A stretch of DNA of 41,545 nucleotides from Chryseobacterium gleum (lineage in GTDB: Bacteria > Bacteroidota > Bacteroidia > Flavobacteriales_D > Crocinitomicaceae): the NCBI GenBank assembly GCA_945877005.1, contig CAMCQL010000001.1:1-41545 (forward strand), written 5' to 3'. The notes below the pieces were generated by a model that had not been told where the DNA came from, ran no database searches, and was given only the letters and a program-made list of their open reading frames with translations. The translations under genes were made by a program, and so were the position numbers. Position 1 is the stretch's first letter. Each line of letters opens with the position of its first letter. Shown here piece after piece: positions 1 to 41,545 of this stretch.

Positions 1-779
1 GATTGATCGGATTCTATCTTTGAAACTTTTTCAATGTATTCATTTTGTAATGAAGATATTTCAATCCTAGAATTAAGCAACTCATTTCTAGAAATATAAA
101 GATAATTTTCTTGAGCAATTGTTTTTGAAAACACCTCTTGTAATTTTACATTTGCGATTTCAACTTCTTTCAATGATTTCAATCCTTTTTTATGAAGATC
201 TTCCGTACGTTTGAATTGTCTTTCCGCAATAGTCAATTGCGCTTTTAAAGAAATAAAATCTACACTGTCTGATTTAACTTTTACAACACATTGCTTAATC
301 TTGTTTTTATACTGTTGCAGTTTCAAATCACGGATTGATTTAAAAGCCTCCTTTTGCTTTTCTAATGATTGGATTTTAGCCCCATATGACTGGATACTAC
401 TCTCCTTAAAATCAACTTGTTCTGATGTTCTCGCAATTAATTCAGGATCAAAGTAATCACTCTTCACCTCACTAATATATACTAAAGTGTCTCCTTTGTT
501 TACAAAATCTCCTTCCTTTACATACCATTTTTGAAGCATCCCTCCTATCATTGAGTGAACGGTTTGTGGGCGTTGATCAGGAAACAACGTTGTTAAATAA
601 CCATTTGAACTCACATTTTGAGTCCAAGGTAAAAACATGAATAAGAGCACGACAAAAAGCACATACAAAAGCAACCGGCGAAAACGTTTGTCCCAATCAT
701 CTTTAACTACTTTTGAAAAAACGCTGTATTTTTCAGTGTTAATTTTTTCGTAAATTTTATTTTCAGATAAATTCAGCAT
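1..779 (-). CDS. HlyD-family membrane fusion / secretion protein (C-terminus runs off the left edge)
   Basis: Hand translation of the reverse strand from the ATG at 779-777 is open to position 1 (MLNLSENKIYEKINTEKYSV...). It has an N-terminal TM (LLLYVLFVVLLFMFL), a lipoyl-like hairpin motif GGMLQKWYVKEGDFVNKGDTLVYI, then long coiled-coil sequence. It starts 9 nt after the ABC gene stop. It is absent from the ORF track because it has no stop in the window. Confidence 0.8.
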   Translation of the reverse strand, partial: MLNLSENKIYEKINTEKYSVFSKVVKDDWDKRFRRLLLYVLFVVLLFMFLPWTQNVSSNGYLTTLFPDQRPQTVHSMIGGMLQKWYVKEGDFVNKGDTLVYISEVKSDYFDPELIARTSEQVDFKESSIQSYGAKIQSLEKQKEAFKSIRDLKLQQYKNKIKQCVVKVKSDSVDFISLKAQLTIAERQFKRTEDLHKKGLKSLKEVEIANVKLQEVFSKTIAQENYLYISRNELLNSRIEISSLQNEYIEKVSKIESDQ

Positions 780-788
780 AATGTTAAA

Positions 789-2495
789 TTATTTAAATTG
801 TTGACAATACTCTTCATACGTTCCACAAAAAATAATTTGTCCTGACTCCATACGAATGATTTGTTTAAAATAAGGAAGCCAAGATTCATTTTTTGTAGCA
901 GCAACTAAAGTCCAAGGTGAATCCTCCGCAAAAAGCAAAGATTTTAGATGTTCAACACTCTTTAACGTACTCGAAGTAAATCGCTGTTGATCATCCATTA
1001 ACATTAACTTTGGTTTATTTACAATACAACGCGCCAACTTAATTTTTTGAGTTAAACTTCGGGAAAAACTAACAGCATCTACCTGAACTTGAGTAGAAAA
1101 TCCTTCCGGGAACTTTTTCACATCCTCTAACAATAAAGTTTGTTCTGCCACATTTAATACATCTTGAAAACTTAAGTCTTTTCTTCCTACCGTAATATTT
1201 TCTTCTATTGTGCCGGAAAAAAGTTGTTGTTCAGAGACATAATCCCCAATTTGAGACCTTAAATGCTGTAAATTCAAATCACCAAATGGAACATTACAAT
1301 AAGAAATACTTCCATCAGAAATTGGTGCCATACCGCCTAATATTTTTAACAAAGTCGTTTTACCTGCACTGTCACCACCGAACAAAACAGTGTGTTGTTT
1401 GGTGTTTATTTTTAATGTTAAGTTTTTAAAAATAGCTTTAGAAGTTGATGTGTATGAGAAATATACATTATTCAATTCTACACTGTAAGGGTTATTTCCT
1501 AAAACAACATTTGACTTTTCATCCGTAGCTTCTAACGGAATATCCATCACATGACCAATTTTATCTATTGCTGCCAAAACATCATAAAGCGTTTCAAGAC
1601 CAGTAATTAATTTCTCAACCGAACTCATTACTAATAAAATAATTATTTCTGATGCAACAAACTGTCCAATATTCATCTGATTATTAATCACTAACACCCC
1701 TCCGATTACTAACATCATTAGAACAATTAACATTTTAAACCCTGTTAATTGAATAAATTGTCTTACCAAAACTTTAAAGTGACTTTCCCTACTTTTTATG
1801 TACCCTTCCACCAACTGATTGGTTCTTTCTAAAGGTAATTCACTATTTCCTACCAATTTAAACGTTTGCATTGTTCTAGCTAATTCTTCTAGCCAAAAAG
1901 CTACTTTATATTTGTATTTCGATTCTTCAATTGCCGTTTTAACCCCTCTTTTACCAGTATTATAGAGTACAAAAATTAAAACCGTTAATAACAATAAACT
2001 AAATACTATAAAAAACGAATGGTAAAATGACAATAGAATCAAACCAAAAAGTAATTGCAATATAGCAGCTGAAAAATCAATTAATAATTTGGGCACCCCT
2101 TTCTGAAGTGTCATTGTATCAAAAAAACGATTGATTAATTCAGGAGTATAAATACCATTAAGAGAAAAAGTATTAAACAATGGAATTCGATAAGCAAATG
2201 AAAAGGAAGATCGAACAAAAATCTTTTGCTGAATCGTTTCTGTTATTCTTAATTGAACTAATTGTAATACGCCAGAAAAAACAATTGCTACCACAACCAC
2301 AAGGACGAGTAACAACCAAGAGGCAGAAACTGTACCTAGCTGCACCAGATTAATAATAGATTGAATCCCTAAGGGTAATGCTAAATTGGTTAAACCAATA
2401 AACATCGAATAAAAATAGATGTGATATATCTCTTTTTTATCCAGATTGAACATCCTTAAAAGTCGTTGGTAAGGTTTTAAAACAAAATTTTCCAT
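789..2495 (-). CDS. ABC exporter half-transporter (fused membrane domain + ATP-binding domain), no C39 peptidase domain
   Basis: 568 aa with an ATG start. The N-terminal about 300 aa is a multi-TM exporter domain. The C-terminal NBD has Walker A GGDSAGKTT and a Q-loop. The signature, Walker B and H-loop are atypical (see finding). It sits 6 nt after the TetR stop and 9 nt before the HlyD start. Confidence 0.85.
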   Translation of the reverse strand: MENFVLKPYQRLLRMFNLDKKEIYHIYFYSMFIGLTNLALPLGIQSIINLVQLGTVSASWLLLVLVVVVAIVFSGVLQLVQLRITETIQQKIFVRSSFSFAYRIPLFNTFSLNGIYTPELINRFFDTMTLQKGVPKLLIDFSAAILQLLFGLILLSFYHSFFIVFSLLLLTVLIFVLYNTGKRGVKTAIEESKYKYKVAFWLEELARTMQTFKLVGNSELPLERTNQLVEGYIKSRESHFKVLVRQFIQLTGFKMLIVLMMLVIGGVLVINNQMNIGQFVASEIIILLVMSSVEKLITGLETLYDVLAAIDKIGHVMDIPLEATDEKSNVVLGNNPYSVELNNVYFSYTSTSKAIFKNLTLKINTKQHTVLFGGDSAGKTTLLKILGGMAPISDGSISYCNVPFGDLNLQHLRSQIGDYVSEQQLFSGTIEENITVGRKDLSFQDVLNVAEQTLLLEDVKKFPEGFSTQVQVDAVSFSRSLTQKIKLARCIVNKPKLMLMDDQQRFTSSTLKSVEHLKSLLFAEDSPWTLVAATKNESWLPYFKQIIRMESGQIIFCGTYEEYCQQFK

Positions 2496-2501
2496 ATCAG
2501 T

Positions 2502-3170
2502 TTACGATAATGCATTAATAGATAGATGAAACAAAAAATCCTCTAAATTTGAGGTTATATGCAATTCATTTGTTAAACGAGGTAAATGTAATCCGAAATA
2601 ACGTTGATGAAATGAAGCTTCAACTAACGTTGCCGCCAAAGCATTTGGATACAAATAATTCGCGTTGATTTTTAACAAAATTTCTGAAATCAAACAAACA
2701 TTTCTTTTAAAGGTTAAATAATAACCCGCTTTATTTTCTTCGTCCACTTTTTTATTTAAAAATGTTTTGGAAGACTCATTCGTAATCATTTGTTTCAATA
2801 AAATTTCATCTAAATGTAAAGTTCCATTTTTTTGAGGGGATTGACTTACTAAAACCCCGATAATTCGTTTCAATTGCTCTTTTGGATCATCTATATTTGT
2901 GATGGCCAAAACAAAGTTCACCTCCATCCAGGTCCAGTAATAATTGAACAAATACATAAAAAATTGATGTTTATTTTCAAAATATCGGTATAAAGTACTT
3001 TCTGTTGTTTGGATAAAACTTGCTAATTTCTTAAATGTAAAACTTTCATAACCAATATCCTCCAATAAGAACAATCCCTCTTTTACAATTAATTCACCGA
3101 GCTTGCTTGAAATCGGATTTTTAATATACAAACTACTATTAACCTCTACTCTAATATTATCTTTAAACAT
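2502..3170 (-). CDS. TetR/AcrR-family transcriptional regulator
   Basis: N-terminal [30 protein letters not shown] prefer the ATG at 3170 ([10 protein letters not shown]) over the track start at 3191, which is a GTG lying inside a TAnnTTTG box. Confidence 0.8.
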
Positions 3171-3190
3171 ACAAAAATATATTTCACTCA

Positions 3191-3198
3191 CAAATATA
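3191..3198 (-). promoter_or_regulatory. Bacteroidota-type -7 promoter box TATATTTG for the tetR-ABC-hlyD operon
   Basis: The reverse complement of caaatata is TATATTTG, matching the TAnnTTTG consensus. It lies about 20 nt upstream of the ATG at 3170. Confidence 0.4.
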
Positions 3199-3211
3199 AT
3201 AGTAATACTAT
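3199..3211. promoter_or_regulatory. Perfect 13-nt palindrome ATAGTA-A-TACTAT, candidate TetR operator
   Basis: Read directly. It immediately abuts the -7 box on its upstream side, in the promoter spacer. Confidence 0.3.
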
Positions 3212-3354
3212 CAATATTGAAAATTTCACATTTTTTTATAGAAGTCTTGTTATTTAAAAATAATTTAGTACACTTGCATTATAGATTCAATAATCGAATC
3301 ATTACTATCACAAAAATTTCTCTTTTACATTTTAAAAAAATCAATTCATACTTT

Positions 3355-5079
3355 ATGGATATTAAAGATTTAGAAGGCAAAAAACTTTCTGATTTACGAG
3401 TTATCGCAACTGCAGCTGGAATTACCAATACAGAAACACTTAAAAAAGCAGATATCATTGATGCAATCAAAAAAATAACTTCAGAGAGTATTACTGATAA
3501 TACGATGAAGATTTCCACTCCTCCTTTAATAGAAAAAACGATACCTTCTAAAAAGAGTTCTATAAAAATCGAACAAAAAGAAAATGAAAGCTCTCTTTCT
3601 TCAAATCCAAATAAAGAGGTTTTAGTCGAACAAAAAATTGATAAAACCACTCAAATTGATGCTGAGATAAAACAAACCGAAACTCAATCAAAATCTCGAC
3701 CTCAACACAAACGACCTCATACGATCCGAAAAGTTGTAATTGCTGAAACAACAGAAAGCGTAACTACGGAAGTTAAAAAAGAGACTTCGGAAGAAACAAC
3801 AACAAAAGATCAAACAATACAATCATCCACCAACGATCCATCAATTACTATTGAAAGAACTAATAAAGTTCCTACTCATCATCAAAAAAGGCCTGAACAC
3901 AGAGATCGTGAGCGTTTACCTGAAAACCAAGTTGAAAAACAAGAAGAAATTCGTTACGATTTAGCAGGTATTGTAAGTGCTGAAGGGGTATTAGAAGTTA
4001 TTCAAGAAGGGTTTGGTTTTCTTCGTTCATCGGACTACAACTACCTACCTTCACCAGACGATATTTACGTTTCACAAAGTCAGATTAAATTTTTCGGATT
4101 GAAAACTGGAGATACTGTACTAGGCACAATTCGTCCACCAAAAGAAGGGGAGAAATTTTTCCCATTAGTTAAAGTGGATTCAATCAACGGAAGACACCCT
4201 TCCTATATCCGAGACAGAGTTCCTTTTCAATACCTTACACCACTTTTTCCAAACGAAAAATTCAACCTAACTGGTCACAAAGATGAATCTATGTCTACAA
4301 GAATCATGGATTTATTTGCCCCAATCGGCAAAGGACAAAGAGGTATGATTGTTGCGCAGCCAAAAACGGGTAAAACAATGCTTCTTAAGGATGTTGCAAA
4401 CGCAATTGCGGCTAATCATCCTGAAGTATATCTTATCGTTTTATTGATTGATGAACGACCAGAGGAGGTTACCGATATGGCAAGAAGTGTAAAAGCTGAA
4501 GTTATCGCATCTACTTTTGACGAACCGGCAGAAAGACATGTAAAAGTGGCAAATATCGTCCTTGAAAAAGCTAAAAGAATGGTTGAATGTGGCCATGATG
4601 TATGCATCTTACTTGATTCTATCACTCGATTAGCGAGAGCGTACAATACAGTTTCACCTGCTTCTGGAAAGGTACTTTCTGGAGGTGTAGATGCAAACGC
4701 ATTGCACAAACCAAAAAGATTCTTTGGGGCTGCTAGAAAAATTGAAAATGGAGGATCATTATCAATCATTGCTACAGCATTGACAGACACTGGTTCTAAA
4801 ATGGATGAAGTAATCTTTGAAGAGTTTAAAGGAACAGGAAATATGGAACTTCAATTGGATCGAAAAATAGCCAACCGTCGTATTTTTCCAGCTATAGATA
4901 TTACTGCTTCAAGTACAAGAAGAGACGACTTATTAGTTCGTAAAGATGTACTACAACGAGTTTATTTATTACGTAGACACATAGCAGATATGAATGCCGT
5001 TGAGGCAATGGAATTTTTGAAAAGCCAAATGGATAATACACTTTCAAATGAAGAGTTCCTTGCTTCAATGAATCGCTAA
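3355..5079 (+). CDS. rho: Transcription termination factor Rho with a long low-complexity N-terminal insertion
   Basis: The ATG at 3355 gives [23 protein letters not shown] (Rho N-terminal helical motif). It has a cold-shock-like RNA-binding part (GFGFLRS), Walker A PKTGKT, and a C-terminal RecA-like domain ([28 protein letters not shown]). The upstream 84 codons of the track ORF are AT-rich read-through. Confidence 0.95.
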
Positions 5080-5094
5080 TTAATCCCAAATAAA

Positions 5095-5652
5095 TTGAAA
5101 AATAAAGTAAAATTTAGTTTGATTTTTGCTTCCATTTGGATCTTTTATAAACTAATCTTGTTTTGGTTTGGTTCTACTATAAATACAGTAACGCCATCAA
5201 TATTCGGGAATATATTTTGTTTACTTGCTGCTATTTCAGTTGGGTTATTCATTCACAAAAAAAATGAAACAACAGAAAAAGGCAATGCTATTAACGACAT
5301 AAAAACATCCTTAAGTGTCGGTATGCCCTATGCAGTAATTGTATCTCTATTTATCTACGTTTACTATTCTAAAATTGATCCTGAATACAATCAACGACAA
5401 ATTCATAAAGCACAAGTTCTCATAGATAAAACACTAAAAAACGAAGTGAAATTTGAAGAACTTAAAAAAGAAAACGAATCATTTGAAGTGATGTCTAAAG
5501 AAAGAATTCGAAAAGAATTGATCAAAGGACCCAAAAGTTTTTATACCGCATCTGCTACATCATTAGTGAGTTTATTATCTTTAATGATGCTTTCTACTTT
5601 CTACAGTATCCTGCTAACGGTAATCTACAGGAAATTTATCTTTAGAAACTAA
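5095..5652 (+). CDS. Small multi-pass membrane protein (DUF4199-like, tentative)
   Basis: 185 aa with about 4 hydrophobic helices, 15 nt after the rho stop. The only available start is TTG at 5095, since there is no in-frame ATG before the first TM. The family call is from memory of size and topology only. Confidence 0.5.
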   Translation: MKNKVKFSLIFASIWIFYKLILFWFGSTINTVTPSIFGNIFCLLAAISVGLFIHKKNETTEKGNAINDIKTSLSVGMPYAVIVSLFIYVYYSKIDPEYNQRQIHKAQVLIDKTLKNEVKFEELKKENESFEVMSKERIRKELIKGPKSFYTASATSLVSLLSLMMLSTFYSILLTVIYRKFIFRN

Positions 5653-5680
5653 TATGTATATTCCGTTAAAGGGAAAAGTA

Positions 5681-6355
5681 TCAACCTTGGTTAGCAAATA
5701 AAAATTTATTTGGACTAACAAGTTGTGTTTTAACTGCGTACATCACAATTCCTGCAGTATTTTTCACACCTAATTTTGCCATAATATTTTTTCGATGGGT
5801 GTTAATGGTATGATTACTAAGAAATAAATTCTCTGCAATTTGAGCATTTGTTTGACCTTCAGAAATGTAAACGATAATCTCATTTTCTCTTTCTGACAAT
5901 AAAACTGGCTCACAAGAAAAAGAAGCAAAATCAATATCTTCAACGTTAATACTTGCACGTTGAATTGTTTCAAGAACTTGACCACAAAAAAATTTATTTC
6001 CTTGTTTAGTTTCTTTGATTGCATTTATTATTTCAGAAATGTCACAATCTTTTTTTACATAACTAGAAACACCACTTCTTAAAGCGTCAACTAATGTTTG
6101 CGCACTCTGTTCAGGAGTAATCGCCACAAACTTTACAAAAGGAAAACTTGAAACGATTTTAGGTATAACATCAATGCTAAAACCTGGAGAAGTATAATCA
6201 ATTAATACAATATCAGTTTCAAAGCTAGAAATCAGTTTAAATAAATCTTCATTATTTATAGCCTCACCAACAATATCAATTTTTAATTGAGAATTAATGA
6301 CTGTTCTAAGTCCAATTCTAATCAATTCATTACTATCAGCGAGTACTAACTTCAT
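5681..6355 (-). CDS. NarL/FixJ (LuxR-type HTH) response regulator
   Basis: The receiver has the acceptor Asp in DIVLIDY, a conserved T (VAIT) and K (YVKK). The C-terminal LuxR HTH is LSERENEIIVYISEGQTNAQIAENLFLSNHTINTHRKNIMAKLGV. No histidine kinase is adjacent. Confidence 0.85.
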   Translation of the reverse strand: MKLVLADSNELIRIGLRTVINSQLKIDIVGEAINNEDLFKLISSFETDIVLIDYTSPGFSIDVIPKIVSSFPFVKFVAITPEQSAQTLVDALRSGVSSYVKKDCDISEIINAIKETKQGNKFFCGQVLETIQRASINVEDIDFASFSCEPVLLSERENEIIVYISEGQTNAQIAENLFLSNHTINTHRKNIMAKLGVKNTAGIVMYAVKTQLVSPNKFLFANQG

Positions 6356-6374
6356 TATTTATAATGTTTCTAAA

Positions 6375-6382
6375 CAAAATTA
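6375..6382 (-). promoter_or_regulatory. -7 box TAATTTTG upstream of the response regulator gene
   Basis: The reverse complement of caaaatta matches TAnnTTTG, 19 nt upstream of the ATG at 6355. Confidence 0.4.
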
Positions 6383-6414
6383 ATTAAAATTCTTAATTAC
6401 ACTTTAAATATAGG

Positions 6415-7131
6415 CTAAATTAAATCAAAAATATCTTGAACCCCAATAGTTCTTTCGACAGTAAAACCTTCTGCAAATGGAACATCAATATCTCTCCCCA
6501 TTGTCGCCATTCTTCCCTTCAAAAATTCAATGAAATTCTCACTCGATATTGGAGTTTGTGGTCCTTGCATTTCTGGATAATAAAATTGAGTATTGTAAGC
6601 GAAAATAGCTTCAAACTTTTTATCAATAAAATTAGAAATATCAATAACAAAACTAGGTTTAACATATCGATCTTGAATATAATGATAAACTGCTTTAGGA
6701 CGATAATGCTCTTGGGCTTTACCTTGATAGTTTGTTTTTATTTTCAATAATCCAGACAAAAAACAAGCATCAGAGACTAACTTACTTCCTTTCGCGTGAT
6801 CAGGATGACGATCATCTATTGCATTAGCAAATACTATTTCAGGTTTGAAAAAACGAATTTGTTCAATAACTTTAATTAAATTATCTTGATTGTGTTCAAA
6901 AAATCCGTCCCCTAACCCTAAATTAATTCGAGCTTCTAGACTTAAAATAGAAGCTGCTAATTTAGCTTCAGAAAAACGAGTGAGATTTGTACCCCTTGAT
7001 CCTAATTCACCTTCAGTTAAATCAACAATTGCAGCTTTTTTACCTTGATGAATGTATTTTAATAAAGTTCCTGAAGCAGATAATTCGACATCATCCGGAT
7101 GAGCACCAAAGGCTAAAATATCAACTTTCAT
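6415..7131 (-). CDS. bshB1: LmbE/PIG-L family deacetylase, bacillithiol biosynthesis BshB1-like
   Basis: MKVDILAFGAHPDDVELSASGT...DLTEGELGSRGT and a later HPDH motif are typical of BshB1-type N-acetylglucosaminyl-malate deacetylases. Its start overlaps the ccsBA stop (ATGA). Confidence 0.8.
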   Translation of the reverse strand: MKVDILAFGAHPDDVELSASGTLLKYIHQGKKAAIVDLTEGELGSRGTNLTRFSEAKLAASILSLEARINLGLGDGFFEHNQDNLIKVIEQIRFFKPEIVFANAIDDRHPDHAKGSKLVSDACFLSGLLKIKTNYQGKAQEHYRPKAVYHYIQDRYVKPSFVIDISNFIDKKFEAIFAYNTQFYYPEMQGPQTPISSENFIEFLKGRMATMGRDIDVPFAEGFTVERTIGVQDIFDLI

Positions 7132-10100
7132 TCTATACTTTGTTTTGATTTATAAAATCGATACCTAAAGTAAGAACTAAGAGAGAATAAAAAGAACATG
7201 GCAGCAGTGTAAAAAATCCAATTTGGAATTTCTGCCAATCCTTCTCCTTGCGCATAGGAGTGCAAACCAACCAAGTAGAAATTAACTCCGAAAAAAGTAA
7301 AAATAATCGCACTGTAGCCCCAAAAAGAAACCAAATTAAAGGTAAAAGTACTTTTTAAACCAGGAATGTATCTTAAATGTAGTATAACCGCGTAAACTAA
7401 CACAGAAACTAACGCCCAAGTTTCCTTCGGATCCCAGCCCCAATACCTACCCCAAGACTCATTTGCCCAAATACCTCCAAGGAACGTGCCGATTGTTAAC
7501 ATAAATAAACCCAACGTAATTGTCAACTCAGAAACTGCAGTAATTTCTTTGATTTGAGCAGTAATTCGAGGTCCATTTTTTCTTGTGCGAAACAAATACA
7601 AGACTTGATTTAAGAAGGATAAAATTGCACCTAAACCTAGAAAACCATAACTTCCAGTAATAATTGCAACGTGAATCATTAACCAATAAGACTTTAAAAC
7701 AGGCTGTAAAGGTGTTATTTCAGGATCCATTAGATTCAATTCTGTTACAAATAAAATAAAGAAAGAAAGAATAGCAGTACCCGCTAATACAGCTCCATTT
7801 TTACGAGAAAAGATAAAACCAGCCAACATTGCCACCCAAGCTATAAAAACAACTGCCTCGTAACCATTACTCCATGGAGCATGACCAGAAATATACCATC
7901 TTAAAGCAATTCCAATTCCATGATAAACAAATACGATACCAATTAAAATAATAAAAGGTAACATCGTTCGTTTAATAATTCGCTCTGTTTTTTGAGTAGG
8001 TGATACAAATATTCGAACAAAATAAAGAATTAATAATACAATGCCCAATATAAAATAACTGTACATCGTATTTTTAAAAATACTCATTTTATTGTACCGA
8101 ATTTCTAAATCAACATGTTTACTTGAAGGCACAATCTCTTTTGCGATGTTTCTTTGAAACGATTTTAATTGATTCAAAAATTCATTCGCTTTGACAAAAG
8201 AATGTTTTTTTACAGCATCATTAACTTCGGCCAAATACCTCAATGCTAGAGTGGATGAAAGTGAATCTTTTTTCATCAAATCCATATTTAAAGGCACAAA
8301 CCAAGTGTTATTCTTATCTCCCTTAAGGGGAATTATTTTCATATATTCCCAACTAAATATTGCGCTCAATACTTGAAAACGTTCAACGAGCTTAATGATT
8401 TTTTTATCGAATTCACTTCTTTTTGATTCTAATTTTTGATGGGCTGAATTGTAATTTGACAACCATTTAAATTCACCAGTTTCAACTTTAACCAAACTGG
8501 TATAATCTTCATAATTTGATAAATGAAGTGGTTCGCGAAGTACTTGTGGTATTGAAATAATTTTTTTCTCCATCCAAAAAGGAGGATACATATGCATACT
8601 CATAATCACTTGTATTGCATTCTTTTTTTCAAAAATATTTTTACCATAAATCTTACGCAATAATTGATCTGCCATTGTATGCAATGGAACGATTCGACCA
8701 TCATAATCCTGAACTAACAGTGATGCTAAATCTTCTGAATGTTCTTCAGAAATAATTCTATGTACAGGAACTTCTTTTTTAGCAGTTCCCATTTGCTCGT
8801 GAGAATGATTGTGGTGATCACCCTGTGAGAATCCTAAAGAAGTCATTGAAAGTATCAAAGCCATTGATAACAATACTTTTCTTCTTTTTTGAGAAGCGTT
8901 GATTTTTGACAACAAGTCTTTGAATCTTCCTTTCGGTGCAAATAAAGACATAATCATTCCTATAGCCATTAATAAATAACCCAAATAGGTGATATTTGTA
9001 CCCCAAAAATCATGATTTACACTCAATCTAGTTCCTTTTTCATCTGGATCATAACTCGATTGAAAAAAACGATAACCCCCATAATCCATTACATGATTCA
9101 TGAAAATCTTTTGATTTCGTGTGTATTTTTTTTTCGTATCTAAAATAGTAACTTGACTTTCAAAAGAAGATGCAACATTCGATCCAGGATAACGATCAAG
9201 TTTAAAATCTCTACAAGCTATAGAAAAAGGTAATGTTGCTTTAGATGATCCATATTCCATTTCAAAAGTTAAGCCACTAAATTTAAAAATTTCAGTTTCA
9301 GGAATCTGACCAATACCACCAATTAAGTCAACAAGTTTAGACGACACGTCATCTGATATTTTAATTGTTAAAACATCCATCCCCCTATCTTTTCTTCCAG
9401 ATGAAACTTTAGACATTTTAGCATGTTCAATAACTCTTTTAAAAACAAACTGTTGACCTGCAACTTGGTATAAAGTTGTTGAATAAAATGGAACTAAGCT
9501 ATCCGATGGAATTGTTATAAACGCTTCTTCAGGTGGTGTAGTTCCAGCTTGGCGATACATTTTCATTTTAGACATTGGTAAGTATCTAAACGGTAATTTA
9601 GAATTAACAAAAAGCTGTCCATTTACTCTTTTCACATCGATTCCTGGCATTGAATTTTTCTTTTCAAAAGAAAGTGCATTCTCACCCACCATCACAAATT
9701 GATTCGGACCAACATAATTGGACTTCATACCATCCGTTACAATTTCTAGCACACATTCTTTGATAGAATCATTAATCACCAAAGTATCAATCATTTTTTT
9801 TCTAAAAGAAACTACTTCAATATTTAACGGTTTTTTACGATTTGGGAAATTGACTTCGTGGTTAAAAGAATTCAAAAATTGTTCAGACTGTAATAGTTTT
9901 TGATTCAATGTATATTGCATTTTTCCATCATTGATTTTAAACCATAAGTGTGGATCTGATAAATAAATGAAATTAGAAGAACTACCTTCTCGGATTAACA
10001 TCAACCCTTCAAAACCGAAATATCTTGTAACTGCGGCACCGATTACAATCACTATAAAAGACAAATGAAAAGACAACATCGCAATCTTTTCACGTGCAAA

Positions 10101-10313
10101 CATGCGGTATCGAAAAATATTTACACAAAGGTTAATTAGTAAAAAAACTAATAGTATTTCAAACCATTTCGCATTATAAATAAAAAGTTTAGCAGTTTGA
10201 ATATCGTATTTGGATTCTAATATGGTAGCGAGGGCGATGGCTACAAGAAAAATTAACATTCCCAACGCCATCATACGCATTGAAAATAGGTTTTGAAATA
10301 TTTTTTTGTACAT
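7128..10313 (-). CDS. ccsBA: Fused cytochrome c biogenesis protein CcsBA (ResB-like N-terminus + CcsA heme-handling C-terminus)
   Basis: 1061 aa. The C-terminal WWD motif is WGRYWGWDPKETWALV with flanking conserved His. The N-terminus is a ResB-like TM plus large periplasmic domain with a TM His (SFHLSF). Confidence 0.85.
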   Translation of the reverse strand: MYKKIFQNLFSMRMMALGMLIFLVAIALATILESKYDIQTAKLFIYNAKWFEILLVFLLINLCVNIFRYRMFAREKIAMLSFHLSFIVIVIGAAVTRYFGFEGLMLIREGSSSNFIYLSDPHLWFKINDGKMQYTLNQKLLQSEQFLNSFNHEVNFPNRKKPLNIEVVSFRKKMIDTLVINDSIKECVLEIVTDGMKSNYVGPNQFVMVGENALSFEKKNSMPGIDVKRVNGQLFVNSKLPFRYLPMSKMKMYRQAGTTPPEEAFITIPSDSLVPFYSTTLYQVAGQQFVFKRVIEHAKMSKVSSGRKDRGMDVLTIKISDDVSSKLVDLIGGIGQIPETEIFKFSGLTFEMEYGSSKATLPFSIACRDFKLDRYPGSNVASSFESQVTILDTKKKYTRNQKIFMNHVMDYGGYRFFQSSYDPDEKGTRLSVNHDFWGTNITYLGYLLMAIGMIMSLFAPKGRFKDLLSKINASQKRRKVLLSMALILSMTSLGFSQGDHHNHSHEQMGTAKKEVPVHRIISEEHSEDLASLLVQDYDGRIVPLHTMADQLLRKIYGKNIFEKKNAIQVIMSMHMYPPFWMEKKIISIPQVLREPLHLSNYEDYTSLVKVETGEFKWLSNYNSAHQKLESKRSEFDKKIIKLVERFQVLSAIFSWEYMKIIPLKGDKNNTWFVPLNMDLMKKDSLSSTLALRYLAEVNDAVKKHSFVKANEFLNQLKSFQRNIAKEIVPSSKHVDLEIRYNKMSIFKNTMYSYFILGIVLLILYFVRIFVSPTQKTERIIKRTMLPFIILIGIVFVYHGIGIALRWYISGHAPWSNGYEAVVFIAWVAMLAGFIFSRKNGAVLAGTAILSFFILFVTELNLMDPEITPLQPVLKSYWLMIHVAIITGSYGFLGLGAILSFLNQVLYLFRTRKNGPRITAQIKEITAVSELTITLGLFMLTIGTFLGGIWANESWGRYWGWDPKETWALVSVLVYAVILHLRYIPGLKSTFTFNLVSFWGYSAIIFTFFGVNFYLVGLHSYAQGEGLAEIPNWIFYTAAMFFLFSLSSYFRYRFYKSKQSIE

Positions 10314-10334
10314 ATCTTAAAATTAAAGACTTAA

Positions 10335-10342
10335 CAAAACTA
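10335..10342 (-). promoter_or_regulatory. -7 box TAGTTTTG upstream of ccsBA
   Basis: The reverse complement of caaaacta matches TAnnTTTG, 21 nt upstream of the ATG at 10313. It overlaps an 11-bp inverted repeat. Confidence 0.35.
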
Positions 10343-10368
10343 TAATTTAATTTGTTGAATTATAGTTT
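10337..10368. repeat. Perfect 11-bp inverted repeat AAACTATAATT / AATTATAGTTT separated by 10 nt
   Basis: Read directly in the adhesin-ccsBA intergenic region. Confidence 0.6.
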
Positions 10369-10454
10369 AATTGTTAAAATGTATACAAAATTAACATCCT
10401 ACTTCAGTAAAATGAAAGAAAAAAATTATTTTTTCAAAAAAAACAGAATCGATT

Positions 10455-13400
10455 TTATTTCAATAAATTAACGTGTCCTATAAACTCTTTTCGAGCTTTA
10501 GATACATCATCGATTACGCTTATTTTCCAAATGTAAGTGCCATCAGGGGCTAATTTATTTCCGTAAAAACCATTCCACCCTTTTGTACGGTCGTGAGATT
10601 CAAAAACTAGCTCTCCCCAACGATCATATATTTTAAAATCATAAGAATCCGAAACAATTGCTTTTGAAATTACAGGATAAAAAACCTCATTTGTTTTGTC
10701 TTGATTTGGAGTAAACGTATTTGGGACATAAATAGAAAATTTATCTGGTATATTGATTTCTTTGACTAATGTATCCATACAAGTACTTCCTCTATAGGCC
10801 ACTAAAACTATTTTATACATTCCAGCCTCTTCTTTGTATCTATAAGTCGGATTATTTTCAAGAGATATAAAACCATCACCTAAAAACCATTTATACTTTG
10901 AAGCTTTTAACGATTTATTAGTTAGTATGACTACAGGATCAACAACGTCGAGCTCAGACTTATTCAAATCAAAATCTGCAACTGGTCTTTCGTCTATGCA
11001 GATAACATTTTCTTTAACTTGATTAGAGAAGCAACCTTTACTAAAATTTGTAATTTTCATCGAATAACAACCAGAGTCATTGATTACGTGAGAGATTTGA
11101 CTCGACCCAATTACTTTTATTTTATCAGAATTTATTTCGAACAACAAGGAATCACTTTGTTGAGATGGAGGATTTGATAGGCTAAATTTAAAAGGCTTAC
11201 AACCAAAATTATCACTTATTGAAAAATCGGTAGTTGGTAAAGGATTCACGACAACCTCAATTTGCCCTTCCCCACCACAACCAACATTAGAAATTAATTT
11301 AATCTTAGAAACTCCTACTGAAGCTTTGGAAGGATTAAAAAAAGATTTTGATGAATCTGAAGGATGCGGTTCTAAACCTGTTAAATTAGCCCAAACACCT
11401 TTCGTATTGGAAGACACTGTATATTTAAAGGAATCATAAGAACAAAAAGGACCAATTGGTTGTATCTGAATTTTCTCAAATTGATCAACACTAATCGTTA
11501 TTTTCCCACTATTCGTACAATCTCCCGTTTTCAAATTAACAATATATTCTCCTGATTGATTCAATTTCACATTTTCTAATAAAGCTTTCGCGCTCGTCGA
11601 TTTAAAGTTATTTGGTCCTGACCAAACAACACTTGTTGCTGTAGTGTCTGCAATCAATTTAACGGTATCACCTAAACATATTTTAGAAGGCGCCAAAATA
11701 GCGGCACTTGGTTTCGGTGCAATCGTAAATTCGACTATTTTACTGTTTTGAGAAATACAAAGTTTTTCTAATAATAAGTATTTAACTGAATGTTTACCTA
11801 TTGGTGAATTAGTAACAGTAATCCTACCAGTCGCTTGATCAACATCTAAACCTGTTGAACTAGAAAAAACACCACCTGTTTCAAATCGTGGATCTAATTT
11901 AGGAAGTACGTCAGCTGTTTCAGAACATACCTTAGAAATCGGATAACTATAGCTAACATTAGGTGTTCGCAAACCAGAAATTAAAACTTCAGTCGTACCA
12001 GAAGTTGATGTTCCACAAACTTTTGATGTAATCCTATATTTAATAGGATATGTTTCATCAGGTTGAACATTTTTCAAATCTAACAAACCAGTTAAACTAT
12101 CTACTTTAATAATTGAATTAAGCGTAAAGAAACGTCCACCTTTTGTAAAATCAACAGGTAAATTAGGTAATGCATTTTTATCATTTATACAAATCGGTCT
12201 CTTGTAAGAGAAATTTGAATTTGGCGTTGGAGTTTCAATTATTATTTTTGCTTTACTGGTATTTTCCATCATACAGCCAATAGCCGATAATTTGTAACTA
12301 ATTTCAAATTCACCTGGTTGAGAAGAACTTAAAAATATTTTACCTGTGCTTGAGCTTACAACTAGATTTGTCGGACTTGAAAACACTCCACCTGGAACAA
12401 AATTAGGCGATTTTGTAGGTGAGATAGTCCCCAATGTTTTACAAACAGGAGTGGTGTATGAAAAATCAGAAAATTGAGGTGTCAATTGCACCAAACTAAA
12501 CGAAACAGATTTTGAAATTTCTGCCCCACATTCAGTTTTAGGATAAGTATAGGTAACAGTGTGTTTTCCTTTTACACCAGAAGATAAATCAATTTCACCA
12601 GTAGTTTCATTAATTTTTAAAGCTGTACTTGAAGAAGAAAACCTACCTCCTTTAGCAAAACCATTTGATAAAACAGGGAACTTATTTGCACCTCCAATAC
12701 AAAGTAATGTATCATAAGTAAATTCAATGTTTTTTGGTGTATTATCGATTAGGATAATATCAACATAGGGGGATCTCCTTCCACAATCAACAGTAGAACG
12801 AATTCTATAAACAATCGAATAAACGCCAGCCTTACAATTAGAAATATCAATTGCACCATTAGTTTTATTAATAATTAAAGAATCATCAACGCCACTTACA
12901 AATTCAAAAGTCCCACCACTTACAAATCCATTTTCCTTAGTAGGGGTGTATTTTTTAGTTGAAGATAGCAAGCAAATAGGTGAAGGGAAACTAAAACTTG
13001 GTAATGGCTGACCTGATGACAATAGAGTGATTTGTGTCGAATCTTTTTTTCCTAACAAACAAGAAACCTCCTTCACCTCATAATACACAGAATAGTTTCC
13101 GCTTCTAATTCCAGTAATATCTAATTTACCTGAATTAGAATCAATTTTTAATTCTTTATTTGTAGAAAAGGTCCCCCCCTGACTAAAATTTGAAACCAAA
13201 ATTGGCTCTAAGGATTTTTCATCTATTGAACCACAAATAAATTTCGAGAACTTAAAACCTGTTACAGGTGTTTTAGGTTGATTAATTTTTACGTTAACCG
13301 TGTTTGTTCCCCCCACTTCGCAGACATTTGCCGCTGACAAAGTGTAGGTAATTGCGTATGAACCAACTTTTGAAAGGTCCATTGAAATTCTACCTGAAAA

Positions 13401-14744
13401 CTTATTGACAGAAACATCTGATGAATTTGAAGTAAACAAACCGCCTTTACTAAAAGAAATATCTTTTGTTGGAAAAGTAACTGTACTATTCAAACATAAT
13501 ACCGAATCATATTTAAAATTTAAATTTGGCTCTAATGGCTTATCATAAATTGTAAATGACTTAGAAATTTCACCAGAACAACCTCCAGGATTATAAGTTA
13601 TTGTAATCATTTCAGATCCTTCGTCAATATTGTCTTTAATAGGATCAATAACTAATTGAACTGAGTCAGAATTTGCAGGAATTGTAATGGTGTTTGAAAG
13701 TTGTTTTACATCCGTAACATTTAAAGCAGTTCCAGTTATTTTATAGTTTATTACAGTTTTAGTATTTAACTTTTGAGGAATTCTAAATGTAACAATACCT
13801 TTTGAACAACCCTCAACCAAATTCGAATCGGAAACAATCGCTCCAGAAAAATTTTGTTGTTTTGTTTCTGCAGCAACTATATTACTAGATAAACTACCGC
13901 CAAGTAAAAAAACACCGCTGTCATAATTTTGATCACCAACATCTGCTAAAGCAATTTTCAAATGGTACTTTTGACCACAAATCACTTTAGCTCTGGCTTT
14001 CAAAGGCTTTGTAAAACCATCAAAACCAATTTGAGAAGAAGTCAAATCAAATGCTTCATTTACAATAAAATATTTTGAGTAATTCCTCCAATCAGGATCA
14101 ATATTATCACACGTTACAGGATTATTTTTTTTTGAGACATTTCCAGAGTTTATAGAGTTAATGCTAACATTTGTTCCATTTGAACCTGGGACAATAGCCA
14201 AATTGTGCATTTGATAAGCCCCTCCAGAAGGATTAGGACCAGTAAGAAAAAAACCGAAAATATCATTAAAACTACTACAATTGAATTCTGGGTACTCTTC
14301 GGATGCAAATACATATTCAAAATTAATTGAATCCGACTGTGGTACGAAATCAAATTCTAAAACAACCGCATCATTTGTTTGCTTACCTGTTTTTTTTATG
14401 ATTGAATCTAATTCTTTGTCTTGAATACCAGAACCTTGAACACCAGTTGCAATATTCAAATTAGGACCAATTGCATCTAATACATTGCCTGTAGAAAGTA
14501 AAACTCCTTTTGATAACCCTAAATTAGTAGCTCCAACAACATCTTTGTAAACAAATGAAGCTTTACTTAAATTTGAATTTCCAGTAAAGGTAATGTTAGA
14601 TGCTTTTAATCCATATCCAAGCAGTACTTTTTCTACTAATTGCGTTGGGGATGTTGTCGTATTTATTGATAATTGAGCGAAAATTTCTTTATCATTAAAC
14701 AAACAAAAAAAAACGATAAATAAGTGTGAGATTTTTTTATTCAT
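10455..14744 (-). CDS. Very large secreted surface protein: choice-of-anchor-L-like N-terminal domain, 7 tandem ~86-aa repeats, Ig/PKD-like modules, T9SS type B (gliding-motility-associated) C-terminal domain
   Basis: Signal peptide MNKKISHLFIVFFCLFNDKEIFAQ, so I prefer the ATG at 14744. N-terminal motifs are NDAVVLEFDFVP...FASEEYPEF...FNDIFGFFLTGPN. A PKD-like WFLGDG is present. The C-terminus YVPNTFTPNQDKTNEVFYPV...FKIYDRWGELVFES...GWNGFYGNKLAPDGTYIWKI matches the type B CTD pattern. Confidence 0.85.
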   Translation of the reverse strand: MNKKISHLFIVFFCLFNDKEIFAQLSINTTTSPTQLVEKVLLGYGLKASNITFTGNSNLSKASFVYKDVVGATNLGLSKGVLLSTGNVLDAIGPNLNIATGVQGSGIQDKELDSIIKKTGKQTNDAVVLEFDFVPQSDSINFEYVFASEEYPEFNCSSFNDIFGFFLTGPNPSGGAYQMHNLAIVPGSNGTNVSINSINSGNVSKKNNPVTCDNIDPDWRNYSKYFIVNEAFDLTSSQIGFDGFTKPLKARAKVICGQKYHLKIALADVGDQNYDSGVFLLGGSLSSNIVAAETKQQNFSGAIVSDSNLVEGCSKGIVTFRIPQKLNTKTVINYKITGTALNVTDVKQLSNTITIPANSDSVQLVIDPIKDNIDEGSEMITITYNPGGCSGEISKSFTIYDKPLEPNLNFKYDSVLCLNSTVTFPTKDISFSKGGLFTSNSSDVSVNKFSGRISMDLSKVGSYAITYTLSAANVCEVGGTNTVNVKINQPKTPVTGFKFSKFICGSIDEKSLEPILVSNFSQGGTFSTNKELKIDSNSGKLDITGIRSGNYSVYYEVKEVSCLLGKKDSTQITLLSSGQPLPSFSFPSPICLLSSTKKYTPTKENGFVSGGTFEFVSGVDDSLIINKTNGAIDISNCKAGVYSIVYRIRSTVDCGRRSPYVDIILIDNTPKNIEFTYDTLLCIGGANKFPVLSNGFAKGGRFSSSSTALKINETTGEIDLSSGVKGKHTVTYTYPKTECGAEISKSVSFSLVQLTPQFSDFSYTTPVCKTLGTISPTKSPNFVPGGVFSSPTNLVVSSSTGKIFLSSSQPGEFEISYKLSAIGCMMENTSKAKIIIETPTPNSNFSYKRPICINDKNALPNLPVDFTKGGRFFTLNSIIKVDSLTGLLDLKNVQPDETYPIKYRITSKVCGTSTSGTTEVLISGLRTPNVSYSYPISKVCSETADVLPKLDPRFETGGVFSSSTGLDVDQATGRITVTNSPIGKHSVKYLLLEKLCISQNSKIVEFTIAPKPSAAILAPSKICLGDTVKLIADTTATSVVWSGPNNFKSTSAKALLENVKLNQSGEYIVNLKTGDCTNSGKITISVDQFEKIQIQPIGPFCSYDSFKYTVSSNTKGVWANLTGLEPHPSDSSKSFFNPSKASVGVSKIKLISNVGCGGEGQIEVVVNPLPTTDFSISDNFGCKPFKFSLSNPPSQQSDSLLFEINSDKIKVIGSSQISHVINDSGCYSMKITNFSKGCFSNQVKENVICIDERPVADFDLNKSELDVVDPVVILTNKSLKASKYKWFLGDGFISLENNPTYRYKEEAGMYKIVLVAYRGSTCMDTLVKEINIPDKFSIYVPNTFTPNQDKTNEVFYPVISKAIVSDSYDFKIYDRWGELVFESHDRTKGWNGFYGNKLAPDGTYIWKISVIDDVSKARKEFIGHVNLLK
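11724..13529 (-). repeat. Seven in-frame tandem protein repeats (~83-90 aa each) inside the large surface protein
   Basis: The recurring core is F-x-x-GG-x-F-S-[ST]... G-x-I/L-x-[IL]... G-x-[YH]-x-[IV]-x-Y, for example FSKGGLFTSNSS..GRISMDLSKVGSYAITYTL and FAKGGRFSSSST..GEIDLSSGVKGKHTVTYTY. It spans aa about 421-1022 of the track ORF. Confidence 0.75.
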
Positions 14745-14969
14745 ATTGCAAAAATTTAGAATCGTTTTTGAATTTAATTCTTTATCCATACTACTTTGAC
14801 GGAGGAATAAATAAAAAGTTGTTTTAAAAACAAAAATACATACTATTTTACCGATGAATTCATTTTTCAGTAATTTAAGAATGAATTAATATAAGGAAGA
14901 ACTCAAAATTAATTAAACACCTTTAAATAAAACAGATAGTTATAAATTAAAAACAAATAAGATTTTACT

Positions 14970-15611
14970 TCATTTAGTATTTTCTAACATTGGTACAAAA
15001 CTAAAATCACCAAAACTTTCGGTTATGTATTCATTTTCAGATTTTCTAGTAATTCTTTTCATTGTTTGAACCTCAAAACTCCCAACAGGAATCACTAATA
15101 AACCTCCTATTTTTAGTTGATTCAACAGATTTTCAGGTACAAAATTCGCTCCACAAGTCACTAATATTTTATCAAAAGGTGCATCAATAGCTCTACCTTT
15201 GTAACCATCTCCATAAAAAAGCTTAGGCGTAAATTTCAAAAAATCAATGATGTGTTTTACCTTTATATACAATTCACGTTGTCTTTCAACAGAAAAAACT
15301 TTACACCCTAATGCACACAAAATAGAAGTTTGAAAACCTGAACCTGTTCCAATTTCTAATACTTTTTCGCCCTTGGTCACTTGAAGTAATTGTGTTTGAA
15401 AAGCAACAGTGTATGGATGAGAAATGGTTTGTCCTGCTCCTATTTGAAAAGCGACATTTGAATACGCTTGTTGTTCAAAAACAAGATCTAAAAAAAAATG
15501 TCTCGGAACCTTGTCAAAAGCATCCAATACTTTTTCATCGGTAATTCCTAATAACCTTAGCTCTTCTACTAAAAACCTTCTTTTAGCTTGATGCTTGTAT
15601 GAATCAATCAT
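14970..15611 (-). CDS. pcm: Protein-L-isoaspartate O-methyltransferase
   Basis: 213 aa. SAM motif VLEIGTGSGFQTSIL, the ISHPYTVA motif and overall length are typical of Pcm. Confidence 0.9.
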   Translation of the reverse strand: MIDSYKHQAKRRFLVEELRLLGITDEKVLDAFDKVPRHFFLDLVFEQQAYSNVAFQIGAGQTISHPYTVAFQTQLLQVTKGEKVLEIGTGSGFQTSILCALGCKVFSVERQRELYIKVKHIIDFLKFTPKLFYGDGYKGRAIDAPFDKILVTCGANFVPENLLNQLKIGGLLVIPVGSFEVQTMKRITRKSENEYITESFGDFSFVPMLENTK

Positions 15612-15632
15612 AAATTAATAAATCTTAATTCA

Positions 15633-15640
15633 CAAATTTA
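15633..15640 (-). promoter_or_regulatory. -7 box TAAATTTG upstream of pcm
   Basis: The reverse complement of caaattta lies 21 nt upstream of the ATG at 15611. Confidence 0.45.
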
Positions 15641-15759
15641 CATTGAAATTTAAAACAATTCACCTCAAATTAACCAACACACAATCGTTAAAAAAATATT
15701 TTTAAACTTATAAAATAGATTTATCATGTTTTTGATTCCATAAATCTAACAAAATCGAA

Positions 15760-15767
15760 TAAATTTG
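15760..15767 (+). promoter_or_regulatory. -7 box TAAATTTG upstream of miaE
   Basis: Exact TAnnTTTG match 14 nt upstream of the ATG at 15782. It is divergent from the pcm promoter. Confidence 0.45.
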
Positions 15768-15781
15768 TAAAAAATTTAGGA

Positions 15782-16363
15782 ATGTTTAATTTAAAATTAT
15801 CCACAGATCCACGTTGGGTTGAAATCGCTTCTACAAATATTGAAGAACTTCTAACGGATCATGCATGGTGCGAACAAAAGGCTGCAACAAATGCAATCAC
15901 ACTAATTGCCTACAATTCTGAACACCCTGAATTAGTAACAGAACTAACAAAAATTTGTCAAGAGGAATTAGAGCACTTTAGTCAAGTTCATGACATTATT
16001 AAAAAACGTGGTTTTAAATTAGGTCGAGAAAGAAAAGATCATTATGTCAATGAATTATTTCGTTTCATGAAAAAAGACGGAAGTAGAAATGATGCATTGG
16101 TTGATCGTTTACTTTTCTCAGCGATGATTGAAGCAAGAAGTTGCGAGCGTTTCAAAGTACTTTCCGAAAACTTTGAAGATGAAGAATTAGCTAAATTCTA
16201 CAGAGAATTAATGATAAGTGAAGCGGGGCATTATACTACTTTTTTAAATTTTGCTAGAAAATATGGCACCAAAGAAAAAGTAGATTTACGCTGGAAAGAA
16301 TGGATCGAATTTGAAAACGAACTAATTCAAAATTACGGTAAAACAGAAACAGTACATGGATAA
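15782..16363 (+). CDS. miaE: tRNA-(ms2io6A37)-hydroxylase MiaE (non-heme diiron)
   Basis: 193 aa. Ferritin-like ligand pattern DHAWCEQKAA, EELEHF, IEARSCERF and SEAGHY (two ExxH motifs), at typical MiaE length. Confidence 0.85.
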   Translation: MFNLKLSTDPRWVEIASTNIEELLTDHAWCEQKAATNAITLIAYNSEHPELVTELTKICQEELEHFSQVHDIIKKRGFKLGRERKDHYVNELFRFMKKDGSRNDALVDRLLFSAMIEARSCERFKVLSENFEDEELAKFYRELMISEAGHYTTFLNFARKYGTKEKVDLRWKEWIEFENELIQNYGKTETVHG

Positions 16364-16550
16364 TGATATGGATGGATTTTCTGTCAATAAAAAATTAAAT
16401 CCAGATGAATTTTATTACTCTACTGAAGGATACATTGTATTTACAGAAAAATATTTGTTAAAAAGAGGATATTGTTGTAAAAACGGATGTAAACACTGTC
16501 CTTACGGCTACGACTCTAGAAAAGGGAATTTTAAAAAAGATAATAAATAA
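16356..16550 (+). CDS. Small Cys-rich protein (DUF5522-like)
   Basis: 64 aa. YYSTEGYIVFTEKYLLKRGYCCKNGCKHCPY carries a CC-x3-C-x2-C cluster. It overlaps the miaE stop by 8 nt. Confidence 0.65.
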   Translation: MDNDMDGFSVNKKLNPDEFYYSTEGYIVFTEKYLLKRGYCCKNGCKHCPYGYDSRKGNFKKDNK

Positions 16551-16637
16551 AAATTGACCCTTTACAAAATCTTTTTTTAAGTATCCTGATTAGTTTAAAA
16601 AAATAAATCAAAAAATTGAAATTTTCAACCTCTAAAA

Positions 16638-17186
16638 TCAATTTAAATCAATACCATTTTCAGGAATTTTACCTTTAAACTGACTTAGTATTTTTTTGAT
16701 TGATTTAATATCTTCATCAATATTGCCTGTAGGTTCAAAAATTGAATGAAAACCACCTTTTTTATTTTCAAAATCTACATAAGCAAGATAAATTGGAACA
16801 TTTGCTTTTTGTGCAATGTAGTAGAAACCTTTTTTCCAATTTGGATTGTAACTTCTAGTTCCTTCAGGAGTAAAAACCAAAAACAATTCCTCTGATTGAT
16901 CAAAAAAAGATACAGCCTGATCTGTTAGTCGATTGTTTTTACTTCTATTCACGGGAATACCACCCATTTTTTTTAAAAGAATCCCGAATGGAAAGAAAAA
17001 AAGCTCTTTCTTAATCAAGAATTTACCTTGAATTCCGTAATGCATGAAAGCAATTTTACCTACAATAAAATCCCAATTTGAAGTATGAGGACCAACAACA
17101 ACAACTGCTTTTTTAATTTTATTTGTTGGCTTTGGATCAAAAGTCCAGCCAAATAGTCGCGCAAATAAATAAAGAATTTTTCCCAT
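16638..17186 (-). CDS. Lysophospholipid (1-acyl-sn-glycerol-3-phosphate) acyltransferase family protein
   Basis: HxxxxD motif HTSNWD and TPEGTR block. I prefer the ATG at 17186 (MGKILYLF) because the track start at 17207 is a TTG forming the end of a TATATTTG -7 box. Confidence 0.75.
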   Translation of the reverse strand: MGKILYLFARLFGWTFDPKPTNKIKKAVVVVGPHTSNWDFIVGKIAFMHYGIQGKFLIKKELFFFPFGILLKKMGGIPVNRSKNNRLTDQAVSFFDQSEELFLVFTPEGTRSYNPNWKKGFYYIAQKANVPIYLAYVDFENKKGGFHSIFEPTGNIDEDIKSIKKILSQFKGKIPENGIDLN

Positions 17187-17204
17187 CCGTAATTTAATAT
17201 TTTG

Positions 17205-17212
17205 CAAATATA
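17205..17212 (-). promoter_or_regulatory. -7 box TATATTTG upstream of the acyltransferase gene
   Basis: On the reverse strand TATATTTG is followed 18 nt later by the ATG at 17186. Confidence 0.45.
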
Positions 17213-17223
17213 TATCTTTACAT

Positions 17224-18540
17224 ATGCGAAGTTCAAATAAAATAAAATCAATCGTATATAATTTATGTACTTTAATAGGTATTTGGTTAATTTTTTCAAT
17301 CTGTGCATTACTCCTTAAGACACAAAAAACTGAACTCTATAAGCACATCCCAAATAACTTCGATTTTTATGGAGAAGTAAATAACCAACTAATTACCAAA
17401 AAAATTGCAAATGAACTTTTAATTGATTCTCCCAATGATAGTCTATTTGTACAATTCTCAGAAATATTACAAAAAATCAATGAAACCCCTTCTAAAATAA
17501 CAGGAATTAATTTTTTTTCAAATATTGTTTTTTTCAAAGCAACAATTAATGACAAACCAATTATTAGTGTTTTATTCGATCTAGTGGATCCAGAACAATT
17601 TAAAAAAATAAAATTATCAGAAACTTTTTACACTCTTAGTAAAGACCATACTGGCATTCTTCTACTTTCTTTAGAAAAGGAACAAATCTCAAAATCAAAA
17701 TTACATCAAATTGCATTAAATGTTTTCAAAAACACCAACGATTTACAAATTAAATCATTGAAAAAAGACGAGATTATCTGTATTAACTTCAAAAACAATA
17801 AAAATCAATTAAGCATCTTCAACCGAAATAATGGTATATCAATAACCGGAAAGATACAAGATACCAAAACAAGGAAAAATGATGAACTTTTAATGAAGAA
17901 TTCGAAATCTAATTTCAATTTAACAGCAAATCATCTCCCGAATTATATTTCTAACTTCCTGCAAGAAAAACTCAACCAACAACTTTACAATACTCCAATT
18001 TTAAAAGGATTAAGTATTAGTTATAAAGGTTTAGAAATCAAAGAAACTGAAGAAGATGATTTTTCCATCATTCCACAAATTAATGCGCACATTCTTTTTG
18101 ATAGTTGTATCACTCAGAAAAGAATTTTAAAAACATTTGAACCTATTTCTAAAATTTCTATTGACACACTAACGAACAGCTTTACTATAGGAGAAGAGAA
18201 ATATGCTTACAAACTAAGTAAAAAACATCTTTATTTTGGAGAAAACACTTTAGAATTTCAGACAAGACCCTCTCAAAATTTATTTCAATTAAACGGAAAA
18301 CTCGCATCAATATTCAAAATCAAAGGCCCAAGTTTTATAACTGGATTTATTGAAATGTTACCCCCTTATTTTATCTCAAAAAAATACGCTAATAGCTTTC
18401 ATAATGTTCAAATTAATGTTCAAAAAAACAATCCTAATTCAATAATAATAGTGAAAGGAAAAATCAAAATGAAAGATAAAAAAAATCTTTACCATGAAAC
18501 ACTAAAAATGATTCTTGACTTTCAATCTACTGGTTTATAA
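17224..18540 (+). CDS. Hypothetical N-terminally membrane-anchored protein
   Basis: 438 aa, ATG start, one N-terminal TM (IVYNLCTLIGIWLIFSICALLL), and a Lys/Asn-rich soluble remainder. I recognise no family motif. Confidence 0.6.
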   Translation: MRSSNKIKSIVYNLCTLIGIWLIFSICALLLKTQKTELYKHIPNNFDFYGEVNNQLITKKIANELLIDSPNDSLFVQFSEILQKINETPSKITGINFFSNIVFFKATINDKPIISVLFDLVDPEQFKKIKLSETFYTLSKDHTGILLLSLEKEQISKSKLHQIALNVFKNTNDLQIKSLKKDEIICINFKNNKNQLSIFNRNNGISITGKIQDTKTRKNDELLMKNSKSNFNLTANHLPNYISNFLQEKLNQQLYNTPILKGLSISYKGLEIKETEEDDFSIIPQINAHILFDSCITQKRILKTFEPISKISIDTLTNSFTIGEEKYAYKLSKKHLYFGENTLEFQTRPSQNLFQLNGKLASIFKIKGPSFITGFIEMLPPYFISKKYANSFHNVQINVQKNNPNSIIIVKGKIKMKDKKNLYHETLKMILDFQSTGL

Positions 18541-18673
18541 TCGCCCATTTTAAATATAGAAAATTCATTTTTAGAATTACACCCATTTTTGATTGTACGA
18601 ATTATTCGAATCAATTTAACATTTAAGAAACTTTTTTATTTTTTTTTAGTATAAGTTAAATAAATGTTTAATT

Positions 18674-19840
18674 ATGAAAAAAACAAACTATTTATTTTTA
18701 TTGTTAACCTTAACATTTATTTTTAGTTGCACTGAAAAAAACAGTGGAAAAACAAAAATAATTACACCGAAAAAAATAATTCAACCCCTTGAAATTAAGG
18801 AAGATCGTAATCTTACAAATCTTGCTAATTTTTTCGGAGGTATTTCCTCAAGCACTACAGATAGTTTAATTCCAAAAGAAATCAAAAAACAATGGGAGCA
18901 ATTCACCAAAGAAATGAATACTACCTACTTGCGTATTGATGAAAAGAAAAAGATAATGAACACATGGAAAAACAAAAACATATCTATTTCAAAAGGAACA
19001 TTATTTTACCCCTTTTCAGGACCTGACTTTCTTCATGCCAACATTTTCTTTCCTGAATTTGACACAATAATAATGATAGGATTAGAACCAACAGGAAACA
19101 GTAAAATCAACATCACTAACTATACCACCCCTGATGCATTCAATAAAATATCTCGTTCTTTAACTACAATATTAAATCAAAGTTTTTTTAGAACAAAATC
19201 GATGGCAGTAGACTTTAAAAGTGAAAACTTGAATGGAACTATTCCTATATTTCTCCATTTTATTTCGAGAAACCAATTTGCCATTCAATCGATAAAAGAC
19301 GTACAATTAAATTCAAAAGGTGAATTAATACCAATCTCAAAACAAGTTGAAAACTCGACTTACTATCAAGGCATTGAATACACATTAATAAAAAACAATA
19401 AATTAAAACATTTGTACTTTTTCTCAATGAATTTAATGAATACTGAGTATGCAGGTCAACCTGGACTGGATAAACACGAAGAAGTAGGAAAGTTAATTAA
19501 AAACAAAAACATTTCATCAACTTACTTAAAAGCTGCATCCTATTTACTTCATCGAAATGAATTTTCGATCTTACGCAATTGGATCCTTAATCATTCCAAA
19601 CAAATTGTTCAAGATGATTCGGGAATTCCTTTAAAATTTATTACCGATACCACTAAATGGAGTACAAATTACTTTGGCGTTTATAATAAACCAATTCCTT
19701 TATTTTATGAACGTTATCAACAGGAGCTCTTTGATGTCTATCATAAAAATCCCGGGAAAATATTATCTCTACCTTTCGGTATAGGATATAAGAGCCAAGA
19801 AGGAACATCAAACATGTCTATCTCAATCAAAATTCAATGA
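18674..19840 (+). CDS. Hypothetical lipoprotein (paralogue of 36122-37297)
   Basis: 388 aa. Signal peptide plus Cys (LLTLTFIFSC). It shares conserved blocks with the 36122 gene product (LFYPFSGPDF, IMIGLE, NGTI, LKAASYL, IVQDDSGIP, IPLF, PFGIGY). Confidence 0.7.
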   Translation: MKKTNYLFLLLTLTFIFSCTEKNSGKTKIITPKKIIQPLEIKEDRNLTNLANFFGGISSSTTDSLIPKEIKKQWEQFTKEMNTTYLRIDEKKKIMNTWKNKNISISKGTLFYPFSGPDFLHANIFFPEFDTIIMIGLEPTGNSKINITNYTTPDAFNKISRSLTTILNQSFFRTKSMAVDFKSENLNGTIPIFLHFISRNQFAIQSIKDVQLNSKGELIPISKQVENSTYYQGIEYTLIKNNKLKHLYFFSMNLMNTEYAGQPGLDKHEEVGKLIKNKNISSTYLKAASYLLHRNEFSILRNWILNHSKQIVQDDSGIPLKFITDTTKWSTNYFGVYNKPIPLFYERYQQELFDVYHKNPGKILSLPFGIGYKSQEGTSNMSISIKIQ

Positions 19841-21435
19841 AAAAATTAAACTCAATTGCAATCATTGCCTTAATTGCAGGATTACTTTCTGTTGGTATTT
19901 CATGTTCAATAATTTTACCCGCATATATAAAAGGTAACAAACATCCTATAAAAGAGGATATCGCTTCAACAATAGAAACCAAATACATATTACCTGAAAT
20001 CACCAAAAACGATTCTTTATTGAAAAATTTCAATTATGAAATTATACTATTAGACTCAAACCACAATTCATTCAACGGTTTTTCAGAAAACTATCAATCT
20101 GATTCTTCACAAATCCTTTGTTTTAGAGGGAATCAAGAACGGAATAACCCAACACGTGGCCAATTATCGAAAACCCCTAAACAAATAGAACTTCAATGGA
20201 AATTTGAAACTGCAGTTGCGAAGGAATGGGGAGGCGGTTCAGGATGGACAGGACAACCATTAATGGTAAAATGGAGTAAAGCATTAAAAATAAAATTAGG
20301 AATAAAAGATTCTGCTTTTATTAATAACGATGATGCAATTGAAGGAATAGTTGGCTCATTAAGTGGGGAAATCTATTTTTTCAATAGTGAAAATGGAAAA
20401 TCTACTCGCGAACCTCTAAAAGTTGATGGACCAATCAAAGGAACAGTATCGTTAGACCCTCGTATGAATGGACTACTATATGTAGGACAAGGAATTGGAC
20501 AAGGTAAAAGATTTGGAGCCTATATTTTCAACATGATTACAAGAAAAGAACTGCTCTATTTACCTGGAATTGACAAAAATGCTTACAGAGGGTGGGGTGC
20601 TTTCGACAGTAATCCATTAATCGATAAAAAAACTGGAACTGTTATTTGGCCGGGTGAAAACGGATTAATTTACAAAATAGATTGCAGCGATTTATCCAAT
20701 GTACACATTGTTTCAAAATTCAGTTACAAAAGCGATAACACTTCAAGACAAGGCATTGAATCAAGCACTTGTGTTTTAGGGAAATATGGTTTCTTTGCAG
20801 ATAACTCAGGTAATTTATTCTGTTTAGATCTTGTGAAATTTGAACCTAAATGGGTTATTAATACTTATGACGACACAGATGCATCTTTAGTATTGAGTCT
20901 AGAAAACGGAAAATATTTTCTTTATACAGGAAATGAAGTTGATCACAGAAAACCAGATGCTAAATCAAAATTAAGAAAAATAGATATTCTTTCAGGAAAA
21001 CAAATATGGAGTTGGGGAATAAACTGTTCCGGTTCTGATTTATTTGGTAAATCCAACAGTGGAGGTATGCTTGCTACACCATTATTGGGTATAAATAATT
21101 GCAAGGATTTAATCTTTACCATTTTTTCTAGAACAAATGGAACAAGAAAATCAGAATTTATTGCAATTAATAAAAAAACAGGTAAGAAAAAATTTACTAT
21201 AAAAATGGATGGTTATTCATGGGCTTCTCCTGTAGGGTTAAATGATAAAAATGGAAATATGTATGTCTTTTTTACTGATGTACATGGTATCACCTATTTA
21301 ATAAATGGAAAAAATGGAAAAATGATACATAATGACACATTACCATTTATCTTTGAATCATCCCCTGCTGTCATAAACAATCAGATAATTGTTGGAGTAA
21401 GAGGTAAAAATATTATTGGTTTAAAAGTTATTTAA
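19837..21435 (+). CDS. PQQ-like / BamB-family beta-propeller repeat protein, probable lipoprotein
   Basis: 532 aa. Signal peptide with Cys (LLSVGISC). Repeated strand motifs are typical of PQQ-like propellers (GEIYFFNSENGK, GNLFCLDLVKFEPKW, RKIDILSGKQIWSW, FIAINKKTGKKKF). Its ATG overlaps the previous stop (ATGA). Confidence 0.75.
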   Translation: MKKLNSIAIIALIAGLLSVGISCSIILPAYIKGNKHPIKEDIASTIETKYILPEITKNDSLLKNFNYEIILLDSNHNSFNGFSENYQSDSSQILCFRGNQERNNPTRGQLSKTPKQIELQWKFETAVAKEWGGGSGWTGQPLMVKWSKALKIKLGIKDSAFINNDDAIEGIVGSLSGEIYFFNSENGKSTREPLKVDGPIKGTVSLDPRMNGLLYVGQGIGQGKRFGAYIFNMITRKELLYLPGIDKNAYRGWGAFDSNPLIDKKTGTVIWPGENGLIYKIDCSDLSNVHIVSKFSYKSDNTSRQGIESSTCVLGKYGFFADNSGNLFCLDLVKFEPKWVINTYDDTDASLVLSLENGKYFLYTGNEVDHRKPDAKSKLRKIDILSGKQIWSWGINCSGSDLFGKSNSGGMLATPLLGINNCKDLIFTIFSRTNGTRKSEFIAINKKTGKKKFTIKMDGYSWASPVGLNDKNGNMYVFFTDVHGITYLINGKNGKMIHNDTLPFIFESSPAVINNQIIVGVRGKNIIGLKVI

Positions 21436-21473
21436 AAAATTTAGATGTTTTAATCACTTTTGTAATTTAAGAA

Positions 21474-21959
21474 ATGGAAACTACCGAACAAAAATCTTCA
21501 ACTAAAAAAATACTACTCGTGATCGGTCTTATCTTATCAGTCACTTGTACCATTCTATATTTTCAGTTAAAAAGTCAAACAGAGGAAGAAAAAATTTATC
21601 AATCAACAGTTTCTGAACTAAAACAAAACGTTCAACTTCTTCAAAAAGAATTAAAGTCTATCAAAAAAGAAAAAACAATAGTTTCTTTTGAAAAAGACTC
21701 ATTGAAAAAAAATCTAAATTATTTATGGGGATATAAACCATTGGTTATGACAAGTTACCTGAGAGATCGAATTACATCTAACTTCAATTATAAACCTGGA
21801 GATTTGGTCAGAATGAAAACAGATTCATCACTTGTTGTAGTAACAGATATAATATTAGGAGGAAATGAATACAACTATTTTATAAAATTTTTAATAAAAA
21901 ATAGAAAAGGAGAAAGTAAAGAAGTATCTCCGCTTGAAATAGAAGCATTAAAAAAATAA
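21474..21959 (+). CDS. Hypothetical TM + coiled-coil protein with a small C-terminal beta domain
   Basis: 161 aa. TM ILLVIGLILSVTCTILYF, a heptad-like region (SELKQNVQLLQKELKSIKKEK) and a C-terminal KPGDLVRMKTDSSLVVVTDI segment resembling small SH3-like/DUF2158-type domains (weak call). Confidence 0.55.
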   Translation: METTEQKSSTKKILLVIGLILSVTCTILYFQLKSQTEEEKIYQSTVSELKQNVQLLQKELKSIKKEKTIVSFEKDSLKKNLNYLWGYKPLVMTSYLRDRITSNFNYKPGDLVRMKTDSSLVVVTDIILGGNEYNYFIKFLIKNRKGESKEVSPLEIEALKK

Positions 21960-22136
21960 GCATCAATTACCAGAAACAAAAGTTGAAAAACACTGATATT
22001 AAAATGTTTTAATGATTAAAATACAAATTACGATTCATTGAAATTAAATTAAGAACATATCAAACTAAAAATATTCATCATTTTTTTTTAATTTTACGTA
22101 CTATCTAAAGTTTAAATTTAACTAATTATAATTTTT

Positions 22137-22144
22137 TAGATTTG
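22137..22144 (+). promoter_or_regulatory. -7 box TAGATTTG upstream of the Cys-repeat T9SS cargo gene
   Basis: Exact TAnnTTTG match 37 nt upstream of the ATG at 22182. Confidence 0.4.
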
Positions 22145-22181
22145 AAAATAGACTTAAAACAGTTACGTAAATCAATAAAAA

Positions 22182-24122
22182 ATGAAAATAAAATCTTTAA
22201 ATTACAGAAGCATACTTATTTTTAGTTTGTTTTTAATTGTCAATTACTTATCAAAAGTAAATGCTCAAACTACCTATTCAACACAATACATAAGCACCTG
22301 TAAACAATACATTTGGCCTATAAATGGAAAAACTTATACAGGTTCAGGAACATTCAAAGACACAATTCCAAACGTAAAAAACTTTGATTCAATTATTACT
22401 TTAAACTTGACGATTTACCCTGCAAAATCGACAACTGTTACGGTTTCAGAATGTTCAAAATACACATGGTCAGCTAACGGATTAACTTATTCACAATCAG
22501 GAATATACAAAACTTCATTAAAAACAAAATTTAACTGTGATTCAATTATCAGCCTAAATTTAACAATCAAGCAACCTTCATTTAGGTATGATACTGTTGA
22601 TGCCTGCGAAAGTTACAAATGGCCATTAAACAACAAAACTTACAATAAAACTGGAGTATATTATGATACATTAATTAATAAACAAGGATGCGACTCTATA
22701 GTATCACTTAATCTAACCATCAATTATATTGTCATTACCAGTCAAAAAGTTGTAGCATGCAAAGAATATACGTGGCCTGTTAACAATCTAAAGTATACAC
22801 AAACGGGTGAATACAAAGCTATTTTAAAAACAATTCATGGATGTGATTCAATTATATTTCTTCGCTTACATGTAAATCAACCAACATTTGGTACAGAAAA
22901 TCAAATAGCTTGTGATCAATTTTATTGGAAAAACAATGGAATCACATACACACAAAATGGTATTTACAAAGATACATTGTTTAATTCCGTTGGGTGTGAC
23001 TCAATAGTAACATTGACTTTATCAATCAAAAAATCATCTAGAAATTCAATTTCAGTAGTAAGCTGTAATAACTACAGTTGGTGGCAAAATGGAATTACTT
23101 ACAAGAAATCTGGTACATACTACGACACAATAGTTAATGCTGTTGGGTGTGATTCAATTGTAGAATTGAATTTAACGATAAAAAGTTCATTCGAGCGCTC
23201 TGAATCAATTACTACATGTACACAATACAAATGGAAAGTAAACAATCAAACCTATTTTAAATCAGGTAATTACAGTTATATCGTTAGAAGTAATACACAA
23301 GGTATATGTGATTCAGTTTATTACCTAAATCTTACAATTGCAAATACACTTTATGGTCAAGAAACTATACGAACATGTGAAAGTTACAAATGGCCTGCAA
23401 ACAATGTGACTTACAAATCTTCTGGTGTTTACACAACAAAACTTAAATCTGTAGATGGATGTGATTCTGTTGTAAAACTATATCTAACCATTTCTAAAAA
23501 TAAAACAACTTTTATTAATAAAGTAGCTTGTGCAAGTTATACATGGGATGCAACTGGTAAAACTTATTATTTCTCAGATACTGCTATTAAAGCAACACTT
23601 CAATCTGCTGCAGGTTGTGATTCTATCGTTAATTTAAATCTCGTTATAAAAAATGTAGATGCTACAGCACTTGTAGACGGTCTGTCTATTAAAGCAAAAA
23701 TACCAGGATTAGAATACCAATGGATCGACTGTGAAGATGGAAATGCTCAAATAAAAGGAGCTAATCGACAAATTTTTTCCCCTATCGCATCGGGTAAGTT
23801 TGCAGTAATTGTAAAAGATTATTCTTGCTCCAATCAATCAGAATGTTTTTCGATAGAAGTACCTGTAAATAGTATAAACTCTAAATCAAATGAACAATTC
23901 AAAGTATTTCCAAATCCATTTAATGATCAGATAAACATTGAATTAAAACAAGCACTTCAAAATGCTAACATTGAGATTAAAGAATTAAGCGGTAAATCTG
24001 TCTATAAAGAGAATTTCAAACTAGTAGATAAATTAAATATTCCTTTAGATCTTCCTTCTGGAATTTATCTAATCGAAATTCAAAGTAACCAAAACTATTG
24101 GATTCAAAAAATAACAAAATAG
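22182..24122 (+). CDS. Secreted repeat protein with T9SS type A C-terminal sorting domain
   Basis: 646 aa. Signal peptide (..LSKVNAQ), nine 51-aa repeats, and a C-terminal FKVFPNPFNDQINIEL...LPSGIYLIEIQS pattern typical of Por-secretion-tail (type A) CTDs. Confidence 0.85.
   Translation: MKIKSLNYRSILIFSLFLIVNYLSKVNAQTTYSTQYISTCKQYIWPINGKTYTGSGTFKDTIPNVKNFDSIITLNLTIYPAKSTTVTVSECSKYTWSANGLTYSQSGIYKTSLKTKFNCDSIISLNLTIKQPSFRYDTVDACESYKWPLNNKTYNKTGVYYDTLINKQGCDSIVSLNLTINYIVITSQKVVACKEYTWPVNNLKYTQTGEYKAILKTIHGCDSIIFLRLHVNQPTFGTENQIACDQFYWKNNGITYTQNGIYKDTLFNSVGCDSIVTLTLSIKKSSRNSISVVSCNNYSWWQNGITYKKSGTYYDTIVNAVGCDSIVELNLTIKSSFERSESITTCTQYKWKVNNQTYFKSGNYSYIVRSNTQGICDSVYYLNLTIANTLYGQETIRTCESYKWPANNVTYKSSGVYTTKLKSVDGCDSVVKLYLTISKNKTTFINKVACASYTWDATGKTYYFSDTAIKATLQSAAGCDSIVNLNLVIKNVDATALVDGLSIKAKIPGLEYQWIDCEDGNAQIKGANRQIFSPIASGKFAVIVKDYSCSNQSECFSIEVPVNSINSKSNEQFKVFPNPFNDQINIELKQALQNANIEIKELSGKSVYKENFKLVDKLNIPLDLPSGIYLIEIQSNQNYWIQKITK
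22272..23651 (+). repeat. Nine tandem 51-aa (153-nt) Cys-pair repeats within the T9SS cargo gene
   Basis: The first Cys of each unit falls at aa 40, 91, 142, 193, 244, 295, 346, 399 and 450. The consensus is C-x2-Y-x-W-x2-N-x2-T-Y-x3-G-x-Y...GCDSI-x2-L-x-L-T-I. Confidence 0.85.
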
Positions 24123-24131
24123 CATGTAATC

Positions 24132-24166
24132 AAGCCCGAATCTTATTTTTAAAGAATCTCGGGCTT
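24132..24166 (+). terminator. Candidate intrinsic terminator hairpin after the T9SS cargo gene
   Basis: AAGCCCGA (24132-24139) pairs with TCGGGCTT (24159-24166), with an inner 4-bp extension (TCTT/AAGA). The downstream tail is only moderately T-rich. Confidence 0.45.
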
Positions 24167-24346
24167 AATTTCATCTTAAATTTCTCCTAGAATCAAAAAT
24201 TATAAACTACTCTATTTTTCTCTACTGATTCTGTAAATCAAAATTAAATTCTACTCTGTTAATATTAAATCTATTCCAATTATTCCTTTCAATTAAGATC
24301 TGTTGAACTTTCAAATCAATCACTTGTTACATTTTAAAGCATTCTA

Positions 24347-27121
24347 ATGGCAGATAAATTCATTCACATAAAAGGAGCAAGAGTCAATAACTTAAAAAAT
24401 ATTGAAGTTAAGATAAAACACAATTCGTTTACTGTAATCACTGGTTTGTCTGGGTCTGGAAAATCTTCCCTTGCTTTTGATACATTGTACGCAGAAGGTC
24501 AACGAAGGTATGTTGAGAGTCTTTCTTCCTATGCGAGACAATTTTTAGGGAGACTTGATAAACCAGATACGGACTTTATTAAAGGGATTTCGCCTGCAAT
24601 TGCGATAGAACAAAAAGTTACTTCAACCAATCCAAGATCAACCGTTGGGACTTCTACTGAAATCTATGATTATCTGAAAGTTTTATTTGCAAGAATAGGA
24701 AAAACCATCTCTCCAATTTCTGGAGAAGAAGTAAAAAAACACAATGTTGAAGATGTTATTTCCAAAATCAATCAACTTAAGAATGGAACACGATTATTTA
24801 TTTTAGCACCTATTACCACTTTTGGAAAATATGGTATTGAAAAACAAATTGAACTTCTAAAAGAACAAGGATATTCAAGAGTTTTAATAAACGAAACACC
24901 TTTTGAATTAATCGATTTATTAGCAACGACTCCACAAATTAGTGATGCAAAAATAATCATTGATCGAATCACCTCTCCTGTAACAGAAGAATCAATCGCA
25001 CGCACCTCAGAATCAATTTCTTTAGCATTTTCTGAAGGAAACGGAACATGTGAGCTATATCTTCCTTCCAGTAAAGAAATTCATCCTTTTAATACAAAGT
25101 TTGAATTAGATAACCTAGAATTCACAGCGCCAACAGAGCAATTTTTCACCTTCAATAATCCTTATGGAGCGTGTAAAAAATGTGAGGGGTTTGGTTCTAT
25201 TTTAGGAATTAATCCATCATTAGTAATTCCTGATAGAAGTTTGAGCATCTACCAAGGAGCTATTGCTTGTTGGAAAGGCGATACGATGGGTGAATATTTA
25301 AAAGATTTACTTTTTAATGCTCCGAAATTTAATTTTCCAATCCATCGACCTTTTTGTGAACTTACACCACTGGAAGAACAAATCATTTGGGATGGTAATA
25401 AGTATTTCATGGGATTAAACAGTTTTTTTAAATTTCTAGAAAGTCAAAGTTATAAAATTCAATATAGAGTTCTTCTTTCACGTTATAGAGGCAAAACAAC
25501 TTGTCCAGATTGTCAAGGAACTAGAATTAGAAAAGATGCAAATTATGTAAAAATTGCAGGTAATTCAATTACAGATATAGTATTGTTACCAATTCATAAA
25601 TGCAAACACGTCTTTGAAAATTTAGAATTATCTGAGAATGATTATAAAATCGCGTCAAGAATTTTACTTGAAATTACTAATAGACTTACATTTTTATGTG
25701 ATGTCGGATTAGAATACCTTACCCTAAATCGAACATCAAATACTTTGTCGGGAGGAGAATCTCAACGAATCAACCTTGCAACTTCATTAGGCAGTAGTTT
25801 GGTCGGTTCGATGTATATATTAGATGAACCAAGTATCGGATTACATCCAAAAGATACAGAGCGATTAATTACTGTTTTAAAACATCTTCGCGATGAAGGT
25901 AACACAGTAATTGTCGTTGAGCACGATGAGGAAATCATGAAGGAAGCAGACGAAATCATCGATATTGGTCCAATGGCAGGCAATTATGGTGGTGAAATTG
26001 TTTTTCAAGGCACCCACAAAGACCTAATCAATCAAACAAAAAGTTTAACTGCAAACTATTTAACTCACGAAAAAGTTATTGCAATTCCTAAAAATAAACG
26101 AACTGCTCAACATTGGATACATCTAAAAAACGTACGACAAAACAACTTGAAAAATTTAGACGTAAGTTTTCCTCTTTACAACTTCACGTGCATAACAGGT
26201 GTGAGTGGCTCAGGGAAATCTACTTTAATTAAACAAGTACTCCATCCATTTTTAAAAAAACATTTAGGAATATCCAACGACCAACAAGGAGCATACGATA
26301 CAATTACAGGAAATTTAGAAGCCATACAATCAGTAGAGTTCATTGATCAAAATCCAATTGGAAAATCATCAAGAAGTAATCCTGCTACGTATGTAGGCGC
26401 TTTTGATGATATTCGAGATTTATTCTCCCGACAACCTGAATCAAAACTAAAAGGATACAAACCTGGATATTTCAGTTTTAATGTAGAAGGTGGAAGATGC
26501 GAAATGTGTGAAGGGGAAGGTACTACAACTGTAAGTATGCAGTTCATGGCAGACATACACCTATTATGTGATGAATGTGAAGGGAAACGTTACAAGACTA
26601 GTTCATTATCCGTAAAATACCATCAAAAAAACATTTCAGATATCTTGGATATGGATATTTCTGAAGCGCTCGAATTTTTCAAAACTTATCCTGGTCGACT
26701 TGAAGAGAAAATTGTTTCAAAAATTCAACCTCTTGAAGACGTTGGTTTGGGATATTTGAAACTCGGTCAATCTTCAAGTACATTAAGTGGTGGCGAAGCA
26801 CAACGAATTAAACTTGCATCTTTTCTTTCAAAAGGAACTAACTCCAAAGACACATTGTTCATATTTGACGAACCAACAACTGGTCTTCATTTTTATGACA
26901 TTGAAAAACTATTGATTGCCATTCAACGATTAATAGATGCAAAAAATTCAGTAATTATTATCGAACACCATAGCGACGTTATTAAATGTGCCGATTGGGT
27001 TGTTGATCTTGGCCCTTTCGGAGGAGATAAAGGGGGTGAATTAATTTTTTCGGGACCGCCAGAACAACTTATTCTAGAAGAAAAAAGTCTAACTGGATTT
27101 TACTTAAAGGATAAGTTTTAA
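24347..27121 (+). CDS. uvrA: Excinuclease ABC subunit A
   Basis: 924 aa. Two complete ABC ATPase modules: GLSGSGKSSLAFDT, LSGGESQRINLA, ILDEPSIGLH, then GVSGSGKSTL, LSGGEAQRIKLA, IFDEPTTGLH. Zn modules CKKCEGFG and CEMCEGEG...CDECEG are present. I cannot tell whether it is the primary UvrA or a paralogue. Confidence 0.9.
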   Translation: MADKFIHIKGARVNNLKNIEVKIKHNSFTVITGLSGSGKSSLAFDTLYAEGQRRYVESLSSYARQFLGRLDKPDTDFIKGISPAIAIEQKVTSTNPRSTVGTSTEIYDYLKVLFARIGKTISPISGEEVKKHNVEDVISKINQLKNGTRLFILAPITTFGKYGIEKQIELLKEQGYSRVLINETPFELIDLLATTPQISDAKIIIDRITSPVTEESIARTSESISLAFSEGNGTCELYLPSSKEIHPFNTKFELDNLEFTAPTEQFFTFNNPYGACKKCEGFGSILGINPSLVIPDRSLSIYQGAIACWKGDTMGEYLKDLLFNAPKFNFPIHRPFCELTPLEEQIIWDGNKYFMGLNSFFKFLESQSYKIQYRVLLSRYRGKTTCPDCQGTRIRKDANYVKIAGNSITDIVLLPIHKCKHVFENLELSENDYKIASRILLEITNRLTFLCDVGLEYLTLNRTSNTLSGGESQRINLATSLGSSLVGSMYILDEPSIGLHPKDTERLITVLKHLRDEGNTVIVVEHDEEIMKEADEIIDIGPMAGNYGGEIVFQGTHKDLINQTKSLTANYLTHEKVIAIPKNKRTAQHWIHLKNVRQNNLKNLDVSFPLYNFTCITGVSGSGKSTLIKQVLHPFLKKHLGISNDQQGAYDTITGNLEAIQSVEFIDQNPIGKSSRSNPATYVGAFDDIRDLFSRQPESKLKGYKPGYFSFNVEGGRCEMCEGEGTTTVSMQFMADIHLLCDECEGKRYKTSSLSVKYHQKNISDILDMDISEALEFFKTYPGRLEEKIVSKIQPLEDVGLGYLKLGQSSSTLSGGEAQRIKLASFLSKGTNSKDTLFIFDEPTTGLHFYDIEKLLIAIQRLIDAKNSVIIIEHHSDVIKCADWVVDLGPFGGDKGGELIFSGPPEQLILEEKSLTGFYLKDKF

Positions 27122-27130
27122 ATTTACACT

Positions 27131-29158
27131 ATGAAATTTGAACATAGTAACTTTTTGTTTGGTTTTTTATTATTGCTGATTCCGATAATAATACATCTAT
27201 TTAATTTCAGAAGGTATAAAGTCTATTATTTTTCTAGTATACAATTTTTAAAAAATATACAAGAAGAATCTAAATCTGTAAAAAAGATAAAAGACATTTT
27301 AGTGCTTTGTTCAAGAATTCTTGCATTTTCGTGTCTCATTCTTGCATTCGCACAACCTTACCTTCCTTTAAAAAACGAAGTCAATAATCACCTATCATCC
27401 ATCACAACAATATACGTAGACAATTCATTTTCAATGTCTCAATCTGGAACTGATGGGCAATTATTATCAGAAGCAAAAGAACAAGCGCGTAAATTTATTT
27501 TACAATCTACAAACAAAACTAAATTTCTTTTAGTTACCAACGACTTATCAGGTATCGAGCGAAAAATTTTCAATCAAAAAGATGCCTTAAAAAGATTGGA
27601 CAAAATCACACTTTCTCCTCTCGTACATCCTATTAGTAGAATTGTTAATTGGATGAAAGAAAGTGCAACAAACTCATCCACTGCCAATCAACCACCGTTA
27701 AAAATAGTTTTACTCTCAGATTTTCAAAAAAAAAATAGTGACTTCAATAAATTAGAAAAAGACACTTACAATCATTACTATCCTATACAATTTTTACCTG
27801 AAGAAACATCCAACATTAGTATCGATTCCATTTGGTTTACAGATCCAAATTTCAAAATAAAACAAAACAATGAGTTAACAATTCAACTTACCAATCATGG
27901 AAAAAATGATGTTAAAAACAAAGAATTAACATTAGATATAAATGGAAGTAAACGGACTGTGTTTTTCGAAATCCCTTCAAAAAACTCAAAAAACATCACC
28001 CTTAACTACGCGGATTATCAAACAGGATTAAAATCTGGGTCAATACATATAAACGACAATCATTTGAAATTTGATGACGATTATTATTTCACTTATGAAG
28101 TCTTCAATCGTGCAAATATATTGATTATTAATGGCGAACAAAACAATCTCAACATTAGTAAAACATTTGGTTTGGACACATACTATCATACAACCGAAAT
28201 AAAAGCAACTTCTTTTGTTGCCGATCAATTAACAAACCAACAATTAGTTGTACTAAACGGAATCAATTCATTCAGTGATGGAATGACCGAAGCATTGGTT
28301 GAATTTTCAAATCAAAATGGATCATTAATCTACTTTCCTGGAACCTCAATGGAGTATCAATCTATTAATAAATTGATGGCTGATCTAAAAATTGGATCTT
28401 TCTCTCCTGGAAAAAAACATGAATTTTCTATTCAAAACATTGCTTATGAAGATGATTTTTTTAAGGGTATATTTGAAAAAAAGCCAGAAAAATTAAATGT
28501 GCCATTAATTAAAAAAAACTATGGATTTACTGCAAACGATAATACTGAAGTATTAATAGCATTAAATAATAACACTCCTCTTCTTTTGAAAAACAAAACT
28601 TCAATCGTATTCACAAGTTGCTTGGATTCAACTTTTTCAAATTTCACCTCGAATGCTTTGTTTCCATCAATTTTATTAAGAACTGCTGAAATAAGCCAAA
28701 AAAAAACGCCCCTATTTCTTACTATTGGAACACAGAATACATTTCCTATTTATACTCCAACACAAAGCAACATCCCCTTTCGATTATCTAATTCAACAAC
28801 AGATGTAATTCCTAGAGTGGAACGGAAAAATCAGATTAGCTATATCTCATTGTATGGAATAAAATCAAATTCATTGCAAAAGCAAGGGATTTATGACCTT
28901 AAATGCTCTGATTTTCGAACAAAAATTGCCTTAAATTTAAATCGTTCAGAATCTAACATCGAACTATTATCTCAGAAAGAAATTGCCACACTACTTGATG
29001 TTGCAAAAATAAGAAATCAACACATCGATTCAATTGAGGATGGGATAGTTTCAAAGCAATTAGATTTAGAAAAGCCAAAAGAATATTGGCGGATTTTTAT
29101 AATTTTAGCAATATCTTTTTTTATTGCTGAAATGGCAATCATTAAATTTATGCGTTGA
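27131..29158 (+). CDS. BatA-domain (N-terminal double-TM aerotolerance-type) membrane protein
   Basis: 675 aa. The N-terminus FLFGFLLLLIPIIIHLFNFRRYK followed by a second TM is typical of the BatA_N/two-anchor domain. There is an extra C-terminal TM (IFIILAISFFIAEMAII). It starts 9 nt after the uvrA stop. Confidence 0.7.
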   Translation: MKFEHSNFLFGFLLLLIPIIIHLFNFRRYKVYYFSSIQFLKNIQEESKSVKKIKDILVLCSRILAFSCLILAFAQPYLPLKNEVNNHLSSITTIYVDNSFSMSQSGTDGQLLSEAKEQARKFILQSTNKTKFLLVTNDLSGIERKIFNQKDALKRLDKITLSPLVHPISRIVNWMKESATNSSTANQPPLKIVLLSDFQKKNSDFNKLEKDTYNHYYPIQFLPEETSNISIDSIWFTDPNFKIKQNNELTIQLTNHGKNDVKNKELTLDINGSKRTVFFEIPSKNSKNITLNYADYQTGLKSGSIHINDNHLKFDDDYYFTYEVFNRANILIINGEQNNLNISKTFGLDTYYHTTEIKATSFVADQLTNQQLVVLNGINSFSDGMTEALVEFSNQNGSLIYFPGTSMEYQSINKLMADLKIGSFSPGKKHEFSIQNIAYEDDFFKGIFEKKPEKLNVPLIKKNYGFTANDNTEVLIALNNNTPLLLKNKTSIVFTSCLDSTFSNFTSNALFPSILLRTAEISQKKTPLFLTIGTQNTFPIYTPTQSNIPFRLSNSTTDVIPRVERKNQISYISLYGIKSNSLQKQGIYDLKCSDFRTKIALNLNRSESNIELLSQKEIATLLDVAKIRNQHIDSIEDGIVSKQLDLEKPKEYWRIFIILAISFFIAEMAIIKFMR

Positions 29159-29213
29159 AACTAAATACACCTATTAAATCGATTAATTTATTTTCCAACT
29201 AATATAATATCCT

Positions 29214-30473
29214 ATGAAATTTCTCATTAAAAAAGTTACAATCGCGGATAGGTCTTCTTCTTACTTCAACAAAATCAAAGATATTTTAATAGAGGATGGA
29301 ATAATTGAAAAAATTGAGGATACTATTAATGACTTAGAAGCGTATTGTATACAAAAAGAAGGAGTATACATTTCACAGGGTTGGGTCGATTTAAAAGCTC
29401 ATTTTTGTGATCCTGGAGATGAACATAAAGAAACAATCGAATCTGGATTAGAAGCGGCGGCGGCTGGAGGATTCACTCATGTTGCTATGCTACCTTCTAC
29501 CCTACCTGTTTACGACAATAAAATGTCCATAGAATACGCTTTAAGAAGAGCAGAAAACGCAGTAACAAAACTACATCCTTTAGGTTGTGTGACCGAAAAA
29601 ATGAAAGGTGAAAACCTATCTGAAATGTTTGATATGAAACAGTCGGGCACTTCACTTTTCACAGATGACACAAAAACTCTTACAACCGGAATCCTATATC
29701 GTGCATTATTGTACTCAAAAAATTTCGAAGGAACAATCATTACTTTTTGTAATGATGAATCATTATCTGAAGGAGAACAAGTAAACGAAGGAGAAGCATC
29801 AACCAAAACAGGACTAAAAGCAGGACCTAGTATCTCTGAAATAATTACAATTGAAAGAAACCTTCAACTTGCTAAATATACAGAAGGGAATCTTCATATT
29901 TCTGGCCTGTCTTCAAAAGAAGGAGTGGAACGAATTAAACAAGCGAAACAAGAAGGAATTTCCGTTACATGTGATGTTCATGTCGAACAACTACTTTTTA
30001 ACGAAACAGATGTGTTGACCTTTGACGTTAATTACAAATTAAAACCAGTATTAAGAAGAGAAAGCGACAGACTTGCACTTATAAAAGGTGTAATTGAAGG
30101 GACAATTGATGCAATCGTATCCAATCATCGTCCTCAAGATACTGAAGAAAAAGATGTAGAATTTGATCATGCTTCTTTTGGAAACATTACTCTACAGACA
30201 CTTTTTTGTAGTTTGAAAGACAAAAATGAAATCGAAACACAACAAATAATCGATGTTTTGTCTCAAAATAATAGAAAAATCATGAAATTAGAATCACACT
30301 CGATTGAACCCTCAAACTTTGCAGACATCACACTGTTTCAACCAAATGAAAATTGGACATTTAACAAAGAAAATTGTCTTTCATCTACCCACAATTCTCC
30401 ATTCTTAGGACATACTTTTGAAAGTAAAGTAGTAGGTGTAATAGTAGGCGATAAACTGTCACTCAACGACTAA
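29214..30473 (+). CDS. Dihydroorotase-fold (amidohydrolase) protein, apparently lacking metal/catalytic ligands (PyrC-prime-like)
   Basis: 419 aa. It shows clear colinearity with class I DHOase blocks (GWVDLKAHFCDPGDEHKETIESGLEAAAAGGFT, FTDD, DAIVSNHRPQ), but key His/Asp positions are substituted (see finding). Confidence 0.75.
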   Translation: MKFLIKKVTIADRSSSYFNKIKDILIEDGIIEKIEDTINDLEAYCIQKEGVYISQGWVDLKAHFCDPGDEHKETIESGLEAAAAGGFTHVAMLPSTLPVYDNKMSIEYALRRAENAVTKLHPLGCVTEKMKGENLSEMFDMKQSGTSLFTDDTKTLTTGILYRALLYSKNFEGTIITFCNDESLSEGEQVNEGEASTKTGLKAGPSISEIITIERNLQLAKYTEGNLHISGLSSKEGVERIKQAKQEGISVTCDVHVEQLLFNETDVLTFDVNYKLKPVLRRESDRLALIKGVIEGTIDAIVSNHRPQDTEEKDVEFDHASFGNITLQTLFCSLKDKNEIETQQIIDVLSQNNRKIMKLESHSIEPSNFADITLFQPNENWTFNKENCLSSTHNSPFLGHTFESKVVGVIVGDKLSLND

Positions 30474-30476
30474 TCA

Positions 30477-31037
30477 ATGAGAAATAAACGTTCTTTTTTT
30501 CAACTTTTTCTGAAAGAGAAAAAAATGATTGGATCTATAAGTCCAAGCTCAAATTACTTAGCTGAAAAAATGTTAGAAAACATTGATTTTGACAATTGTA
30601 AAACCATTGTTGAAATTGGACCGGGAACTGGCGTTTTCACAAAAAAAATCATTGAAAAATTAGCTCTAAATAGTAGACTGATTGTTTTTGAACTTAATAC
30701 GCTTTTTTTCGAGCAATTGAAAACTGAAATCTCAGATTCAAGGGTGACAATTATAAATGATTCTGCCGAAAATTTGAGTAAACATTTATCAAATCTTGGT
30801 TTAGAAACTACGGACTATATCATTTCTTCGTTGCCTTTATCCAATTTCCCATTAAGGTTTATTGCACGACTTTTAAAACAATTTAACACTGTATTGACCA
30901 AACCAGGTAAGTATGTTCAATTTCAATATTCATTGGGAGCAAAAGGAATTATTGAAAGGACTTTTTCTAAGGTTGATATTAGCTTTACACCATTGAATCT
31001 TCCTCCAGCATTTGTATATACATGTTCAAAAAAATAA
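30477..31037 (+). CDS. Class I SAM-dependent methyltransferase, PmtA/COG3963-like (phospholipid N-methyltransferase-like)
   Basis: 186 aa. N-terminal IGSISPSSNYLAEKM block plus SAM motif I VEIGPGTGVFT. It starts 3 nt after the previous stop. Confidence 0.7.
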   Translation: MRNKRSFFQLFLKEKKMIGSISPSSNYLAEKMLENIDFDNCKTIVEIGPGTGVFTKKIIEKLALNSRLIVFELNTLFFEQLKTEISDSRVTIINDSAENLSKHLSNLGLETTDYIISSLPLSNFPLRFIARLLKQFNTVLTKPGKYVQFQYSLGAKGIIERTFSKVDISFTPLNLPPAFVYTCSKK

Positions 31038-33046
31038 TCCGACAATTATTTTTTCTTTTCAGCCGTCACTTTCTAATCACATTAATTGGAATAAGTGCAT
31101 TGTTATTTATACGATTAATTGAATTTTACACTATCCATCATTACCAGATCAACGAATATAGTGTTTCATTTTTACTAAAATTTGGTGCGCATCTTGATGT
31201 TTTTTTCTGTCTTTTTTTTTCAATTTGGATATTACCATTCATAATTATATCTAATCGTTGGTCAAAAATCCAAACTTTTTGTTTTCAATTTTATAAATTA
31301 AGTTGGATACTTTTCATTCTTCTTGAAACACTTTTAACCCATTTTTTTATTTCTTCCGATTATTTACTCACGAGTGTTGTGTTTGAATTTAAATGGAGCG
31401 AAATATATCATATCATTCAAATTGAAAATGAAACAAATAGACCATTCGTTTTTTGCCTTTATACTGTCCCGATACTCTATTCATATTTAATCCTACGATT
31501 TAAGTATGAAAAACTAACAAACATAAACATCTACCTATCATTAATCTACATTCTTTTAATTTGCATCATAATTAAGAACAACAAAAATTCAAGAAGAGAT
31601 GCATCGTATTTCAAAAATCAATATGAATATTATCTTGGAAACAATAAAACAAACCATTTTATTCATAGTTTTTATAAACGGGATTTCTCCAAAAAATACA
31701 CTGATAAATCATTAATTGAGGCGATTAACGCTTATCATAAATTACACCCAAGCTTTAATTTTAACTCTTTGGAATACCCTTTAATGCATGATGAATCTAC
31801 ACCAAACACGTTGGGAAAATACTTTAAACATTCAAAAGTACCACCAAATATAATTTTCATTATTTCAGAAGGATTATCCGGAGGAATTTCTGGATTACAC
31901 CCTACTGCTCAATCACTTACTCCTTTCGTTGATTCATTGGCAAAAAATGGCTTGTATTGGTCCAATTTTCTTTCTAATTGTTTCAGAACATTCGGTGTTC
32001 TTCCCAATTCCCTCGGTTCATTGATTTCAGGCACAGTAGAACGAGGATTTGTCAATTTTGATGGTACCCAATATTTTGGTCAGCGTTATCCAACACATCA
32101 AACCCTACCTTCATTATTACATCAGAAAAACTATCACACCTCTTTTTTTTATGGTGGTTGGGGTGATTTTGATAATTATTTCAATTACTTAAAAGCTCAA
32201 TCTACAGATCTTTTAATCGATTTTAACTCATTTGACTCTACCAATTATTTATCTCCATCCAAAAGAAATCCTGGTAAATTTTGTTGGGGTTACGATGATA
32301 AATCATTATTTAGTCAATGGTTAGATGAATACCATAAAGGAAAAATCAAAGCTCCTTTTCATTCTATTTTACTAACATTAAATATGCATGAGCCATACAA
32401 CATTACACCTACAAAATATACTAATCAACAATTCATTAACCAGCGTTTAAGAGATATTAAACAATATAATAACTACAAAAATAGAGACCCATTGATCTTA
32501 GGTTCAATCTTTTATTACGATGATGCAGTGAAATACTTTTTCAAACAATTTTCAAAAACAAAAGCATATAAAAATACAATTTTCATCCTCTTTGGAGATC
32601 ATCATTCGTTTGAATCTTATTTAGATAATCCTTTAGAAATTTATCATGTTCCTTTTATTATTTTCTCTCCCTTAATTAAACAAGCAAAAGTTTTTAAAGG
32701 AGTTTCAACTCATTTAGACATTACTCCGAGTTTAACCAGTTTATTATCTGAGAGTTTCAATATTCAATTTCCTAAAAACAAACATTGGATCAGTGAAGGA
32801 TTAGATACATCGCAAAATTTCAACTGCAATAAAAACGTACCTTTTGCTCCCTATTCATTAGATTTTCCTCAACTTCTATTAGGGGATAAATTCCTTCATC
32901 AAAATAAAGTTTACCAAATAAAGAGTGCATTAACGACTAGAGAAATTAAAAACGCTCAATTAATTAAAAAATTTAAGCAACAGTTAAAGAATTATCAATT
33001 AGTAGATTACTACACTTGCTCCAAAAATAAAATCTATAAAAAATAA
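31022..33046 (+). CDS. LTA-synthase/sulfatase-family membrane enzyme (alkaline-phosphatase superfamily phosphotransferase)
   Basis: 674 aa. A multi-TM N-terminal domain is followed by an extracytoplasmic domain with IFIISEGLSGG, a candidate nucleophile in CFRTFGVLPNSLGS, and the metal motif FILFGDHHS. It overlaps the methyltransferase gene by 16 nt. Confidence 0.75.
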   Translation: MFKKIIRQLFFLFSRHFLITLIGISALLFIRLIEFYTIHHYQINEYSVSFLLKFGAHLDVFFCLFFSIWILPFIIISNRWSKIQTFCFQFYKLSWILFILLETLLTHFFISSDYLLTSVVFEFKWSEIYHIIQIENETNRPFVFCLYTVPILYSYLILRFKYEKLTNINIYLSLIYILLICIIIKNNKNSRRDASYFKNQYEYYLGNNKTNHFIHSFYKRDFSKKYTDKSLIEAINAYHKLHPSFNFNSLEYPLMHDESTPNTLGKYFKHSKVPPNIIFIISEGLSGGISGLHPTAQSLTPFVDSLAKNGLYWSNFLSNCFRTFGVLPNSLGSLISGTVERGFVNFDGTQYFGQRYPTHQTLPSLLHQKNYHTSFFYGGWGDFDNYFNYLKAQSTDLLIDFNSFDSTNYLSPSKRNPGKFCWGYDDKSLFSQWLDEYHKGKIKAPFHSILLTLNMHEPYNITPTKYTNQQFINQRLRDIKQYNNYKNRDPLILGSIFYYDDAVKYFFKQFSKTKAYKNTIFILFGDHHSFESYLDNPLEIYHVPFIIFSPLIKQAKVFKGVSTHLDITPSLTSLLSESFNIQFPKNKHWISEGLDTSQNFNCNKNVPFAPYSLDFPQLLLGDKFLHQNKVYQIKSALTTREIKNAQLIKKFKQQLKNYQLVDYYTCSKNKIYKK

Positions 33047-33084
33047 GTTTCTTGCCCCTTTATTTCAGACCAAAAAGTTATTTG

Positions 33085-33092
33085 TAAATTTG
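33085..33092 (+). promoter_or_regulatory. -7 box TAAATTTG upstream of the FKBP gene pair
   Basis: Exact TAnnTTTG match 17 nt upstream of the ATG at 33110. Confidence 0.45.
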
Positions 33093-33109
33093 CACTTAAA
33101 AAAATAATT

Positions 33110-33712
33110 ATGACTCAAGAATTAGAAGCAGTAAGTTACTGCGTAGGACTTAGTGTAGCTACAAGTTTACAAGAACAAAACCTAGAATCTCTTAATCCTA
33201 ATGCTATTTCAGATGCAATTGAAGATGTGTTTAGTGGTAAAGAGTTGAAATTTTCAGCTGAAGAAGCCTCTAAAATAATTCAACAATACATTCAGGAAAA
33301 AAGTGAGCAACAATTTGCGAAAAACAAAACTGAAGGAGAATTATTTTTATCCGAAAATAAAAAGAGACCAGAAATACTGTCTACTGAATCAGGATTGCAA
33401 TACGAAGTAATCACAAAAGGTTCTGGAAACAAACCTAATGCAACAGATACAGTTGAAGTTCATTACCATGGAACATTGATCGACGGTACTGTTTTTGACA
33501 GCTCTATACAACGAGGTACATCGACTTCTTTTGGAGTTCACCAAGTAATCAAAGGTTGGACTGAAGCACTTCAATTAATGGAAGAAGGTTCAAAATACCG
33601 CTTATACATCCCACAAGATTTAGCATATGGCGCAAATCCACATCCTGGTGGAGCAATTGAACCATTTATGGCTCTAATTTTCGATGTTGAACTTATTGCA
33701 ATCAAAGGATAA
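33110..33712 (+). CDS. fklB: FKBP-type peptidyl-prolyl cis-trans isomerase (FklB/Mip-like, no signal peptide)
   Basis: 200 aa. An N-terminal helical dimerisation-type region is followed by the FKBP core VEVHYHGTLIDGTVFDSS...VIKGWTEALQLMEEGSKYRLYIPQDLAYG. Confidence 0.85.
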   Translation: MTQELEAVSYCVGLSVATSLQEQNLESLNPNAISDAIEDVFSGKELKFSAEEASKIIQQYIQEKSEQQFAKNKTEGELFLSENKKRPEILSTESGLQYEVITKGSGNKPNATDTVEVHYHGTLIDGTVFDSSIQRGTSTSFGVHQVIKGWTEALQLMEEGSKYRLYIPQDLAYGANPHPGGAIEPFMALIFDVELIAIKG

Positions 33713-34647
33713 TGAAATTACTACTAAGTGTTTTCGCTCTAATTCTACTTTTCTCAAATTGCGCAGGAGATTCTTCCGAAGAAAAAGTTGATTTAAAAAC
33801 TTTTAAAGATAAAATTTCCTATGCTTTAGGAGCTGATCATGCTCGTGCCATTTCTGAATCTGGAGATCCTAATTACGACAAATACAACTTTGAAAAATTG
33901 ATAGATGGCTTCATTATTGGATTAAAGAATAGTGAGGCTTTTGACAAAGACTGTAGAAATACACTCATGAAATTGTACGGGGAAAATGGGAGAGAATTTC
34001 ACGAGAAATTTTCAATACACGGATCAGAATGTGTAGGAAAACTTTCAGGTTCAATTTTTCATGCAAGTTGGAAAAAAAACAAAGCTTTAAATAAAATTGA
34101 TTTAGAAAAAGTTATAATTGGTTTCAAACACGGTATTGCTAAAAAAGATACTTTAGTAAAACGTGAAGAACAAGCAATGATGATTCAAAGTTTCATGTTT
34201 GATGTCTACAAATTGAACGGACTTGAAATGATTGAAAAAGCTAAAAAAATCAAAGGAGCTTTGATCCATTCAAGTGGAATTGTTGTGGAAACAATCGAAC
34301 AAGGTACAGGTACAAAACCTGCAAAAGGTGATGATGTATTAGCACATTACATACTAATGAATGCAACAGGTGATACACTTCAAAACTCGTATGACATTGT
34401 TAAGATATACAAACAACCACTTACTGCATTTTCATTAAATTCAGTAATACCTGGATGGCAAGAAGGTATGCCCCTTTTAAACAAAGGTGGTAAATATAAA
34501 TTGTATATCCCTTACCATTTGGCTTATGGTGAAACAGGTATGTATAATCCCCAATCAAAATCTTACGATATTCAACCTTACCAATCATTAGTTTTCTTTA
34601 TCGAGTTAATTAACCACGGAAAATCAGGTTCATTAACAAAAAAATAA
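33712..34647 (+). CDS. FKBP-type peptidyl-prolyl isomerase lipoprotein
   Basis: 311 aa. Signal peptide plus Cys (LLFSNC). C-terminal FKBP core VIPGWQEGMPLLNKGGKYKLYIPYHLAYG. Its ATG shares 1 nt with the previous TAA (TAATG). Confidence 0.8.
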   Translation: MKLLLSVFALILLFSNCAGDSSEEKVDLKTFKDKISYALGADHARAISESGDPNYDKYNFEKLIDGFIIGLKNSEAFDKDCRNTLMKLYGENGREFHEKFSIHGSECVGKLSGSIFHASWKKNKALNKIDLEKVIIGFKHGIAKKDTLVKREEQAMMIQSFMFDVYKLNGLEMIEKAKKIKGALIHSSGIVVETIEQGTGTKPAKGDDVLAHYILMNATGDTLQNSYDIVKIYKQPLTAFSLNSVIPGWQEGMPLLNKGGKYKLYIPYHLAYGETGMYNPQSKSYDIQPYQSLVFFIELINHGKSGSLTKK

Positions 34648-34669
34648 CATCGAATAACTTCGTTAATTT

Positions 34670-34709
34670 ATCCACTGTCATCTATATTGGCAGTGGATTC
34701 TTATTTTTT
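34670..34709 (+). terminator. Intrinsic terminator after the FKBP pair
   Basis: An 11-bp stem (ATCCACTGTCA / TGGCAGTGGAT, one G-U pair) with a 7-nt loop, followed by TCTTATTTTTT. Confidence 0.7.
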
Positions 34710-34741
34710 AAACAACAAAAGTTAATAATTAGAACTAATTT

Positions 34742-35989
34742 ATGAAATCTATTTCTATTTTAAATAAATATAAATTTGAATTCATTTTAAACTTGCTGGT
34801 AATTCTATTTTATATATTTATTTATACAAATTTACACTTTCAATTAAGTGAAAATATAATGTTTTCAACGCCTGACTCTCTTTCATATCTAAACGTGAGT
34901 AAATGGATTGAAACAGGCAATGTAACAAATTCAATAGAAATTAGACCCTTTTTATTTCCGCTTTTACTCTTTATTTGCTTGAAAATCGGATATTTCACAA
35001 TTTGGTTTCTTCATTTAATATTTTGGATCATATCTTACAATTTAATCTATCAAACAGTCGTGAGTATAACAAATAATAAAATTTATTCAGTTTTACCAGT
35101 ATTGTTCTTTGTCACCAATCTTTCATTAATTACCATGTCTTTTCATGCTTTAACTGAGTTAACTGCAACATTTCTCATTAGTTTATTTTGTTATATAATT
35201 GTCAAATATCGTTTTGTCCTAAAGGAAATTAAAATTTTTCATTATCTGTTAATTGTTTTAATATTTCTTAGTCTAATTAGACCAGTATTTACTTATTTCA
35301 CGCTTTTTTTTGGTGTTTTAATGTTAATTAAGGGAAATTTTAAAAACTATTTTCAAAAACCAAAGCTTTTGTATTTATTGATTTTAATTATATCTCCTTT
35401 GATTATTCAGATTACAATAAATAAAATAACATTCAATTCTATTTCAATTTCAAAAATAGGTAATCAAACTATTACTGATTATTATCTAACTGATGGAATA
35501 ATTCATTTAAAAAATAAAAACAGAAATGAGGCTAGAAAAATTGCAAGAGAAATGAATAGATCTAAAAAAATTGAACTTCTTATGAATAACAAATTGCTTT
35601 ATTTAAGAATTTATAAAAATAATATAATAGAAAACATACGATCATCTTCAAATTTCCTTAATTATCCTAAAGGGTCAATCAGCCCTAATATGTATAATAC
35701 GATGATAATTTTGAATAAAATATACTTTCAATTACATATAATTTTTGCTTTTTTGATTCCAATTTCACTAATTATTATGTATAAACAAAAAAAAACTGAA
35801 CTAATTTTTCTAACTATTTCTATCAACTCAATATTAATATTTATACTTTTAACTTCCGGTGTTTCAAATCGCCAAGGGGACAGACTTGCCCTACCTTCAA
35901 TTGGCTGTTGGACAACACTTTACTCGATTGTTTTATTTTCAATTTTAAAAAATAAAAATCTATTTTTCGGAAAATTTAGATTTCTTTAA
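34742..35989 (+). CDS. Polytopic membrane protein, GT-C / PMT_2 (ArnT-like) glycosyltransferase-like (tentative)
   Basis: 415 aa with about 10 or more hydrophobic helices. The first loop TPDSLSYLNVSKWIETG followed by RPFLFPLLL resembles the Dxx(x)Y ... RPPLYP signature of GT-C enzymes. The gene is very AT-rich. Confidence 0.45.
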   Translation: MKSISILNKYKFEFILNLLVILFYIFIYTNLHFQLSENIMFSTPDSLSYLNVSKWIETGNVTNSIEIRPFLFPLLLFICLKIGYFTIWFLHLIFWIISYNLIYQTVVSITNNKIYSVLPVLFFVTNLSLITMSFHALTELTATFLISLFCYIIVKYRFVLKEIKIFHYLLIVLIFLSLIRPVFTYFTLFFGVLMLIKGNFKNYFQKPKLLYLLILIISPLIIQITINKITFNSISISKIGNQTITDYYLTDGIIHLKNKNRNEARKIAREMNRSKKIELLMNNKLLYLRIYKNNIIENIRSSSNFLNYPKGSISPNMYNTMIILNKIYFQLHIIFAFLIPISLIIMYKQKKTELIFLTISINSILIFILLTSGVSNRQGDRLALPSIGCWTTLYSIVLFSILKNKNLFFGKFRFL

Positions 35990-36055
35990 TACTTTATAAA
36001 ACAAAAAACCTTAGAGTTGTTACTCTTTCTTATAATAATGTATTAAATAAAGCAT

Positions 36056-36063
36056 TATTTTTG
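36056..36063 (+). promoter_or_regulatory. -7 box TATTTTTG upstream of the second lipoprotein paralogue
   Basis: TAnnTTTG match 58 nt upstream of the ATG at 36122. Confidence 0.3.
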
Positions 36064-36121
36064 TCACTTTATTTCAATAACTGTGTGATTGAAATGTTTA
36101 TTTTTTTAATTTTTTTTTAAT

Positions 36122-37297
36122 ATGAAGTTTGCTAATATTTCCAAATTGATATTGTATTCAGGTTTAAATACAGTTTTATTGTTAAGTTGTTCATCTGGTA
36201 TAGAGAGCAAACAAGCGATACAAAAACCAAAGTTAGCTGAAGAGAAAAAAGAAGAAGTGAAAGATTCAATCGTTGCGGTTGTAGATACAAGCTTAAATAA
36301 CCTTGCCTTGACTATAGGAGGAATAGATAATGATTTTATTAAAGCTAGAAAATTAAATTCACCTTATTTTTCAACCGTTCAAGCTAATTTTTCTGTGCTT
36401 GAAAACACAAAGCTGTTCCCAATTAAAAAATGGGTGAAAGAAGTTGGAATGTTACCTGAAAAATATAAAACATCGACATTATTTTATCCTTTGGCTGGTG
36501 CTGATTTTGTATATGCAGATGCATTTTTTAATGATGTAGATAATTATATTATGGTAGGATTGGAAAAACCTGGTTTTTTGCATAATTACTCAAGTTTTAC
36601 AAATACTCAAATCGAATCTTATATTTCAAGTGTATATAACAGTTTAGATGTCTCTATGAAATTTGGTTATTTCAAGACAATTAACATGAGGGTACAATTC
36701 AACCAGAAAGTAGTAAATGGAACTATTCATTCATTATTGTTTTATTTAGCTCGAACAGGCAAGAAAATTAGTAATGTGAAACATTTTCAGGTTCAAAATG
36801 ATGGGTCAATAAAATACACTGTAGGAACTGAAGCGATGAAGTCTGCAGGGGTAGAGATTTTATTTCAAAACGAACGTGGAGAAGCTAAAAAGTTATTCTA
36901 TTACAGTACTGATTTGAGCGATGCAAATAAATCATTGGATGCATTTTACAAATGGGTTTCTTCTTTTGGAGCACATAACACCATGTTAAAAGCAGCTTCT
37001 TATTTAAATTCTAGAGCGTATTTTACAAAAACTAGAAATTACATCCTAAATACTAGTCAATTGATTGTTCAAGATGATAGTGGCATTCCTTTTGAATATG
37101 TCTCTAATCAAAAATGGGACGTTAAATTGTATGGTGCATATAGAAAAGTGATTCCTTTGTTTGCTTCCAGAATTCAACCTGATTTAGTTCAAGCTTATCA
37201 AGATTCAACCAAATTAACATCAAAAATATTGCCTTTTAAAATCGGTTACAATGTAATGTTCAATGAAACCAATTTACAGCTTTTTTATAAAAAGTAA
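36122..37297 (+). CDS. Hypothetical lipoprotein (paralogue of 18674-19840)
   Basis: 391 aa. Signal peptide plus Cys (VLLLSC). Shared blocks are LFYPLAGADF, IMVGLE, NGTI, LKAASYL, IVQDDSGIP, IPLF and PFKIGY. Confidence 0.7.
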   Translation: MKFANISKLILYSGLNTVLLLSCSSGIESKQAIQKPKLAEEKKEEVKDSIVAVVDTSLNNLALTIGGIDNDFIKARKLNSPYFSTVQANFSVLENTKLFPIKKWVKEVGMLPEKYKTSTLFYPLAGADFVYADAFFNDVDNYIMVGLEKPGFLHNYSSFTNTQIESYISSVYNSLDVSMKFGYFKTINMRVQFNQKVVNGTIHSLLFYLARTGKKISNVKHFQVQNDGSIKYTVGTEAMKSAGVEILFQNERGEAKKLFYYSTDLSDANKSLDAFYKWVSSFGAHNTMLKAASYLNSRAYFTKTRNYILNTSQLIVQDDSGIPFEYVSNQKWDVKLYGAYRKVIPLFASRIQPDLVQAYQDSTKLTSKILPFKIGYNVMFNETNLQLFYKK

Positions 37298-37362
37298 TCA
37301 TTGAAATCATAAGGAGGCAATTGAATAAATAGTGAGAATCATTTTAAGATTAAAATTAAAAC

Positions 37363-38679
37363 ATGAAAGGAAGCACCAAAAAATTCAGCTTATATACTGC
37401 AATTATGATAGTGATTGCAAACATGATCGGTACAGGAGTTTTTACAAGTATTGGTTTTCAAGTTGTTGGTATTAAATCTGGTTCTGCAATCGTCTTGCTA
37501 TGGGTGATCGGTGGTATTATTTCTTTTTTTGGAGCTTATTCCTATGCGATACTTGGATCTTTTTACAAGAAAAATGGAGGTGAATATTTATTTTTAAAAC
37601 AAACCTATTCCGAACGACTTGGTTTTTTATCCGGTTGGATTTCTTTTTTGTTAGGCTTTGCTGCTCCTATTGCCGCTGCATGTTATGCATTTAGTTCTTA
37701 TTTTACTGGGGTAATGAATTTAAATCTTTCAGACAAGTTTTTGGGTGTTACCGTATTAGAAATTGTTTCTATTACTGTATTACTCATTATCACAGCAATT
37801 CATTCGTTTAGTAATCGAGTGAGTGCAGTTTTTCAAAATATTTCTTCAACACTCAAAATAATAATTTTATTACTTTTAATAGTAATAGGTTTGGTGAGTT
37901 CTAAATCAACGAATACTAGTTTTGAATTAGATGGTTTTTTTATTGATAATATTTGGAATAAAGCATTTGCATTCTCATTGTTTTTTGTGACTTATTCTTA
38001 TTCTGGATGGAATGCAGCTTCCTACATTACGGGAGAAGTTAGAAATCCTGAGAGAAATGTTCCTATAGCATTAATTATAGGTACAGGATCTGTTTCCTTG
38101 CTATATGTTTTACTAAATTTTGTCTTTTTAAAAAACATTCCTTTAATCCAAATGGAAAATAAAATTGAAATAGGAACTATTTTCACCACATATATTCTTG
38201 GATCTTTTTGGGGTAAAATTTTTGGAGGGATCATCTCTTTTTTATTAGTTTCCAGTATTTCCAGTATGGTTATTGCAGGTCCAAGAGTGACGAATGCCGT
38301 TGCAAATGATTTCAGTAAACTATCATGGTTTAGTAAACTAAGTCCTCAAGGTTTACCACTAAAAGCACTTTGGGTTCAAGCAATCATTGCCATAGCATTT
38401 ATACTTACATCCTCATTTGAAAGTATGATTACAATGATTGGATTTGTATTAAATCTATTCACTATGTTAACTGTTATCGGTGCTATAAAGGTTGGAAATA
38501 CCTTGAAAGGAGAACGAAAATTGATAAATAAATGGGTTTTTCCATTATTTCCTTTAATCTTTTTGCTCTTCCAAGTTTGGATTCTTATCTTTGGTCTCTA
38601 TTCGCGACCGATTGAGTCGTGTATTGGATTATTGATAACGCTTATTGGAATTCCTATCTACTCATGGGTAAAAAAATAA
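37363..38679 (+). CDS. APC-superfamily amino acid permease
   Basis: 438 aa with about 12 TMs. The N-terminal IVIANMIGTGVFTSIGF motif is typical of amino acid/polyamine/organocation transporters. Confidence 0.85.
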   Translation: MKGSTKKFSLYTAIMIVIANMIGTGVFTSIGFQVVGIKSGSAIVLLWVIGGIISFFGAYSYAILGSFYKKNGGEYLFLKQTYSERLGFLSGWISFLLGFAAPIAAACYAFSSYFTGVMNLNLSDKFLGVTVLEIVSITVLLIITAIHSFSNRVSAVFQNISSTLKIIILLLLIVIGLVSSKSTNTSFELDGFFIDNIWNKAFAFSLFFVTYSYSGWNAASYITGEVRNPERNVPIALIIGTGSVSLLYVLLNFVFLKNIPLIQMENKIEIGTIFTTYILGSFWGKIFGGIISFLLVSSISSMVIAGPRVTNAVANDFSKLSWFSKLSPQGLPLKALWVQAIIAIAFILTSSFESMITMIGFVLNLFTMLTVIGAIKVGNTLKGERKLINKWVFPLFPLIFLLFQVWILIFGLYSRPIESCIGLLITLIGIPIYSWVKK

Positions 38680-39944
38680 CATGTCTTTTTTTTCTGCTAT
38701 TTTCGTTTAATAGTTGGACACAATCACCATCAAATTTAACACCTGAGCAGGTGTTGAAGAAAGTGTTTGATTCAATCGGTAAAATATACCCTGAAATCAT
38801 TCAATCTCCTGAAAAATACCGATTAAAGGTAGTTCTAACAGGAGTTAATCGAAAAAACGATGAAGTGAAATTAGAAACAGCAGGTTTCAGAACAGATGCC
38901 AATGAATACCTCTACCCTGCAAGTACCGTTAAACTTCCATCATTGTTGATTGCATTGGAAGAATCTAACCGTTTACAAGCGAAATATCCATTACTAAGTT
39001 CATCTACTTCTCTTAGTTTCATTAAGAAAAAAGGTTGCTTATCAAGTAGCAACTCATTTAAAATAAACAAGATTTCACATCCTATCACGTTAGATTTATT
39101 GGGAAAACAAGTTTTATTGGTTTCAGACAATAATGCTTATAACTATATATTTGAATACAGCGGACAAAAATTATTGAATCAACGTTTAGCTTCCCTTGGA
39201 TTTGATTCTGCAAGGTTTACAAGAAAGTTTGTTTTAAATTGTTCATTAGAAGAAAATAGGATTTCAGATTCTATTGTCTTTTTAGATGCGAATAACAAAG
39301 CGATTTATTCTCGCCCAATGATCACTAACACGGATTCCATTTTTGTAGATTCAACTGCGACTTTGGGACAAAAATACATTGGGACTGATAAAAAAATTGT
39401 AGAGAAACCTTTTGATTTTTCAAAACAAAACAATTTTAATGTACTTGATTTGCATAAAGTGGTTACAGGATTAATATTTCCTACAAGCTCGTTTTCACAT
39501 AAATTTGATATTACAAAAGAACAAAGGCATTTCTTAATCAAAAACATGGGCGCTTATCCTTATGAATCAGATTTGAACTATTCCAAAACAGACTATTTTC
39601 CAGCCTATAAAAAATACATTTTTTATGGCCGCACCCCACGTGTAGACATAAGTGAAGATACACTCAATAGATTTAGGTCTTTTAATACCGTTGGACTTTC
39701 TTTTGGTTGTGTCATTGATGCTGCTTATTTGGTAGATTATGAAACAGGAAAAGAATGTATTTTGACAATGGCAGTGTATGCAAATAAAGATGAATTAATT
39801 AATGATGCTAAATACGACTACGAAACTTTTGCTTTTCCCTTATTTAAAGATTTTGGACAATTAGTTATGCATTTTTTAAATGAAAATAAATCTGCCGTGC
39901 CTAATTTGAAAACAACTGCCAAAGAAATGGGTTTTCTTAAATAA
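38664..39944 (+). CDS. Secreted class A beta-lactamase-related serine hydrolase
   Basis: The ATG at 38664 gives a signal peptide (MGKKITCLFFLLFSFNSWTQ). An SxxK motif (ASTVKLPS) and an SDN motif (LLVSDNNAY) are present, but the KTG box is not clearly seen. It overlaps the permease 3' end by 16 nt. Confidence 0.65.
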   Translation: MGKKITCLFFLLFSFNSWTQSPSNLTPEQVLKKVFDSIGKIYPEIIQSPEKYRLKVVLTGVNRKNDEVKLETAGFRTDANEYLYPASTVKLPSLLIALEESNRLQAKYPLLSSSTSLSFIKKKGCLSSSNSFKINKISHPITLDLLGKQVLLVSDNNAYNYIFEYSGQKLLNQRLASLGFDSARFTRKFVLNCSLEENRISDSIVFLDANNKAIYSRPMITNTDSIFVDSTATLGQKYIGTDKKIVEKPFDFSKQNNFNVLDLHKVVTGLIFPTSSFSHKFDITKEQRHFLIKNMGAYPYESDLNYSKTDYFPAYKKYIFYGRTPRVDISEDTLNRFRSFNTVGLSFGCVIDAAYLVDYETGKECILTMAVYANKDELINDAKYDYETFAFPLFKDFGQLVMHFLNENKSAVPNLKTTAKEMGFLK

Positions 39945-39962
39945 ATAATTTTAAATTAAACA

Positions 39963-40481
39963 ATGGAATTAATTAGGAAAATAAAAATTGGAAGTGCATC
40001 TGATAATGATTTAGTGATAAATAATGAACAGGTGGGCGCGCATCATTTGGAATTAATCCACGATTATCAAGGGAATGTTTTTATTTCAGATTTAAATTCA
40101 TCGAACGGAACTTTTTTGAATAATCAAAAAATAGACGGCTTTTCACAAATTCATTGGGGCGATAAAGTTACAATAGCTGGAAAGTTTATGTTTGATTGGA
40201 TGAAATTAATCACAGACGATAAAAAAGATATTCCTCAATTACATAATAAATCTGAAATTGTTTATTCTGAATTGTCCAATCAAAGAATTAAAATACCAGT
40301 GATTGAGACTGGTTTTTCTTCGGTCGATCATGAAATTGAAACGGAAGAAGAAGAGGAAGATTTATTTATTGAACATTCTAATCCGGTATTACAATTTTAT
40401 TTTAATAATGCTCAAATTGTGAATATTTTCTTATTGAATTTAGTATTGAGTGTTTTATTTTATTTTGCTTTTTTAGTTTGA
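39963..40481 (+). CDS. FHA-domain protein with C-terminal TM anchor
   Basis: 172 aa. FHA pattern IKIGSASDNDLVINNEQVGAHHLEL...FISDLNSSNGTFLNNQKI...GDKVTIAGKFMF, an acidic linker (ETEEEEEDL) and a terminal TM (IFLLNLVLSVLFYFAFLV). Confidence 0.75.
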   Translation: MELIRKIKIGSASDNDLVINNEQVGAHHLELIHDYQGNVFISDLNSSNGTFLNNQKIDGFSQIHWGDKVTIAGKFMFDWMKLITDDKKDIPQLHNKSEIVYSELSNQRIKIPVIETGFSSVDHEIETEEEEEDLFIEHSNPVLQFYFNNAQIVNIFLLNLVLSVLFYFAFLV

Positions 40482-40532
40482 TTCTGAGTTGATAAGAATC
40501 AAATTATACTATGAATTTACAAAATTGAAAAG

Positions 40533-41545
40533 ATGAAAGTTGCATACAGCTATAAAACAGACCATAAATCGTTGGAGAATTCAGCTGCCTTGGCAGATAA
40601 AACGACAAAAAATGGTAAAATATTTATTTTAGCGGAAGGTTCAACCAATGATGTCAGAGGTCAATTTGCTGCAAAATTAACGGTACACTCTATTTTAGAA
40701 TTTGTCGATAAAAAAATCTTTTCAAATGTTTATTTGGGTTTGAATGAAGCTATTCAATATGCTAATAGTCAAGTGTATCGTAAGGTTATTCAAGATGAAA
40801 ATTTGAGAGGTGTCCATGTTTCTGTAGCTATATTATTAGTGAAAGATGAGGGGGTTTTCAGTGCAAGTCTTGGAAGCATATATGGCTATGTTAAATCTGA
40901 CAATAAACTTGTGCGATTGCATAAGGATTCAGGAAATGTTCAAGTTCAAGGCTATAAAGACCAATCGAATGTTGTTCCTGTAGCGAAAGCTTTAGGGAAT
41001 TTGCCTTTAGTATCTCCATTCATTTCAAATGCTCCCTATTTAGCAAAACCTGGTGATGTTTTCGTTTTAGCTACATCATCATTGGTGAAATCCATCGGAG
41101 AGACACAATTGAACAATAAGGTGTTTTATACAGATATTGATGTAAATGCAATTGAAATTGTAGAAAGTTCAAAGAAAAATGGAGGGGAAGGTAGTTATAC
41201 TGTTCAGTTAATTACCGTTATTGAAGGGGCAGTTGGAGTAAGTACAATTGCATCTACAAACATATCTTCTCAATCAAAACAACAACCTACGAAACACCAA
41301 GAAAAACTAGAAAAGAAAACAAAAACACCTGTTAATATGAATTTTTTCGGCAAAAAAGCAGGACTAAAAGTTGCTTTACTTGTTGTGGGTGTTTTAATCT
41401 TTTTATTTGCAATGTTACGTTCTCCAAAAGATGATTCAAATATGAAATTTGACGAAAAAGACACATCTGCAATGGTGAATGATACAACAAATCAATACCA
41501 AGATCTTGATGATATTATGGAATACGAAGCTCCTGTTGAGGAGGA
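40533..41545 (+). CDS. PP2C-fold protein (probable pseudophosphatase) with TM segment, 3' end beyond the window
   Basis: Hand translation from the ATG at 40533 is open to the window end. It is colinear with bacterial PP2C blocks (YKTDHKSLENSA; IFILAEGSTNDVRGQFAAKL; VFSASLGSIYGY; AKALG; PGDVFVLATSSL; KKNGGEGSYTVQLITV), followed by TM GLKVALLVVGVLIFLFAML. It is absent from the ORF track because it has no stop in the window. Confidence 0.7.
   Translation, partial: MKVAYSYKTDHKSLENSAALADKTTKNGKIFILAEGSTNDVRGQFAAKLTVHSILEFVDKKIFSNVYLGLNEAIQYANSQVYRKVIQDENLRGVHVSVAILLVKDEGVFSASLGSIYGYVKSDNKLVRLHKDSGNVQVQGYKDQSNVVPVAKALGNLPLVSPFISNAPYLAKPGDVFVLATSSLVKSIGETQLNNKVFYTDIDVNAIEIVESSKKNGGEGSYTVQLITVIEGAVGVSTIASTNISSQSKQQPTKHQEKLEKKTKTPVNMNFFGKKAGLKVALLVVGVLIFLFAMLRSPKDDSNMKFDEKDTSAMVNDTTNQYQDLDDIMEYEAPVEE

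Follow-up and report, generated by a model that had tools for sequence, protein, structure and literature searches.

What becomes of a phosphothreonine (pThr) reader and of a phosphatase fold when the residues that recognise and remove phosphate have been lost? This question is raised by two genes at the end of the window, the stretch of 41,545 nucleotides from an uncultured freshwater flavobacterium that was analysed here. Gene A encodes an FHA protein and gene B a PP2C-fold protein, and the first-pass annotation had described them by eye as same-strand neighbours, each with a transmembrane (TM) helix and each degenerate; the gene boundaries and the positions of both helices are borne out (Table 1). 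The reading which we favour, with a probability of roughly 0.6, is that the pair descends from an envelope phospho-signalling cluster of Bacteroidota as a branch that is confined to its lineage, has no kinase and is catalytically dead, and that it acts as a non-enzymatic scaffold.

Table 1. Position of the gene pair, its parts and its upstream neighbour in the window.
Feature	Position	Strand	Evidence
Upstream Beta-lactamase2-like secreted protein (SxxK = STVK, plus SDN)	38664..39944	+	Precomputed Pfam PF13354
Gene A, 172-aa tail-anchored FHA protein	39963-40481	+	ORF, Pfam FHA, orthologues
FHA fold with non-canonical loops, gene A residues 7-71	39981..40175	+	HMMER against 6cah and 2fez
AGKFMFDWxKL motif, gene A residues 72-82, directly after the FHA fold	40176..40208	+	Comparison of 16 lineages
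C-terminal TM helix of gene A (putative tail anchor), residues 152-172	40416..40478	+	Kyte-Doolittle
Spacer between genes A and B, 51 nt	40482..40532		ORF boundaries
Gene B, pseudo-PP2C, TM helix and predicted periplasmic motif; 337 of 442 codons inside the window	40533..41545	+	Translation
Gene B PP2C-fold domain, predicted to lack the catalytic centre, residues 1-232	40533..41228	+	AF2, Foldseek, family alignment
Gene B TM helix, residues 277-295	41361..41417	+	Hydropathy
Gene B predicted periplasmic juxtamembrane motif (RSPKDD ... DTTNQYQDLDDIMEYE)	41418..41545	+	Alignment of 17 gene B sequences

Gene A matches the Pfam FHA profile (PF00498) over profile positions 1-66 of 67 (E=3e-14, 53.6 bits; cut-off 20.7). 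In the SxxH motif of FHA domains the Ser contacts the phosphate and the His is structural. HMMER alignments to the solved FHA domains of Rv1747 (6cah) and EmbR (2fez) place G10-S11 of gene A under the G-R pair and G25-A-H-H28 under S-R-H-H, the SxxH Ser being replaced and the His kept, and S46-S-N48-G-T falls under S-x-N-G-T, which retains the NG motif before strand 7 in the window protein. In functional pThr readers it is the Arg of the G-R motif that contacts the pThr phosphate (PMC3162421). These alignments agree with the three loops as they had been read by eye, indicating that the by-eye FHA alignment was correct. Within the clade, 15 of 16 distinct lineages have Ser at the Arg position, and one related locus (L009) retains the canonical G-R together with the Ser. 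The SxxH Ser position is occupied by G, S, N or A, with Ser present in three of eight close orthologues (the window protein included), and most orthologues have L, T, S or H in place of the Asn of the NG motif. In contrast to these variable pThr loops, the AGKFMFDWxKL stretch is nearly invariant over 16 lineages, which makes it a candidate alternative interaction surface. The sequence of the C-terminal TM helix (Kyte-Doolittle 19-residue maximum of 2.34 at residue 152) is also strongly conserved within the clade. Gene A further scores above the cut-off of Pfam Yop-YscD_cpl (37.7 bits against 33.2), but membership of a T3SS/YscD system was rejected because secretion genes are absent and this profile, PF16697, overlaps the FHA clan. 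The best NCBIfam match is FhaB_Rv0019c (NF049868), which extends over the FHA part only and reaches 48 bits against a cut-off of 125, below the equivalog level for FhaB/FipA (Rv0019c).

Regarding gene B, the NCBIfam Stp1_PP2C profile matches residues 23-227 (profile positions 19-231 of 232, E=3e-14), with a Stp1_PP2C_phos score of 53 bits, far under the cut-off of 230; the match to Pfam PP2C_2 is below the gathering threshold (E=0.01, 15.9 bits against 24), and the best sequence match obtained with phmmer is PstP of M. tuberculosis (E=1e-6). An AF2 prediction from a four-sequence alignment of the full-length protein was unusable (pLDDT 37); that of the PP2C domain, built on 84 sequences, reached a pLDDT of 92.9 and a pTM of 0.90. 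Foldseek aligns this model best with PstP (1txo), at E=3.5e-16 and TM 0.78, the top matches being PstP, tPphA, STP and Stp1 (E from 1e-16 to 1e-13, TM 0.75-0.81), and PppA (6jkv) is also found among the structural matches. On the basis of this model we are confident that the domain has a PP2C fold.

The catalytic centre is a different matter. In an alignment with 78 canonical relatives, (R)xxNED becomes ENSA, CDGMGGH becomes AEGSTND (with STND in place of GMGGH), GMGTT becomes GVHVS, GDSRIY becomes GSIYGY, CSDGL becomes ATSSL and GGxDNIT becomes GGEGSYT. The phosphate-binding Arg of RxxNED faces a gap, and the window lineage has also lost the motifs DHS and GTT. Residues A18, E35, S115, S182 and G220 occupy the five positions which are Asp in 99-100% of the canonical relatives, so that none of the five invariant Asp is kept. 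Of 57 near-invariant columns 23 are retained, for the most part structural Gly, Ala or Leu. All canonical relatives (100%) have Asp at position 182; the window protein and the five homologues closest to it read S, A, E, D, S or N there, a drift that indicates relaxed constraint at this site. A pairing of D22 with the Asp of the PstP NED motif, proposed by phmmer, was rejected because A18 holds the Asp column in the family alignment and the column of D22 is unconserved in canonical relatives. The first-pass annotation had reported the metal-binding Asp as replaced, and this stands at all five positions; its reading of the DN(I/V)T block was one residue off, being G220-S-Y-T and not S-Y-T-V, which leaves the conclusion on the lost Asp unchanged. 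In the profile, PDB and family alignments the FHA loops have neither the Arg nor the Ser, and Asp is missing from the metal sites of the PP2C fold, so that the proposal withstands the check on residue placement. As judged from these replacements, the PP2C fold of the window lineage would be unable to hold a binuclear metal centre or to bind phosphate, and is most likely inactive.

It had been noted that the module is cut by the window end and, indeed, gene B runs on to 442 residues and is followed by a permease gene; the window end is also why the LysM domain and the permease conserved with the pair were missed at first. The full-length protein was taken from L001, which has an identical FHA protein and a gene B with 3 differences over the 337 residues in common (about 99% identity). 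In it the pseudo-PP2C domain is followed by one TM helix (hydropathy maximum 2.66) and the conserved periplasmic motif; beyond the window end come an acidic linker and, at the C-terminus, the LysM. The LysM (PF01476) is found by precomputed Pfam in the protein from L001 and recurs in orthologues of L016 (E=8e-15) and L009 (E=2e-14). The K-rich flank on the N-terminal side of the TM helix, the absence of a signal peptide and the C-terminal LysM together point to an N-in, C-out topology, and the LysM tail should then tether gene B to peptidoglycan, a binding predicted from the domain assignment. The juxtamembrane motif is conserved in 17 aligned gene B sequences and is absent from canonical relatives.

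A further aspect concerns the kinase, none of which had been visible in the window. Using two cluster kinases as tblastn queries, no Hanks kinase was found within about 10 kb on either side of the pair in the window and in 20 pair-carrying loci. A contrasting picture is given by the nearest canonical relatives of gene B (26-38% identity), which are active-looking PP2C-TM proteins with all PP2C motifs present and, in 10 of the 78, a LysM. These adjoin Hanks kinases and several FHA proteins, a kinase being present in the same cluster for every relative examined and immediately following the phosphatase in three of four clusters. The corresponding FHA-rich cluster of Bacteroidota (L010-L014 and L029-L031) runs FHA, FHA, PP2C-TM(-LysM), Hanks kinase, FHA-M48, LEA_2 and FHA-FHA-ABC, and so includes an M48 peptidase and an FHA-ABC transporter. 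Its PP2C motifs are intact, and it encodes up to three kinases (at least one) together with four to six FHA proteins. Since the canonical relatives reside in this cluster, the pair is a reduced, degenerate offshoot of it, which directly supports the derivation from a phospho-signalling pair that had been suggested from the window alone. The closest relative of the tail-anchored FHA of gene A is FHA126 of L012 (13577-13957, V-G-S), an Arg-less tail-anchored FHA inside a canonical kinase cluster. This suggests that the change in the FHA domain may be earlier than the loss of the kinase, and it means that loss of the Arg alone does not prove an escape from phospho-signalling. Literature searches on FHA, PP2C and LysM in Bacteroidetes or Flavobacteria and on bacterial PP2C pseudophosphatases returned no account of the module or of the canonical cluster.

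Conservation was analysed across related loci, which are all from freshwater Crocinitomicaceae-like MAGs forming one family-level group. Homologues of gene A comprise seven orthologue clusters (66-98% identity) plus 15 loci (43-99%), and the spacer to gene B measures 34-75 nt in 15 other loci, with both genes on the same strand every time. The adjacency that was expected of orthologues holds in all 16 lineages with both flanks readable, in which the FHA gene and gene B form a trio with a 550-aa APC amino-acid permease (perm550), the second spacer ranging from 7 to 99 nt. The flanks of the trio are rearranged, with blaL-like or ClpB-type/GyrA genes upstream and RarA, SRP54 or an unknown gene downstream. 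In roughly half of the lineages (L007, L009, L015, L018, L019, L022, L027 and L028) gene A has the Beta-lactamase2-like gene as its neighbour; this synteny is absent in L016, L017, L020, L021 and L023-L026, and the gene is possibly an accessory outside the core. Its product found no match in a PDB sequence search, nor did this protein, hyp391 and hyp415 in NCBIfam. A scan of the block for sigma-70 promoters and terminators, which is ill-suited to Bacteroidota promoters, gave no excess over shuffled expectation and no operon boundaries.

Both genes are under purifying selection, with a dN/dS of 0.16 for gene A (against L007) and of 0.11 for the PP2C domain, and full-length intact reading frames are found in 17 lineages. 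A word-indexed search with full-length gene B was dominated by LysM matches and returned four orthologues, for which reason an exhaustive HMMER search was carried out with the PP2C domain alone. It is clear from the sequences that the degeneration of this domain is graded, the window lineage being the most extreme: most sister lineages keep D18 (NxD) and D35 (ADG) and have N at 115, H, N or Y at 182 and E or D at 220. The retained Asp and the other ligands make metal binding conceivable there, so that the family as a whole is not necessarily dead, and the PP2C domains of sister lineages might still bind metal. The proposal also withstands the check on orthologues, with qualifications: the Ser-for-Arg exchange is nearly universal and no clade member has an intact metal-ligand set, although L009 has its G-R and Ser and most sisters their two Asp.

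The residues for reading and removing phosphate are lost and yet the genes are under selection, which suggests that the pair is now probably a non-enzymatic, cell-wall-tethered scaffold. Gene B would be a type-II inner-membrane protein, with its PP2C fold in the cytoplasm and its LysM tail on peptidoglycan in the periplasm, and the tail anchor of gene A would hold the FHA fold at the cytoplasmic face of the same membrane. There the two would form a phosphorylation-independent protein-protein complex, that is a pseudo-enzyme scaffold, in which we expect direct contact through surfaces other than the old active sites, such as AGKFMFDWxKL, the conserved TM helices and the periplasmic motif. The likeliest client would be the APC-family permease encoded after gene B, contact with the cell wall being coupled to permease activity or placement, a link that we put forward tentatively. 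A bolder version, which we regard as distinctly unlikely, takes the trio as a phosphorylation-free transmembrane signalling device that switches nutrient uptake according to the cell wall without any kinase. In such a device, contact of peptidoglycan or muropeptides with the LysM and the juxtamembrane motif would be passed on through the single TM helix and reach the dead PP2C fold, which, having retained its regulatory 'switch' architecture, would alter its grip on the tail-anchored FHA adaptor, and the latter would gate or position the adjacent amino-acid permease.

The two genes could also be functional but mutually unrelated, their adjacency being inherited order in a narrow family and gene B a membrane protein that binds peptidoglycan by its LysM and has an inert cytoplasmic domain. 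Every locus stems from one family-level group of freshwater MAGs and housekeeping neighbours are partly syntenic too, so that the linkage of the pair to the permease may reflect inherited synteny in one family rather than functional coupling. We nevertheless consider this explanation unlikely: the trio stays intact despite flanks that are rearranged on both sides, both genes go back to one ancestral FHA/PP2C cluster, and a dN/dS of 0.11 argues that the PP2C domain is not inert filler. Rather unlikely, too, is a working reader and eraser which employs non-canonical ligands (E35 and other acidic residues, His or Asn in the sisters) and is served by Hanks kinases located elsewhere in the genome. 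Such a system would accommodate the two Asp that sister lineages combine with E, H or N at the other metal positions, the canonical FHA pocket of L009 and the Arg-less tail-anchored FHA that lies alongside kinases in L012, and the kinase inspection covered about 10 kb per side. It is difficult to reconcile, however, with the state of the window lineage, where neither the five Asp nor the Arg that binds phosphate remains and the GMGGH loop is gone together with the motifs DHS and GTT, with the free drift of position 182 among close orthologues and with an FHA domain missing both phosphate-contacting side chains. Moreover, canonical relatives always have a kinase in the cluster, and the degenerate clade has none nearby. 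That the genes are decaying, functionless remnants of a lost signalling cluster would fit their evolving faster than their neighbours: identity to distant loci is about 45% for the FHA protein and 37% for gene B, but the permeases and RarA reach 62-72% and the bla-like protein and hyp391 about 50-55%. This explanation was rejected as highly improbable, since the dN/dS values and the intact frames contradict decay and the new clade-specific motifs are invariant. Finally, an artefact of a shifted by-eye alignment, of which the DN(I/V)T block is an instance, can be dismissed almost entirely, as profile, PDB, family and structure-based comparisons are concordant on the substitutions.

Among the known systems closest to the scaffold proposed here is the mycobacterial cell-wall operon of PstP (Rv0018c) and FhaB/FipA (Rv0019c), in which a membrane PP2C likewise lies beside a small single-TM FHA protein. 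PstP and gene B share a cytoplasmic PP2C domain, one TM helix and an extracytoplasmic tail, and both pairs are connected to the cell wall, the window pair through its LysM. However, PstP has Mn phosphatase activity and the pThr pocket of FhaB is canonical, and both centres are lost in the window pair, near which PknA/PknB-type kinases and RodA/PbpA are absent. In addition, FhaB has the opposite domain order to gene A, in which the FHA domain is N-terminal and the TM helix C-terminal. The FHA-rich cluster of Bacteroidota has the same PP2C-TM architecture as gene B, with a LysM in some cases; compared with it, the window module has two genes only, both degenerate, plus the permease neighbour and the clade-specific motifs. 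The threonine-phosphorylation pathway of T6SS (PpkA, PppA, Fha1) also brings an FHA protein and a PP2C together at the envelope, but the window has neither T6SS genes nor a kinase, and its PP2C is predicted to be dead and its FHA domain to have no pThr pocket. FHA folds without pThr binding are indeed found in EssC (T7SS) and MxiG (T3SS), where they form structural parts of membrane machines or mediate interactions (PMC4925161, PMC3162421). Like gene A, YscD/MxiG and EssC have cytoplasmic-face FHA folds in which the GR/SxxH/NG pocket is missing or unused (PMC3162421, PMC4925161), whereas gene A is small, stand-alone and tail-anchored, has a PP2C-fold partner and no secretion-system genes nearby. 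Eukaryotic PP2C-fold pseudophosphatases (TAB1 and, as recently argued, PHLPP; PMC13358185) similarly keep the fold as a binding module with the metal or catalytic residues replaced. Gene B differs from these in being bacterial, independent in origin and membrane-anchored, with a predicted peptidoglycan-binding ectodomain and a degenerate FHA partner.

The scope of these results is one narrow, uncultured, freshwater clade. The cataloguing of pseudo-enzymes of bacterial Ser/Thr signalling is at an early stage and chiefly concerns pseudokinases, and the known sensors of the cell wall in Gram-positives include PASTA kinases. In the clade studied here a PP2C fold and an FHA fold would both have lost their phospho-chemistry, and the graded intermediates of the sister lineages, together with the active ancestor-type cluster of related bacteria, make up a natural series. 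This series bears on how a reader/eraser pair may be repurposed after the loss of its kinase and on which surfaces then take over, as well as on cell-wall sensing by LysM-anchored membrane PP2Cs in Bacteroidota.

The ORF calls bear out the first-pass annotation in placing two same-strand genes 51 nt apart in the window, gene A encoding an FHA protein and gene B a pseudo-PP2C protein. Residues 7-71 of gene A match Pfam FHA (E=3e-14, above gathering), and the pocket residues were placed by HMMER alignment to the solved FHA domains of Rv1747 (6cah) and EmbR (2fez). The G-R dipeptide position corresponds to G10-S11, the S-R-H-H position to G25-A-H-H28, and the NG loop reads S-S-N-G-T. As phosphothreonine (pThr) binding is defined by the GR, SxxH and NG motifs (PMC3162421) and the first two are altered, the two phosphate-contacting side chains are absent, as had been proposed from the sequence alone. 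The protein ends in a hydrophobic stretch (residues 152-172), the C-terminal TM helix noted earlier, and is thus predicted to be tail-anchored. Across the clade, Ser occupies the Arg position in 15 of 16 distinct lineages, G-R being present in L009 only (a locus from metagenomes), the Ser of SxxH is replaced by G, N or A or kept as S, and the NG Asn is mostly lost. Unlike these pThr loops, the AGKFMFDWxKL segment that directly follows the fold hardly varies, and neither does the TM helix.

The sequence signals relating gene B to PP2C phosphatases are weak but consistent: NCBIfam Stp1_PP2C is matched over almost the full profile (E=3e-14), yet far under cut-off, Pfam PP2C_2 falls under its gathering threshold, and the best PDB match is M. 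tuberculosis PstP (E=1e-6). An exhaustive HMMER search yielded 1074 relatives, 84 of which were used to build an AF2 model of the domain (pLDDT 92.9, pTM 0.90), whose Foldseek matches comprise PstP, tPphA, S. agalactiae STP, Stp1 and PppA (TM 0.75-0.81). The window protein keeps 23 of the 57 columns that are near-invariant (≥90%) in 78 canonical relatives, mostly structural Gly, Ala and Leu. No catalytic element survives: the five invariant Asp positions read A18, E35, S115, S182 and G220, RxxNED lacks its Arg through a deletion, and the GMGGH, GTT and DHS motifs have disappeared. The proposed replacement of the metal-binding Asp blocks stands, the DN(I/V)T block having been read one residue off register, which is immaterial.

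Gene B is completed to 442 aa by contigs (L001-L006) whose FHA protein is identical. The TM helix expected after the PP2C fold lies at residues 277-295 and precedes a juxtamembrane motif and then an acidic linker, with LysM as the C-terminal domain. Since a signal peptide is lacking and the N-terminal flank is K-rich, the PP2C fold is predicted to be cytoplasmic and the LysM domain periplasmic, a layout as in PstP-type phosphatases (cytoplasmic PP2C, TM, outer tail). The juxtamembrane motif, (F/L)RxP(K/H)DD ... DTTNxxQDLExxMEYE, is clade-specific and conserved in the 17 gene B sequences aligned; the linker between it and LysM is variable, low-complexity and Glu/Lys-rich.

Location of the features in the window and in related loci
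Feature	Location	Strand	Remarks
Gene A, FHA protein, 172 aa	window 39963-40481	+	ORF
Gene B	window 40533, open at window end	+	ORF, 337 codons visible
Predicted periplasmic juxtamembrane motif (gene B)	window 41418-41545, continuing in L001 11456-11600		
Short AT-rich inverted repeat	window 40476-40502		TGATTCT, 9 nt, AGAATCA; spans gene A stop codon
Beta-lactamase2-family protein, secreted or lipoprotein-like	window 38664-39944		SxxK (STVK) and SDN motifs
Conserved protein, 391 aa	window 36122-37297		
Conserved protein, 415 aa	window 34742-35989		
Rho	window 3103-5079		RNA-binding domain begins near residue 294 of 658
Canonical FHA-rich cluster	L010 1891-9906		
Canonical FHA-rich cluster	L012 1539-13957		
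Canonical FHA-rich cluster	L029 2587-8346		
Canonical FHA-rich cluster	L031 7769-19199		
Tail-anchored FHA, 126 aa, in kinase-containing cluster	L012 13577-13957		V-G-S for G-R, SSFGT for SxNGT

An intact PP2C centre is found in no clade member, and the extent of loss is graded: orthologues share the lack of an intact centre and, in all lineages but L009, Ser at the FHA Arg position, but not the exact PP2C residues. The loss is greatest in the window sub-clade (window, L007, L015) and in L008, which is degenerate along its own route (SEAFPNS, GKSK, STSPL, QGN). Among the window protein and the five homologues closest to it, the residue at position 182 is variously S, A, E, D, S or N, the signature of a site freed from constraint.

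Graded loss of PP2C motifs
Canonical	Majority sub-clade	Window sub-clade
NED	N(S/T)D	NSA
CDGMGGH	ADGxPxD	(A/T)EGSTN
GDSR	GN(S/A)(R/K)	G(S/K)xx
SDG	T(H/N/Y)G	TSS or TEN
DN	(E/D)N	G(S/N)

The reading with most support is that of a phosphorylation-independent scaffold, in which a pseudophosphatase without activity and a pThr-blind FHA adaptor would bind each other at the inner membrane, tethered to peptidoglycan. An FHA domain that does not read pThr has a precedent in the folds of EssC and MxiG, and a dead PP2C fold has one in eukaryotic PP2C pseudophosphatases. A rival reading retains residual non-canonical activity, driven by kinases located at a distance. A tblastn search with two Hanks kinases gave no match in the window or in the 20 loci carrying the pair, in line with the initial remark that no kinase is visible, nor does a kinase lie downstream of gene B in the extended contigs, where a 550-aa BcaP-like APC-family amino-acid permease is followed by unrelated housekeeping genes. 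The adjacency of the genes could also be merely inherited. Scanning GTDB at one genome for each species gave 14 loci, all from freshwater Flavobacteriia or Crocinitomicaceae MAGs, to which L007, L008 and L009 were added from metagenomes; gene A, gene B and the permease gene are adjacent and in the same orientation in 16/16 loci with room, with spacers of 34-75 nt and 7-99 nt, respectively, which confirms the expected conservation of the pair. The trio is flanked upstream by the 391-aa gene, a permease and the Beta-lactamase2-like gene, or else by GyrA and a ClpB-type ATPase, and downstream by RarA, SRP54 or an unknown gene. Being the only conserved third gene, the APC permease is proposed, at low confidence, as the likeliest client of the scaffold. 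Gene decay is contradicted by the data: both genes are under purifying selection (dN/dS versus L007: FHA 0.16, PP2C domain 0.11). Their divergence is nevertheless faster than that of neighbouring genes. Misalignment as the cause of the apparent degeneracy is refuted by the agreement of profile, PDB, family-alignment and structural comparisons, the DN block being the only shift.

The window has a G+C content of 30.5%, and its other genes are ordinary for a Bacteroidota chromosome (Rho, UvrA, ResB/CcsA, BatA, an ABC exporter, T9SS-sorted proteins); a Crocinitomicaceae MAG has an annotated orthologue of the FHA protein, NDF59849.1. The long N-terminal extension of Rho is typical of Bacteroidota. 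The Beta-lactamase2-family protein has no match in PDB or NCBIfam; its gene overlaps the 3' end of the upstream permease gene, ends 18 nt before gene A and keeps its place beside the pair in about half the lineages. The 391-aa and 415-aa proteins have no match in Pfam or NCBIfam. The 391-aa gene accompanies this permease and Beta-lactamase2-like block in several lineages; no full-length copy was called at that position in L001 and L003, L001 having a 78-aa fragment. L015 is 99% identical to the low-GC window. The MAGs of L015, L016 and L026 are named 'Candidatus Planktophila lacus', 'Chitinophaga pinensis' and 'Chryseobacterium gleum' (GTDB/ENA), the gene orders of their contigs are Crocinitomicaceae-like, and their taxonomy is probably mislabelled.

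The nearest non-degenerate relatives of gene B share 26-38% identity with the clade, canonical relatives being about 51% identical among themselves; they have all PP2C motifs and the TM helix, and Pfam LysM in 10/78. All four canonical relatives placed genomically fall within a recurrent FHA-rich cluster of Bacteroidota, comprising a zinc-ribbon FHA protein (about 210-220 aa), a large FHA protein (roughly 510-520 aa) and PP2C-TM. A short Hanks kinase follows the PP2C immediately in three clusters and lies farther downstream in the other. FHA-TM-Peptidase_M48 and an Rv1747-like FHA-FHA-ABC transporter occur in the three with long enough contigs, two of which have LEA_2. Further kinases or FHA proteins are also present, no single locus holding the complete set, and our literature search found no paper describing this cluster. 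Among cluster proteins, the window FHA is matched best by the 126-aa FHA of L012, which lacks the Arg within a kinase-containing cluster, so that Arg loss may precede kinase loss. Given this match and the location of the nearest canonical relatives, the window pair is a reduced derivative of the cluster, in agreement with the suggested derivation from a phospho-signalling pair.

Degenerate FHA folds, PP2C pseudophosphatases and membrane PP2Cs are known singly, and no paper describing an FHA plus pseudo-PP2C module was found in the literature search. Their combination is undescribed: a dead PP2C-TM-LysM protein next to a degenerate, tail-anchored FHA, with no kinase and a preserved decay series, limited to a narrow uncultured clade in which its inferred function would be that of a scaffold.
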